Positions 1 to 64,000 of a DNA stretch of 64,000 nucleotides are shown here, piece by piece (the stretch's first letter is position 1; each line of letters starts with the position of its first letter). A program made the position numbers and the translations under genes. Origin of the DNA: a virus; the IMG/VR virus record IMGVR_UViG_3300029268_000006, positions 68,135 to 132,134 of that record. One strand, 5' to 3'. The notes beneath the pieces are model-generated. The model searched no databases, was not told where the DNA came from, and was given only the letters and a program-made list of their open reading frames with translations.

Positions 1-65
1 TTGTTTCGCCATTCATGTTTGATTATTTTTTAGATAATATTAATATAAATATTTTCAAGAAAAGT

Positions 66-1688
66 TTAATTTTTCCAGATAAATTTCAAACTACCACTAT
101 CATAAATTCGATAAATCTTTCTTTCTAACATGATTTCATGTTCTGTTTTGTTCGGATCAAAACCTTCACTAACTAATTTATCTTTTCTAAAATTAAATCT
201 ATGATAACGTTTTTTATCTATAATATAGTAATAATTTGGTTGAGTTTTGTGAATTAATTTAAATCCAAGTTGTTTATACAATTCCCCTTGACTCCATGAT
301 CTATCAGCGTAACTAATCACTTCCTTATGTTTGTAATTTTCGATAAAATATTTGAATACTTTTTCAGAGCCACCAATTACTGATGTGTTTAATTTACTAC
401 AAAATCTCAACATTTCATAAACACCATCAGAATTACTTTGTTTCATAAATTTACGTTTCGATCCAAAAGTCATCAAGGAAACCAATACATCATTATAAAA
501 CAAACCAAGTTTAATCTGTGATCCGACAAATCCTTGTAAATGACTTTTTTCTAAAAAATCACGAATTAATTTATTATCTGTAATTTCTTTAATGATACAT
601 TTACGGGCGTAAATTTTATTTGGTGTTTTACCTATTAAATTTAGGATTCTGGATTTAATTATTTCTTGTTTATAAATCCAATCATCTTCATAAATATGTA
701 TTAATTTTATATCTTGTTGTTCACATTTTTCTGTTTTATCTAAATGATAATTATTATCGACACCAAATTCATTGTGCCAAAATAATCCATTAAATTCAAA
801 TGCCAATTTTAAATCTGGTAAATAAATGTCTAGTTCATATGGTGAAATAATATTTCTTTTATTTAATTGAATTTCTTTATTGTAATTTTCTTTAATGAAA
901 TTTTGAAGTTGTATTTCATAACCACTATTTGAAAAAGAATTTATCGGATTACAAAATGGACATAAAATAGTTTTATATGATATTCTATTTTTTATTGAAG
1001 AATTCATTTTAAATATATGTCCTTTTTCACACACATATTCATTATTATTGTTTACTAACATAATACCATATTTAGATAAAATATTTAATCTTTTTATCAT
1101 ACGAGTATGTGATGATTTTTTACGAAAATCAGAATTTTTATTTAAATTATCAACTCCATATTTTTCTAAACATGTTTTTTTATATTGTTCTAAATTATTA
1201 TAGTTTTCATCACCATATTTTTCAAGTTTAGTTTGCTTTGATTTGTTTTTGAATTCATCCAATTGTAAAGCGTGTTCTATCCCATAATTTTTAAATATTG
1301 TTTTTTTATTTTTTTCTATGTTATTATAGTTTTCATCATTATATCTTTCAATTTTAGTTTGTTTGGATTTATCTTTAAAAATATTAGTAGTAAAAAAATA
1401 TTCATTACCATATTTATTTTTATTTGTAAGTTTATTTTTTACTATACTACATTTTTTACAAGTTATAAAATTATATTTTGATAACCTCAAAACGTAAGTT
1501 TGATATGACATTTTTAATATTTTTTCACACAAATCACATTTAACTTCAATTATTTGATGAGATCCATTTGATAAATGTTCAACAGGAATTTTTAAGATAT
1601 CTTTTAATTTAATATCATATTTAAGATTTTTATAAAAATTAATATTCTTTTTATTTATTTTTATTTCAACTTCTTTTGTTATTAACAT
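66..1688 (-). CDS. Hef-like / Vsr-type (PD-(D/E)xK) homing endonuclease with N-terminal KT..EKYG repeats and Zn-binding motifs
   Basis: ELDIYLPDLKLAFEFNGLFWH...LIHIYEDDW nuclease core; IYARKC...FLEKSHLQG C-terminal domain typical of Hef-like proteins; repeated TKLEKYGDENYNN. Confidence 0.7.
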   Translation of the reverse strand: MLITKEVEIKINKKNINFYKNLKYDIKLKDILKIPVEHLSNGSHQIIEVKCDLCEKILKMSYQTYVLRLSKYNFITCKKCSIVKNKLTNKNKYGNEYFFTTNIFKDKSKQTKIERYNDENYNNIEKNKKTIFKNYGIEHALQLDEFKNKSKQTKLEKYGDENYNNLEQYKKTCLEKYGVDNLNKNSDFRKKSSHTRMIKRLNILSKYGIMLVNNNNEYVCEKGHIFKMNSSIKNRISYKTILCPFCNPINSFSNSGYEIQLQNFIKENYNKEIQLNKRNIISPYELDIYLPDLKLAFEFNGLFWHNEFGVDNNYHLDKTEKCEQQDIKLIHIYEDDWIYKQEIIKSRILNLIGKTPNKIYARKCIIKEITDNKLIRDFLEKSHLQGFVGSQIKLGLFYNDVLVSLMTFGSKRKFMKQSNSDGVYEMLRFCSKLNTSVIGGSEKVFKYFIENYKHKEVISYADRSWSQGELYKQLGFKLIHKTQPNYYYIIDKKRYHRFNFRKDKLVSEGFDPNKTEHEIMLERKIYRIYDSGSLKFIWKN

Positions 1689-1735
1689 ATCATATTTTTA
1701 TATAAAAATATTAAATTTGTTTTAATTTTTTCAAT

Positions 1736-2188
1736 TTGGAACTAATTAATAATATATATAAATTATCTTCAAAAATCAATCACCTTAAAAATATGAATTT
1801 CTATTTGGTACTAAGTAAAGATAACAGAAAATGGAAGAAATATATTAAAGTAAACAGAATACGAAATAAGGTAATAATCGATATTAAGACAGCACTGGAA
1901 GAAAATGATATAACAGATGAAAAATTTTCTGATTATTTCAATTTATTAATTTATACCAGAATCATACAGGCACTAAATAAAGAAAAGGATGTGTATTACA
2001 TCCCTAACTTCTCGAATAAGAAATTCGATATAAAAGAAATATTTAAGATTAAAAAGATATTAACTGGTGGAACTTATTTTAATATCCTGATGTTTTTTGA
2101 TGAATTTAAGGATGATGTTAGATTCCAGAATGAAGTTTTAACAAATATTACTTTATTTGATAAATCTCAAATAATTAAGGATTATTAA
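1736..2188 (+). CDS. hypothetical protein
   Basis: 150-aa ORF with ATG start; no recognisable motif. Confidence 0.5.
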   Translation: MELINNIYKLSSKINHLKNMNFYLVLSKDNRKWKKYIKVNRIRNKVIIDIKTALEENDITDEKFSDYFNLLIYTRIIQALNKEKDVYYIPNFSNKKFDIKEIFKIKKILTGGTYFNILMFFDEFKDDVRFQNEVLTNITLFDKSQIIKDY

Positions 2189-2652
2189 GATAAATATTTA
2201 GATAAGTTTGGACAACCCATTTCATTAAGATACATAGATAAAGCTTTATATCTCAATTCTTTGGATAATAATGGATTTTTATCTCTTACGGAAAGAAAAT
2301 CAACTAAATTTTTCCATCTGGCTGCATATTCTCTATCTTCCCAATCACCAGCAATATTCATCATTTCCTGCCACTCTTTTTCCTTTTGTTCTATTTCTTT
2401 ACGTAAAGAATTGCAATAATTTAACCATTTTTCACCCCTATTTGGATCAAATTCTGGACCAAAATCGTCCATATTTGATATTGATATTTTATTAAATCTA
2501 CTTTGTATTTCATTTTCATAAAAAGTATCAGCATTAAAAAACATATCATCTGCTTTTTTTCTACAATATTGATAACTTTCTGTGGTTTCGGCAATTACTT
2601 TTACAGTGGAAGTAATATCATTTCCATTTTCATCAATAACAATATATTTCAT
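2185..2652 (-). CDS. hypothetical protein
   Basis: 155-aa ORF co-directional with its neighbours. Confidence 0.6.
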   Translation of the reverse strand: MKYIVIDENGNDITSTVKVIAETTESYQYCRKKADDMFFNADTFYENEIQSRFNKISISNMDDFGPEFDPNRGEKWLNYCNSLRKEIEQKEKEWQEMMNIAGDWEDREYAARWKNLVDFLSVRDKNPLLSKELRYKALSMYLNEMGCPNLSKYLS

Positions 2653-2661
2653 ATTTTTAAT

Positions 2662-3186
2662 TTAACAAGTAAGTAATTCTAATTCACAGGGTGGTTCGGT
2701 AAAAATATCATTTAGAATTGTTCTTCTAGATTCATTGATATATTTTTCTTCATTTTTATATTGAACACCATTTATCCAATATTCTTGTTTAAAAATTTCA
2801 ATATAAGCTGGATTATTAACTCTATGCCAAAATCCGTTTTTACTGTATATTTTAAGACTATCAGATTCATAGGCTGGTAAATCACCATCTCTATGTAATT
2901 TTCCATTGATTACCCAAATACATATATCGTTTTTTCTTATAAATGCTGGACCATTTTTTCGATAAAGTTTGTTATCTAAAAAATAAAGGATATCACCACT
3001 AAATATATCTATTTGTCCATAACCTTCTATTTTAATATTACATTTTTCTATATTTTCTGTATATATTCTAATTGTTAATTTAATACCATTTTCCATAACA
3101 TTATCTGTTACAAAATGTGCTATTTTTCGTAAATCTCCACTTCCATGTTCTACTAAATTCGAACTTGTTCTTTTTTTACCCCACAT
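2662..3186 (-). CDS. protein with (L/W)HRxxxPA beta-hairpin repeats
   Basis: LYRKNGPAFI, LHRDGDLPAYE and WHRVNNPAYIE repeats. Confidence 0.6.
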   Translation of the reverse strand: MWGKKRTSSNLVEHGSGDLRKIAHFVTDNVMENGIKLTIRIYTENIEKCNIKIEGYGQIDIFSGDILYFLDNKLYRKNGPAFIRKNDICIWVINGKLHRDGDLPAYESDSLKIYSKNGFWHRVNNPAYIEIFKQEYWINGVQYKNEEKYINESRRTILNDIFTEPPCELELLTC

Positions 3187-3187
3187 A

Positions 3188-3343
3188 TTATTTTACAGTA
3201 TACCAATCACCATTATAATTTAATTGTGTCTTTTTACAATGAATGCAAGTTCTTGTCACATTAAAATCATAAAATGATACTTTTTCTAACCATTCGTGTT
3301 TACCAAATAAACATTTTAAATAATTTTTTAGTTTTTCTTTCAT
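3188..3343 (-). CDS. small Cys/His protein (DUF1660-like), 51 aa, not in the ORF track
   Basis: Hand translation MKEKLKNYLKCLFGKHEW...RTCIHCKK...TVK*; overlaps the dcm stop (ATGA). Confidence 0.55.
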   Translation of the reverse strand: MKEKLKNYLKCLFGKHEWLEKVSFYDFNVTRTCIHCKKTQLNYNGDWYTVK

Positions 3344-4254
3344 GGTTTAATTTTTGGAATGTTTTTAAGTATATGTGAAATTACATCAATCGTCCAACCG
3401 TTGCCCAACATCTTAAATCTTTCATTAATTGGAACTCCGTCCACTTCAGTATATTTATCTGGAACTGTTTGTAGTCTTTCCGCTTCAATTATATCTAATT
3501 TCCGATAAACATCATTATTATAATCCAGACAAATATTTAACCCAGCACAAGTTGTTGATAATGTACAAGTTTTACCATTTGGAAAATATGCTCTATGTCC
3601 TTGTGATTTCCACCCAGTATCATTTAAATCCCATTGAACATAGGTTCCTTTTTTAGTTATCCATTTACTTCTGGTAATTCTACTATCTTTTTTTAAGAGT
3701 CTGTGTTTTGCGTTATTATTGATTATGTCCTTAAATGATAAATATTTGTTTTTTGGCAAATCAACAACAGGAATATTTGTCCAATAAAGTCTCCGTCTAT
3801 TTTGAGCAGATACCAAATTACTATTAATTTCGATTAAGATGGTATCCGGATAAATTTTCAACAACATTTCTGTTATTTGATTTTTCCATTTTTCTAACAT
3901 AATAACATTTTCGAGTAAGAAATATTTGGGTTTCGTTTCTTTTAATATTCTTATGAATTCCAAAAACAATCCACTTTTAAGACCATTCAACCCCAATCCA
4001 TTGGGGTTTGATCTACTTAAATCCTGACAAGGACTACCTGCAAACAAAAGGTCAATTTCCTCTTTAAATGAATGACCATTGACCCCCCGTACATCATTGA
4101 GTTGAATTGTATTAGGATAATTACATTGTGTTACTAATTTGGAAAATTGATCAATTTCACTTGCATAATAATTATCATATTTTATTCCCGCTTTATTTAG
4201 TGCGATTTGTCCACATGACATTCCATCGAATAATGATAAGATATTGTATCCCAT
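3340..4254 (-). CDS. dcm: DNA (cytosine-5)-methyltransferase, orphan
   Basis: Motif I LSLFDGMSCG, motif IV GSPCQ, motif VI FLLENV, motif VIII Q.RRRLYW, C-terminal LGNGW. Confidence 0.9.
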   Translation of the reverse strand: MGYNILSLFDGMSCGQIALNKAGIKYDNYYASEIDQFSKLVTQCNYPNTIQLNDVRGVNGHSFKEEIDLLFAGSPCQDLSRSNPNGLGLNGLKSGLFLEFIRILKETKPKYFLLENVIMLEKWKNQITEMLLKIYPDTILIEINSNLVSAQNRRRLYWTNIPVVDLPKNKYLSFKDIINNNAKHRLLKKDSRITRSKWITKKGTYVQWDLNDTGWKSQGHRAYFPNGKTCTLSTTCAGLNICLDYNNDVYRKLDIIEAERLQTVPDKYTEVDGVPINERFKMLGNGWTIDVISHILKNIPKIKP

Positions 4255-4263
4255 ATTTTTTAT

Positions 4264-4617
4264 TTAAAGTTCGTTAATACTATTTCTATCTGTTGTGTCT
4301 TTATCAAATACTGTTTCATTTATTTCTTGAACAAAATCTTCAAATTCTCTTCTGTTTTTCATAATCATGTAATCACCAGAATCAAATTTTATATAAAAGT
4401 TGGTTTTTCTTTCGTGTAACGAAATTAACATTACATTATTACTTGTTACACCCATTCCGAATAGATTTGTGTATAATGACAATACATAATCATCATCCAT
4501 ATAAATCAGTGCTTTATTTGGATGATCAGATGATATAACTATGATTTTTTCTGTATTTTTTAGGAGATTTCTAACTATTTGAAATAGTTTAGTCCTGACT
4601 TCCGGTTTTAATTTCAT
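4264..4617 (-). CDS. hypothetical protein
   Basis: 117-aa ORF just downstream of a TAATTTTG promoter-like site. Confidence 0.55.
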   Translation of the reverse strand: MKLKPEVRTKLFQIVRNLLKNTEKIIVISSDHPNKALIYMDDDYVLSLYTNLFGMGVTSNNVMLISLHERKTNFYIKFDSGDYMIMKNRREFEDFVQEINETVFDKDTTDRNSINEL

Positions 4618-4621
4618 ATTA

Positions 4622-4629
4622 CAAAATTA
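4622..4629 (-). promoter_or_regulatory. Bacteroidota-type -7 promoter element TAnnTTTG (representative copy)
   Basis: TAATTTTG here. Similar sites: 24507-24514(-), 24867-24874(-, TATCTTTG), 28906-28913(+), 32448-32455(+), 48991-48998(-), 60466-60473(-), 63588-63595(-). All are intergenic and point at a downstream gene. Confidence 0.65.
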
Positions 4630-4734
4630 TGAAAAAATAATTAAATAAAAAAATTTAATTGAAATATATTTTATATTCCCCTCAAATATAGGAAAAAAAT
4701 TCAATAAAAAAAAATTCAATAGGTGTTTCCATTT

Positions 4735-4744
4735 TTAATATATA
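4735..4744 (+). promoter_or_regulatory. putative phage late promoter TTAATATATA (representative copy)
   Basis: Exact copies upstream of starts at 4735(+), 28777(+), 32466(+), 36397(-), 38835(-), 48018(-), 48075(+), 50297(+), 53985(+), 57690(-), 57786(+), 62175(-), 63712(+). Confidence 0.6.
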
Positions 4745-4768
4745 AAAACAAAAGTAATATAATTTTAG

Positions 4769-6607
4769 ATGGTTCACAATGAAATGAGTTTTTTATTTAA
4801 TCCAACAATACAGCCAACTGTGGGTGATCCGATTAGAGTAAACAATAATAACAATACTGGTGATATTTTTGGAACGATTCCAACGAAAACTAAAGCTAGA
4901 ATTTATAAAGATCCGGGTGATGGTAAAAATGTAATAGATTATGTGAATAATAAAATATATGCTAGGGATAGATTAGAACAAGACCCATATGTTACATTGT
5001 TGAATTATTTTAATGATTCTGGAACTAAAGGTCCAATTTCAATGATTTTAAAACCAGCGGATTTTGTTTATTTAAAAGATTTGGGGGTTTATCCAATCAA
5101 TAGATTAATAATTTTAAGAAGATATAGGGATGGTTGTATTGTACCAAATAATCTAACATTATTTAAAGAGAAACCAATAGCAACCGTAATTGGGTGGATT
5201 AAAGTGGATGATTCAAATAAAGATTTATTTTCATTTTCTTTTGGTGAAAGTTGGGTTGATCAAACTGATACATTAGATAAGGTTATTGGAAAAATAATGA
5301 AAGAACAATTTGGTGTAAGTGTAGGTGATTTTTTACCAGTTCCTGCTTGGTCACAAGGGTTTTTATTTGGTATGTTAAACCGTATGGGTTTAACAACATA
5401 CAGTGCAACTAATGTTCCTACTGGTGATCCAAATGTATTAAGAACATCAAAAATGAGAGAAGTTGAATCACAATCATTAAAAAGTGATTTGAAAATCACT
5501 TTTGAAACATCATATGAACAGAAATATATCGATAAAGTAGATCCGGGTTTGGCATTTCAAGATATTTTGTCAAATTTGGCTAGAATCGGAACATCTGATC
5601 AGAGGTTTATTTTAAATGCGGATAATAATAATTCTTTTAGTAAATTTGTTGAGGCCGTAAATGCAAAAGCCGAATATGCATCAAGTGCGTGGGTCGCGTT
5701 TGGAAAACAATTAATAGATGAATTTATGGGTGCGATTACTGATTTTTTTTATGGTGAAAAATCTGAATTTGCACCAATATATGATAGTATTACTAAAGAA
5801 AATGTAAAATTGGCCGGAAGTGACACAGAAAGGGATAAAAAAATAGCGAGTTTAGATGCTGATATTGCAAGATTTAAAAAATTAAAAGATAAATCTAAAA
5901 ATAATAAAGAATTTTGGGACAGACAAATTTTAGATAAAGAAAACAAAAAGAATGAAATTTTAAATCCAAAAGAAAAACCAAAAATAAAACAAGATTCATT
6001 ACAAAAAATGAGTGGGGCGAAAGAAACATTTGATGCAATATCAGGTGTAATGGAAAGGGGTGCTAATACTTTATTAGCAGGTTCTGTTTATCGTTATCGT
6101 TGGCCTTTAATAGGAAGTATTGGTTTAATGAGTGGACTATCTACAACACCTTGGCATTTAACAGTTGGAAATCCATTTTCACCAATTTTAAGTATGGGAA
6201 ATGTTTATTTAGAAAATGGTGTTGATTTAAAATTTAGTAATGAATTAGGTTTTCAGGACATGCCCAAAAGGGTTGATGTTACAATTGATTTAAAAATGGG
6301 TAGACCACTTGGTAGATGGGAAATTGAAAGAATGTTTAATAATCAATATGGTAGGGTTTATACAAAAGCTGCAGTGGATGGTGGGACTTTGGGTGAAGTC
6401 GAAATAACAGCTAAACGTGAATCAATTATTAAATCTCCAAATGGCCAAGTAAATTTAGATTTAAGTAATTTTAAAACTACAATGAAACCAGTTCCGACAC
6501 TAAATGCTATTGTACCAAATGATAAAACCCAAGATGATCCAGTGACTTATTATGGAAATGGTAATTTTAAATATCAAGAAAATCCAGAGGGTGGTTATAC
6601 CTCTTAA
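4769..6607 (+). CDS. putative tail tube initiator / baseplate protein
   Basis: First gene of the baseplate cluster; tube-like C-terminal beta domain WHLTVGNPFSPILSMGN...FSNELGFQDMP.RVDVTIDL. Confidence 0.5.
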   Translation: MVHNEMSFLFNPTIQPTVGDPIRVNNNNNTGDIFGTIPTKTKARIYKDPGDGKNVIDYVNNKIYARDRLEQDPYVTLLNYFNDSGTKGPISMILKPADFVYLKDLGVYPINRLIILRRYRDGCIVPNNLTLFKEKPIATVIGWIKVDDSNKDLFSFSFGESWVDQTDTLDKVIGKIMKEQFGVSVGDFLPVPAWSQGFLFGMLNRMGLTTYSATNVPTGDPNVLRTSKMREVESQSLKSDLKITFETSYEQKYIDKVDPGLAFQDILSNLARIGTSDQRFILNADNNNSFSKFVEAVNAKAEYASSAWVAFGKQLIDEFMGAITDFFYGEKSEFAPIYDSITKENVKLAGSDTERDKKIASLDADIARFKKLKDKSKNNKEFWDRQILDKENKKNEILNPKEKPKIKQDSLQKMSGAKETFDAISGVMERGANTLLAGSVYRYRWPLIGSIGLMSGLSTTPWHLTVGNPFSPILSMGNVYLENGVDLKFSNELGFQDMPKRVDVTIDLKMGRPLGRWEIERMFNNQYGRVYTKAAVDGGTLGEVEITAKRESIIKSPNGQVNLDLSNFKTTMKPVPTLNAIVPNDKTQDDPVTYYGNGNFKYQENPEGGYTS

Positions 6608-6621
6608 AAAATAAATTAAAA

Positions 6622-7101
6622 ATGGCAAACTTATATACATTAGAAAACGCAACAATTCAAATAGACAGTGATGGAAATCCGATCACAAATATTATCACAC
6701 CATTGGTTATTACACGTGATGATATAACATTATATCCACATATAATAACTATCACGGAGGAAATGAGACCGGATTTGATTACTTGGTCGATATATGGTAA
6801 GAAAGGATATATTGATGAAATTATGACATTAAACAATATAGTTGATGTTTTTTCTATAAGGCAAGGTGATATAGTGTGGTTTTGTGATGAAAGTGATATT
6901 CCAAAATTACAAGTTGCACAAGGTTCAAAAACAAATGCTGAAATTATTAATTCTTTAGTTGATCCGAATTCTGAAAGAAAAATAGATTTTAATAGAGAAA
7001 CTGGTGAAAATTTATTACCATCAATTAAGCCAACAAATTTGAAACAAGTTCAGGTTGATTCAAATAATAGTACTATAACAATAATTAATAAACTAAAATG
7101 A
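6622..7101 (+). CDS. LysM-like baseplate wedge protein (T4 gp53-like)
   Basis: MRPDLITWSIYG...IDEIMTLNNIVDVFSIRQGD LysM-like pattern; position in the cluster. Confidence 0.65.
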   Translation: MANLYTLENATIQIDSDGNPITNIITPLVITRDDITLYPHIITITEEMRPDLITWSIYGKKGYIDEIMTLNNIVDVFSIRQGDIVWFCDESDIPKLQVAQGSKTNAEIINSLVDPNSERKIDFNRETGENLLPSIKPTNLKQVQVDSNNSTITIINKLK

Positions 7102-8519
7102 TAAAAAGAATAACATCATCGGATAAAGTAATGGAGGAATTGGTAATATCTTATAAAGAAGACGTAACCGAATCAGATGCTCAGATTTGGGCTAGGGATT
7201 TGGGAAAATTTCCGTATATGGTTTTTTCATATGGTAATAAATTGGCATTGGATGCGAATGATATAATTTATTTTAAATTAATTGGTGATGGTTATATTCC
7301 GGAAATACAAGTTGTTTTTAGAGACCCAACAAATAAACTAATTGATGATAATTTCCCATTAGATAAATCAATTGTGAGTTTGATGATAAAATCAAATTCT
7401 GAAATTTTAATGCCAATAAGATGTGATTTTTATATTACTAATTTTAATCCAGTTAAAAGTTCGTCAATTGGTGATGATAAAGTTTTTACTATGAGAGCTG
7501 TATTGGATTTGCCAATAATTATTAAAAATTCCAGTTTTCCAAAAATGACAAGTTTTGATGTGTTGAAAAAAATTGCAAACGAATGTTTATTGGGTTTTTG
7601 TACAAATATCGATAATACAACTGACACTATGACTTGGATATGTCCGGGTGATGATTATATTAAAGAATTTATACCAGAAACAGTTTCACAGGCATATAAA
7701 AGTAATGATAGTTTCTTATGGTCTTTTGTTGATTATTATTATAATTTAAATTATATTGATATTGAAACAGAATTAAACGAAAATATAAATAGTCAATTAA
7801 CAGTTTTAAACACAAAAGATACAAAAGATACTGAAGAAACAATACCATTAATATTAAATAATCATCCAAATTCAAAACATTCCAATTTATATATTCAATC
7901 TTGGAATTTGATAAATGATAGTACATCTATAAATTTTGATGTTGGTTATGAACCTTATATTTATTATTTTGATGATTTGGGAAAGAAATTTAATTATTTA
8001 TTAATGGATACGATTTCTACAGCTGGTGACGATAAATCAAAAATAGTTTTGAAACAAAGAAATGATGATGTTAATACAAACGCTGGAAATGTTCAACAGA
8101 AAAAGAAATATTTTATGGGAAAAATTGATACAGATAATGTTCATGAGAATTTTATTTATACCCAATTACAAAATAAGAATAACATTAAATCACTTCAAAA
8201 AATAAAAATAAATGTTGTTTTACCAAATCCAAATTTTGAACTTTATCGTTTTCAACCAGTTGAAATTGTTTTATATGATTTAAATGATATGCAAGCAAAA
8301 GCAGGAAAAAGTGATAATAGTGTTCAACAAACAATCAATAATGAAAATAGAATAAATAATAGATTATCAGGAAAATGGTTAATAACTGGTATTAATTGGA
8401 TTTTTGATAAACCAAGTGGAAAATATAGAGGTAATCAAACAGTTTTTAGACAAGAAGTGACACTTGTTAGAAGAGAATTAACCACATTATATACAAATAA
8501 AAAAGTAACAACAACATAA
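7098..8519 (+). CDS. baseplate hub protein (gp27/VgrG-N-like)
   Basis: Lies between the LysM-like gene and the gp5 gene; C-terminal LSGKWLITGINW...QEVTLVRRE. Confidence 0.55.
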   Translation: MIKRITSSDKVMEELVISYKEDVTESDAQIWARDLGKFPYMVFSYGNKLALDANDIIYFKLIGDGYIPEIQVVFRDPTNKLIDDNFPLDKSIVSLMIKSNSEILMPIRCDFYITNFNPVKSSSIGDDKVFTMRAVLDLPIIIKNSSFPKMTSFDVLKKIANECLLGFCTNIDNTTDTMTWICPGDDYIKEFIPETVSQAYKSNDSFLWSFVDYYYNLNYIDIETELNENINSQLTVLNTKDTKDTEETIPLILNNHPNSKHSNLYIQSWNLINDSTSINFDVGYEPYIYYFDDLGKKFNYLLMDTISTAGDDKSKIVLKQRNDDVNTNAGNVQQKKKYFMGKIDTDNVHENFIYTQLQNKNNIKSLQKIKINVVLPNPNFELYRFQPVEIVLYDLNDMQAKAGKSDNSVQQTINNENRINNRLSGKWLITGINWIFDKPSGKYRGNQTVFRQEVTLVRRELTTLYTNKKVTTT

Positions 8520-8520
8520 T

Positions 8521-11500
8521 ATGGCCGGAGGAGGTTTAATAAGTAGCATATCTAGTATTAGTAATAGTAGTAGGGGTATTGGGAGTTCAATATATAAAAT
8601 GAAAAATCCAAATAATTTCGCAACCGCTTCTGTTGAATTGGCAAATTCTGCAATAAATTTAGCTGGTAGTATTGGTAGTTTACAAAGAGGAATTAATGAT
8701 TTATTTTATAATGATAGAGATGTTATAAATCAGGATATGAATATAATGACAGGTAATAATTATATTTCCGGTTACGAGAAGATTCCATTTCAACCACTTA
8801 TGAATATGATTATTCCGGATGATGCCAAGGAAATTATGGGGATGAAACAAGACATCAGAACTCAACCGATGGTTGATTATGATATGGAAAATTTTAAATA
8901 TTCATTGGATAGACAAACCGATAATACGGATTATTATTATGAAGACCCATTATTTGTTTCATTTGATTTAATGTTTGATGATATGGAATCACCATTATTT
9001 ACTGAAGTGGATAATTTCTTTGAAACTTATTATACTAACAATGATAATATTGCATTTTTTAAAGCTTGGAGTTATTATGATAAATTCAAACAATTATTTT
9101 GGAAAATATTTAATTCAACATCACACCCAGATAAAAAATCAAATAAAGTTTGGTATATAAATTCTATTACTGGATTGGATAAATTAACATCAAAAATTCC
9201 AAAATATACTGAAGATAAATTGACAATCACATTATCGGAAGATATTGCAATGTTGGTTAATTATTTGGTAGATTCATATAATAATTTTGCATATAATTAT
9301 AGGGATCAAAGATATAATTTACCAGATAATTTATTAAGATTTAAAATGATGATTCAATTTACAGATATGAGAACAATGAAATTGTTGGATCATTTCGAAA
9401 CACCGGGATATATGTATGATAAAGCGACCCAAATATACACATTATATGATTGTAACTTTGATTTTTTCAATTCTAAGAACTTCGCTGACGAAGTTATAAA
9501 TGGTGGATATGGTGCGTCTAAAAATGACACACCCGCAACAGTTAAATTTGATATAATATACAAATCGATTCAAAAGGAATTTAGAACACCTTTACTCAAA
9601 GGTGAAAGAGATAATATAGTTGATAATAAAGAATATGATGTGTCATCAAGAAATATTTTAAATTTCAGAAGTAATTTGAAAAGAACTGATGAAAATGAAT
9701 TGGAATTAAAAGATATTTTAAAAAATGCATTTGGTATCGCTAATTCATTAAATAATATGTTACAAGATTATATACCAAAAATTCCAATCCCAATTCCAAG
9801 CTTACCCCCAGATGTTTTGGGTACGACATATGAGAGTGTAATACCAGTTAATAAGGCTTTGATTTTAAATCAAGATACAGACGATAGAAAAATTAATCCG
9901 TTGGCTGCTAGAAAAAAATTAATTGAAGATTTTACAAAATCGATGGAACCATCATTAATACCAAATTTGAGAATAACTGGAACTACTATAAATAGTTTGG
10001 GATATGATTTTGAACAAATAATTGAATTACCAAGGTCTGAATCATTGAAAAATGTTTTTGAAAATAATGTATCATCACCTTTACCTGTTTATACAAATCT
10101 TGGATTTATTGAATTGTTTTTAAAATCACCTTTTTCTGGTAATTTGGGTGAAATTGAATTATATTTAAAACCGACATTTTCTGGCAATTTGGGTGAAATT
10201 GAATTATATTTAAAACCACCTTTTTCAGATGATTTGGGATATAATTATCAAAACATATCAACACCAACACACGATAATCTTGGAATTTTGCCGTTTATTA
10301 CAAACCCATTTGTTGTTGGAAATTTGGGTTATGATTTTCAGAATATTTCGAATCAGGAACATGAAAATTTAGGAATTTTACCTTTTATTATTAATCCTGT
10401 TATTGTTGGTAATTTGGGATATGATTATCAAAATTTACCCACTATATTACATGGTGATCTTGGAATAGAATTTGAAAATAATATAAATATTGTACCACAA
10501 AATTTAGGTAATGATTATCTTAATATTGGAAAAAGACCACCGATTCCAGATATAATTTTATTTGGAGGATCTATAATAAACCCATCAAATTTGGGTTATA
10601 TTTATACAAATATTCAAGAGTTGACGAATATAAATTTAGGAATAAATTTTGATAATACAGTTAAAAGACAATTAACATCCTTAAATACTTTATATAATAA
10701 TTTTATTAAAAAACAAGAAATTATATTGGGTAATGATTTCACAAATTTAACTAAAATTAAAAATGAATTAAATTTGGGAAATTCGTTTGATATTTCTGAA
10801 AAAATAAATATTGAATTGAAATTATTAAATGTTTATGATAATGTTGGTCAAAAAAATAATATTGATAATGTTGTTCTTTTTGAAAAATCAGAAAAACAAA
10901 TATCTGAATTAAATAATATATTTGATAATGTTGTTGAAAAAAAATCAATTATAAATATGGGTGAGTCGTTTATTGGGGTTGAAAAATCGTTAATTGATGA
11001 TATGGGTGAAGTCTTTACGGGAACCGAAAAATTACCAACCAATGATATGGGTGAAGTCTTTACAGGAACCGAAAAATTACCAACCAATGATATGGGTGAA
11101 GTCTTTACGGGAACTGAAAAATTACTAACCAATGATATGGGTGAAGTCTTTACGGGAACCGAAAAATTACAAATTAATGATATGGGTGAGGTGTTTATTG
11201 GAACTGAAAAATTACCAACCAATGATATGGGTGAGGTGTTTACAGGAACTGAAAAATTACTAACCAATGATATGGGTGAAGTCTTTACGGGAACCGAAAA
11301 ATTACTAACCAATGATATGGGTGAAGTCTTTACGGGAACCGAAAAATTACCAATTAATGATATGGGTGAAGTCTTTACGGGAACCGAAAAATTACTAACC
11401 AATGATATGGGTGAAGTCTTTACGGGGGGTGAAAAATCGTTAATTGATGATATGGGTGAAGTTTTTACAGGAACTGAAAAATTACCAATTAATGATATGG

Positions 11501-12672
11501 GTGAGGTGTTTATTGGGGTTGAAAAATCGTTGATTGATAATATTGGTGAAATTTATTCTAATTTACAAACAAAAAATAAAACAAATATGGATGATATTTT
11601 TATTAATAATATTGATAAACAAGATAAATATCTAAAAACAACACAAACTGGTGATGTTTTAGGATATTCTTATGATAAATACGGTAATTTGATTCCTATT
11701 TTTATACACGATGAAGAAAATGAAACTGTAACAACAAATATATATAAATCTTTAGATACAAATATATCAGACACCACAAAAAAAGAAATAATTTTTTCTG
11801 ATATGGGACAGGTATTTAATGGTATAAACCAACCACCAATAGCCGATATGGGACAAGTTTTCAATGGTATAAACCAACTACCGATTGAAGATATGGGTCG
11901 GGTATTTAATGGCATGAACCAACCACCGATTGAAGATATGGGTCAAGTTTTCAATGGTATAAATCAACCACCGATTGAAGATATGGGCCAGGTATTTAAT
12001 GGTATGAACCAACCACCGATTGAAGATATGGGTCAGGTATTTAATGGTATAAATCAACCACCGATTGAAGATATGGGTCAAGTTTTCAATGGTATAAACC
12101 AACCACCAATAGCCGATATGGGACAAGTTTTCAATGGTATGAACCAACCACCGATTGAAGATATGGGTCAGGTATTTAATGGTATAAATCAACCACCGAT
12201 TGAAGATATGGGTCAAGTTTTTAATGGTATAAATCAACCACCGATTGAAGATATGGGTCAGGTATTTAATGGCATGAACCAACCACCGATTGAAGATATG
12301 GGTCAGGTATTTAATGGCATGAACCAACCACCGATTGAAGATATGGGTCAAGTTTTTAATGGTATAAATCAACCACCGATTGAAGATATGGGTCAGGTAT
12401 TTAATGGCATGAACCAACCACCGATTGAAGATATGGGTCAAGTTTTTAATGGTATATATGATAATAATATAATAAAAGATACCAAATTAGATGACGAAAC
12501 AGTTTTTATTCAAAAACAAGAACAAAAGAGTGAAATTAATTTGGGTAATGATTTCACAAATAAATCTGATAATAAAAAAAGATTAAATGATGATAATATT
12601 TATGAACAAAATAATGAAAAACAATCAGAAAATTTGGGTAAAACATATGAAAATAATTTAGATGACGAATGA
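8521..12672 (+). CDS. large virion structural protein: tube-like N-terminal domain followed by a long 15-aa periodic repeat region
   Basis: 1383 aa; [ND][LM]G-anchored 15-aa period, degenerate at first and then near-perfect; inside the baseplate operon. Confidence 0.6.
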   Translation: MAGGGLISSISSISNSSRGIGSSIYKMKNPNNFATASVELANSAINLAGSIGSLQRGINDLFYNDRDVINQDMNIMTGNNYISGYEKIPFQPLMNMIIPDDAKEIMGMKQDIRTQPMVDYDMENFKYSLDRQTDNTDYYYEDPLFVSFDLMFDDMESPLFTEVDNFFETYYTNNDNIAFFKAWSYYDKFKQLFWKIFNSTSHPDKKSNKVWYINSITGLDKLTSKIPKYTEDKLTITLSEDIAMLVNYLVDSYNNFAYNYRDQRYNLPDNLLRFKMMIQFTDMRTMKLLDHFETPGYMYDKATQIYTLYDCNFDFFNSKNFADEVINGGYGASKNDTPATVKFDIIYKSIQKEFRTPLLKGERDNIVDNKEYDVSSRNILNFRSNLKRTDENELELKDILKNAFGIANSLNNMLQDYIPKIPIPIPSLPPDVLGTTYESVIPVNKALILNQDTDDRKINPLAARKKLIEDFTKSMEPSLIPNLRITGTTINSLGYDFEQIIELPRSESLKNVFENNVSSPLPVYTNLGFIELFLKSPFSGNLGEIELYLKPTFSGNLGEIELYLKPPFSDDLGYNYQNISTPTHDNLGILPFITNPFVVGNLGYDFQNISNQEHENLGILPFIINPVIVGNLGYDYQNLPTILHGDLGIEFENNINIVPQNLGNDYLNIGKRPPIPDIILFGGSIINPSNLGYIYTNIQELTNINLGINFDNTVKRQLTSLNTLYNNFIKKQEIILGNDFTNLTKIKNELNLGNSFDISEKINIELKLLNVYDNVGQKNNIDNVVLFEKSEKQISELNNIFDNVVEKKSIINMGESFIGVEKSLIDDMGEVFTGTEKLPTNDMGEVFTGTEKLPTNDMGEVFTGTEKLLTNDMGEVFTGTEKLQINDMGEVFIGTEKLPTNDMGEVFTGTEKLLTNDMGEVFTGTEKLLTNDMGEVFTGTEKLPINDMGEVFTGTEKLLTNDMGEVFTGGEKSLIDDMGEVFTGTEKLPINDMGEVFIGVEKSLIDNIGEIYSNLQTKNKTNMDDIFINNIDKQDKYLKTTQTGDVLGYSYDKYGNLIPIFIHDEENETVTTNIYKSLDTNISDTTKKEIIFSDMGQVFNGINQPPIADMGQVFNGINQLPIEDMGRVFNGMNQPPIEDMGQVFNGINQPPIEDMGQVFNGMNQPPIEDMGQVFNGINQPPIEDMGQVFNGINQPPIADMGQVFNGMNQPPIEDMGQVFNGINQPPIEDMGQVFNGINQPPIEDMGQVFNGMNQPPIEDMGQVFNGMNQPPIEDMGQVFNGINQPPIEDMGQVFNGMNQPPIEDMGQVFNGIYDNNIIKDTKLDDETVFIQKQEQKSEINLGNDFTNKSDNKKRLNDDNIYEQNNEKQSENLGKTYENNLDDE
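10999..11538 (+). repeat. in-frame tandem repeat, 12 x 45 bp (DMGEVFTGTEKLPTN)
   Basis: GATATGGGTGA recurs every 45 bp from 10999 to 11494. Confidence 0.95.
11800..12456 (+). repeat. in-frame tandem repeat, 14 full + 1 partial x 45 bp (DMGQVFNG[IM]NQPPIE)
   Basis: GATATGGG recurs every 45 bp from 11800 to 12430. Confidence 0.95.
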
Positions 12673-13349
12673 AGTTATTAGATGGTAAAATGTTTTTTGG
12701 AATCGTTGAGGATAATAAAGATCCGAATAGAAGAGGTCGTGTTAAGGTTAGGGTTCAAAGTGTTTTTGATGATATACCATTGGAAGATATTCCATATGCT
12801 TCCCCAACATTGGCATCTGATGGGAAAAGTTTCAGTATACCGGATGTTGGTAAAGTAGTAACTGTTGTTTTTGCGTGGGGGGATCAATATCAACCATATT
12901 ATATATCAAGTGTTTATTTTAACATAAATTTGGAAGAGAAATTAAATGATTTATCTGATGATCAATATACTAGTTTTTCTGCTTTATTTTTTGATAACAA
13001 TACCCAGATTTATGCAGATGAGGTGGATTTGACTATTGATTATCTTTTCAATAAAATTACAATTTCAGATAAAAATATAAATTTAGAATTGAAAGATAAC
13101 GATAGAAAATTAACTTTGGGAACAGTAGAAGCTGATCAACAGGCATTATTATCGAACCATTGGTTTAAATGGTTTGATAAATTGGTTGATGCTTTGGTAA
13201 AACCAAGTTCATTGATCGGAAATAGTGGTGGTCCTATTTTAAAACCAGAAGTTGATCAACTTTTAGCTGAATATAAATTAATAAAGGATACGTTTTTATC
13301 AAAAAATGTTTATATTGTTGATAATGGTGATGTAAAAAAATTAAAATAA
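12669..13349 (+). CDS. baseplate central spike, gp5/Vgr OB-fold protein
   Basis: GIVEDNKDPNRRGRVKVRV...PYASP...IPDVGKVVTVVF. Confidence 0.8.
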   Translation: MKLLDGKMFFGIVEDNKDPNRRGRVKVRVQSVFDDIPLEDIPYASPTLASDGKSFSIPDVGKVVTVVFAWGDQYQPYYISSVYFNINLEEKLNDLSDDQYTSFSALFFDNNTQIYADEVDLTIDYLFNKITISDKNINLELKDNDRKLTLGTVEADQQALLSNHWFKWFDKLVDALVKPSSLIGNSGGPILKPEVDQLLAEYKLIKDTFLSKNVYIVDNGDVKKLK

Positions 13350-13350
13350 A

Positions 13351-14475
13351 ATGGCTGGAATAAGACCGAGTAAACCAAATTTAGACGATGTTGATACTAA
13401 AATAAACAAAGATAATTATAAAGATAGTGATTATATTGCACCAGAAGCAAAGGAATCTATAAAGAATACAACCAATAAAGAAACTGATAAAATGTCCACT
13501 TCTACTTCTACATCATCAACAATAGAATGTGATACTAGTCCAGTTACTGGTGCTTTATCTGATGTAACACCCGATGAAAATGACAAAATAATAGAAAAAT
13601 CTTTACAAAAATCTGATGTTGAAAAAATGCAATATATTTCCCAAAATAATCCAGAATATTTAGATGAAATGGGATTATCACCCGATGAAATCTTTGGAAT
13701 AAATATGTCTGGTGATTCTGGTTATACTTATCAAGATAATGAAATAGTAATGGATGAGAATGGTTTAGTATATGTTGAACAAACAACACAAACACAAACA
13801 GAAAGTCAATTATCTAATATTACTTCCGGGAACGTGGAAACTGGTAATCAAATAATTGGAACAGGACAACCAACAATAATTAAAGTTTCCAGTGTGTTTG
13901 CACACCCAACAAATAATGTTGGTAAGTTGTCTAGTAGTTTTGGTTTGAGAATTTTACCAGCCGAACGATATTGGCAATTACATTCTGGAATTGATATATC
14001 TGCACCTAAAAATACACCAATTTATGCAATATCTGATGGAGTTGTGGTTTCTATAAATACAAATAGAGATGGTGGTGGTTATGGAAATTTTATAAAATTA
14101 GCATTTGCATATAGTGGCAAACCATATTTTGTCTTTTATGCACATTTGGAATATGTCGAGGTTATTAAGAATCAAAAAGTTGTTAAGGGTCAAAAGATGG
14201 GTGGTGTCGGTGGAACTGGAAAGAAACCAGAATATGGTCCTCATTTACATTTTGAAGTGAGAGATGCATCAAATAGAAAAATAACATATATAAGAGGTTC
14301 AATCAATGATACATTTGTTGGTGACGAAAAACCGAGAGAAAGAAAATCTAAAAACATTTCAGATAGAAGTTTAAAATGGATACCAAATTCAAATACTGAT
14401 TTTGAAATTCAAAATGAATTTAAATCATATATTAATCCAAGTGATTTTCTTTCCAATCCATCAAAATATACTTAA
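13351..14475 (+). CDS. M23 family peptidase (virion-associated peptidoglycan hydrolase)
   Basis: HSGID (HxxxD), YAHL and GPHLHFEV (HxH) motifs. Confidence 0.85.
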   Translation: MAGIRPSKPNLDDVDTKINKDNYKDSDYIAPEAKESIKNTTNKETDKMSTSTSTSSTIECDTSPVTGALSDVTPDENDKIIEKSLQKSDVEKMQYISQNNPEYLDEMGLSPDEIFGINMSGDSGYTYQDNEIVMDENGLVYVEQTTQTQTESQLSNITSGNVETGNQIIGTGQPTIIKVSSVFAHPTNNVGKLSSSFGLRILPAERYWQLHSGIDISAPKNTPIYAISDGVVVSINTNRDGGGYGNFIKLAFAYSGKPYFVFYAHLEYVEVIKNQKVVKGQKMGGVGGTGKKPEYGPHLHFEVRDASNRKITYIRGSINDTFVGDEKPRERKSKNISDRSLKWIPNSNTDFEIQNEFKSYINPSDFLSNPSKYT

Positions 14476-14518
14476 ACTATTTTCATATTTTTCCTTATAA
14501 TAAATAAAAATTTTATTT

Positions 14519-15475
14519 ATGAAAGTTATAAATGATCTGTTCTGGGAGAAATATAGACCAAAATCTTTAAATCAAATGGTTCTTCTACCTAGAATTAGAG
14601 AAGAATTGAATGAAGGTTTTAAAAAGAATTATTTATTTCATGGACATGCTGGAACTGGTAAATCTACTATTGTTAGGATATTATTAAAAGATAAAGATTT
14701 TATCAGAATAAATGCATCTAAAAATGGTGGAATTGATACACTTAGGGATGAAATGGATGATTTTTGTACTGCGATGAGATCACCATTTACCAAATCTGAT
14801 GATAAGATGAAATATATTTATTTAGAAGAATTTGAAGGTTCGACAAAGGATTTTCAATATGCTTTTAAAGCATTTACCGAAGATTATGATAAACGGGTCA
14901 GATTTATTATCACCATGAATGATTTATCTGCTGTTAAAGTACCGGAACTTTTATCAAGATTTAATCCTTTGATCAAATTTGATCCGATAAATGATTCAGA
15001 AAGAGAATATCTTCAACAGGGATATTTCAAATATTTATCAGCAATATCCAAACATACCGAATTAAATCTAAAAGATGAAACTATAAAGAATTTGATAAAT
15101 ACTTATTTCCCGGATTTAAGATCAGCGGTCGAGGGTGTTCATCAAATTTTTATAACCGGAAAGGAAGATGTTGAAATACAAGAATCATATTCTGATATTT
15201 ATAAATTCATATTAAGTAATAGAACATCATTTGATGACATTTATAATTTTGTTGTTGATAATTATACGAATAGACCAAAGGAATTAATGGTTGTTCTGGG
15301 TAGACCTTTCTATAAATATTTAACTGATAATCATAAAAATATTATTGAAAAAAGTGGATTCAAATTAATGGGGATTTCAAAACAATATAATGCTGAATAT
15401 GAAACAACAATAGATCCAATTATACATTTGATTTCTTACATATCGGATTTGAAAAAAATAATAAATGAAGTATGA
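14519..15475 (+). CDS. sliding clamp loader AAA+ subunit (T4 gp44 / RFC-like)
   Basis: FWEKYRPKSL RFC box, Walker A GHAGTGKST, INAS...GIDTLR, atypical Walker B LEEFE. Confidence 0.85.
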   Translation: MKVINDLFWEKYRPKSLNQMVLLPRIREELNEGFKKNYLFHGHAGTGKSTIVRILLKDKDFIRINASKNGGIDTLRDEMDDFCTAMRSPFTKSDDKMKYIYLEEFEGSTKDFQYAFKAFTEDYDKRVRFIITMNDLSAVKVPELLSRFNPLIKFDPINDSEREYLQQGYFKYLSAISKHTELNLKDETIKNLINTYFPDLRSAVEGVHQIFITGKEDVEIQESYSDIYKFILSNRTSFDDIYNFVVDNYTNRPKELMVVLGRPFYKYLTDNHKNIIEKSGFKLMGISKQYNAEYETTIDPIIHLISYISDLKKIINEV

Positions 15476-15738
15476 TAACAAAAATTGAATATAAAAAAGC
15501 AATGGAGGTTGTTAAACAATATGAAAAGGAACAATCTGAAAAATGGAGATGTGAGAAATGTGAGAAGCAGTTTAGTAATCCGTTTGATGAATATTATTGT
15601 ACAGATGGATTTGATTTAAGAAATGATAAAGATTGTAAAGGTAAAAATTTTATGAATCATAATGATTTAATGCAAAACGGTGGACATTTGTATTCAGGTC
15701 ATTATTCATCACAAGGAGATCAGGGGAAAACGAATTAA
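15472..15738 (+). CDS. hypothetical Cys-containing protein
   Basis: 88-aa ORF with CEKC, overlapping both neighbours. Confidence 0.5.
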   Translation: MITKIEYKKAMEVVKQYEKEQSEKWRCEKCEKQFSNPFDEYYCTDGFDLRNDKDCKGKNFMNHNDLMQNGGHLYSGHYSSQGDQGKTN

Positions 15739-16724
15739 TGAAGATCATATATAAATCCCATTGGGAAAATATGAATGACGATGATTTGATCGTATTTAAA
15801 AAATTTATATTTGATTATTATAGAAACAAAGGGTTTCCATATTTTCCGATACCGGACATAGAAAAAGATATTATCAAAATAAAAAAATATCTTGATAACA
15901 ACACGATAATATCAGATAAGATAATAAAACAGACCATGCATGGTCTAAATATATGTTGGTATTATTTTCCCCATTCTTGGGAAGTGAAATGTAACAATAT
16001 GTTTTCTCCAATGGAAACTTTTTTAGATGATTCGAAATTAAAAAGAGTTATTGATAAACGAATAAAAAACGATACATACATTAGTGATGGTGGTATGAGA
16101 AAACAATTAAGAATATTTACCGGAACACAAAGTGTATCAAATTTCAGACCGACTTCGGCATATGGAATTTATGAATATTTTGGTGGTGGGGTAGTGTATG
16201 ATATGTCATCTGGATACGGTGGAAGATTACTTGGGTCTTTTTTAAGTGATAAAGTGAAAAAATATATTGGAGTCGATCCATGTAAAAAGACATATGAAGG
16301 GCTGATAAATTTGAAAAATGATTTGAATTATAAAAAATCAGAATTATATAATATTGGAAGTGAAGATTTCATACCAGATAAAAATAGTTTAGATTTGTGT
16401 TTCACATCACCACCTTATTTCGATACCGAAAAATATTCAGATGAAGATACACAAAGTTGGAAAAAATATCAAACAAAAAATTCATGGTTGAATGATTTTT
16501 TATTCACAACAGTTAAAAATTGTATTTATGGTCTAAAAACGGGTGGTTATTTGGCAATAAATATTTCTAATGTTAAATCATATACTGATTTAGAATTTGA
16601 TTTTATTTATATGATGAATAAATTTGATGAATTAAAATATATTGATAAATTGTTTTACACATTAAGTGCGATAAATAAAGGTGGTTTCAAATACGAACCA
16701 ATTTTCATTTTTCAAAAAATATAA
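15738..16724 (+). CDS. amino (N4-C/N6-A) DNA methyltransferase-like protein, orphan
   Basis: SAM motif YDMSSGYGGR, IGVDP, catalytic FTSPPY. Confidence 0.75.
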   Translation: MKIIYKSHWENMNDDDLIVFKKFIFDYYRNKGFPYFPIPDIEKDIIKIKKYLDNNTIISDKIIKQTMHGLNICWYYFPHSWEVKCNNMFSPMETFLDDSKLKRVIDKRIKNDTYISDGGMRKQLRIFTGTQSVSNFRPTSAYGIYEYFGGGVVYDMSSGYGGRLLGSFLSDKVKKYIGVDPCKKTYEGLINLKNDLNYKKSELYNIGSEDFIPDKNSLDLCFTSPPYFDTEKYSDEDTQSWKKYQTKNSWLNDFLFTTVKNCIYGLKTGGYLAINISNVKSYTDLEFDFIYMMNKFDELKYIDKLFYTLSAINKGGFKYEPIFIFQKI

Positions 16725-16727
16725 AAC

Positions 16728-16751
16728 AAACCCCGGAAAATCCGGGGTTTT
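16728..16751. terminator. bidirectional intrinsic terminator between convergent genes
   Basis: AAACCCCGGA-AAA-TCCGGGGTTT hairpin. Confidence 0.8.
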
Positions 16752-16799
16752 ACATTAGGTGTTTAATCTCAAAAAAAGGATCTTCTAGTAATTATATAA

Positions 16800-17789
16800 T
16801 TATTTCTTTTCGTTATCGATCTTATCTGAGAAATCATCAATATAATTAATATAATCGAGAAATTTTGGTTCTCTTTTTAACGAATTTTTCCGTTCATTTG
16901 GTAAATCGATTTCAATATGACAACGAAGAGTTGCTGGATTTGCATCTAATATAAAAATATCGGTTGAAAGAAATACAGCTTCTCGAATATCATGTGTGAC
17001 TAACAAAATAGTTGGGTCTAAACCATTATTATCTTGGAAGATTTTACGAAGAAATAATTGCATTGATCGTCTGGTTACGGTGTCTAATGCACCAAACGGT
17101 TCATCCATCAATAAAATATTCGGATTAGCCACCAAATTACGAGCTATGGCAACTCTTTGTAACTGACCCCCGGATAGTATAGGGTATTTTGCCCACTTCG
17201 ATTCATGACCACTTAAACCCACAATTTTAATCATCTCCATTGCTTTCTCACGAGCTTCCTTTTTTGGTGTTCCACTTAGGATTAACGGAAGTGCAACATT
17301 ATCCAAAACAGATTTCCAAGGGAATGAAGAATATTGTTGGAAAACCATCGGGATGTGATTATCGTCCTTGAGTTTTGTACCGTGAAGATAAACACTACCG
17401 GATGTTGGTTTTTGTAAACCACAAATATAACGTAATATTGTACTATTATGTGATAAAATACCATTAACAAAAAATCTTCTTTGAGATATTTCTGTTAATT
17501 CTATATCTATCATGTTATCTTCAACTTTTGTTTCAATTATAGATATAACTTTTTCTAAACCATTATTTGTTATAATTAAATTATCAATTTTTAAATCTTT
17601 AACAAATATTTCATTTATATTTTTATCAAACACTATATGTGTGTCTGCACATTTTAATTCGTGATTTTCGGTTTTCAATATCCATATTATATATGGAATT
17701 GTAATTGATATAGATTTAATATCAACAAAACCATCATCTGTTAATATTTCATATTCATCATTTTCTAAAATTTTAATATATTTTCTCAT
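16800..17789 (-). CDS. split-intein C-fragment (115 aa) fused to the C-extein of an ABC ATPase (TauB/SsuB-like)
   Basis: Likely start MRKYIK at 17789. Intein block B CADTHIVF; blocks F/G DIEL...FFVNGILSHN then S+1. Extein carries the Q-loop, signature LSGGQ, Walker B LLMDEP, D-loop GALD and H-loop VTHD. Confidence 0.9.
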   Translation of the reverse strand: MRKYIKILENDEYEILTDDGFVDIKSISITIPYIIWILKTENHELKCADTHIVFDKNINEIFVKDLKIDNLIITNNGLEKVISIIETKVEDNMIDIELTEISQRRFFVNGILSHNSTILRYICGLQKPTSGSVYLHGTKLKDDNHIPMVFQQYSSFPWKSVLDNVALPLILSGTPKKEAREKAMEMIKIVGLSGHESKWAKYPILSGGQLQRVAIARNLVANPNILLMDEPFGALDTVTRRSMQLFLRKIFQDNNGLDPTILLVTHDIREAVFLSTDIFILDANPATLRCHIEIDLPNERKNSLKREPKFLDYINYIDDFSDKIDNEKK

Positions 17790-17791
17790 TT

Positions 17792-18059
17792 TTATGTATT
17801 TAAAAATATTAAACAATCATTTATTGTTTTTTCTTTATTTTCTTTATAATCATATTCAAAACAAAATAACCATTTTTTTTAATTTCTTCATCTCTTATTA
17901 AATCTCTTTTTTTATTTTCAGAATTTTTTCTATGAATTCAATAATTTTATTTTTATTTTTTATAAAAAAAATCCGGTTTAATTATTTTATTTTCTAATTT
18001 TAATCTATATTCATTATTTTTACCACTATCGTCTAATCTTGTGAGATGCGTATTTAAAG
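17792..18059 (-). pseudogene. frameshifted remnant of a Vsr-like (PD-(D/E)xK) homing endonuclease
   Basis: Pieces across shifted frames: DDSGKNNEYRLKLENKIIKPDFF / IKNKNKIIEF / HRKNSENKKRDLIRDEEIKKNGYFVL / EYDYKENKEKTINDCLIFLNT*. Confidence 0.7.
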
Positions 18060-18240
18060 CTTCAAATCAATTGAAAAAGATGAAAGACCTTGATTTAATT
18101 GGTGATAATGGAGAAAATCCTAAATCAAATAATTACAGATATGTATATAATCCTGCTAATTAAACGCATGGTCAAACACATGGTCAAACTGTCCATGCTC
18201 GCATGGTCATTCGCATGGTAGTATTTAAAGTCTTTTTTGG

Positions 18241-18852
18241 TTAATTTGGATGTTGTAAACGTTTTATCATTTCTTCTGCTTTTATTTTTTCAATTTTTTG
18301 TGTTTTTTTATTTCTAATTGTAATAATAGAATCCATAGTAAAACACTTCCCACATCCAGATTTTCCTAAAATTGTAACAAATTGACCCCTACCTTTAATA
18401 TCTTTAACACTTAAATTCAAATTTTCAAATACGACATTTTTCCCCTTAACAAGTTTTGGTGCTGGTGGTTTTAAAAACATTGAATTTTTCTTATTCGTAA
18501 CATTTCCGGTACTATCAGTTTTACCCGGAACTGTTGGTAAGATAACATCATATTCTTGTTTTATATCAACAAGATCAATGATGTTTACTTTTTCGTAATG
18601 TTGATTCGGACTTTTGACTTCAATAATATTTGTATCTTCAAAGTCATTGATAAACATTTCTGGCTTTGGTTCTGGTTTATCTTCACTTTCAATTGTTTCT
18701 GGTTCTTCAACCACTTTAGGTTCTTCAACCTTTAATTCGACCTTTAATTCATCGAATTTATTTTCGATTTTTGATTCTTCGACATTTTCCGGTTGAACCT
18801 TTGATTCTTCAATAGGTTCGGGTTTTTTTCTATTACTAAAAATATTTCCCAT
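18241..18852 (-). CDS. ABC ATPase N-extein (acidic extension + start of Walker A) fused to a 34-aa split-intein N-fragment
   Basis: VFENLNLSV...FVTILGKSGCGK then CFTMDSIITIRNKKTQKIEKIKAEE (intein block A; Cys1 codon at 18345). Confidence 0.9.
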   Translation of the reverse strand: MGNIFSNRKKPEPIEESKVQPENVEESKIENKFDELKVELKVEEPKVVEEPETIESEDKPEPKPEMFINDFEDTNIIEVKSPNQHYEKVNIIDLVDIKQEYDVILPTVPGKTDSTGNVTNKKNSMFLKPPAPKLVKGKNVVFENLNLSVKDIKGRGQFVTILGKSGCGKCFTMDSIITIRNKKTQKIEKIKAEEMIKRLQHPN

Positions 18853-18854
18853 TG

Positions 18855-19658
18855 TTATACGTATTTGAATTTGAAACTACTTTTATCAATCCATTTGAAA
18901 AGTTTATCCGATAAATATCCGATAAAGATAATTTCCAATAAAATGGCGTACAACATATCGCTTCTAGACGCCTTTTGAATGGGGAAAGTCATACCACCCA
19001 AACCACCTTGATTATTAATCATTTCAGCAACTACAACATAAGTCCAAGAAATTGCCACAAGTACCCTGATATCATCTGAAACTCTTGATATTACCAATGG
19101 TAAATATAAATGTCTTATTTGTTGCCAACGACTAGCACCTAATGTTAGAATTGTTTGTTTGTATATTTTATCGATTTCATCAATACGTTGTACCACCACA
19201 GGAATTAAATATACAGCGATACCAAATGCTAGGAAATGAACCTTAACACCAAAATAAATACCAAATAAAGATATAAATATTCCGGTTGCTGCGGGTAATG
19301 GTAGGAATCGAACAGAATCAATTTGTTTACTTAATAATGATCTAAATATAGGGAATAGACCAATAAGAAAACCTAGTGGGATGGCGATTATAATTGCTTC
19401 TAAATATCCAAGAAAATTGATTGATAACGAATAACCAGTATTAGAAATTAAATTATATGTTGGATCTTTGATCATCTCACCATATGACATAAGAACGTTA
19501 ATTGGATTTGGTAGGATACGACTATTAATCCAACCCATCGTTGATGTCAACAACCAAAGAAATATAAGAAGAATCCAACCAATGATTTGTGTGATGGTGG
19601 CAGTTTTTTTATCTACCTGACCATCCATTTTAAACAATTCTTTTATTTGAGAATTCAT
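18855..19658 (-). CDS. ABC transporter permease (TauC/SsuC-like)
   Basis: Multiple TM helices, ILPNP, EAA-like TLGASRWQ...LP, SWTYVVVAEM..GGLG. Confidence 0.9.
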   Translation of the reverse strand: MNSQIKELFKMDGQVDKKTATITQIIGWILLIFLWLLTSTMGWINSRILPNPINVLMSYGEMIKDPTYNLISNTGYSLSINFLGYLEAIIIAIPLGFLIGLFPIFRSLLSKQIDSVRFLPLPAATGIFISLFGIYFGVKVHFLAFGIAVYLIPVVVQRIDEIDKIYKQTILTLGASRWQQIRHLYLPLVISRVSDDIRVLVAISWTYVVVAEMINNQGGLGGMTFPIQKASRSDMLYAILLEIIFIGYLSDKLFKWIDKSSFKFKYV

Positions 19659-19701
19659 TCTTTATTTTTATGTGATTAAAAAATTGAGGAATAAGAAAAA
19701 T

Positions 19702-19737
19702 ATATATTCCTACCCCAAGATAGGAGTAGGAATATAT
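19702..19737 (-). terminator. hairpin between the binding-protein and permease genes (terminator or attenuator)
   Basis: Minus strand ATATATTCCTACTCC-TATCTT-GGGGTAGGAATATAT followed by a T-rich tract. Confidence 0.6.
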
Positions 19738-19754
19738 GAAGTCATATGAAGTTA

Positions 19755-21341
19755 TTATCTGTTGATGAGTTGAAATTCAGTACGGCGATTTTTTGATTTC
19801 ATTTCGTTTGTACTTTCAGTTTCACACCCAACAACTGGTTTGGATGATCCATTACCAATTACAGCCACAATATAGGATGAATTGATACCTCTTTTAATCA
19901 TATAATCAGCCACCGATTGTGCCCTCTTTTTGGACAAAATGACGTTTGATTTTGGATTACCAGTTTTATCGGTATTACCTTCCAAACGAAATTTAGAACC
20001 ACCAGCAACACCTTTGGCGATAGGAATAATTTCCCTATCTATTTTTTCCATTGCGTATTCATCTAAAGTGAAAGAATTAACAGCAAATTCAATGGATACT
20101 GGTTTAATTGCTGATGCTTCAGCCGTTTTGATATCTTCACTAACAGATGAAAAAACGATTTCACCTTCAGCTGAATGAATTCCACCACTCAAAGTAGTAA
20201 TACCCTGAATAAGACTAGGATCAGAAACCTGACGCCAAGGGAATGGATTTTTAGCCAAACCAACTTCAGTATAAACCCTTGTCATTTTAGTATAAAGTTC
20301 ATCACCGTCAACACCATTAAAGGATGAATTGAGTCCGAAGAAGTTTACATTATCACCATATGTTGAATACCTCACTTTATACATACCATCAGCGACAACA
20401 AATTTTGGTGCGTTGAAAGCCTTCGAAAAAGTAGATGCGATACTATCATATATTGGTGGAATACTATTTGGTTTACCATCAGACATTTTACTGATTTCAT
20501 CGGTAAATATAGTAGGATCGATTTTTTTACAAAGTTCGTTAGTTTCTGCGTTGATTGTCAACCAAGCAACTGCTATTTTTTCAAAATATTTCTTTTTCTT
20601 TTCAAAAACATCTTTACGAACTATAATACCATCCATAATAATGTTACGAGCGAATTTAGTTGAAAAAATTTCATGTGAACCGGCAATGGCTGTGTAACAA
20701 TCACCATCATCTGGGGACCAAACTACAGCAACGGGAACTTCACCACTTTTGAACATTTTAGCGGATTCAATACCGTCGCCAACTTTTACCAATTCAACAT
20801 CATTTTGTGTAAGACCGGCGGTTTCAAGTACCCTTAAAAGAAGTGTATGTGATGCTGTTCCAACAGCCACTGCTATTTTCTTACCTTTTAAATCAGATAC
20901 ACTTTTAATAGTACGAACACCAACAATAACATCGGCACCACGACTATCATCAATTTTAAGAATTTGTACAACACCTAATTTCATCAAGTCTGACATTTCT
21001 CCATTTTCGATTGGTGAAATATCGGTGGTAGTATAAATAAAATCTACCTTACCTTCTTTCAAAGCGTCAATACAATTTGAACGAACATCCATTTGTTCAA
21101 TCTTCAATTTAAGACCAAACTCCTTTGTAAGACGTGATTCTTTATTCACATCTTTTCCATGATTGAGATATACAATCGGAGCAAATCCACTCCAAGTGTT
21201 AAGAGATCCTGTCAAATCGGCGGATGAATCACCTGTCAATGACTTACTGATTGTCGGCCAAAAATAAATAGATGCCGGGATTACGATGATGAGGGCGATT
21301 ACCGTCCAAGTTAACCATCCAATTTGTCTTAAAAAATTCAT
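19755..21341 (-). CDS. NMT1/THI5-like substrate-binding protein fused to a C-terminal OmpA-like peptidoglycan-binding domain
   Basis: N-terminal TM anchor; DDSRGADVIV...LKGKKIAVAVGTASH; OmpA-C motifs IEFAVNS, EGNTD..G...N..LS.KRA..V, NRRTEF. Confidence 0.85.
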   Translation of the reverse strand: MNFLRQIGWLTWTVIALIIVIPASIYFWPTISKSLTGDSSADLTGSLNTWSGFAPIVYLNHGKDVNKESRLTKEFGLKLKIEQMDVRSNCIDALKEGKVDFIYTTTDISPIENGEMSDLMKLGVVQILKIDDSRGADVIVGVRTIKSVSDLKGKKIAVAVGTASHTLLLRVLETAGLTQNDVELVKVGDGIESAKMFKSGEVPVAVVWSPDDGDCYTAIAGSHEIFSTKFARNIIMDGIIVRKDVFEKKKKYFEKIAVAWLTINAETNELCKKIDPTIFTDEISKMSDGKPNSIPPIYDSIASTFSKAFNAPKFVVADGMYKVRYSTYGDNVNFFGLNSSFNGVDGDELYTKMTRVYTEVGLAKNPFPWRQVSDPSLIQGITTLSGGIHSAEGEIVFSSVSEDIKTAEASAIKPVSIEFAVNSFTLDEYAMEKIDREIIPIAKGVAGGSKFRLEGNTDKTGNPKSNVILSKKRAQSVADYMIKRGINSSYIVAVIGNGSSKPVVGCETESTNEMKSKNRRTEFQLINR

Positions 21342-21392
21342 AATTTCTCCTTTTTTTAATTATTAAACACTAAATTGATTATTTATTGATAT

Positions 21393-22412
21393 TTATTTTA
21401 AACCATCAAAAGCACCACCTTTTGTGAAAGTTGAAGTTTCGATTTTATTCATTCTGTTAGATGATTCCAGAAAATTTTCAGGTTCGGGTTCCATCAAAGA
21501 TTTGAAATCTGTAATTTTACTGAATGTTTCTTCATTGTACATTGACAAATATTGTTGTCCGGATTCACTTTGAATCGAATCCTGAATATCCTTATTCAAA
21601 ACCCAATCCCTACTTTGTTCAGTGAATCTTTTGATGTTAGCCACATGTTCGGAAATTATTTGTGCGTAAGCTTCATTAGCTTCATCGAATAAAATTCTGG
21701 CGTTAGAATTACCGTTGATGTAAGATTGTGCCATTTTGAAAACACCGTTTGTTTTCGAAAGAATAGAAAGGTTACGTTTCTTTTCCCTGATGTCGTCCTT
21801 CAATAACATAAGATCATCTTCCCAAGCGGTAAACACCCTTTTACAATAGTTAAGTGATGTCTGAATGGCCTGAAGTTTAGGAATAAACATTGTATTCGAA
21901 TCAACCCTGCGTTTGGCCATGATAGCGTTTACGTTTGCTTTCTTCTTATAATCTGGGTTGTTTCTTTCTACAGCCAATCCTTCAGCCGCCTTGGCTTCAC
22001 TCATCTTTTGATTGGCATCATCCTGATTTTCTTTCATAACCCTCAATAAATCTTCTTCAGCTGCCTGTAAAGTCTTAATATCATCATTAAGTTTTTCCTT
22101 TTCCCTTAACCAATTTGAATATTGAATTTCCATAATAGTTATTGGATTACTGTTAATCATCGCTGACCAAATTTTCTTAATTATAATTTGATAAGCCAAT
22201 GAAATCATTTTTCGATTACTTACAATAAGACCAATAAAGATTACTGTTCCCGCAACCATACTAACAAATATTAGTATATTGGTAACTAAACCAATTAAAA
22301 ATGGAAGTATGATATAAAGACCGTATCCACCTCCAATTAAAAGTGCAAGAGCGAAAATATAACCAATCACTCGTTCTGAACCTGTCCAGACTTTTCTTTC
22401 TGTGTTTTCCAT
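21393..22412 (-). CDS. membrane-anchored coiled-coil protein (PspA/IM30-like)
   Basis: Two N-terminal TM helices then a long helical region; the PspA likeness is inferred. Confidence 0.5.
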   Translation of the reverse strand: MENTERKVWTGSERVIGYIFALALLIGGGYGLYIILPFLIGLVTNILIFVSMVAGTVIFIGLIVSNRKMISLAYQIIIKKIWSAMINSNPITIMEIQYSNWLREKEKLNDDIKTLQAAEEDLLRVMKENQDDANQKMSEAKAAEGLAVERNNPDYKKKANVNAIMAKRRVDSNTMFIPKLQAIQTSLNYCKRVFTAWEDDLMLLKDDIREKKRNLSILSKTNGVFKMAQSYINGNSNARILFDEANEAYAQIISEHVANIKRFTEQSRDWVLNKDIQDSIQSESGQQYLSMYNEETFSKITDFKSLMEPEPENFLESSNRMNKIETSTFTKGGAFDGLK

Positions 22413-22438
22413 AATTGTTTTTTAATTTGTTTTTAAAT

Positions 22439-23173
22439 TTAATTATTTAGGTATTGTTTGATTTTAGAAATATCATCATTAATTTTAGTAATAATGATGT
22501 TGAAAGCTTTTTCGAATTTACTCTTCTTTAAATTGAGTTTTTCAGTTTCTACTTCGATAATAGAATTATTTTCTTCAATTTTTGAATTGTTTGTATCAAT
22601 TTGTGATTCCATTAAAGTAATTTGTTTTTTCAATTCTCCAATTTTTGTAATGGAATCATTATTTATTTTTTCCAATTTGATGATTTCATCTGTTTTTGAA
22701 CCAATTGTTTTTTGGGATTCAGAAACCAGATAAACATCAAATTCTTTTTTGTGTTGTTCAAATAATTGAATATATTTTTGAGCGGTTTCAAGAAGAGTGG
22801 GTACTGGGAGATTTTGTTTATACGCCACTTTATATGTCATTTGGAAGATTTTTTCTTCCGATGCCCCCTCCAATTCGGTAGTCATTTCATCAAGCGAATT
22901 GGCAAATTCAAAATAATCGGGTCCGGGGAAATTATTTTTTGTCATAAAATCATACAAATGATTAATATAACTTTCATCAATTTCACCATTATCCATAACT
23001 GGTTGTGGTTGTACCGTTATGGGTGTGAATGATGTTTTCCTCATGGATTGACTAACCCTTTGTGTGGTCTGTCGTGCTTGTGAAACTGTTTGTGTTGAAG
23101 TTGTTTCGATTTTTCCAGCTTCTGAATCAAACAACGCTTTTTGCCACCATGATTTTTTTACTTCTGTTGCCAT
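22439..23173 (-). CDS. coiled-coil protein, first gene of the ABC operon
   Basis: NFPGPDYFEF motif and a C-terminal heptad-rich region. Confidence 0.5.
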   Translation of the reverse strand: MATEVKKSWWQKALFDSEAGKIETTSTQTVSQARQTTQRVSQSMRKTSFTPITVQPQPVMDNGEIDESYINHLYDFMTKNNFPGPDYFEFANSLDEMTTELEGASEEKIFQMTYKVAYKQNLPVPTLLETAQKYIQLFEQHKKEFDVYLVSESQKTIGSKTDEIIKLEKINNDSITKIGELKKQITLMESQIDTNNSKIEENNSIIEVETEKLNLKKSKFEKAFNIIITKINDDISKIKQYLNN

Positions 23174-23241
23174 TTTTTTATTTTTTGATGATTACAATGT
23201 TAATGAATTAATTTGAATAAAAAAAATTATTTTTAAAAATT

Positions 23242-23928
23242 TTATTTTTTTGTCAATCCCCACATACATTTTCCCAACCCCTCAATATCACCCTTTTCTT
23301 TATATAGGTGTAAAAGGTTATTTATTTTTGTAATTTTTTGTTTTTCGGGGGTGTCCTTTGGTAATGAATTAATTAAAATTGATACAAGTTCCCTTTTTGT
23401 TTTTGGACCATTTGATAATGTATCCTTAACAATAGTAAATAATTTCTCGAATTTAACTTTTTCGAATTTGACTTTCTTTTTTTCCAGAATTTTAACTGGT
23501 TCTTCTGCACTTGTAAATGGGTCTTGAACTATTTTAGGTTGATTCAAAAAAACTTTTGATATTTTTCTCTTACCATAAGCATTATCATCGTGGATAAAAT
23601 ACTTAGGTGTTGGGAGATTATGTGATTTACAGAAATTTGAAACCCATAATGCACATTCATATCCGGTTTCCTGATAACATTCTTCATTGAAGAAAATTGT
23701 TTTATCTTCTGTTATTGATAACGTTACATTTGATAAAAGAAAATCAAAACTGATAAATCCGGGATATGACCCATCTTTTTGAAATTGTGTTTCAATATAT
23801 TCAACGAAATCCTTGTAATTTTTAATTGTTATACAATTTTTGTAAATCGGATTGTTGAATTTATAAAACATTTCAGTTGATGTTCTGGAATTATCTAAAA
23901 AAATATTATATTCCATATTTTTTCTCAT
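23242..23928 (-). CDS. receiver-like (cyclic-phosphate-processing receiver family) domain plus possible C-terminal winged helix
   Basis: IFLDNSR...ISFDF.L...TGYECALW...HDDN.YG resembles this family; C-terminus GPKTKRELV...GDIEGLG. Confidence 0.5.
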   Translation of the reverse strand: MRKNMEYNIFLDNSRTSTEMFYKFNNPIYKNCITIKNYKDFVEYIETQFQKDGSYPGFISFDFLLSNVTLSITEDKTIFFNEECYQETGYECALWVSNFCKSHNLPTPKYFIHDDNAYGKRKISKVFLNQPKIVQDPFTSAEEPVKILEKKKVKFEKVKFEKLFTIVKDTLSNGPKTKRELVSILINSLPKDTPEKQKITKINNLLHLYKEKGDIEGLGKCMWGLTKK

Positions 23929-24002
23929 ATATTATTGTTTTTAATTTATTTACACATTTCTTTATTTACACATTTTTTTCAACTCTTTCCAAGTAACACC
24001 AA

Positions 24003-24428
24003 TTACTGCCATATTCCTTTTTTTAATTTATTTACATACATCTTTAAACGATACCAAATACTATATTTGTATATTTCTTTAACAAAAATATCCATATATG
24101 GATGTGTGTGAAATGAAAATGGAATTGTATAGGTATCATCACCAAAATTTTCAATTGTTGGTTGATCTGATAATGTTTGATGAATAAATTGATGGATATC
24201 AATAATTTTAAATGATGTTAATCTCATATTATCTTTTTTAAATTTTTCTGGAACCTGTGGATAACAAGTGAATTCCAAAAATAATTTTTGACCCTTTACA
24301 TAATTTGGATTTGTTGTCGTAGTAAATGAAAAGATTTCTTTTGAATCTGTTTTATTTTCTTTTTTCCAAAATGTAATATGAATATCGTATGTCATGTTAT
24401 TTGGTTTTGTCGATTGTTTATTTTTCAA
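24003..24428 (-). CDS. hypothetical protein
   Basis: ORF; likely start is the internal MTYDIH. Confidence 0.5.
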   Translation of the reverse strand: MKNKQSTKPNNMTYDIHITFWKKENKTDSKEIFSFTTTTNPNYVKGQKLFLEFTCYPQVPEKFKKDNMRLTSFKIIDIHQFIHQTLSDQPTIENFGDDTYTIPFSFHTHPYMDIFVKEIYKYSIWYRLKMYVNKLKKGIWQ

Positions 24429-24597
24429 TTATTTTTTTATCTTTGGTTGTCATTGAAAACATCATTATGATACTTATTATGACATATAGTTTTGAGTTTA
24501 AGATTACAAAATTAATCAATTTATTATTAATAAAAAAATTAATCGGATAACATTTTTTTTACTGGTTGATTTTCAATAAGATAATTATGTAGTGAAA

Positions 24598-24849
24598 CTA
24601 TTCTTCCTCTCTGTATAATGGGTGGAGGCACCGGAAATATGGTGAATATACTTTCATTCTTTCTGCCAATGTTTCACAAAGTTTTATACCCAATGACATA
24701 ATTTGAATAAGATTATCACTACCGAAAATATCCTTCGAACATTTTCTTAATTTCGAATCTTCTGAAATGGTTGACTGTTGTAATTCCATCGATAATTCAT
24801 ACAGTTCAACATCACTGAATTGGTCAAAATAATTTTCTGTTGTTTTCAT
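24598..24849 (-). CDS. hypothetical protein (ends in TAG)
   Basis: 83-aa ORF following the TATCTTTG promoter site. Confidence 0.55.
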   Translation of the reverse strand: MKTTENYFDQFSDVELYELSMELQQSTISEDSKLRKCSKDIFGSDNLIQIMSLGIKLCETLAERMKVYSPYFRCLHPLYREEE

Positions 24850-24899
24850 GTTTATAAATTAGATTACAAAGATACAACAGTTTGATGAAATAAAAAAAT

Positions 24900-26507
24900 T
24901 TAGATGTCTATTTCGTTATCTTTTTTGTCTTTTATTTCATATACCACACATTCTGTAGTCAAAAATAAACCAGCAACTGATGATGCGTTTTCAAGTGCGA
25001 CCCTTGTAACTTTCTTTGGATCAATAATTCCCATTTCAAACATATTTCCGTATTTTTCATTTCTTGCATCATACCCATAATCACCCACTCCATTCTTAAT
25101 GTTGTTAACAACAACCGATGGTTCGCCTCCACCATTTTTAACTATCATCCTTAAAGGTTCTTCTAATACTTTACGAATAATATCAATACCTGTTTTTTCA
25201 TCTTCGTTTTCATATTTTACTTCGGATAACGATGGAATACACCTTATATATGCAATACCACCACCGGGAACAATACCTTCTTCGATTGCTGCTCTAGTTG
25301 CATGTAAAGCATCATCGTAACGGTCTTTCTTTTCCTTTAGTTCGATTTCACTTGCAGCACCAACATTTATGATACCAATACCACCCGTTAAATTCGCTAA
25401 CCTAGCTTCATTCTTTTGAAGATCATATTCGTTTTTATTATTTTCAATTTGATTTTTAATTTGTTTGATTCTATTTTGAATCATATCTTTATCACCTTTA
25501 CCACCGACAATAATAGTGGAATCTTTGTTTATTATAATTTTTTCAGCCAAACCCAAATCTTCAATTTTTATATTTTCAAGTTTACTTCCCATTGTTTCTG
25601 AAAGGAGATTACCACCAGTTATAATAGCAATATCATCTAACAAATCTTTTCTCCTATCACCAAACCCCGGACATTTAATTGAAGCTACCCTTAAAATATT
25701 TTTTATTTTATTGAAAACTAAAAGACTTAATACTTCTGTTTCCAAAGTATCTGCAATAATTAACATTGGTTTTCCAAGTTTTTTTGTTTCTTCCAAGATT
25801 GGTATTAGATTATTTATTGATGATATTTTATCTTCGTGTATCAAAATATAACAATCATCTAAAACAACTTCCATTTTTTCTGGATCAGTTATGAAATAAG
25901 GTGAAATATAACCTCTATCTAGTTTCATACCATTAACAGTTTTTAATTCAGTTTCCATCCCACCGGAATCATCAATTGTAATAACACCAGTGAAACCTAC
26001 ACTTTTCATTGCTTCGGTTATCTTATCACCAATTTCTTTATCATTATTTGCACTTATGATTGCAACTTGGTTTATTTTTTCATAATCAGTTCCCACCGTA
26101 ATAGTTTGTTCATCCAGTGTTTTTATAACCATTTCTACCGCCTTATCAATTCCTTTCTTTAAATCCATTGGATTTGCACCAGCTGTTACATTCTTCATCC
26201 CCTTTTCGACAATAGCACGGGCTAATACAGTAGCGGTTGTTGTTCCATCACCGGCATTATCAGATGTTTTTGTTGCTGCTTCTTTAATAATTTGACAACC
26301 AATATTTTCTAATGTATCTTCTAATTCAATTTCTCTTGCAACTGTAACACCATCTTTGGTTATAAGTATTTTTAGTCCATCATTTTTTTCAATAATAACA
26401 TTTCTACCTTTTGGTCCAAGTGTAATTGCAACAGAATCAGTTATTTTATTCATCCCACTAAGTAATTTAACTCTTGCTTCGTGACCGAATTCTATATTTT
26501 TTTTCAT
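24900..26507 (-). CDS. groEL: group I chaperonin (GroEL-like) lacking the GGM tail
   Basis: TLGPKGRNV, ITKDGVTVA, GDGTTTATVLA, DRGYISPYF, PGFGDRRK, EEGIVPGGG. Confidence 0.95.
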   Translation of the reverse strand: MKKNIEFGHEARVKLLSGMNKITDSVAITLGPKGRNVIIEKNDGLKILITKDGVTVAREIELEDTLENIGCQIIKEAATKTSDNAGDGTTTATVLARAIVEKGMKNVTAGANPMDLKKGIDKAVEMVIKTLDEQTITVGTDYEKINQVAIISANNDKEIGDKITEAMKSVGFTGVITIDDSGGMETELKTVNGMKLDRGYISPYFITDPEKMEVVLDDCYILIHEDKISSINNLIPILEETKKLGKPMLIIADTLETEVLSLLVFNKIKNILRVASIKCPGFGDRRKDLLDDIAIITGGNLLSETMGSKLENIKIEDLGLAEKIIINKDSTIIVGGKGDKDMIQNRIKQIKNQIENNKNEYDLQKNEARLANLTGGIGIINVGAASEIELKEKKDRYDDALHATRAAIEEGIVPGGGIAYIRCIPSLSEVKYENEDEKTGIDIIRKVLEEPLRMIVKNGGGEPSVVVNNIKNGVGDYGYDARNEKYGNMFEMGIIDPKKVTRVALENASSVAGLFLTTECVVYEIKDKKDNEIDI

Positions 26508-26572
26508 ATTTTAATTTTATTTTTAATTTTATAAATTTATCAATAAACTACCAATTTTAATTTTATAAATTA

Positions 26573-26632
26573 TATCATCAATAACTACTTTATAACTAAT
26601 ATCATCAATAACTACTTTATAACTAATATCAT
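26573..26632 (+). repeat. 27-bp tandem duplication (2 copies + partial)
   Basis: TATCATCAATAACTACTTTATAACTAA at 26573 and 26600. Confidence 0.85.
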
Positions 26633-26696
26633 TTGAATTGTGTCTATTAAAGTATCTAATAATTTTTCATTTTCTAATATTTGTACATTTAAAAAT

Positions 26697-26933
26697 TTAA
26701 TTTGTTTTTGTTTCAATATCATAATTTGAAATTTTTATAACAAATTCTTCTTTTTTTAATGGACACCAATCTGGTTCCATATTTATAGAACTGTCCAAAT
26801 TATTATAAATTGATATAATATATTCTTTTTTATTTAAATGACTAGCTAATGAACAATAATCAATTGTTGCATAATCATCATAATTTGAATCTAAAAAAGG
26901 ACAATTATGACATCCGTTAACTTTAATATCCAT
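26697..26933 (-). CDS. small Cys-rich hypothetical protein
   Basis: CHNCPF...YC...PDWCPL. Confidence 0.6.
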   Translation of the reverse strand: MDIKVNGCHNCPFLDSNYDDYATIDYCSLASHLNKKEYIISIYNNLDSSINMEPDWCPLKKEEFVIKISNYDIETKTN

Positions 26934-27005
26934 TTTTATTAATATAATTTTTTTTTGGTATTGGATCTTTTTTCATTGTATCTTACGAAATTGGAATTAA
27001 CATCA

Positions 27006-28724
27006 CTATAATTGTTCTTCTTCTTTCTTTTTGTAACTATCGGTAATTATAGAGAAATAATTCTTTTCAATATGAATAATTCTATCAAACATATTTGTAT
27101 CAAAATTTATCTGGTGAACAATAACAATATTTATGTTATTTGTTCTCGCGAAATCCCTTAATACTCTTAACATTATATTAATATTTGATGGACTAATTGA
27201 AGAAAAAACTTCATCCAAAAACAAAATATTTATCTTTTTATTTGATTCAATTATTGTTTTAATATACGATAACGCAATAGCAATGTTTATTTTTCTTGCA
27301 CCACCGATTGATAAAGTTTCTGAATCAATATCATCTATATACCTATCTTTAATTATAGCATCAAATTCATCATTAAGTTTAACAAAATATTTTGATTCAA
27401 TTTCTTTCAGGAAAAATTTAAGATTTTCATTGATTGGTCCTATTATAGTATTTATGATATTTTTCCTTATACCTTTTTCAGATAAATAATCAACTGTTTT
27501 GGTGTATAATTCTATTTTTTGTGAAATGATTTTTATTTTTTCATCCAATTCAATATTTTCATCTTCAAGTTTTTGAATGTTCTTTTTAATTTCATTTATG
27601 GATACATCTTCTGTTTCGTATTGTCTTTTTAAATCTTTTAATTTGATGGATATATTATTGAAATCATAATTTTTCTTATTCAATTCAATTATAAATTTAT
27701 TCTTTTCACTGGAAATATTTTTAATTTCACTGTAAATATCAATTGATTCTTTTTTTATTTTGTTTATTTCTTCTATTTTTTCATTCTTTTCATTTTCAAG
27801 ATCTTCTAATCTATGTTTTTTGTGATTTACATCCAGAACTGTTTCACAAATAGGACAAGTTCCACTATTAAAAATATCAATCTTATTATTTATTTCTTTC
27901 AAATAGAAATTATCTTGGAGAATTTTATTCTTCATACCAACCAACACCTCACTCTTATTTTTCAATTCTTTATTAAACTGTGTCATTGATATTGACATAT
28001 CACCAATTTCGTGTTTCAAATCGGTATAAATAGTTTTGTACGATAACATTTCAGTTTTAATATCTTCCTTATCTAAACTACCAGTTTGTATTTTGATATT
28101 TTCAATATTTTCTTTATATTGTTGGATTGTATTTGTTTTTGAAAGTTTAATATCTTCAAATCTTTCTTTTTCTTTGTATGTGTTTTTTAGAATTTCTTTT
28201 TCTATTGAAAAATATTCATCTATTTCTCTGATATTAAATAATTTATTAAGTAGTTTTCGTTTTGTATCTGTATCCAGATTAACAAAATTGGCAAAGTCAC
28301 TTAGGTTAAGTGATATAAGTGATTTATATGTATTATATTCTAAACCGATAAATTTTTCACGATCTTCTGGTGACATACTTTTGAATTCTTTAAAAAATGA
28401 TTTGCCATTTTTAAAGACTTCCATTGATGTTGGTTCTATTTTTCTTCGGATTATTATGTTGTCATTATCATCGTTTATAAAATTTATTTCTGTTTCTAAA
28501 CTTTTATTTTGTCTATTTGGTAGTTTTGTTATTGCAATTTTTTTGGTATTTTTACCTCTTACTATTCCGTAAAGGGTAAAATCGATAGATTCTATTAAGG
28601 AACTTTTTCCAGTTTCATTATCACCGGAAAGTAAAATAAGTTCTCCCCCGTTGTCGAAGAAAACTTTTTGCATATTATTTCCGTAACTTTTAAAATTCTT
28701 TAAACCTATACTATTAATTATCAT
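27006..28724 (-). CDS. SbcC/Rad50-like recombination ATPase (T4 gp46-like)
   Basis: LKNFKSYG, Walker A GDNETGKSS, Zn-hook CPICET, signature LSIGG, Walker B FLDEVF; ends TAG TGA. Confidence 0.9.
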   Translation of the reverse strand: MIINSIGLKNFKSYGNNMQKVFFDNGGELILLSGDNETGKSSLIESIDFTLYGIVRGKNTKKIAITKLPNRQNKSLETEINFINDDNDNIIIRRKIEPTSMEVFKNGKSFFKEFKSMSPEDREKFIGLEYNTYKSLISLNLSDFANFVNLDTDTKRKLLNKLFNIREIDEYFSIEKEILKNTYKEKERFEDIKLSKTNTIQQYKENIENIKIQTGSLDKEDIKTEMLSYKTIYTDLKHEIGDMSISMTQFNKELKNKSEVLVGMKNKILQDNFYLKEINNKIDIFNSGTCPICETVLDVNHKKHRLEDLENEKNEKIEEINKIKKESIDIYSEIKNISSEKNKFIIELNKKNYDFNNISIKLKDLKRQYETEDVSINEIKKNIQKLEDENIELDEKIKIISQKIELYTKTVDYLSEKGIRKNIINTIIGPINENLKFFLKEIESKYFVKLNDEFDAIIKDRYIDDIDSETLSIGGARKINIAIALSYIKTIIESNKKINILFLDEVFSSISPSNINIMLRVLRDFARTNNINIVIVHQINFDTNMFDRIIHIEKNYFSIITDSYKKKEEEQL

Positions 28725-28925
28725 TCAGTATATATACATTTTTAGTCTATTTTATATGGTTTTTTATGGATAAAGTTTAATATATACAAATATGAAATTC
28801 TTGATGTTATTCGAATCTTATCTGGAAAGTAACTATTAGAAACTTATGATATAAATAAAAGGTGGAAAATTACTGATTTTAAATTATAATTTTTTATTAC
28901 GAAATAATTTTGTAGATTTGTAGTC

Positions 28926-29027
28926 ATGAAAGTTATCGGAAATATAGTTGGAATATTTGGATTTGTATTAGTCGGATTATTAATACTACCATCTTTCATA
29001 TTTTTTAACATTTGGAAAAACTTTTAA
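28926..29027 (+). CDS. 33-aa single-TM peptide, not in the ORF track
   Basis: MKVIGNIVGIFGFVLVGLLILPSFIFFNIWKNF* right after a TAATTTTG site. Confidence 0.45.
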   Translation: MKVIGNIVGIFGFVLVGLLILPSFIFFNIWKNF

Positions 29028-29082
29028 AAATGGAAATAAAATTATGTCATACGAAGAGTTCTATCAATTATAAAATAAAAAT

Positions 29083-29211
29083 ATGGAAAAAACACTAAAA
29101 TGGATTCGTGTAGGATTGTGGATATTCACAATAATATTTATGTGTGTGGTATTTTATGGTACTTATTACTCTATAAAAAAAGACAGAGAAAGAACTGAAA
29201 TCAAAAAATAG
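29083..29211 (+). CDS. 42-aa single-TM peptide ending in TAG, not in the ORF track
   Basis: MEKTLKWIRVGLWIFTIIFMCVVFYGTYYSIKKDRERTEIKK*. Confidence 0.45.
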   Translation: MEKTLKWIRVGLWIFTIIFMCVVFYGTYYSIKKDRERTEIKK

Positions 29212-29369
29212 TATCTTTCAGAATAATTTTTCTTCTCACATTAATCAATTCTTCATCGGAAGATCTTCTGAGTTACATAGTCCAAATACAAACCATAATT
29301 TATCAATTTCAGTGTAACTATAAACAAAAATACGATTTGAACTATTTTCCAAGGGTCTGATTTTAGAAT

Positions 29370-30506
29370 TTATTTGGAATATTTTTTCATAATTGATAAG
29401 GATTTTGAATCATTCAATAATCCCTGTAAACCAAAATGTTTAGGTTTTATATTCATCATTTCATCAAATGTTACCCATTTGGCATCTTCATTTTCCCAAT
29501 TTAAATTTGGTTCGAATTCATTTGGGACTAAACCTAAAAAATTATAATATTTGAATTTTTTGTCTTTAAAAATAAACAAGGGTATTAATTTTATATTGCC
29601 GTTATATTTTGTTTCTTCTTCTAATTCTCTAATACACACATCTTCTGGTGAAGAATCATCATCATCATTTTTACCACCAAATATTCCATAATAATTAACA
29701 CCATTACTATCCATCACTTCGGTACTTCTTAAAGAAATTAGAAATCTTTTTGTTTCAATACAAAAGGGTATAACACCACTAGCTTCGTCACCATAATAAT
29801 CTCTTTCTAATAAAAAATTATATGTTTCATAGATATTTATTTCTATTAAATGTTTTAAAAAATCATTAAAACCATTAAAACTTTTAGTTTCAGTATCATA
29901 ATATAAATTTTCGCAAAATTCAATTAATCTTTTACTTACATTGAACCTAAGATAATTTGGTATGATTTTAGTTCCCAATCTAATCAAATCTAATGCGTCA
30001 GCATCTCTTAAAATTGATACTGTGGTATAAAATTGATTGTTTTTTTCTATTTCATTTTTTTGTGAATGATTAATAACGGCTAATTTTATTGCATCAAAAT
30101 CACTTTCAATCATATTATTTTTTTTAAATAAATTTGTATATTTTTCAAAATTTTCAGCTACAGATTGTTCACCATGAATATGACATGCCCAATCGTGTCT
30201 CCTCGATAAATCATGAATAAAAGCTGCACAAAAAGATCTTTTAGTATCAATTATATTATTTAATTTAAATCCGATCATTAAACAATTATACATAACTCTA
30301 TAAGTGTGTTTTATACCGTGACAATTTGACGAATGAAAAAAATTTTTATCAGTTAAATTAAAATCATTGAAATTGATATTTAAATCATGTATAAATTTAA
30401 TGAATTTTTCATCATTATAATTATTTTGTGTTTTATAATCTTGATATTTATTCCAATAATTTCTTTGTTCTAAAAGAAAATTATTAAATTTTAAAATATG
30501 CATCAT
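29370..30506 (-). CDS. HD-domain phosphohydrolase fused to a Nudix hydrolase, with capsid-targeting-like leader
   Basis: HGIKHTYRV...IHDLSR...HG...H...DADALD (HD); GIFGGKNDD....EDVCIRELEEET (Nudix box); leader MMHILKFNNFLLE. Confidence 0.8.
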   Translation of the reverse strand: MMHILKFNNFLLEQRNYWNKYQDYKTQNNYNDEKFIKFIHDLNINFNDFNLTDKNFFHSSNCHGIKHTYRVMYNCLMIGFKLNNIIDTKRSFCAAFIHDLSRRHDWACHIHGEQSVAENFEKYTNLFKKNNMIESDFDAIKLAVINHSQKNEIEKNNQFYTTVSILRDADALDLIRLGTKIIPNYLRFNVSKRLIEFCENLYYDTETKSFNGFNDFLKHLIEINIYETYNFLLERDYYGDEASGVIPFCIETKRFLISLRSTEVMDSNGVNYYGIFGGKNDDDDSSPEDVCIRELEEETKYNGNIKLIPLFIFKDKKFKYYNFLGLVPNEFEPNLNWENEDAKWVTFDEMMNIKPKHFGLQGLLNDSKSLSIMKKYSK

Positions 30507-32017
30507 ACTATTTTACAAATAATTTTTTTATCCCATTTGTCATTTATATCATGTTCTATAATGATTTCTTTTTCTTTAACGTGTGGTGAAAAATTATACA
30601 TTAAAATAGAATTCGAAAATATTATTTTATTAATTGGAATTTCAGAAATTACACCAAAATTTGTAGAAGATTCTATTCCCATTTTTAAATTTCCTTTAAT
30701 ATTTTCTATATTATCATTATTTATTTCGGACCATTGTGAAAAATATCTATTTGAAATCGGATAATAAAAATTGTCGTTTTTATTTAATTCGTTTACTTTT
30801 TTTAAATTACCGTTTGTTAACATAATGTCCATATTTGATGATAAATCAAAAAATCGAATACATTTAACTTTTGATCCTAAATTTTTCATTTTCCATTTTT
30901 CAAAAATACTCCATTGTTCTGAATTGTTGTTTTTATATAAATCAAATTCCTTTTTTATTTCTGGAAAAGATCTTGAAGTATAATATCTACCAGAAATATT
31001 TCTGAATATTTTTACTAATCCGTTAATAAAAGATGATGTTAATTTTTTAGTTCCATATTCATTTTTAATAATTTTAAAATTTTTATTTTCTAAAAAGTTA
31101 TTAAATTTTAAAATAATATCATCATTATTAAAATCTGGTGAATATGATAATGATGAATAATTATCTTGTTTAGTATAACATAAAAATATAACTATCCAAT
31201 TGTAGTTTTCATATTCAATTTTAATAATTTCAGATCTTTTTATATCATATTTATCAAATTGATATTTATAATTATCAATTAAATTGGATAATTTGAATAC
31301 CATATTATCGGTTTCGACTAATTTATTATTATCAATTGTAAATATTTTTGGATTATCAATGTTTCTAATTATATAAATTTTTTTATATTCTAATAATTGT
31401 GATATACTAATCGAAATATCATTAATTTTATTAAAATTGATATATTCATTTAATTTCTGCAAATATTTCATATTCCTTTTTTTTAACAAATCGATAAATT
31501 CACTAACATCATTAGATCCAACTTCATATTCGATACTTGATGTTCCACTATCAAAAGTAAACACCATAATTTCTTTTTCTGGTGTAAAATTTGAACTTTT
31601 ACCAATAACGTCTGGAAAATCGGAAACTTTTGGATTTTCAATTTCTTTAGTTTCAGTTTTACCATCTTTTTTAAATTTATAAATTAATTTAGAACCTTGA
31701 AAGACATGATCTTTTGGTAAATTAAAATAATCACCAGCATTTCCAGAAAAACGATCACCATTTTCATCTATTAATACTGAACTGATTGCACCATTCCCCC
31801 ATTTTCCGGTGGAATATGTATCAGCCAACCATAATTTAATAGAATTGGCACCTTTTTTGATTACTAAATAAACACCTTGATATTTATCAAATTCTTTATA
31901 GTATGCATCATATCCTTCTGCTTTTAATAATTCTACAATTTTATCCATATTCACATCTGTAAAATCTGAATCAGATTCACCCGCTTCGAACAATTTAAAA
32001 TCTTTTATGTGTTTCAT
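30503..32017 (-). CDS. multi-module putative internal head protein; C-terminal module possibly an ADP-ribosyltransferase
   Basis: Leader MKHIKDFKLFE; internal MKYLQKLNE and ILKFNNFLE; R..SxWS..ExE pattern (CIRFF, SQWS, KEKEII). Confidence 0.5.
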   Translation of the reverse strand: MKHIKDFKLFEAGESDSDFTDVNMDKIVELLKAEGYDAYYKEFDKYQGVYLVIKKGANSIKLWLADTYSTGKWGNGAISSVLIDENGDRFSGNAGDYFNLPKDHVFQGSKLIYKFKKDGKTETKEIENPKVSDFPDVIGKSSNFTPEKEIMVFTFDSGTSSIEYEVGSNDVSEFIDLLKKRNMKYLQKLNEYINFNKINDISISISQLLEYKKIYIIRNIDNPKIFTIDNNKLVETDNMVFKLSNLIDNYKYQFDKYDIKRSEIIKIEYENYNWIVIFLCYTKQDNYSSLSYSPDFNNDDIILKFNNFLENKNFKIIKNEYGTKKLTSSFINGLVKIFRNISGRYYTSRSFPEIKKEFDLYKNNNSEQWSIFEKWKMKNLGSKVKCIRFFDLSSNMDIMLTNGNLKKVNELNKNDNFYYPISNRYFSQWSEINNDNIENIKGNLKMGIESSTNFGVISEIPINKIIFSNSILMYNFSPHVKEKEIIIEHDINDKWDKKIICKIV

Positions 32018-32032
32018 AATTTTTGTTTATTT

Positions 32033-32389
32033 TTATAATTTTCCAATTTCACTTTTATCATCTTCAATGTTTTTTAATTCGGCAATAAGATTTCTTAATT
32101 TGATTAATTGGGTTTTATCCATATCTTTAATTAAATCCACCATTTTCTTAACAGTTTCCGGAAATTTAGTAACACCATCATTATTATAATTTGATAAATC
32201 ACCTTGTTTTTGTTCTGTTTGTGCAGATTGATCCGGTTGTGCAGGTTGTTGTGCTTCCGTTTGCACTGGTTGTGCTTGTGTTGTTCCTGATGATTGTACT
32301 GGTGGTTGGGTGGTTGGTGGTTGTGCCGGTGCTGGTTGTACTGGGGGTAAATCCGCTTCATTTAAAAACTCCATATATGTTTTTATCAT
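32033..32389 (-). CDS. Pro/Gln-rich putative internal head protein
   Basis: Leader MIKTYMEFLNE, close to the T4 IP leader MKTYQEFIAE. Confidence 0.6.
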   Translation of the reverse strand: MIKTYMEFLNEADLPPVQPAPAQPPTTQPPVQSSGTTQAQPVQTEAQQPAQPDQSAQTEQKQGDLSNYNNDGVTKFPETVKKMVDLIKDMDKTQLIKLRNLIAELKNIEDDKSEIGKL

Positions 32390-32474
32390 AATTACTTATT
32401 ACTTTTTACTTTGTTATATATTATTTTTTTAAATCAAATAATAATCGTAATTTTGTAATTCCAAATTAATATAT

Positions 32475-33977
32475 ATGAAAAAAGATAATCCGAATATGAT
32501 AACAACATTTAAGGTTTTTGAAACCGTTGGAGATGGAATCAAACCATCATATTTGATGACTCTTTCGGAGTATCAAAAAAAAGTTTCACCAGTTTTAAAA
32601 TCATTTTATAAATTCATAAACAAAAACGAAGATTATCTTAGAAGGGGTTCTTTTTCCTATGGTGGTGTTCTTTATCTTGATTTTGACGAATATGTTGCTG
32701 AAGAAAAAGAAAGATGGAGTAAGAAAAGAAAAGAATCTTGGGAAAAAGAAAAGACTTGGGATGAATCTTTTGATAAAGAATATACAATTAAAAAATGGTT
32801 GAATCACCCCCCAATTCCTAAAGAAATTAAAAATATATATAAAGAATATAAAGATTTTTTTACCCTTGTTTTTGGTGAAAAAAATCTTGGTAAAATGGAA
32901 AGTGATGAAACAAAATCAAATAAAAGGTCACTCAGACGAGCGATTGAAGATGATACTTATCTCAATTTGCTGAAAAATAAAGAATTAACAGTTGAAAAAC
33001 TAACAGAAATTTTTGAATCTGTTGGTGTAAATATTCCTGTTGGTCTTTTGAAAAAGGTAAATATTAAACCTATTGTAAAAAAGATAGAAAAAACACCTGA
33101 AGAAATTACTAAATTTTTCAATTACACTAAAAGATCATTAACAGACTTTAAAAACAAAAAAATAAGTCCATATTTCTTGACTACAAGAATGACGAAAACA
33201 ACCGAAATTAGTTATGCTATGGTTTACTCTTTCAAAAGTATAGTTGATAATTGGAATTATTTTTCTAATGAACAAAAACAAGAAATTGAAAACGAATTTC
33301 CGAATTATGTTACACAAATTAAAAAATTTGTGGCAAAGGGTGATGCAAAAGGTGGAATTGTAGATATTGATTTGGATAAAGTATTTTGGCCGATAATTCA
33401 AAAATTCAAAGAAGGTATCCAACCTTTGATCGATGAATATAAAATAAAAATTTCGGAAAGAACACACGAAGTGTATTTATCTGTACATAATAATAGAAAA
33501 AAAATGACGAATGATGAATTTAAAAAATATTATGGTACACCAATTCGTAGTTCTGGATTTTTCAATGGAAAGTATGAAAATAAACTAACTGGTGAATATA
33601 GTATGACAAAATTTTGGGAATCGGAATTAGGTAAATTTCTTAGAATCCCACTCACCGATGAAACGAAATTGGAAGATATAATAAAAGAAAAACAAGAAAT
33701 TTATCAAAATTCCGAATACGAAAAAATCAATTCATTATTTTATCGTTTAAGGGTTAAATATCCAACTTTAATTGATTTTAAATTGGATGCTCCGGTAAGA
33801 GGAAGAAATGGTGTTGAATTTTACATGAAGGCTTGGGATTCAAAAGAAATAGAATATACAATTCTTACAGAAACGATTGTCGCTGGTGGTTATAATATTC
33901 AAAGATTACATTTCAGATGGTTGATGTCTGTTTATTGTGGAGAAGATAAAGTTGCCATATTTAATTCTGAAAAATAA
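32475..33977 (+). CDS. hypothetical phage protein; likely start MITTFKVFE (32496)
   Basis: C-terminal AGGYNIQRLHFR motif; late-promoter motif overlaps the first ATG. Confidence 0.6.
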   Translation: MKKDNPNMITTFKVFETVGDGIKPSYLMTLSEYQKKVSPVLKSFYKFINKNEDYLRRGSFSYGGVLYLDFDEYVAEEKERWSKKRKESWEKEKTWDESFDKEYTIKKWLNHPPIPKEIKNIYKEYKDFFTLVFGEKNLGKMESDETKSNKRSLRRAIEDDTYLNLLKNKELTVEKLTEIFESVGVNIPVGLLKKVNIKPIVKKIEKTPEEITKFFNYTKRSLTDFKNKKISPYFLTTRMTKTTEISYAMVYSFKSIVDNWNYFSNEQKQEIENEFPNYVTQIKKFVAKGDAKGGIVDIDLDKVFWPIIQKFKEGIQPLIDEYKIKISERTHEVYLSVHNNRKKMTNDEFKKYYGTPIRSSGFFNGKYENKLTGEYSMTKFWESELGKFLRIPLTDETKLEDIIKEKQEIYQNSEYEKINSLFYRLRVKYPTLIDFKLDAPVRGRNGVEFYMKAWDSKEIEYTILTETIVAGGYNIQRLHFRWLMSVYCGEDKVAIFNSEK

Positions 33978-34028
33978 ATTGATAAATAGTTAAATAGTTA
34001 AAAACTCCTGAGCACGAACAGTTGGGGA

Positions 34029-34784
34029 TTATGGTATAATACAAAATATAGGAAATCCTTGTTCATCATATTTAGGATGATATTCTTTTTGATATCCTTT
34101 TAAATTATAAGTTATTAATCTCCCATTCTTTTTTTCAACAAATAATATAGCTGGATGATATTGTTTTCCATCAAATTTTCCATATTCCAAATTTTCACCA
34201 TTTTTTAATTTCCAACATTCCATATCAAATGTTTTTTGTAATAATTCTTTATCAAATTCTTCTATTTGAAGTATAGTTTCAGCTGAAGCTCTTGATTCTA
34301 AACTTTCTTTTTCTATCCAATAAAATTTGTTAGTTTTATTTTCATTTATTTCTGTTGAATTTTCAGATTGCCATTTTTCATAGAAATCTCCCCAAGAAGT
34401 AATTAAAAATTTTTGTCTATCAGTATCGAAAACGAGTGTTGTATCATAAGTATCACCCATATTAACATATAAACCTATAATATCATAATAATATTTGTTT
34501 ATAAAAGCGTTTTCATCTGTAATTGGTTCTACACCAAAACCATGAAGTATTTTATTTGCTTTTTTAAGTATTTCGTCTATTTTTTCATATCTTTCTGTAT
34601 TAGATAATGATTTAATTTTTGTATTCCATTGTTTAATTTTTTTTTCGATAAAATATAATTTTTCAGTGAAATTTTCATTTACAAATTCATAATATTTTTT
34701 AATATTAGTTCTGATAGACATTAAATGTTGATCTTTTGATAAATCTAATTTTTTTGCGTTGTATTGTTCGTTTAATTGTTTCAT
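34029..34784 (-). CDS. hypothetical multi-module protein with xNE motifs
   Basis: MKQLNE, IKKYYEFVNE, TEINE; YVNMGDTYDTTL motif. Confidence 0.55.
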   Translation of the reverse strand: MKQLNEQYNAKKLDLSKDQHLMSIRTNIKKYYEFVNENFTEKLYFIEKKIKQWNTKIKSLSNTERYEKIDEILKKANKILHGFGVEPITDENAFINKYYYDIIGLYVNMGDTYDTTLVFDTDRQKFLITSWGDFYEKWQSENSTEINENKTNKFYWIEKESLESRASAETILQIEEFDKELLQKTFDMECWKLKNGENLEYGKFDGKQYHPAILFVEKKNGRLITYNLKGYQKEYHPKYDEQGFPIFCIIP

Positions 34785-34799
34785 ATGTAAATTTTATTT

Positions 34800-36368
34800 T
34801 TATATATTATTTTCAAAATTTTGAAATTTAGTAATGATCAATTCATTTGATTTGTGTTCATTTTTCCACAATTTATATAATTCTTTTTCATTTTTGGGTT
34901 GAATTTTTTTCCATTTTTTCCATAATTTTCTAGCATCATTTATTGATAATACATCAAGTGTAATCATTTTTTTTGCTTCGTTTGGATAAATATAAAGTTC
35001 GTGACCGAATCCTCTACCAAAACCAACATGATATTTAACATCACCCAAATCTATTAATACAACATAATCTCTCGTATTTTTTGTTCTTGGTTTATCATCT
35101 TCATCAAAATTATAATACCAATCCCAATTTTCTAAATCAGATGTTACCATTAAACTACCCTTTTCTGAATATCCATTAGCCATGCTACTCATATCTTTAC
35201 TACCAATTTCTGGGTTATAAAACCAATTTGGATCATGAGTTAAATGGAAATATAAACCATGATTACCATAAATTGAATATGATTTTGAAAAATCTTCAAA
35301 ATTTTCATACTTCAATGATTCTCTTTTTAATGGAAATAACATATCATTTTTAAATTTAAATTTAACATCTTCATATGATACTTTTTCTTGATAAATAGCT
35401 TGTTTATATGCCAACGGTTTTTCTTTTCCTAATGATTTATAATATTTCAATGGGTCTTTTCCAGCTTTTCTTAACATATCTTTTTCGGCAAAACTCATTA
35501 AATGTAATTTTCTTAATTCATCTGGTTGATTTTCACTTTTTAGATATTCTTCAACAGGTATAATTTTAATAATTTCATCAGCAAAATGAATATATTTACC
35601 GGTAAAAATTTTATCATCAATTAAAACAACTTCTATTTTCCAGTTGTTGTCCCAAATTTTTATTTTTAATTTTTTTTCTAATTGCGAAACAATTTTTTTA
35701 AAATCTTTTAAATTTGGATATTCCCAAAATGATATTATTTTTGACCGTAACCACAAACGTCCCCTGTAAGCGATTGTTTCTGTTTTTGATGTATGAAAAT
35801 CACCATGTATTTTTCCATTTTGACCAATATAAACTATTAATTCCGGGTTATCTAATTCAGTATAGGTATAATCTTTCCAAACTTTATAAGATGAAAATGG
35901 AATAGCTTGAATATCATTAAAACATAAATAAAATTTATCATATTTAATAATATCTGGTGATTCGTTTAAACTTTTTTCATCTGATTCAGAAATATGTTTA
36001 ATTTTCATATAATCAAATAAATATTCTTGATTTATAGGTATTTCTACAGCAACTTCTGGAATTCCAAGTTCTTCAGCAGCTAAAATACGATGTCTACCAT
36101 CACTAAAAGAAATCACACCATTATAAATTCCTATCACACTTGGTTCAAAAATTGGGTATCTTTGTAATTTCTTTGCTTCAGGATTATTCCAGTTTTTAAT
36201 AATATATTCTTTCGCTCTCTGAACCCTATTTCCAATTTGATTCTTACCACCTCTTATACTAAAATTTGGACTATCCTGTTCTAATCTATCTAATATTTTT
36301 GTTGGAGATACAAATATTATTTTATCCCCCTTATATCTAACTTTATATCTGATATTTCTTAAATTCAT
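34800..36368 (-). CDS. ParB/Srx-like N-terminal domain plus two further modules
   Basis: FSDGRHRILAAEELG; internal MKIKHISE..SLNE; GRLWL..KIISFWEYP. Confidence 0.6.
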   Translation of the reverse strand: MNLRNIRYKVRYKGDKIIFVSPTKILDRLEQDSPNFSIRGGKNQIGNRVQRAKEYIIKNWNNPEAKKLQRYPIFEPSVIGIYNGVISFSDGRHRILAAEELGIPEVAVEIPINQEYLFDYMKIKHISESDEKSLNESPDIIKYDKFYLCFNDIQAIPFSSYKVWKDYTYTELDNPELIVYIGQNGKIHGDFHTSKTETIAYRGRLWLRSKIISFWEYPNLKDFKKIVSQLEKKLKIKIWDNNWKIEVVLIDDKIFTGKYIHFADEIIKIIPVEEYLKSENQPDELRKLHLMSFAEKDMLRKAGKDPLKYYKSLGKEKPLAYKQAIYQEKVSYEDVKFKFKNDMLFPLKRESLKYENFEDFSKSYSIYGNHGLYFHLTHDPNWFYNPEIGSKDMSSMANGYSEKGSLMVTSDLENWDWYYNFDEDDKPRTKNTRDYVVLIDLGDVKYHVGFGRGFGHELYIYPNEAKKMITLDVLSINDARKLWKKWKKIQPKNEKELYKLWKNEHKSNELIITKFQNFENNI

Positions 36369-36424
36369 AAATTAAAAATTTTTTAATTTTTAATAATATA
36401 TATTAAATTGATAAATTGATAAAT

Positions 36425-36931
36425 GGTTGATTTTAAAAACTCCGAACAGCACAAATTGTACTCAGAAGAACTCCAAAGTTAGAAATAAAATTACCAATAC
36501 TATGTCATACTTCTTATAAAACTTAAACAAATTTGGTATGATATTCTCTGTTAAAATTAATCTCTGAACTGACTGAACAAAAGTACTTCAAATTGTTTAA
36601 TAAATTAAAATATTATTTCCGAGGAACTCCAATAGTTGTAGGCAACGAAACCACCAACACCCATTTTATGTAATAAATAAATTTGACTCAGTTCATCTTT
36701 GGTTGGTAATCTCCAGTCATCAAACCCACCACCTCTGTAATCAGAACATAATTTTTTAGCATCTTCCCAGTTGGTACGACCCAAATCAATTTCAGAAACG
36801 ATTAATTTTTGTTCCTTATTAACTAGTAAGCCACCGTGAATTTTCGATCCTATTTCTCCCGGTTTTGGTATAAAAATCTTTATTAGTAGGGATGAGTTTG
36901 CCCGAATTAACGCCTTTGGAGAGTAAGTCAA
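36425..36931 (-). pseudogene. truncated DUF1566 (Lcl / C-type lectin fold) gene with degenerate 3' fragments
   Basis: NWEDAKKLC...GGFDDWRLPTKDEL...GGF...YWSSSE then a premature stop; downstream fragment TGG AGT TCT TCT GAG TAC AAT...GCT GTT CGG AGT TTT TAA (WSSSEYN...AVRSF*). Confidence 0.7.
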
Positions 36932-37061
36932 TGGACCCTCGTAGAATTAGGAATCAAAAGGTAGAATCTGTTATTTTATAATATTTTTATGTAAAATATA
37001 TGATTTTATTTAACTATTACAGATATTAATGTAATTGAAAAAAATATTATTATTCCATACA

Positions 37062-38399
37062 TTAGTAAATTAAAATATTATTTCTATAACCAGAATTTGT
37101 ATTTAACCACCAATCTTGATATAAAGAACCACCAGATTCAGCCCATTCACCAAAATGTAAATATGCTCCTGATATATCAGATCTTTCTGATGGATAATCA
37201 AATTTTCCGTAGATATCAATAGCCCAAGATAAATTTGATTTTGATTTATAATATTTATTTATACCCGGATTAGTATCATCATCAAAAGTTCCAAATAAAG
37301 AAATATCAGCTAAATCTGTTGGTTTATAATTTGGTAAATGAATTTCTTGACCACGAACACTATTTTTAATCATAAATGGATTCCAACTCTGAATATTTAA
37401 ATCTTGCAAAGTCACAATATTATTAACAAATTTAATATGTATATTGAAAATTTTCCAAGGACATGGAGTTTCCCTTTTTATTGTATTCCAAGAACTCATA
37501 AATTTATGTGTATCATCAAATATAATGAATGTTGCTTTTGATTGACCAGATTCAGTTCCATTTGAATTAATTGAATATCCCGATTGATCACCAAAACCAG
37601 TCACACTTATAATTGACGATGGGTTAACATTTGGAAATTGAAAACCAAACCCATTTAATAAGCCAGCCCCTTGTGCCCTTACAATAAAAGTAACATAAAC
37701 ATCATATATTTTACTTTGTGAATTTGATAAAATTTTAAATTTGTATCCCATAACCAAATCGTTCATATCATAATCACCATAACTTGGCCAAAGATCTTCA
37801 AAAGCTAATGTTGAAGTGTCCGTTGCTGGATAATAATTAATTATCGTATCTAGTGGTGTTGGTGGAACATAAACATTACAATTATTTGATGGATCAGATA
37901 CATTAGTTCCGGAAATAACAATATTATCCAATTGTCCTCTTGAATTCCCACCATTTCCTGTCCATTGCCATCTAATTTTACGAATTCCTGTTTGAGTATT
38001 ATTAATTGTGGCGTGTTTACTTGAACCATTTGTATATGTAAATGACCAAACATCAGTTTTACTACCATCTTCTTTAACAATATAAACAGTTAGTTTTCTT
38101 GTTCCATCTTTTGATGGTACAGCATGGTCAAATTCTATATTACCAACACTTAAATTGATCCAAGGGCTTTCTAATCTACAAATATTAGTGTGACCAAGAT
38201 TATCAGTTTCACAAACATCTGTACCATTAAAACCATTACCTGTAACTTTAGTATTGAAATATGTACTATTAGGACCAATACCCCAACATAAATTGTAATA
38301 ATATAACCAGTTACCATCTTCAAAATTGTTATTTACTATTTGAGAATAACTAAATAAACCTATTAAACTTAATAAGGTTATTAATATTAATTTTTTCAT
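37062..38399 (-). CDS. secreted LruC-domain (DUF4842-like) protein
   Basis: Signal peptide; TLAFEDLWP..GDYDMNDLV; EIHLPNYKPT; YP.ER.DI..AY..F..WAESGG....DW. Confidence 0.8.
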   Translation of the reverse strand: MKKLILITLLSLIGLFSYSQIVNNNFEDGNWLYYYNLCWGIGPNSTYFNTKVTGNGFNGTDVCETDNLGHTNICRLESPWINLSVGNIEFDHAVPSKDGTRKLTVYIVKEDGSKTDVWSFTYTNGSSKHATINNTQTGIRKIRWQWTGNGGNSRGQLDNIVISGTNVSDPSNNCNVYVPPTPLDTIINYYPATDTSTLAFEDLWPSYGDYDMNDLVMGYKFKILSNSQSKIYDVYVTFIVRAQGAGLLNGFGFQFPNVNPSSIISVTGFGDQSGYSINSNGTESGQSKATFIIFDDTHKFMSSWNTIKRETPCPWKIFNIHIKFVNNIVTLQDLNIQSWNPFMIKNSVRGQEIHLPNYKPTDLADISLFGTFDDDTNPGINKYYKSKSNLSWAIDIYGKFDYPSERSDISGAYLHFGEWAESGGSLYQDWWLNTNSGYRNNILIY

Positions 38400-38429
38400 A
38401 TATCTAATTTTTATTTTTTTATTTTATTT

Positions 38430-38813
38430 TTATTCAATAATATAATCAAATGCTATTTCATTTGATAATAAATCTATTGTTTTTGTTTTACTACCATATA
38501 CCAAAACAATTTTTGTTTCAGTTGTTGGGACTGTAAATTTTATAATATAATCTGCATTCATAACTAAAATATCCATATAATAAGTAGTATCACCAATAGA
38601 TGATTTAACATATAAGATGTTTAGAATTTGAGAATTGACACTTTTCAATCCAATAATATTTAAAGTTATTTCTTTTGAAGTTTTCCAATCAAAATTGGAA
38701 TTGACAATTAATTCTTTGGTTGGTTTTGGTGTATCACTTGGATTAATATCCACCTTTTTACAAGATATTAAAGTGATAATCAATAATATAAATATAAATA
38801 CTAACTTTTTCAT
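38430..38813 (-). CDS. lipoprotein, probable partner of the LruC protein
   Basis: Lipobox LISC followed by KK; ELIVNSNFDWKTSKEITL. Confidence 0.7.
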   Translation of the reverse strand: MKKLVFIFILLIITLISCKKVDINPSDTPKPTKELIVNSNFDWKTSKEITLNIIGLKSVNSQILNILYVKSSIGDTTYYMDILVMNADYIIKFTVPTTETKIVLVYGSKTKTIDLLSNEIAFDYIIE

Positions 38814-39333
38814 TTTGTCTAAATTTGTTTCTATTATATATTAAATTCAGACTATATGAGTTTAGTATTTTTCTGAGTTAATACTAATTTTGATATTGAT
38901 AATCAGATAATTGATGTAATTTATGTAGTCACTTTTTTAGTAAGTGTGTTCATTTTTGTATGTTTTGTGTTTAAAAAAATTATATTTTTGATTCGAAATA
39001 TTTATTTGTTTCTGCCCCCCTTTCTTCCCAAGTTGTGTGATTTCCCATAAATTCATCATCAAATCCCATGAAATTTATAAAATTAAGGCAATCAATCAAT
39101 TACATTACCATAAACTTTTGTATTTGAATAAGAAATATCTTTTTCAATTATTTTTGAAAAATATGATATCCATAATCTTCGTGAACATTTATCCATTTAT
39201 GACCATCCTGATAGTCTAATGTTAATGTTACACCCAAATAAAAAAGACTTTGCTTATTTGGTTTATTTGGAACCAAATATCCAATGATAATTGCAAATAT
39301 GTGTTTTAATTTATTCGTTTCTTTTTAATTCTA

Positions 39334-40201
39334 TAGGTATAGGCGCTTAGGTATCCCGTGTTTTGATACCTTTGAGCCATGGAAACAAGAGAAATTTTCA
39401 GCGGCGTGAACTCAATCAAAATGGTCCTGGGAAAAAACCCTTTTCAAGACGCTGTTCAAAATGCAAATATGATGAAAGTCCGACTGCAGGAACAATGTTT
39501 GATAAAACCAAGTTTTCATTGTTAATCGCGTTCCACATTGTTTTTAAAATTGGGACAAAGAAAAAAGGGATGTCCTCATTAGAATTAAGTCATGAATTTG
39601 AGTTACGGCAAAAAACTTGCTGGGAGTTTAAATGGAAGATACAGCAAGCGATGCAGAGTAGTTTAATGTATCCTCTTGAAGGTGAGGTTCATGTTGATGA
39701 ATTATGGATCGGCGGGCCTGAGCAAATAAAAAGAGGTCGGAGTATAGGATCCAAAAAACTTGTTGTTTTAGCTTTAGAAAAATTATCTGATGGGGTTGGG
39801 AGAGCTTATGCACAAATAATCGAACATACATCAGCAAAAGAATTCAGAGGATTTTTCGATAACCATATTTCAAAGAACGCTAAAATAATAACCGATGAAT
39901 GGAAAGGATACAGTCCATTAAAAAAAGAGTATCCCGGCATTGAACAACGGAAATCAGACGATGGTAATTCTTTTGTTGACCTGCATGTTCATATTATGAA
40001 TTTAAAAGGTTGGTTGAGAGGAATACACCATCACTGCAGTAAAGAAAGATTACAGGGTTATCTTGATGAATACCATTATAGATACAATAGAAGAAATAAT
40101 ATGGACACAATCTTCGATTTGCTCCTTAAAAAGATGGTTATTAATGAACCGATTCGTTTATCTACGGGCATTTCGGAGGGATAACTAAACGCCTATACCT
40201 A
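39334..40201 (+). mobile_element. IS1595-family insertion sequence, 868 bp, probably 5'-deleted
   Basis: 24-bp imperfect TIRs TAGGTATAGGCGCTTAGGTATCCC / GGGATAACTAAACGCCTATACCTA; 8-bp TSD TAATTCTA at 39326-39333 and 40202-40209; richer in GC than its flanks. Confidence 0.9.
39363..40184 (+). CDS. IS1595 DDE transposase with an incomplete N-terminal Zn ribbon
   Basis: GEVHVDE, IITDEWKGY, NLKGWLRGIHH, LQGYLDEYHYRYNRR; only one CxxC and no ATG start. Confidence 0.85.
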   Translation: MIPLSHGNKRNFQRRELNQNGPGKKPFSRRCSKCKYDESPTAGTMFDKTKFSLLIAFHIVFKIGTKKKGMSSLELSHEFELRQKTCWEFKWKIQQAMQSSLMYPLEGEVHVDELWIGGPEQIKRGRSIGSKKLVVLALEKLSDGVGRAYAQIIEHTSAKEFRGFFDNHISKNAKIITDEWKGYSPLKKEYPGIEQRKSDDGNSFVDLHVHIMNLKGWLRGIHHHCSKERLQGYLDEYHYRYNRRNNMDTIFDLLLKKMVINEPIRLSTGISEG

Positions 40202-40639
40202 TAATTCTAATTTTAAATCTTCTATATTAAAAAAAACATTTCCACCATTGGACATACAAAAAATATACATTATATCCCATCTTTCTGGTTCTTGATCGAA
40301 TAACACCCAACATTTTTTACCTTTTCCAATCATATAACCCAGTTCCAGATGACATGATTTTCCGGCTGGCATTACCAAAACAGCCATATCACAACGATCC
40401 AGATGAAACTTATCAAATTCAAATATGTGTTTTGCTGCCCAACCATTAAGTGCTTCTTTATATGATATGTTTTTAGTCTTTTCATATTCTCTCCAAAAAT
40501 CATCTGCTTCTGGCCCCGGTGAAAACCAATCATCAAAAACATCAAATCCCATTTTTCTTAATTCATTTCCGATAACCGGAATTTTCGGGTTCTTCAAAGC
40601 ACCCATCAAATATATACTTTTTGTTTTTTTAATTTCCAT
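40199..40639 (-). CDS. nucleoside 2-deoxyribosyltransferase-like protein
   Basis: IYLMGAL...GFDVFDDW...D...LDRCD.AVLV..AGKS.HLELGY..GKGK. Confidence 0.75.
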   Translation of the reverse strand: MEIKKTKSIYLMGALKNPKIPVIGNELRKMGFDVFDDWFSPGPEADDFWREYEKTKNISYKEALNGWAAKHIFEFDKFHLDRCDMAVLVMPAGKSCHLELGYMIGKGKKCWVLFDQEPERWDIMYIFCMSNGGNVFFNIEDLKLEL

Positions 40640-40682
40640 ATGTTTAGTTATTTATGATTATAGGTTAAATTCTCTTGAAAGT

Positions 40683-40979
40683 TTATATTCCAAATAAAGG
40701 TTTTAAAATTTTATCAATAACAAATTTATTAACTTTGTCGTAATTATAATCTTCTAAATAACCATCATTGTCAATTTTTCCTTTAACTAATTTGTTTTTA
40801 ATTAGACAAATAATTAAATCACCATCCCAAGAAGAATTACCAAATGGTCTTTTACCATTAAATCCTTCTTGTTCCAACCATAATTTTTCCATCAATTTAT
40901 AAAAAAATTCACGAATTGTGACTTCTTTATGTAAATCTTGTGATTTGAATTTTAAATTTAAAATTTCTTCTGTTTCCAT
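40683..40979 (-). CDS. hypothetical phage protein
   Basis: LW.EQEGFNGKRPFGNSSW motif. Confidence 0.6.
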   Translation of the reverse strand: METEEILNLKFKSQDLHKEVTIREFFYKLMEKLWLEQEGFNGKRPFGNSSWDGDLIICLIKNKLVKGKIDNDGYLEDYNYDKVNKFVIDKILKPLFGI

Positions 40980-40982
40980 AAT

Positions 40983-41192
40983 TTAAAAATTTATTTTTTC
41001 TTCGTTTAATATTTTTTCTAACTTTTCAAATCTTGTTTTATTAATGTATTTTTCTTCTGATAATAAATCTTTCCAATTTACAATGCAATTACATTTATTA
41101 CATTTCTGAAGAAGGAAATGTCCAAACGGTTGTTTTTGCCAATCATAAGAACCACATTCAGGACAACACCAATTTTCAGTCAAAGGAACCAA
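40983..41192 (-). CDS. small Zn-ribbon protein
   Basis: CPECGS...KCNKC. Confidence 0.6.
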   Translation of the reverse strand: MVPLTENWCCPECGSYDWQKQPFGHFLLQKCNKCNCIVNWKDLLSEEKYINKTRFEKLEKILNEEKINF

Positions 41193-41347
41193 TTTTATAA
41201 AAATTTATTTTTTCTGCTTTGTCAATTACATTTTTTATTTTACTATATAATTCTTCACTTATTACGGGATCATCCCAAGGACCACTTGTTATATCAAATA
41301 TCATTTTTAATGTTTCTAACAATTCTTTATTGATTTCTTCCATGAAT

Positions 41348-41596
41348 TTATATGTTTATTTTTTCTTCGTTTAATATTTTTTCCAATGTTTCAAATCTGG
41401 TTTTGTTAATATTTTCTTCAATGGATAATAAATCATTCCGAGTTCCTATCCAATTACATTTATTACATTTTTGATTACTTATATTTAAATACCAACACCA
41501 ATGTCAACATCCATCATCAGAACCACATTCAGGACAACACCAATCAACCAAAGATGTTATATTTTCAAATTGGTCCAGTGCAAGATTACCACTCAT
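41348..41596 (-). pseudogene. disrupted paralogue of the adjacent Zn-ribbon gene
   Basis: MSGNL...WCCPECGSDDGC*(TGA 41504-41506)...QKCNKCNW...INKTRFETLEKILNEEKINI*. Confidence 0.6.
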
Positions 41597-41675
41597 TTGA
41601 ATTTATTTTTAATTCATCTAATATTTTTTTCAATGTTTCAAATCTTTTTTCATTGATACCAACCAGAATAAGACA

Positions 41676-44600
41676 TTATTTCAATTTCTTTTTTAATTCA
41701 TCTAGTTCATCCAACCAAATATCTTCTATTTTGATACTTTCCAGAATTTTCAATTTTTCTTTACTTTTTTCAAATTCTTCTTTTAATTCAATCAACTTCT
41801 CTTTCGTTAAACTAACAATTGACATATTTAAAAGATAAGAATACCCATCGTTGACTTTCATCAAATCTAATTTGATAATATCCTTTTCAATATCTTCCCT
41901 TGTTCTTTTATTTATTTTTAGTTTATCATCAATAACATTTTTAATAAACAACATCCTGTTTTTAATGATTTCTATATCATATTTTAGTTGTTTTATCTGA
42001 AAAAGTTTCCTTTTGTTATAGTAATCTAAACGAACATCGAAATAATGATTTATTATATCATATTGATTGTCAAATTTTTTAATCTTTTTATTTTCATCAA
42101 AAAGGTGCATGTTTCCAAATGGTATGTAAGTTTCCATTTTCAATGATTTCCAAATATTACTTAAAAATTCTTTCGGAACATCTCTGGTCAAATAAATTTT
42201 TATTTTAATATCCTTTTCATTCCCGTCTTTTGTCCAATCACGAATATATGCCTTCCTTATTAATTTTCCCTTATCATCTTTTTTATCATCTGATAATTCA
42301 TCCAGAAATTCAAAATATTTGTTGTTCCAAGTCCACAACGGTAATTCTTTTATTTCGTAAACATGATCTGATATTTTATCCATTAATCCTCTGGAAATGT
42401 ATCTTTTATTTTCTAAATCCATTATAATTTTACCTTTGAAATATTTATAATATGGATTTAATTCTATATTTTTCTTTCCTTTAATTTTATTTTGAAGATA
42501 TGTGATAAGATCAACCGGATTAAAACTAGGAATATCTGTTGAATAACCATATCCAATTCCAGCTGCACCATTCATTAAAATTGTGGGTATTATAGGAACA
42601 TAAAAATTCGGTTCTATTGGAAATCCATCATCATTTTGATATGTAAGAACATCATTATCTTCTTTTCTAAAAATATAATGTGTTAATTCATTTAATTTTG
42701 TAAAAATATAACGTGGACTAGCTGAATCATCACCACCTTTTAATCGTGAACCAAATTGTCCTTTCGGTAATAAAAGATTAATATTATTTGTTCCAACAAA
42801 ATCTTGTGCCATTGCAATAATGGTTTGTTCCAAAGAAATATTTCCTTGATGATAAGCTGCAATTTCAATTATAGAACCAGATAAGGAACTAACTTTTATT
42901 TCACCCTTTATATTTTTTTTATATAAAGTATAAATAACCTTTCTTTGACTCGGTTTTAGACCATCTACAATACTTGGAATAGTTCTAATGTTATCTGACA
43001 TTGAAAAATCCATCAATTCATTATTTATAAATTTATCATAGGTTTGTTTGGTTGTAAATTTATCAATAAAATCAACAGGATTATAATTTTTCATCCATTC
43101 TTTTCGATCATTTGCTCTTTTAGAATTAAAAGCTAAATCAATAAGATCTTCCGTATTCATTTTAACGTCATAATAGTAACGTATAAGATGTTTGTTTATA
43201 TTTTTGAAGAAAGACTTCATCTCATTCGGTTCTATCGTCCCAAGTCCTTTAATCCACTTAATTTCACTACCAACCAAATTGTCTTTTTCTTTCTTATAAT
43301 CTTCCAATCTGTAAAAATATTTCATTTTATTTCCTTTAGTGGTACACTTTATAATTGGTGTAGTAAAATCTTGTAAAAAATTCATAGATAAAAGTTCTGG
43401 CCAAAATGTATCAAACAGATTTATAATCAGTCCTCTAATATGATTCCCATCGCAATCAGCATCTGCCATCAATACCACTTTACCATATCTCAATTTCGAT
43501 GTTTCAGTATATTTTTTTCCAAATTCCAATCCTAAAATATTTATTATACTTTTAATTTCTTCATTTTCTCTTACTTTTTGTAAATTAACATCTCTACAAT
43601 TCATCGGCTTACCTTTTAGCGGAAAAACACCAAAGTATGACGCATCAACTTCCGACAAACCAGCTATAATGGAAGAGCTTGCCGAATCACCTTCTGCGAG
43701 AAAAAGCAAGCATTTATCACTTTCATATGTTCCAGCCTTTTTTGCGTCATCCAGTTTTGAAATTTTTATTTTATGTTTACCAATTTCTTTTTTGGTATCA
43801 ACTTGTTCTTTAATATTTAGAAATTTAATAACATCTTCAATAATTTTGGAATTTGAAAATTGTTTGATCAATTTTTCGGATAATTCCGGACTACCACCAT
43901 TTATTTTACTTGTCAAAGTTTCTTTCGATTGTTCATCAAATGTTGGATTATCTATTTTTGAATTAACAAATAGGAAAATATTATTTTTTATATCATTTGA
44001 TTTAATATTTAATTTTTTATATTTCTTAGATAATATTTCTTGTGTGCTTTTTGTTAATTGATTCGAAATATAATTTACGTGTGTTCCGCCTTTATATGTT
44101 GATATTCCATTAACCATTGAAACTTGATTGAAACCACCGTCAAATGATTTTGCAATTCCTATTTCCCAATCATCATTTAATTTTTCTGTAAAGAGTTCGG
44201 AATTATCATCAACAAATAATTTCATGTAGTCTTTGAAATTTTTAACTGGTATTAATACATTATTGAAATACACTTTAATTCCCTGACAATAAACAGAAAT
44301 ATCAACACATCTTCTTAATAAAACGGATTTTATTTCATCATCCATTTCAGTTAAACCAAATCTGTTGAAATCCGGATAAAATGTTATTTTTGTATAATTC
44401 TTTTTTAAACCGGATATTTTTGGTTTTGTTTTTTTAGACATATTATCGGTAAATTCTTGATAATATTTATTTTTACCATCTGCTGTTTCAACTATAAATT
44501 TTTTAGAAAAAATATTTGTACTTTTAGCCCCGATTCCATTTCGTCCACCCCAAGTTCTTTTTATATTATCGTCAAAATTTTCGCTAGTGAAGGTATTTCC

Positions 44601-44954
44601 GAATAACATTTCCGGCAAGTACATCTTTTCTTTTTTATGTATTACCACTGGAATTCCGGGACCATCATTTGTAATAGAAATATTATCTTTTTCAACATCA
44701 ACTTTAATATATTTTACCTTTGCTGTTCTTATGAAATGATCAGATGCATTGGTTAGAATTTCATCAATAATTTTAAAAAATCCGGGATTATACTTGATAT
44801 TTTTATTTATAATTTTAATATTATTAATATCTTCAACAATAAAAAGATTTCTATCTTCGGTAATAATTGAACCTATGGTAGAATCCGGCCTTAAAAGTAT
44901 TTGATCTCTATGTTCTAAATGTAAATATTTTTCTTCAATTGTTTTATCTTTCAT
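41676..44954 (-). CDS. single-chain type IIA DNA topoisomerase (GHKL ATPase + TOPRIM + breakage-reunion)
   Basis: DEILTNASD, GRNGIGAK, AEGDSA, PLKGK, MADADCDG.HI, DGLKPSQRK, YHQG, SASPRY (catalytic Tyr). Confidence 0.95.
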   Translation of the reverse strand: MKDKTIEEKYLHLEHRDQILLRPDSTIGSIITEDRNLFIVEDINNIKIINKNIKYNPGFFKIIDEILTNASDHFIRTAKVKYIKVDVEKDNISITNDGPGIPVVIHKKEKMYLPEMLFGNTFTSENFDDNIKRTWGGRNGIGAKSTNIFSKKFIVETADGKNKYYQEFTDNMSKKTKPKISGLKKNYTKITFYPDFNRFGLTEMDDEIKSVLLRRCVDISVYCQGIKVYFNNVLIPVKNFKDYMKLFVDDNSELFTEKLNDDWEIGIAKSFDGGFNQVSMVNGISTYKGGTHVNYISNQLTKSTQEILSKKYKKLNIKSNDIKNNIFLFVNSKIDNPTFDEQSKETLTSKINGGSPELSEKLIKQFSNSKIIEDVIKFLNIKEQVDTKKEIGKHKIKISKLDDAKKAGTYESDKCLLFLAEGDSASSSIIAGLSEVDASYFGVFPLKGKPMNCRDVNLQKVRENEEIKSIINILGLEFGKKYTETSKLRYGKVVLMADADCDGNHIRGLIINLFDTFWPELLSMNFLQDFTTPIIKCTTKGNKMKYFYRLEDYKKEKDNLVGSEIKWIKGLGTIEPNEMKSFFKNINKHLIRYYYDVKMNTEDLIDLAFNSKRANDRKEWMKNYNPVDFIDKFTTKQTYDKFINNELMDFSMSDNIRTIPSIVDGLKPSQRKVIYTLYKKNIKGEIKVSSLSGSIIEIAAYHQGNISLEQTIIAMAQDFVGTNNINLLLPKGQFGSRLKGGDDSASPRYIFTKLNELTHYIFRKEDNDVLTYQNDDGFPIEPNFYVPIIPTILMNGAAGIGYGYSTDIPSFNPVDLITYLQNKIKGKKNIELNPYYKYFKGKIIMDLENKRYISRGLMDKISDHVYEIKELPLWTWNNKYFEFLDELSDDKKDDKGKLIRKAYIRDWTKDGNEKDIKIKIYLTRDVPKEFLSNIWKSLKMETYIPFGNMHLFDENKKIKKFDNQYDIINHYFDVRLDYYNKRKLFQIKQLKYDIEIIKNRMLFIKNVIDDKLKINKRTREDIEKDIIKLDLMKVNDGYSYLLNMSIVSLTKEKLIELKEEFEKSKEKLKILESIKIEDIWLDELDELKKKLK

Positions 44955-44967
44955 AGTCGTTATATAT

Positions 44968-45519
44968 TTGATAAAGTATTTTGTTTTGGATTTTTTTTGT
45001 TTAAGAATTTTATATATATTGAAAAAATATTATAGTGGTATGAAAGATTTATTTGTGGGTGAGGGGAAGAATAAAATAAGACTTATTGTAAACGAACAAA
45101 AATTAAAAAGAACAGATAAACCAATAATCGATGATCAACCAAAAGAAAGGACAAGAAAAGCAGAAATAGAAAGAAAAATCAAGGAAAGGGTTAAAAGTAT
45201 CATCGACATGAAATATAGAGATATTATTGAACAACAATATGATTTAAACATAAAAAACATAAGTAGTTATAAACCCCTTTTAGTTAAATTTTTTGGTAAA
45301 CCGATAAATTTTAAAAATTTGTTAAGTGATTTAAGAGATCTACAAACAGATTATGAAACAATAGAATCAGAGAATTCAACATTCGAAAGTTTTGTGGAAC
45401 AAGTATTATATTCTATTGAAATGTCAAAAATCGGTGCTGAAAAAGACAGACGAAATTTAGTCAAAGAACATGTTAATAATTTTGGTGATTTCATCCAAAA
45501 AAAATTAAAAAAAGATTAA
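44968..45519 (+). CDS. hypothetical protein; likely start MKDLFV at 45039
   Basis: ORF divergent from the topoisomerase gene. Confidence 0.5.
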   Translation: MIKYFVLDFFCLRILYILKKYYSGMKDLFVGEGKNKIRLIVNEQKLKRTDKPIIDDQPKERTRKAEIERKIKERVKSIIDMKYRDIIEQQYDLNIKNISSYKPLLVKFFGKPINFKNLLSDLRDLQTDYETIESENSTFESFVEQVLYSIEMSKIGAEKDRRNLVKEHVNNFGDFIQKKLKKD

Positions 45520-45670
45520 ACAAATTTATTGGTACAATAAGTTGATAATCATTTTTTTACATTAAATAATGTCAAAAAAGTGGTTTTTTTATTAGATATA
45601 TATGTTAACGTTAAAAAACGCAAAAAATAAGGTATGAAAAATCCTATAATAAATTAATTATCAGGTAATT

Positions 45671-46735
45671 ATGAAAACAGATGATTGGGAGTCTTGGCAG
45701 TGGCAATTGTCAAACTCGATTAGAAATTTAGAAGATTTAAAAAAAGAGTTAAATCTGTTAGAAGAAGAAAAAATTGAAAATGTATCCAACGAAGATAAAT
45801 TATCATCATTATCTTTAAAAATAACACCCTATTATTTAGACTTAATTAAAAAGAACCCAATTTTAAGAAGAACTGTTGTTCCAACAATATATGAATTTGA
45901 ACATTCTGATGTGGAAAGTGTTGATCCATTATTTGAAGAACAATATAGAAAGACAGCATGCATAATTCAGAAGTATCCAAATAGAGTCCTCTTTACTATC
46001 ACCAAGCAATGTGCAAGTTACTGTAGATATTGCACCAGATCTCGTATGGTTGGTGATAATAAAAATTTTAACAAAGAAGATTGGAATGATGCTTTTGAGT
46101 ATATAAGAAATAATGATATAAAAGATGTTTTACTTAGTGGTGGTGATGCTTTGATGCTTACAAATTTACAATTGGAATTTTTATTAAGTAAATTAACAGA
46201 TATTCCGAACGTAGATATTATAAGAATTGGAACAAAAATTCCTGTTACTCTTCCATTTCGTGTGGATTCTGGTTTGATCGAAATTTTAAAAAGATATAAT
46301 GAAATAAAACCAATATATGTAAACATTCATGTAACACACCCATCCGAAATAACAACCGAATTTATAGAATCTTGTAATAATCTTTCAATAGAATCTAATT
46401 GTATTCTAGGATCACAAACAGTCATTCTTAAAGGAATTAATGATGATGCTCAAATTTTGAAAGAATTATTTCATAAATTATTAAAAAATAGAATTAAGCC
46501 CTATTATGCATATCAAATGGATAAAATAATAGGTGGTTCACATTTCAGAATAGATATTGAAAAATTTATAGATTTACAAAAACAATTACTTTCTTATAAC
46601 TCCGGTTTGGAAGTTCCAGATTTTATAATTGATTCTGAGATAGGCAAAATTCCACTTCGATTGGATTATGTGAAAAGAGAAAACGGAAAATATATTTTGA
46701 CCAGTTTTGAGAAAAACAAATCTATTGAATATTAA
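45671..46735 (+). CDS. kamA: KamA family radical SAM enzyme (lysine 2,3-aminomutase / EpmB-like)
   Basis: WQWQLSN, KYPNRVL, CASYCRYCTR, LLSGGDAL, IRIGTK.PV..P.R, SQTVILKGIND. Confidence 0.85.
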   Translation: MKTDDWESWQWQLSNSIRNLEDLKKELNLLEEEKIENVSNEDKLSSLSLKITPYYLDLIKKNPILRRTVVPTIYEFEHSDVESVDPLFEEQYRKTACIIQKYPNRVLFTITKQCASYCRYCTRSRMVGDNKNFNKEDWNDAFEYIRNNDIKDVLLSGGDALMLTNLQLEFLLSKLTDIPNVDIIRIGTKIPVTLPFRVDSGLIEILKRYNEIKPIYVNIHVTHPSEITTEFIESCNNLSIESNCILGSQTVILKGINDDAQILKELFHKLLKNRIKPYYAYQMDKIIGGSHFRIDIEKFIDLQKQLLSYNSGLEVPDFIIDSEIGKIPLRLDYVKRENGKYILTSFEKNKSIEY

Positions 46736-46739
46736 ACTT

Positions 46740-48002
46740 TTAAACTTTTTTAATCATATGTGAACAAATTTCATCTAACCATTGATTATGTATGGATTTC
46801 TGATAAGCACCAGATGAAAATTCGTGAAATTTATTTCTGGTATCATATTTAAGAGCTTCTTCTCTACATTTTTCTTTTGTCCATTGCTTTCTAATCACAA
46901 TCATATGTGAACAAATTTCATTTAATATTTTCATATTTTGTGCTATTTTATAAGCCACTCCACTTTTATGTTGAAATTCAGATCTATTTTTATATTTTAA
47001 GGATTCCTCTTGACATCTTTCTTTTGTCCAATAATTGTTTTGTTTTTTAATAGATATCATATGTGAACAAATTTCATCCAACCAATTGTTATAACGAGAT
47101 TTTTGATATGATGCTGATGAATATTTTTGAAATTCATTTCTATAATTATATTTCAAAGCTTCTTCACGACATTTTTCTTTTTCCAATTTAAACTTTTCTT
47201 TATAATCCTTTTGAGTTTTTAGTGAAATTTTTTTTGTTCGAAAATAAGATTTTTCTGGAATTTTCTTTATCATATGAGAACAAATTTCATCTAGTATTCC
47301 TATTCTTTTGGCACTTTGATAGGCACTCATAGAATTTTTATAAAATTCACTTTTGGATATATATTTTAAAGACTCATCTTTACATTTTTCTTTTGTCCAT
47401 TTTAAAATATTACCACCAAGTCCACCTGTTTTTCTTTTATTTAATATATACCAACCATTTTTTCTATATTCATTCACATAAAAATTTTCAAAATATATTG
47501 CCTTTTCAATTTCTATATAATTAGTTAGTTGTTTTAATTCATATGTAAAATTTTGATTTATTTTTTTATATACTGATGATTTGTTTTCTTTTTTTGTGGA
47601 AGTTGTATGTCTTTTGTGTCTATTATTAATATTAAAAGTTAATCCAATATATACAGAATGATCAGGAAATTCATAAACATATATACAACGTTTCACAATA
47701 TTTCCAATTATCGTCATATGAGAACAAATATCATCAATAATTTTTAATTTTTTCGATCTATTGTAAGATGATGGTGAATTTATTGAAAATTCTTTTTTGG
47801 TGGAATATTTTAAAGCTTCTTTTCGACATCTTTCTTTTGTCCAGTAACCATTTGGTTTTTTAATTTCAATCATATGAGAACATATGTCATCAATCCAATG
47901 ATTTTTCAAAGATGCTGTAGAAGCACCAGAATTTTTATAAAATTCACTTCTTGTTTTACATTTCAATGCTTCTTCCCAACACTTTTCTTTAGTCCATTTC
48001 AT
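46740..48002 (-). CDS. GIY-YIG endonuclease flanked by WTKE.C...ALKY...WLDEICSHM repeats
   Basis: CIYVYEF..SVYIGLT...R core; two repeats upstream and about four downstream. Confidence 0.8.
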   Translation of the reverse strand: MKWTKEKCWEEALKCKTRSEFYKNSGASTASLKNHWIDDICSHMIEIKKPNGYWTKERCRKEALKYSTKKEFSINSPSSYNRSKKLKIIDDICSHMTIIGNIVKRCIYVYEFPDHSVYIGLTFNINNRHKRHTTSTKKENKSSVYKKINQNFTYELKQLTNYIEIEKAIYFENFYVNEYRKNGWYILNKRKTGGLGGNILKWTKEKCKDESLKYISKSEFYKNSMSAYQSAKRIGILDEICSHMIKKIPEKSYFRTKKISLKTQKDYKEKFKLEKEKCREEALKYNYRNEFQKYSSASYQKSRYNNWLDEICSHMISIKKQNNYWTKERCQEESLKYKNRSEFQHKSGVAYKIAQNMKILNEICSHMIVIRKQWTKEKCREEALKYDTRNKFHEFSSGAYQKSIHNQWLDEICSHMIKKV

Positions 48003-48102
48003 AAATGTTTTTATTTCTATATATTAAATTTCAAATTTCAAATATCAATAAATGAAATAAATGAAACTAATATTTTAATATATAGAAATAAAAAGGAAAT
48101 GG

Positions 48103-48261
48103 ATGAAAAATAAAAATCAGAAAATTAGAGTATTTTTTACTATGAATCAGGATATTAATTCGATATTCGAGAAATATATCGATGATAATTTGTTAAATAA
48201 AAGTAAAATTTTGGAAAATTTAATAACAGAATATCTTAAAAAGAATAATATAATGGATTAA
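48103..48261 (+). CDS. ribbon-helix-helix protein, 52 aa, not in the ORF track
   Basis: MKNKNQKIRVFFTMNQDINSIFEKYIDDNLLNKSKILENLITEYLKKNNIMD*. Confidence 0.6.
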   Translation: MKNKNQKIRVFFTMNQDINSIFEKYIDDNLLNKSKILENLITEYLKKNNIMD

Positions 48262-48281
48262 TCTATATATATTGGGATAGA

Positions 48282-48566
48282 CTAAATCTTCTTCCAAGAA
48301 ATATTATATTTTTTCATATAGAATTCTATTTCTTCGATTGATTTCTTCGAAAAATTTAACAATTCTCCCGGTTTAAAATTTTCTAATTGTTCCAGACATG
48401 TAACACCAATATGTTTCAGGGATTGGTAACTTCTTACAGAAAGATCCAAATCATCAATTTTAATTTCATTTACAGTATCAAAATTTCCACAACTTAAACA
48501 ACCATCAAGGTTATCTTGGTGGATATGACAATTTTCATAACTTTTTCCGAAAATACAAATTTTCAT
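48282..48566 (-). CDS. stand-alone RNA polymerase alpha-CTD-like protein
   Basis: IDDLDLSVRSYQSLKHIGV...L....NFSKKSIEEI matches the alpha-CTD HhH pattern. Confidence 0.75.
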   Translation of the reverse strand: MKICIFGKSYENCHIHQDNLDGCLSCGNFDTVNEIKIDDLDLSVRSYQSLKHIGVTCLEQLENFKPGELLNFSKKSIEEIEFYMKKYNISWKKI

Positions 48567-48570
48567 ATTT

Positions 48571-48972
48571 TTATTTTTGAAATTCTTCCAATTTTTTAAT
48601 CAATTCGGATAAAATGACATATTTTATTTCATAATCAGTACTATTTCCATAGTATTCATATTCTGTTTCATCATTTGTATGAATAAGTTTTTCAATTTCT
48701 TTGAATTGTAAATATGTAATTGTTGGCATAAGTTCACTTAAAACCAAATCCAGAATTTCAAAATTTGGTCTTTCGTTAATACCAATATAATAAGATTGTG
48801 GATCACTATCGTCCCAACAAGAACCACCACTTACACCACCAGTTTCCACTCTCATATAAATGACAGGTTCTTTGATATGTGTGGGGATACCATATGGTTC
48901 GGTATAAATACCCTGTTCAGAATCAGGTAATAATTTTTTAATTTTTTCGATTTGTTCTTTAGTCAATTCCAT
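48571..48972 (-). CDS. hypothetical phage protein
   Basis: TGGVSGGSCWD...EYYGNSTDY. Confidence 0.6.
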   Translation of the reverse strand: MELTKEQIEKIKKLLPDSEQGIYTEPYGIPTHIKEPVIYMRVETGGVSGGSCWDDSDPQSYYIGINERPNFEILDLVLSELMPTITYLQFKEIEKLIHTNDETEYEYYGNSTDYEIKYVILSELIKKLEEFQK

Positions 48973-49022
48973 AATTTTATAATTTGATTACAAAATTATA
49001 ACAAATTTTATAAATAAAAAAA

Positions 49023-49628
49023 TTAGAATGGAATTAAATAAAATCCGATGGTTGTATTTTCAAAACCAGATGTAAAATCTTTTATAATTTTATAATTTGG
49101 AAAACATTTTTCTAAAATGTACTTATACATTGAATATTTTTTATCAGATGGTTTTCCAAACATAAAGATATAAATTTTTTCATCTATATCTTTTTTAAAT
49201 TCACTTATTAAAAATTTTACTCTATTTAATAAATCATATTGTTCCTTTAAATCTGTTGGATCATCGTAATTTTTTTCGGTACTATTTGCTAATGAATAAC
49301 CAAGTGAAATAAACTTCTTATTATGTAAGATTTCATTTTTTAAATTGTTATTATCTTCTATTAATGTGACAAAATCCAATCTATATTCATTCCCGTTTTT
49401 TGAATTGAAAAAATAGGTATAATTAAATTCATTTGGATATTTGGGGTGTGGATATTTGGATACTGTGTAATCAACATTTTTATATTCAGTATCAAAAATT
49501 TCATCTATCATCATTCCATCTGGAATACCTTTACTACAAAAAATTTTATGATATTTTGTAAGATTATCAGATTTATATTCTTTCAAGAATTCACTATAAG
49601 TGAATAGACTTACTTTATAATAATTCAT
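49023..49628 (-). CDS. hypothetical protein with CTS-like FTYSEFLKE near the N-terminus
   Basis: 201-aa ORF. Confidence 0.55.
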   Translation of the reverse strand: MNYYKVSLFTYSEFLKEYKSDNLTKYHKIFCSKGIPDGMMIDEIFDTEYKNVDYTVSKYPHPKYPNEFNYTYFFNSKNGNEYRLDFVTLIEDNNNLKNEILHNKKFISLGYSLANSTEKNYDDPTDLKEQYDLLNRVKFLISEFKKDIDEKIYIFMFGKPSDKKYSMYKYILEKCFPNYKIIKDFTSGFENTTIGFYLIPF

Positions 49629-49676
49629 TAAGAATATATATAAAATAAGTTAAAAAGTTTTATATATAATCTTAAT

Positions 49677-49997
49677 ATGAGAATACACAAAGCGGAACAT
49701 TTTAGATTAAAAATAGAAGATGTAAAATATCGTAGAAATGACGATGGTACTTTATCGTTTAGTGAATGGACTGGTTATGGTAAAATAATTGTCTCTTTCG
49801 GTAAAAGTGTTGGTATAAATAGAGGAACAAGAAAACCAAAATTTAGAATGTTGTATGATAAAACCAGAATTTTAGATATTGATCTAACTGAATATCTGAC
49901 AAGACATATTGGTTACTTACACGATAAAGAAGAAAATATGATTACGAAATTTGATGATTTCGAAAAGAAAAGTGGAGAACAATTGAAACTATTTTAA
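49677..49997 (+). CDS. hypothetical protein
   Basis: 106-aa ORF; MITKFDDFE near the C-terminus. Confidence 0.5.
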   Translation: MRIHKAEHFRLKIEDVKYRRNDDGTLSFSEWTGYGKIIVSFGKSVGINRGTRKPKFRMLYDKTRILDIDLTEYLTRHIGYLHDKEENMITKFDDFEKKSGEQLKLF

Positions 49998-50013
49998 AAA
50001 TTTATTGAAAAAA

Positions 50014-50280
50014 TTAAATGTTAAACTTTTTAAACAAATCTTTTACGGGTGGTAAGTTTTTAAATATAATTTCTATTAATTTATCTGTATATGGATACTC
50101 ATATATACTTTCTAAATTTAAATCTTTTAATAATTTTTCATCAACGGTCAAAGTATAATTTGAATTTTTATCAAACCAAAAAATGATTTCGTAGATTTTA
50201 TCATCAACATTAAGAGATAATAAAATAGCTACACCATCTTTTATTTTACCAATATAATCAATAACAGATACACTTAACAT
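50014..50280 (-). CDS. hypothetical protein
   Basis: 88-aa ORF. Confidence 0.5.
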   Translation of the reverse strand: MLSVSVIDYIGKIKDGVAILLSLNVDDKIYEIIFWFDKNSNYTLTVDEKLLKDLNLESIYEYPYTDKLIEIIFKNLPPVKDLFKKFNI

Positions 50281-50281
50281 T

Positions 50282-50695
50282 TTGTGTGATGTTTTTTTAA
50301 TATATATAAAAAAAGTTAAACCAAAAGTGACCCCAGATTTTAAAGATTTTTATATTAGGTATCCCGGTCATATTAAGTATGTACCAAATAAAATGATTCA
50401 GGATGATACTATTGAAGTTGTTGTTCAGAAACTTGAAATGTTATTGTTCACTCAAACTGGTGAATTGTTTGGTGACATTGGTTTTGGTTCCGATTTGGAA
50501 TATTATTTGTGGCAAACGGACATACCATCAAACGAACTTAGAAATTTAATATCAACACAAATAAGTAATTATATTCCAGAATTAGAACAAATTGGATATA
50601 CAATGAGTATAAACATATATGAGGGTACAGTTCAAGATATTTTGGTTTTGGATTTTGTAATCAAAGGTTATAATATTGAATTCATAATTAAATAA
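50282..50695 (+). CDS. gp25-like baseplate wedge protein; likely GTG start at 50327
   Basis: LFTQTGELFGDIGFGSDLEYYLW. Confidence 0.8.
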   Translation: MCDVFLIYIKKVKPKVTPDFKDFYIRYPGHIKYVPNKMIQDDTIEVVVQKLEMLLFTQTGELFGDIGFGSDLEYYLWQTDIPSNELRNLISTQISNYIPELEQIGYTMSINIYEGTVQDILVLDFVIKGYNIEFIIK

Positions 50696-50697
50696 AT

Positions 50698-51546
50698 ATG
50701 ATAATAAATTTTAAAATATTTGAAAGTAAAAAATCTGGTTTAAAAAAGATTTCGAAACAAGAAGCAATTGATAGAAAAATGTTTGGCCCGGTTTATCATG
50801 GGTCGAGACAAGAAAATTGGAAAAATATTTTTGATCTGGGTTTTAAAATTTTTTATAAAGAACCATCTAATACATATTTGAATAATGAATATGAATTAGG
50901 ATATCCACCACCACTTCACCATTTAGGATACGGGATTTATTTTACTACGGTAAAATCAATAGCAAAAAAATTTAATTTTGGATCGGAAAAGAATTTAAAA
51001 GAATTTTATCTTGATATTCATAATATTTGTGAATTCGGACATCGAACAAAAAAAAGAATGATGGAATGGTGGTTAAATAATGGATATGATGGTGAATTGG
51101 GTAAAAAGAACAGAGTTAGTGCAACAAAAAAAATGACAGAATATTTAAAAACAAAATTTGATGCTGTATGGTTTAAAGATAAGGGTATGTATGGTGCGTC
51201 ATTGGATGGTGATCAGATTGTTATTTATGATACAAGTAAAATATATATGGTAGATGAAAGTTTATCTGGAAAAAAAGAAATAGGTTCTAATGTTGTTTTA
51301 GTTAAAGATATTATGAGAAAAACATTTGAAGTTGATACCAATACAGGTGAATGGATTCGAGGTTTTGAAATAGATATTCCGAATGGAATGACTGGAAAAA
51401 TTATAGACAGAAAATCAACAGAAAATATGTTTAAAAATTATAATGATAAAGAAGAACATTGGGCATATGGTTCTGATTATGTATATACTGTTAAATGGAA
51501 AAAGGGGGGAACCAGATATAATATTTTAGATGATCAAATAGATTAA
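50698..51546 (+). CDS. ADP-ribosyltransferase-like (ART-PolyVal-type) protein with CTS-like leader
   Basis: MIINFKIFE; VYHGS...LGYGIYFT...A..F...FDAV...DQIVIYD. Confidence 0.6.
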   Translation: MIINFKIFESKKSGLKKISKQEAIDRKMFGPVYHGSRQENWKNIFDLGFKIFYKEPSNTYLNNEYELGYPPPLHHLGYGIYFTTVKSIAKKFNFGSEKNLKEFYLDIHNICEFGHRTKKRMMEWWLNNGYDGELGKKNRVSATKKMTEYLKTKFDAVWFKDKGMYGASLDGDQIVIYDTSKIYMVDESLSGKKEIGSNVVLVKDIMRKTFEVDTNTGEWIRGFEIDIPNGMTGKIIDRKSTENMFKNYNDKEEHWAYGSDYVYTVKWKKGGTRYNILDDQID

Positions 51547-51576
51547 ACAATTTTTAATCATTGTTATATAATAAAC

Positions 51577-51981
51577 ATGGTAAATTTCATTACAGTTGTA
51601 GATTGTATTTTTGTAAACAAGGATAAATATTTGGAATTGACAGATGAAGATAAAATAAACTCATTCTTCATTATCAATAGAAAATTCAGTATGAAATATC
51701 CAAAAATAGCACAATTTTTAAATAATAAATCCATTGATAAAGCATCCGCTGTTGATCAATGGTTTGTTTTATTTAAAGATCAAAAGGGTATACCGGGGTG
51801 GTATTGGAAAACGAAAAGTAAAAAAGATACCGAAAAAGTTAAGAAAGAAAAAAATTATAGTAAAATTTCAGATAGATATGAATTAAAAGAAAGTGAAATG
51901 AAATTTCTGATTAAATATTTTAAACCAGAATTGGATAAAGAATTGAAACAAATTGAATTATATGAAAAAGGCGATGATTAA
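51577..51981 (+). CDS. possible clamp loader small subunit (T4 gp62-like)
   Basis: SFFIINRKFS...W motif; size fits; weak call. Confidence 0.45.
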   Translation: MVNFITVVDCIFVNKDKYLELTDEDKINSFFIINRKFSMKYPKIAQFLNNKSIDKASAVDQWFVLFKDQKGIPGWYWKTKSKKDTEKVKKEKNYSKISDRYELKESEMKFLIKYFKPELDKELKQIELYEKGDD

Positions 51982-51992
51982 AAAAGAATTTT

Positions 51993-52316
51993 ATGAAATA
52001 TAATTGGACTGACAAAAAAGTAATTGATTTTGTAAATTGGTTTTTAGATTTACATAAATTACCATTTAGATATAAGTTGGAAAATCAAACTATAATTGAT
52101 AGTTTTAAAAAAGGTGATGATTTTAAACTTTGGCAAAAAAATGATATATATGATGAAAATATTCATAATGAAATGAAAACACTTTTAATTACATTACACA
52201 ATAAATTAGATAGCGTTGGTCCTGATTTCAATTGGGAAGAATTTATAAATATTTCTATTGAATGTGAAAAAATACAAAATCATATAAAAAATAAAAAAAT
52301 TATTGATGAAATGTGA
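51993..52316 (+). CDS. hypothetical protein
   Basis: 107-aa ORF. Confidence 0.5.
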   Translation: MKYNWTDKKVIDFVNWFLDLHKLPFRYKLENQTIIDSFKKGDDFKLWQKNDIYDENIHNEMKTLLITLHNKLDSVGPDFNWEEFINISIECEKIQNHIKNKKIIDEM

Positions 52317-52497
52317 TGATTGTGAACATTTAAAATTTCATGATGGTGGAATTATTAAAAAAATTGACGATTTATCTTTTCATTATTGTGAAAAAGAACA
52401 TTGGGAATTTGATGAAAGAGATTTGGGTGAACCGGATTTAAATGAATCGGTAGATATATGGAATGATTGTACCGATTTTAAAAATAAAATAAAATAA
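52303..52497 (+). CDS. small Cys-containing protein
   Basis: CDDCEH...YC...C. Confidence 0.5.
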   Translation: MMKCDDCEHLKFHDGGIIKKIDDLSFHYCEKEHWEFDERDLGEPDLNESVDIWNDCTDFKNKIK

Positions 52498-52670
52498 TAT
52501 GGGAAAGTCTAGAAAACCAGTAAAGAGATTTAGAAAAAATTCAGAAAATAAATGTAAAATGAAAAAAATGATAAGTAAAAATATAGAAGTTTTAAAATCA
52601 TTTTCTAATTATTCTATTTTTGTAAATAAATTGAAAACATCAATTAAAAAGTAAATAATTTTAAAATTTA

Positions 52671-53072
52671 ATGAAAGATGTTCTATATCACAACCCAAAA
52701 ATAGAAATTCGCAGATCAACTGTGCATGGATATGGTGTTTTTGCAAAAGATGATATTTCAAAAGATGAGGTTTTAGAAGAAATTCCATTTTTGAGTTTAC
52801 CCATGTCACCATTTGAATCATCATCATTGTTTATTGATTATCGTTTTAATTTTCCGTCTGGTGGAAAATGGGTGGAACAGACAATTCCATTTGGTTTTGC
52901 ATGTATTTATAATCATTCCAATCAAAATAATGCAATATGGTTTACTGATAATGAAAATAGACTTTTTATTTTTTTCGCAAAAAATGATATTAAAAAAGAT
53001 CAAGAAATTTGTACCTATTATGGTGATGTTTCTTATTGGAATGATGGTAGAAGTCATATAAAAGTAAAATAA
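52671..53072 (+). CDS. SET-domain protein (lysine methyltransferase-like)
   Basis: STVHGYGVFAKDDI, YNHS..NNA, IKKDQEICTYYG. Confidence 0.9.
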   Translation: MKDVLYHNPKIEIRRSTVHGYGVFAKDDISKDEVLEEIPFLSLPMSPFESSSLFIDYRFNFPSGGKWVEQTIPFGFACIYNHSNQNNAIWFTDNENRLFIFFAKNDIKKDQEICTYYGDVSYWNDGRSHIKVK

Positions 53073-53086
53073 AAGTAAAATAAATT

Positions 53087-53980
53087 ATGATGTTATATAA
53101 TGATAAATTCTGGAAGGATAATTTTTATGATGTTAAAATAGGAACTAAATCATTTGGTTCTTTATATATTAAACTCGTATTGGAATTATTGGAGGAAATA
53201 TATAAACCTATGGGTAAATGGGGAAAATTATATGGTGAAAGAAATGGTGTTTTCAATACTGGTTATTCCTTAGAAAATGTTAAAATGTTTGAAAGTTTAG
53301 AGGAAAAATATTATCAATATTTTCATAAAATGACAGATACGGAATGGTCATTTTTCAATAAAGCAGACACACATACAACGGGATTAACAACTAATATGAA
53401 TTATATTATAAAAAGACACAATGTTGATCTTGATTTCAGTATTGGTAATGATAACGAATCATTAAAGAAAAATAGATTATCTTGGAATAAATTTAAGGAT
53501 TTAATGATAGAAGAAAAAATGAATATTTTTACACCAAATGGTGAAAATAGTAAAGATATTTTCAATGATTTGTTGAGTAATTTGGCATGGACTTATTACG
53601 TTGGTGAAAGATCCGAACTTATATCGATGAAAAATTTTAAAAATATACTGGGATATAAAAAAATTGTCAAAAGTAAAATGGGTCAATTTAAAGATACATT
53701 ACATGGAAAAGACTTTGAGGCCGATGATGATTCGGTACAAGCAAAAAGTTTTGGTAAAATAGAAAAAAGAGAAACATATATAAGATTTCCAGATGTTTCA
53801 ACAAAAAAATATGATAAAGTGAATTTGTTCTCTTTTTGGTGTGACGAAAGAAAATCTTGGTTCGTATTTAAAAATGAAAATGTAAGAATGGGTAAGAGAA
53901 CAGGTTTCACTTTCCCCCTTGATAGTTTAATATATCCATCAAAAACCGATTATTTATCTGAATTAGAAAAATCATTGTAA
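53087..53980 (+). CDS. hypothetical protein, possibly PD-(D/E)xK-like
   Basis: D..HGKDF....VQAKSF; weak call. Confidence 0.4.
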   Translation: MMLYNDKFWKDNFYDVKIGTKSFGSLYIKLVLELLEEIYKPMGKWGKLYGERNGVFNTGYSLENVKMFESLEEKYYQYFHKMTDTEWSFFNKADTHTTGLTTNMNYIIKRHNVDLDFSIGNDNESLKKNRLSWNKFKDLMIEEKMNIFTPNGENSKDIFNDLLSNLAWTYYVGERSELISMKNFKNILGYKKIVKSKMGQFKDTLHGKDFEADDDSVQAKSFGKIEKRETYIRFPDVSTKKYDKVNLFSFWCDERKSWFVFKNENVRMGKRTGFTFPLDSLIYPSKTDYLSELEKSL

Positions 53981-54013
53981 ATAATTAATATATACTTAAA
54001 AAAAATAGTATAT

Positions 54014-54622
54014 ATGAAACTAAATAATCTTTTGAATTTTTCAGATTTTGCAAAATCTTGGAATCCAGAACAACAGAAAAAAACAAAAAGGACTGAAATT
54101 GGATTGGATATTATTAAAGAAAATAAAAAACCAACCTTAACAAAAAAGGAATTACAAAAAAGAGTATCTGAAGAGGCAAAAAGAATGCAACAAGACCTAA
54201 AGAAACAAGGTTCTAGTTGGACCATATCTCAATGTAAAAAAGAGGCAGAAAAAACTTTCAGGGAAGAATTTGAAATTAAAGAAAATAATGAATTTCAACA
54301 ATTTTCAGTTTATTATTCTGACCGTGTTGGTCTATTATGTGTTGAAATCGGTGATAATGGTGTTGAATTGGCAAAAGAAAATATAATTGGATTAGAACAA
54401 GTTTTCAATGATGAAATCAAAAAATATATCAACAGTCACGACAATCCAAAAATAGAAATTAAGAAAATATTATTTGATAAAATTAATATTCATTCTTATT
54501 TTGTCGATCCTAAAATGGTAAATGAATCACCTGTTAGTATAAATTTAACATCAGAACAAGTTGAAGAAGTTTTAGAAAAATCAAAAGATTATAATTTAGC
54601 ATCGGAACTAGATTTTATGTAA
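54014..54622 (+). CDS. hypothetical virion-type protein
   Basis: Leader MKLNNLLNFSDF; late-promoter motif upstream. Confidence 0.55.
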   Translation: MKLNNLLNFSDFAKSWNPEQQKKTKRTEIGLDIIKENKKPTLTKKELQKRVSEEAKRMQQDLKKQGSSWTISQCKKEAEKTFREEFEIKENNEFQQFSVYYSDRVGLLCVEIGDNGVELAKENIIGLEQVFNDEIKKYINSHDNPKIEIKKILFDKINIHSYFVDPKMVNESPVSINLTSEQVEEVLEKSKDYNLASELDFM

Positions 54623-54638
54623 AATAATTAATTTAAAA

Positions 54639-55139
54639 ATGATAAAAAATTGGAAACAATATAATGAATCTTTCAATATTCCGGGACTTAGAATAAAAGA
54701 AATAACCGGGGGGTTAAAACCAGCTGATAAAGGTCATAAAAATATGATCGCAACATTTTTTAATACTTTTGAAAATTATATTGATGTTGAAGATCCTGTT
54801 AAACATATTTTTAAAGTAAATGATTTAACTGGTGATGTCCTTAATAGTAATCGTGTTCAATTTAGGGTTTTAATACTAGGTAAACAAGAAATAGAAGAAA
54901 CTGTTAGAAATAATATAACCAATTTATCTATGATTGAATTCTATGATAATTTACCAGATACATTAAATATCTTCGGTATAAATATGAAACCTATGTCTTT
55001 TATAAATAAAGAAGATTTAAAATTCACATTTAATAACTCTTTAACTGTCGATGAAATAATAAAAATTATTACAATGATATCAGGATTCCAATATAAATCG
55101 GAAAAAGATGGGTATTATATGTGGACAAAACAATTATAA
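54639..55139 (+). CDS. hypothetical protein with CTS-like leader
   Basis: MIKNWKQYNES. Confidence 0.55.
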   Translation: MIKNWKQYNESFNIPGLRIKEITGGLKPADKGHKNMIATFFNTFENYIDVEDPVKHIFKVNDLTGDVLNSNRVQFRVLILGKQEIEETVRNNITNLSMIEFYDNLPDTLNIFGINMKPMSFINKEDLKFTFNNSLTVDEIIKIITMISGFQYKSEKDGYYMWTKQL

Positions 55140-55142
55140 TCA

Positions 55143-55298
55143 ATGAAAAACATTAAAAATTTTAAAACTTTTATTACTGAAAATTTAATAACAGAATCAA
55201 GTAGTTATATTTGTAAAGTATGTGGTGATTCCAGATTGGAACATGAAGAATTTGATGATGATCCAAATGATGAAAATAAAATTTTTTTATTCCAATAA
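55143..55298 (+). CDS. 51-aa CTS-leader protein, not in the ORF track
   Basis: MKNIKNFKTFITENLITESSSYICKVCGD...LFQ*. Confidence 0.55.
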   Translation: MKNIKNFKTFITENLITESSSYICKVCGDSRLEHEEFDDDPNDENKIFLFQ

Positions 55299-55329
55299 AT
55301 TTTCTTATATTAGTTTAAAGATATATTAT

Positions 55330-55722
55330 ATGAAAAGTAGGTTCTGTATAAAATGTAATAAAGAAATTAAACCATATCTTCCGGATGAAAATGATAAACC
55401 AGAATATGGTATGTGGGAAGATGGTATTGTTGAAATAATTAATGGTGGATACGGTAGTAATTTTGATGGGAATAAGTATTTAATTGCAATTTGTGATGAT
55501 TGTATTGAATCTAATTTGGATAAATTAAAATATCCAGATAATTCACATAAAAATTTGTTTTTTAAATACAAACCAACCGGACAATGGATTAATTTCAATG
55601 AAGATGGTATCTGGTCATTGGATGATGAAAAATCTGAAGAAGATAATATTTATGAGTTCATTAATGAAATTATGTTAGATTTGAAATGTTCGGAAGATGA
55701 TATCGAAATACTATATCAGTGA
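55330..55722 (+). CDS. Zn-finger hypothetical protein (start reassigned to ATG at 55330)
   Basis: MKSRFCIKC...GGYGSNFDG...ICDDC. Confidence 0.55.
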   Translation: MKSRFCIKCNKEIKPYLPDENDKPEYGMWEDGIVEIINGGYGSNFDGNKYLIAICDDCIESNLDKLKYPDNSHKNLFFKYKPTGQWINFNEDGIWSLDDEKSEEDNIYEFINEIMLDLKCSEDDIEILYQ

Positions 55723-56735
55723 TTCAAAAATTTAACCCAAAGAAATTTAGAACCTACATTATATACAAATAAATTTCTTCTAGACCACCATTTTAACAAT
55801 TTACAATATCTCCACTTATAAATTCTTATTATTTTTCTTATAGTTTTATTATAATCTACCGTTGATGTTTTAAGAAACCAAGGCATCCATCTGATTGATT
55901 TACTAACTATAATAGGAACCCCCTTATTAACAAAATCCGCACTAACAATATTGAAACTTTCAGTATAAGATAATTGTAATCCCAAATCCATTTTTTTAAT
56001 TAAATGATGAAATTCTTCTTGTTTCATCCAATAATGTTTAACTAATTCGTGATGACTGTCTTTGAATAATTCCTCTAGATTTTTTAAAACCGGATTTTTT
56101 ATTTCACTTTTATCTAAATTCACATCCACACTAATATGAAATTTTAATTTTTTACCAATTTTATTAGCAGCTTCCATTGAACATATTGCCTGATAACATT
56201 GATTTTTTAAAATTCTTAAAGAACCAAAACACCCAATATCAATGTGATCGGATTCACTTTCTTTTTGTTTATTATGAAAATTTAAATCTATAATATTTGG
56301 TAAATAAATAAATTCATAAGATAATACATTTGTTAAATGTTTATTAAATTCATAATAATTGCAAGATAAAAATAAATTATTCTTTTTAAGAGAAATATAA
56401 TCATTGATATATTTCAAGGCCAATGTTTCTGCACTTAAAAATCCAATATCACTATGTATTCTAACAATCCATTTAATATGTTTATATCTTTTAATTTCGA
56501 TCAATTCCTTCATTTTTTCACCAGTTACCCACAACGCTTCAATGATAACTACATCCGGTTTAAATTCGAAAATTTCCTTATCTATATAATTTCCATCAAT
56601 AACCTGAACAACTTTGCAAATATATCCAATTGTTTCTAAATATTTAGAAACTTGTTTTGATGAATTAATCAATCCATATGATTTCGAATGTGTTTTGTTG
56701 TAAAATCTGTCTTTCAGGACAAAAAGTATTCTCAT
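55716..56735 (-). CDS. GT-B glycosyltransferase (GT4-like)
   Basis: IGCFG..R.LKNQ; QLSYTESFNIVSAD....GVPII.S. Confidence 0.75.
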   Translation of the reverse strand: MRILFVLKDRFYNKTHSKSYGLINSSKQVSKYLETIGYICKVVQVIDGNYIDKEIFEFKPDVVIIEALWVTGEKMKELIEIKRYKHIKWIVRIHSDIGFLSAETLALKYINDYISLKKNNLFLSCNYYEFNKHLTNVLSYEFIYLPNIIDLNFHNKQKESESDHIDIGCFGSLRILKNQCYQAICSMEAANKIGKKLKFHISVDVNLDKSEIKNPVLKNLEELFKDSHHELVKHYWMKQEEFHHLIKKMDLGLQLSYTESFNIVSADFVNKGVPIIVSKSIRWMPWFLKTSTVDYNKTIRKIIRIYKWRYCKLLKWWSRRNLFVYNVGSKFLWVKFLNH

Positions 56736-56785
56736 TTAATTATAATTTTTGTTTTTATATATTGATAAAAAATAATCGAAACAAT

Positions 56786-56814
56786 AAAAAAACCCCTTTT
56801 TTGAGGGGTTTTTT
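56786..56814. terminator. intrinsic terminator after phoH
   Basis: AACCCCT-TTTTTG-AGGGGTT flanked by A and T tracts. Confidence 0.75.
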
Positions 56815-56818
56815 ATTT

Positions 56819-57682
56819 TTATTTGAATCTATCTAATATATTTCCGATAATTGGATTTCGAACTATATCTTCTTTTCTAAATTCTATGAACCCCATTCCG
56901 GTAATTCCTTGTAAATTGTCATAAACATATTTTAATCCACTTTCTTCCGGTTTCTTAAATCTATCTATTTGGTTTAAATCGCCAGATATTATAAATTTAG
57001 AATTATATCCAATTCTAGTAAGAAGCGTTTTTATTCCTTTTATTGTCATGTTCTGACTTTCATCACTGATAATCAAAGAGTTATCTAAATTTACACCTCT
57101 TAAAAACGACATATATAATGGACATAAGATACCACTTTCGACTAATTTCTTTCTGATATCTTCACCAACAATTTTATCAACCAAATAATAAATAGAATAT
57201 AAATATGGAAATGTTTTTTGCTCTAAATCTCCTTTGAGGTAGCCGATTTGCTCTTCACTCTCGATGATTGGTGTAATAATAAATATTTTTTCATAATTTC
57301 CAGATTTAAATAATTCTAATGCTTTAGCTATTGACAAGTAGCTCTTACCTACGCCCGAGTCACCAATACAAATTGTTATTTCGTTTTCATCAATTAAATG
57401 TATAAACTCCTTTTGTTTTTGATTTTTGCATTTAAGATTAACTTTCTTTAACATCGTTTCAGCGTATTGTTTTTTACCGAAAATAATATCATTATTTTTC
57501 TTTGATACTTCTTCTATAACATTTTCGTTGTCAAGAAAATTTAGATAATTGTTCTTACTTTTAGCCATATGATAAGATTCTTTTTTGTTTAATCCATTAA
57601 AAAAACCGATACCTTCTTTTTTCAAAGATGACATCGGTGATTTTAAAGTTTTAAATAATGAAGCACGATTACGTTTGATCAT
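56819..57682 (-). CDS. phoH: PhoH-like ATPase
   Basis: GDSGVGKSY, GYLKGDL.QK, FLRGVNL, DESQN, GDLNQID, DIVRNP. Confidence 0.9.
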   Translation of the reverse strand: MIKRNRASLFKTLKSPMSSLKKEGIGFFNGLNKKESYHMAKSKNNYLNFLDNENVIEEVSKKNNDIIFGKKQYAETMLKKVNLKCKNQKQKEFIHLIDENEITICIGDSGVGKSYLSIAKALELFKSGNYEKIFIITPIIESEEQIGYLKGDLEQKTFPYLYSIYYLVDKIVGEDIRKKLVESGILCPLYMSFLRGVNLDNSLIISDESQNMTIKGIKTLLTRIGYNSKFIISGDLNQIDRFKKPEESGLKYVYDNLQGITGMGFIEFRKEDIVRNPIIGNILDRFK

Positions 57683-57818
57683 ACCCCATTATATATTAAT
57701 CTAAAAATATGGATTTTATTGAAATACCAGTAATGACTTGGTATTCAGGTGTATTTATTTTAATTTTTCATTTGACTTTTATATTTTAATATATAAATGT
57801 AGAATGTAAATTATTAAT

Positions 57819-59192
57819 ATGTTAAAAAAAACAAATGGTTATTGGATATTTGAACGATGTAAAGATGAGGCTTTGATGTATAATACAAGATCAGAATTTA
57901 ATAAGAAGTCAACTGGTGCATATTTAAAATCATTAAAAATGGGGTGGTTGGATGAATTTTGTTCACATATGTTTGAATTTAGAAAACCACGTAATTATTG
58001 GACAAAAGAAAAATGTAGAAAAGAGGCTTTAAAATATGAACACAGAGTCGATTTTCAAAAGAAATCTGGAACTGCTTATGTTTTATGTAGGACAAATAAT
58101 TGGTTAGACGAATTTTGCTCACATATGGAGATATTGGGTGATTTATATAAACGTTGTATATATGCTTATGAATTTCCTGATAATTCTGTTTATGTTGGTT
58201 TAACATTTAATGTAAAGAAAAGAAATAAAGATAGAAAAACAAAAAAAAATGATGGTGTGACTAAGCACATATCAGAAACTGGTTTACAACCAAAAATAAT
58301 ACAATTAACTGATTATATTGATGTGAAATCTGCAATAATTAAAGAAGGTGAATATGAAAAAAAATATAAAGATGAAGGGTGGACTATTTTAAACATAGCT
58401 AAAACTGGTAGTATAGGTGGTGGTTTTAAAATATGGACAAAAGAAATATGTCAAATAGAAGCTTTAAAATATAATACAAAAAAGGAATTTAGAGAAAACA
58501 ACGGAAAGGCTTATAATGCATCTTATGATCATGAATGGCTTAATGAAATATGTAGTCATATGAAAAAAATGATAAATGTTAAAGGATATTGGACAAAAGA
58601 AAAGTGTCAAGAAGAATCCTTGAAATATAATATAAAAGAAGAATTTAGAAAATATTGTAGTGCAGCATACGGTAAGGCATGTGATAATAAATGGATTGAT
58701 GAAATCTGTTCTCATATGTCCGAAATCAAAAAACCACGTAATTATTGGACAAAAGAAAGATGTCATAAAGAAGCTTTAAAATATAAAACAAGAACAGAAT
58801 TTCAAAATGAATCTACTAGTGCATATAATAAATCTCTTAAAAATAAATGGTTGTGTGAAATCTGTTCTCATATGGAAAAAATATATTGGACAAAAGAAAA
58901 ATGTAGAGAAGAATCTTTAAAATATACAACAAGAACAGAATTTCAAAAGAAATCTCATGGTGCATATTATATTTCTTTAAAAAATAAATGGTTGGATGAA
59001 ATTTGTCATCATATGATAGAAATAAATAAATCAAGAGGATATTGGATAAAAGAAAGATGTTATAAAGAATCTTTAAAATATAAAACAAGAACAGAATTTC
59101 AAAAGAAATCTGTTGGTGCATATACTAAATCGTTAAAAAATAAATGGTTAGATGAATTTTTCAATAAACAAACTCGATTTAGTATTTCTTAA
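57819..59192 (+). CDS. GIY-YIG endonuclease with WTKE.C...ALKY...WLDEICSHM repeats (paralogue of 46740-48002)
   Basis: CIYAYEF..SVYVGLT...R core; two repeats upstream and five downstream. Confidence 0.8.
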   Translation: MLKKTNGYWIFERCKDEALMYNTRSEFNKKSTGAYLKSLKMGWLDEFCSHMFEFRKPRNYWTKEKCRKEALKYEHRVDFQKKSGTAYVLCRTNNWLDEFCSHMEILGDLYKRCIYAYEFPDNSVYVGLTFNVKKRNKDRKTKKNDGVTKHISETGLQPKIIQLTDYIDVKSAIIKEGEYEKKYKDEGWTILNIAKTGSIGGGFKIWTKEICQIEALKYNTKKEFRENNGKAYNASYDHEWLNEICSHMKKMINVKGYWTKEKCQEESLKYNIKEEFRKYCSAAYGKACDNKWIDEICSHMSEIKKPRNYWTKERCHKEALKYKTRTEFQNESTSAYNKSLKNKWLCEICSHMEKIYWTKEKCREESLKYTTRTEFQKKSHGAYYISLKNKWLDEICHHMIEINKSRGYWIKERCYKESLKYKTRTEFQKKSVGAYTKSLKNKWLDEFFNKQTRFSIS

Positions 59193-59214
59193 TTTTTAAA
59201 GTTTTAAATCTCGA

Positions 59215-64000: not shown

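Follow-up and report, generated by a model that had tools for sequence, protein, structure and literature searches.

The gene for the ATPase of a three-gene ABC importer in a huge lake-water phage is fractured into two minus-strand ORFs, and the break lies exactly between the Lys and the Ser of Walker A, the ATP-binding loop. We read the sequences at the break as a class-1 intein with an atypical N-proximal split (34 and 115 residues, Cys1 and Ser+1) whose homing endonuclease has decayed, and we put the probability that the ATPase is rebuilt from the two halves by protein trans-splicing at roughly 80%. The locus was analysed within a stretch of 64,000 nucleotides (positions 68,135 to 132,134 of IMG/VR record IMGVR_UViG_3300029268_000006), which we refer to as the window. 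The halves keep the original order, orientation and locus of the gene, with the split intein at the break (Table 1).

Structure of the split ATPase gene

The first ORF ends with GKSGCGK, followed by Cys1 and the remainder of a 34-residue N-terminal intein fragment (IntN). The second ORF begins with a 115-residue C-terminal fragment (IntC), which carries block B and closes with FFVNGILSHN/STILRY, the slash marking the splice junction. Coordinates and sequence of the first half and the sequence of the second were given correctly in the initial annotation. For the C-half, homology to the N-termini of other IntC sequences argues for the ATG start rather than the TTG chosen by the ORF caller.

The same annotation had predicted that removal of both intein parts restores Walker A and a complete ATPase, and this was borne out. 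Joining the exteins (169 + 214 residues) yields a protein of 383 residues with the sequence GKSGCGK-STILRY, and in alignments of this product with two contiguous orthologues, of 390 residues in phage L006 and of 385 residues in LR756501.1, no gap occurs at the junction. The interrupted stretch corresponds to GKSGCGKSTILRY in the former and GQSGCGKSTILRY in the latter. Such agreement is far beyond chance.

The C-extein matches the Pfam model ABC_tran with an E-value of 2.9e-19, and the N-extein matches positions 10–42 of it (E 0.012). The best NCBIfam models for the ATPase are TauB (9e-47), NrtCD and SsuB, all of which score under their curated cut-offs. Walker A, Q-loop, LSGGQ, Walker B and H-loop are all present, and genes for a permease and a substrate-binding protein adjoin. 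The same three-gene operon was found in L003, L006–L011 and L013.

The two halves are probably co-transcribed, since between 16600 and 19000 the gene strand bears a single terminator-like hairpin, the one behind the C-half. No such site was found on this strand in the spacer between the halves, and a scan for sigma-70 promoters returned fewer sites than in shuffled sequences and is therefore uninformative.

Table 1. Features of the split ATPase locus, in the order of the gene strand (positions in the window).
Feature	Position	Strand	Description
Substrate-binding protein, SsuA/NMT1-like	19755..21341	-	opens the operon; carries a fused OmpA-like peptidoglycan-binding domain
ABC permease, TauC/SsuC/SaoP-like	18855..19658	-	immediately upstream, same operon
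N-half ORF	18241-18852	-	203 aa; ends ...FVTILGKSGCGK/CFTMDS...LQHPN, stop (GKSGCGK/C + 34-aa IntN)
N-extein	18346..18852	-	169 aa; low-complexity E/K/P-rich N-terminal extension, first strands of ABC nucleotide-binding domain, Walker A to GKSGCGK
IntN	18244..18345	-	34 aa (CFTMDSIITIRNKKTQKIEKIKAEEMIKRLQHPN); Cys1 and block A; stop codon 18241-18243
Spacer between halves	17790..18240	-	454 bp; 22% GC; no ORF >40 aa
Short-repeat cluster of (G)ACCATGCG	18165..18217	-	two exact 9-mer copies and near-copies
Possible frame-shifted endonuclease remnant (..NKNKIIEFI..)	17931..17975	-	weaker; resembles KKIIEFN motif of intact endonucleases
Vsr-like homing endonuclease, C-terminal remnant	17795..17878	-	KKWLFCFEYDYKENKEKTINDCLIFLNT, stop; ends 5 nt before IntC ATG
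C-half ORF	ends 16800	-	ATG 17789 (MRKYIK...) preferred; start of ORF caller TTG 17816
IntC	17445..17789	-	115 aa; block B KCADTH (His51), block F NMIDIE (Asp95), block G NGILSHN (His114-Asn115)
C-extein	16800..17444	-	214 aa + stop; Ser+1 completing Walker A (GK/ST), Q-loop, LSGGQ signature, Walker B, H-loop; TauB/SsuB/NrtD-like
Intrinsic-terminator-like hairpin	16728..16750	-	after C-half; only such site on gene strand in 16600-19000

Identity of the intein and its family

The GOS-TerL, AceL-TerL and Cat-TerL inteins are reportedly atypically split (work ascribed to Thiel, 2014, and to Bachmann and Mootz, 2015; structure 6DSL). With fragments of 34 and 115 residues the window copy lies close to these: in PMC11766414, the sizes of IntN and IntC are 37/115 for GOS-TerL, 25/104 for AceL and 30/104 for Cat. 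All three occur in nature as split inteins whose break, at the S2 site behind helix alpha-1, is close to the N-terminus (PMC11766414 and PMC13014065). Judged by length, the split in the ABC copy would fall at the position equivalent to S2 of the AceL and GOS TerL inteins.

The intein residues C1, block B His51, block F Asp95, His114-Asn115 and Ser+1 are all intact, which includes the C1/S+1 pair named in the initial annotation. The Thr of the block B TxxH motif is replaced by Ala in the window copy. His51 and Asp95 are invariant. As CADxH is found family-wide, the replacement of Thr is probably tolerated, though it departs from the canonical motif.

A check with intein HMMs had been proposed, and its outcome was divided. 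Pfam models revealed no intein domain at E<0.1 in either ORF. IntC of the window reaches E 0.97 with Intein_splicing, and a direct comparison with CatC, the IntC of Cat-TerL, gave E 0.063. A profile built from 15 IntC sequences of the family, however, matched the solved inteins VidaL (6vgv, 1e-12), gp41-1 (6qaz, 7e-9), CatC (6dsl_B, 1.8e-7 over the full length), NrdJ-1 (2.5e-5) and Spl DnaX (5e-4), and Intein_splicing detects 14 of the 15 members (best 3.9e-7). It is thus the family profile, not the poorly scoring single sequence, that makes the intein assignment convincing. Together with the intein-free alleles described below, the profile matches uphold the original identification as a split intein with a short IntN.

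We predicted the structure of the complex of IntC and IntN. The model reached an ipSAE of 0.91, compared with 0.01 for the best of three controls; 58 of 80 solved complexes reach the mark applied, as do 2 of 110 mismatched pairs. Contact agreement between runs was at least 91%, partner pLDDT was at least 84, and Cys1 and its neighbours are placed in contact with block B, block F and SHN. Since like complexes have been solved (the two-chain entry 6dsl of Cat-TerL; VidaL, 6vgv), the predicted docking indicates likeness to them and may reproduce known structures.

The element belongs to a large family of split inteins that target P-loops and travel with a Vsr-like endonuclease gene between their halves. 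The search for IntC homologues retrieved 716 cluster representatives at E<=1e-3, 405 of them at <=1e-10. Among the 150 matches listed, nearly all end in [TS]NGILSHN before Ser or Thr, followed by the post-Walker-A part of a host protein; the hosts among these listed matches are TerL, DnaB, RFC, ClpX/ClpB-like and ABC proteins. TerL is the commonest host in the wider family (101 of 154 sequences). A tree of 154 IntC domains (116 columns) requires four changes for the ABC hosts in its best form, while its starred branches allow one. It is too poorly resolved for a single origin of the ABC-hosted inteins to be called or a donor to be named, the DnaB copy of the same genome included.

Related inteins in the same genome and in other phages

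Two further split inteins occupy the GK/S or GK/T position of P-loops in this genome. One resides in a DnaB-like helicase (IntC 50–52% identical to the ABC copy), the other in TerL (39–41%). At both loci an intact Vsr-like endonuclease gene lies between the halves, and an intact endonuclease is also found in NrdJ. IntN of the ABC locus aligns without gaps to those of the DnaB copy and of L015, and with a one-residue gap to two TerL copies.

L015, an independent metagenome contig, has the same arrangement in an ABC gene: a 34-residue IntN ending in KRLPHPK and a stop, IntC, and Ser+1. Its spacer comprises 141 bp and holds the same endonuclease remnant. ABC proteins are found as hosts repeatedly in metagenomes (P0013, P0122, P0151, L015 and L007); for P0122, no related locus was found among viral contigs.

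Intein-free alleles, for which a search in related phages had been suggested, were indeed found. Contiguous orthologues of the split ATPase are encoded in the related huge phages LR756501.1, L006, L008–L011 and L013, and the C-extein is 89% identical to its counterpart in L006. In one orthologue, this Walker A site is occupied by a LAGLIDADG intein that is contiguous. An empty allele was detected in the same water sample: a contig of 90 nt from run X1 encodes the uninterrupted sequence ...GKSGCGKSTILRYICGL and represents the minor allele, with a depth of 4.1 compared with 12.3 for the allele with intein. At the junction of this contig, 19 letters cannot be aligned to the window and still code for K-STILR; the contig therefore stems from a different strain and not from the same molecule.

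Endonuclease remnants in the spacer

The spacer is what is left of a free-standing homing endonuclease gene. In tblastn comparisons, the remnant adjacent to IntC is 58% identical to the intact endonuclease of the DnaB locus (E 1e-4) and 57% to that of the TerL locus (E 8e-5); the C-terminal domain of the intact enzymes itself matches Vsr with E 0.03. The second, frame-shifted segment (75% over 12 residues, E 0.11) is only suggestive of such a remnant. With the gene decayed at the ABC locus, the element has probably lost the ability to move by itself.

The 9-mer of the ACCATGCG type at the 5' side of the spacer is absent elsewhere in the 132-kb record. The RNA fold of the 5' spacer bearing these repeats was non-significant (z -1.3) and offers no evidence for a correspondence to the regulatory hairpins of Dassa et al. 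(2009).

Selection on the exteins and function of the locus

In comparison with L006, dN/dS was 0.06 for the C-extein and 0.056 for the core of the N-extein (last 70 codons). As dS to L006 is saturated (>1), these low values mostly reflect the time before the insertion. In comparison with L015, dN/dS was 0.24 for the C-extein and 0.34 for IntC, and 0.64 for IntN, a value that indicates weak constraint and is based on 34 codons only. The ratios for the exteins and IntC point to purifying selection.

The following course would account for the locus. The operon would be transcribed as one message and the halves translated separately. The short IntN would dock onto a partly folded IntC and so complete the Hint fold, a thioester would form at Cys1 and be transferred to Ser+1, and cyclization of Asn115 would leave the exteins joined by a native peptide bond. 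Splicing would in this way recreate GKSGCGK-ST and a 383-residue ATPase able to bind ATP and power the permease; failing this, an intein domain of 149 residues would interrupt the P-loop, and no ATPase activity should be expected. We infer that import activity depends on protein trans-splicing, a dependence supported by the intact catalytic residues, the low dN/dS of the exteins and the docking model.

The gene might instead be dead, invaded by intein and endonuclease, with the intein since inactive and both ORFs decaying, so that the transporter would be non-functional or would borrow a host ATPase. The clearly decayed endonuclease, the intein-free allele in the same sample and the weakly constrained IntN fit such a course, and splicing itself is deduced from sequence. 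Against it, both ORFs are intact and retain every catalytic residue of the intein and every ABC motif, dN/dS of the exteins is as low as 0.06, and the permease and binding-protein genes are intact as well. Further, in L015, at 60% extein identity, the split and the intact halves persist where the endonuclease has decayed further. This pattern implies that decay struck the endonuclease and spared intein and exteins, and we judge a dead gene unlikely.

Considerably less probable still is an assembly of the ATPase in which the intein fragments serve as a non-covalent dimerization module and no splicing takes place. The tight docking predicted from the likeness to solved split inteins would suit such a module, and there is a precedent: according to PMC3045599, a phage ribonucleotide reductase gene fractured by an endonuclease is rescued non-covalently, the fragments being held together by interaction domains derived from the mobile element. 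In the present case, however, the break between Lys and Ser of the P-loop would leave a folded Hint domain of 149 residues in the nucleotide-binding loop, and Cys1, the block B His, the block F Asp, His-Asn and Ser+1, needed only for the chemistry, are all conserved.

That the block of intein and spacer was misjoined into an uninterrupted ABC gene, the refutation foreseen in the initial annotation, is hardly credible: the 90-nt contig of run X1 does join the flanks directly and the paralogous inteins of the genome could confuse an assembler, but a 991-nt unitig of X1 spans 17400–18390 without a difference and with a depth threefold that of the empty allele (which is of another strain), three unitigs of the independent run X3 bridge every junction, X4, which like X5 covers the stretch in part, extends over the spacer and the end of IntN, the paralogues (34–52% protein identity) are too divergent for misjoining, and L015, from another study, has the same arrangement.

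Reconstitution by trans-splicing thus remains the preferred reading, and it leaves room for regulation. Cys -3 of the extein and Cys1 form the CXXC motif C-G-K-C, which results from the insertion after the Walker A Lys of this ABC family and occurs in the window, L015 and L007. A 'redox trap' has been reported for the MoaA intein of Pyrococcus abyssi, whose splicing is blocked when Cys1 forms a disulfide with a Cys of the N-extein (Callahan, 2011, cited in PMC10663303). By analogy, conditional splicing might gate the importer, with the ATPase maturing only in a reducing cytoplasm, an idea that we regard as speculative and rather improbable.

Discussion

To our knowledge, inteins are known almost only from enzymes of replication, repair, nucleotide metabolism and packaging. 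The type of element described here is already published; a transporter ATPase is a new or unusual host for it. In the open-access full texts searched, no paper describing an ABC transporter ATPase as intein host was found, though absence there is not proof of novelty. Novikova et al. (2016; PMC4760082) surveyed inteins, those in the P-loops of ATPases such as DnaB, MCM and RFC among them, and neither 'ABC' nor 'transporter' occurs in the main text of that paper.

Among the closest systems, the GOS-, AceL- and Cat-TerL elements are class-1 inteins from phage-like metagenomic DNA, and AceL and Cat share the Cys1 of the ABC copy. The TerL inteins differ in their host, a terminase instead of an importer ATPase, in the +1 residue (Cys there, Ser here) and in block B (CSDNH there, CADTH here); sequence identity to GOS-, AceL- and Cat-TerL is low, and the window intein is known from sequence alone. 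VidaL (6VGV), the top-scoring solved relative of the IntC family, is likewise naturally and atypically split and cysteine-dependent. It is divided at S1, with an IntN of 16 residues according to PMC13014065, whereas the window intein keeps helix alpha-1 in its IntN of 34 residues (S2).

The locus also resembles the fractured genes of Dassa et al. (2009; PMC2677866); there, a host gene in phage DNA is broken at a split intein into two co-oriented ORFs that flank a free-standing Vsr-like endonuclease gene. Both the DnaB and the TerL locus of the present genome follow this pattern. The ABC locus differs from it in that remnants, and no intact endonuclease gene, lie between the halves; this corresponds to step III (endonuclease loss) of the authors' model, exemplified by their gp41-7 locus. 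The host classes listed there are enzymes of DNA synthesis and repair and the terminase, and the text does not contain 'ABC'. The locus represents a late stage of a fractured gene, in a host class that is new.

Split and contiguous inteins were found at the same Walker A point of orthologous phage genes. Their common site and the transport function of the host suggest that the target is the GK/S or GK/T sequence of the P-loop and not a particular cellular function, which bears on the debate whether the distribution of inteins follows from function or from mere site conservation. With its homing endonuclease dead, selfish persistence of the element cannot be told apart from a benefit to the host. 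Should the redox trap be real, it would be a post-translational switch on an auxiliary metabolic function of the phage and not a mere scar of a parasite. The intein also adds another split element with Cys1, Ser+1 and a short IntN, from a family with hundreds of members that could be screened for the ligation tools the initial annotation had in mind. One genome displays the stages of the life cycle next to each other, with intact endonucleases (DnaB, TerL, NrdJ), a decayed one (ABC) and, in the water sample it came from, an allele without the intein. This makes it well suited, as a natural system, to studies of homing and decay.

The split ABC ATPase and its uninterrupted orthologues

The ATPase gene of the importer operon is broken inside Walker A into two ORFs (see table), separated by an AT-rich spacer of 454 bp. 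The joined exteins form a protein of 383 aa. The initial annotation had described a first ORF ending in Walker A and a 34-aa IntN that starts at Cys, a second ORF opening with a 115-aa part that carries block B and ends SHN before Ser, and an ATPase of about 383 aa rebuilt by removal of both; the translations bear out this anatomy, and the rebuilt Walker A matches that of uninterrupted orthologues. On the gene strand, the only terminator-like hairpin is located 3′ of the C-half, so that the two halves are likely to be co-transcribed.

Features of the split ABC ATPase locus, its neighbours and related fractured genes (window coordinates unless marked; G000:C1, whole phage record; a slash marks an insertion point)
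Feature	Position	Strand	Remarks
RFC/clamp-loader-like AAA+ protein	14519-15475	plus	uninterrupted
DNA methyltransferase	15738-16724	plus	N6_N4_Mtase, marginal score
C-extein	after IntC	minus	reads STILRYICGLQKPTSG..., then Q-loop, LSGGQ, Walker B and H-loop of ABC ATPase
IntC, 115 residues	17445-17789	minus	start of C-half ORF; ends ...FFVNGILSHN
Endonuclease remnant, last 84 nt of spacer	17795-17878		translates as KKWLFCFEYDYKENKEKTINDCLIFLNT*
Repeat cluster	18165-18217		just after IntN stop
N-half ORF, 203 aa	18241-18852	minus	ends ...FVTILGKSGCGK, then 34 residues from Cys, then stop
ATPase N-terminal extension, ~130 aa	18460-18852	minus	E/K/P-rich
ABC permease	18855-19658	minus	same operon
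Substrate-binding protein (SsuA/NMT1-like) fused to C-terminal OmpA/Pal-like peptidoglycan-binding domain	19755-21341	minus	orthologues in L003, L006-L011
TerL locus	G000:C1 36956-42089; L005 1457-3883, 3876-5021, 5030-6007, 6057-6590	minus	broken at SRQSGK/C
Fourth fractured gene, probably NrdJ-type ribonucleotide reductase	G000:C1 53565-57333	plus	
DnaB-like helicase locus	G000:C1 61516-64371; L004 2517-3611, 3630-4535, 4659-5372	minus	broken at GETGVGK/C
ABC ATPase with contiguous intein	L007 3699-5690	plus	GASGCGK/CVAKG...VVHN/STILRY
TerL split by the same family	L030 218-1602		4-nt overlap between halves
Contiguous mini-intein of the family	L036 692-2452		PRQ/C...SHN/SGKT

Both intein-free and contiguous-intein alleles, which the initial annotation had proposed to look for, were found among orthologues. 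Uninterrupted copies in the same operon context occur in LR756501.1 (385 aa), in the IMG/VR contig L006 (390 aa, C-extein 89% identical) and in contigs L008-L011 and L013. All of them read G(K/Q)SGCGKSTILRY... across the break point of the window, and we regard them as the decisive control. The orthologous ATPase of the huge-phage contig L007 is interrupted at this very GK/S point by a contiguous intein that is about 390 aa long and has LAGLIDADG motifs; two unrelated intein types thus use this site.

An empty site was also detected in sequencing run X1, possibly from the source sample, where a 90-nt contig joins 17429 to 18350 and encodes uninterrupted ...GKSGCGKSTILRYICGL. Its depth is 4.1 compared with 12.3 for the intein-bearing unitig of the same run, indicating that an empty-site strain coexists with an intein-bearing one. 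Nineteen letters at the joint stayed unaligned to the window flanks under the threshold applied; they specify the identical residues K-STILR by other codons (e.g. TCA instead of AGT for Ser+1), and the adjoining 41 nt show only two differences.

Misassembly of the intervening region, named beforehand as a finding that would overturn the split, is excluded for practical purposes by unitigs from three runs. In X1, a 991-nt unitig matches the whole of 17400-18390 with zero differences, and in X3, from another study, three perfect unitigs bridge the C-extein/IntC, IntC/spacer and spacer/IntN/N-extein junctions. In X4 (marine, 2024), the spacer and the IntN end are covered with a 6-nt deletion.

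Identification of the insert as an intein

The intein HMM search suggested by the initial annotation gave a divided answer: a Pfam search by itself made no intein call for the insert, while a profile of 15 IntC sequences matched the solved inteins VidaL (1e-12), gp41-1 (7e-9) and Cat-TerL IntC (2e-7) and, more weakly, NrdJ-1 (2.5e-5) and Spl DnaX (5e-4). Of the 15 members, 14 give a hit to Pfam Intein_splicing. The alignment contains block B (...CADxH, His51 invariant), block F (NMYDxxL, Asp95 invariant) and block G (NGILSHN); the single departure from the standard blocks is a family-wide replacement of the block B Thr by Ala.

With the 115-aa IntC as query, a full HMMER scan across 1.84 billion cluster representatives returned 716 relatives at E ≤ 1e-3 (405 at ≤ 1e-10). 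Nearly all of the 150 matches listed among these 716 end in [TS]NGILSHN, followed by Ser/Thr and the part of a P-loop NTPase that comes after Walker A. In most matches the domain begins within about 12 residues of the N-terminus, as in the split form; in some it is internal. A census of 154 sequences, comprising search matches, the window copy and copies from related loci, gave as hosts TerL (101), DnaB-like (21), ClpX-like (5), ABC (5, including the window and L015), RFC-like (4), ClpB-like (4) and others (14).

The 34-aa IntN can be aligned with that of four other loci in the pattern C-x3-[ND]-[ST]-x-I-x-[IV]-[RK]-N-K-K-T-x2-I-...-I-x-[ED]-[FLM], which spans block A, a hairpin and the first helix. 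Judged from its length, the IntN corresponds to the natural split site S2 of AceL-TerL and GOS-TerL (PMC13014065), and the fragment sizes of 34/115 agree with those published for GOS-TerL (37/115), AceL-TerL (25/104) and Cat-TerL (30/104) (PMC11766414). Complex prediction was performed for IntC with its 15-sequence alignment and for IntN, carrying six extein residues, with its own alignment. The predicted complex reached an ipSAE of 0.91 (best of three controls, 0.01), with contact agreement between runs of at least 91% and partner pLDDT of at least 84; of 80 solved complexes, 58 attain this ipSAE mark, as do two of 110 mismatched pairs. Modelled Cys1 and its neighbours touch block B (45-52), block F (91-96) and SHN (113-115). 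As like complexes (Cat-TerL, VidaL) are already solved, the model indicates likeness to split inteins rather than independent proof of binding.

The spacer and other fractured genes

Judged by its sequence, the spacer of the ABC locus is a decayed endonuclease gene, which the initial annotation had overlooked. In a small search, the translated remnant matched the extreme C-terminal ends of the intact endonucleases with identities of 58% (E 1e-4) and 57% (E 8e-5). It stops 5 nt short of the IntC start, the position of the intact gene in the helicase locus. A weaker remnant, NKIIEF, lies upstream. The repeat cluster consists of short ACCATGCG-type repeats, in which the 9-mer GACCATGCG occurs twice in exact form; this 9-mer was not found elsewhere in the 132-kb record; 40-aa ORFs overlap the repeats on the opposite strand, and no significant RNA structure was detected there.

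A second, independent case of this split arrangement, likewise overlooked initially, is present in L015, from another metagenome, in a diverged ABC orthologue (C-extein identity 60%). Its 34-aa IntN reads CLSINTLITIRNKKTKIIEKISINDFLKRLPHPK*; the endonuclease remnant makes up nearly all of its 141-bp spacer, after which come IntC and Ser+1. Three more metagenomic cluster representatives (P0013, P0122, P0151) are IntC-ABC fusions. L007 and L015 each indicate that inteins in ABC ATPases recur.

Comparison with L015 gave dN/dS values of 0.34 for IntC, 0.24 for the C-extein and 0.64 for IntN (34 codons); against L006, the values were 0.06 for the C-extein and 0.056 for the N-extein core, with dS saturated. 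That the endonuclease has decayed in both ABC lineages but intein and exteins are intact argues for selection on the latter parts. In the published model of gene fracturing, the locus corresponds to the step at which the free-standing endonuclease disappears; Dassa et al. (2009; PMC2677866) saw this step once, at their gp41-7 locus.

Two paralogous, atypically split Walker A inteins, also overlooked initially, are located just outside the window in the same phage record, in a DnaB-like helicase and in TerL. The helicase intein (IntN 32 aa, IntC 120 aa) shares 50-52% IntC identity with the ABC copy, and its halves are separated by one intact Vsr-like homing endonuclease gene (301 aa). The C-terminal domain of this endonuclease matches Vsr endonuclease (E 0.03, ILIVWEC motif included), in line with the ‘Vsr-like’ family of fractured genes (Dassa et al., 2009; PMC2677866). 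The TerL intein (IntN 54 aa, IntC 147 aa, 39-41% IntC identity) has terminal Leu-Asn rather than His-Asn and Thr at +1; two intact endonuclease-like ORFs, one matching DUF7487, separate its halves. The NrdJ-like gene contains a canonical split intein with a long IntN (TPDH), a short IntC ending ILVHN/CGE and a 255-aa endonuclease ORF between the halves.

Among related contigs, the split TerL of L030 lacks any endonuclease, and a second intein starts near the contig end. The mini-intein of L036 is inserted one step earlier in the P-loop.

Phage and operon context

The window covers bases 68135-132134 of a 132-kb IMG/VR virus record. CheckV puts this record at 19% completeness, so that the phage must be very large. 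Among phage records, extended similarity to the window was confined to LR756501.1 and LR756503.1 (both 735,411 bp, ‘uncultured phage’). All but one of the runs that contain the stretch are lake-water metagenomes; the remaining one is marine. The three-gene importer operon is conserved as a whole across several huge-phage contigs. The N-terminal extension of the ATPase is absent from bacterial TauB/SsuB, but diverged versions of it are found in the orthologues of L006 and LR756501.1. RFC-like proteins elsewhere (P0006, P0017) host this intein family; the clamp-loader-like neighbour in the window lacks an insertion.

Novelty and origin

Phage fractured genes with an atypically split, P-loop-inserted class-1 intein are a published kind of element; what stands out here is the ABC host class. 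The main text of the intein-host survey by Novikova (2016; PMC4760082) uses neither of the terms ‘ABC’ and ‘transporter’, ‘ABC’ is likewise missing from the text of Dassa et al. (2009; PMC2677866), and full-text searches of open-access papers found no description of an intein in an ABC transporter ATPase.

As Walker A reads SGCGK in the ABC family, insertion after Lys creates Cys(-3)-Gly-Lys-Cys1, a CXXC arrangement. In the Pyrococcus abyssi MoaA intein, a disulphide between an N-extein Cys and Cys1 is a documented redox trap (PMC10663303); by analogy, and speculatively, a similar Cys(-3)-Cys1 trap might exist in the ABC intein.

Resolution is poor in the tree of 154 IntC domains. Host labels are strongly mixed on it, with 43 changes for seven host classes. 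ABC copies require four changes on the best tree, and the supported branches permit a single origin. The safe statement, from these sequences, is that the intein family has moved repeatedly between unrelated P-loop genes.
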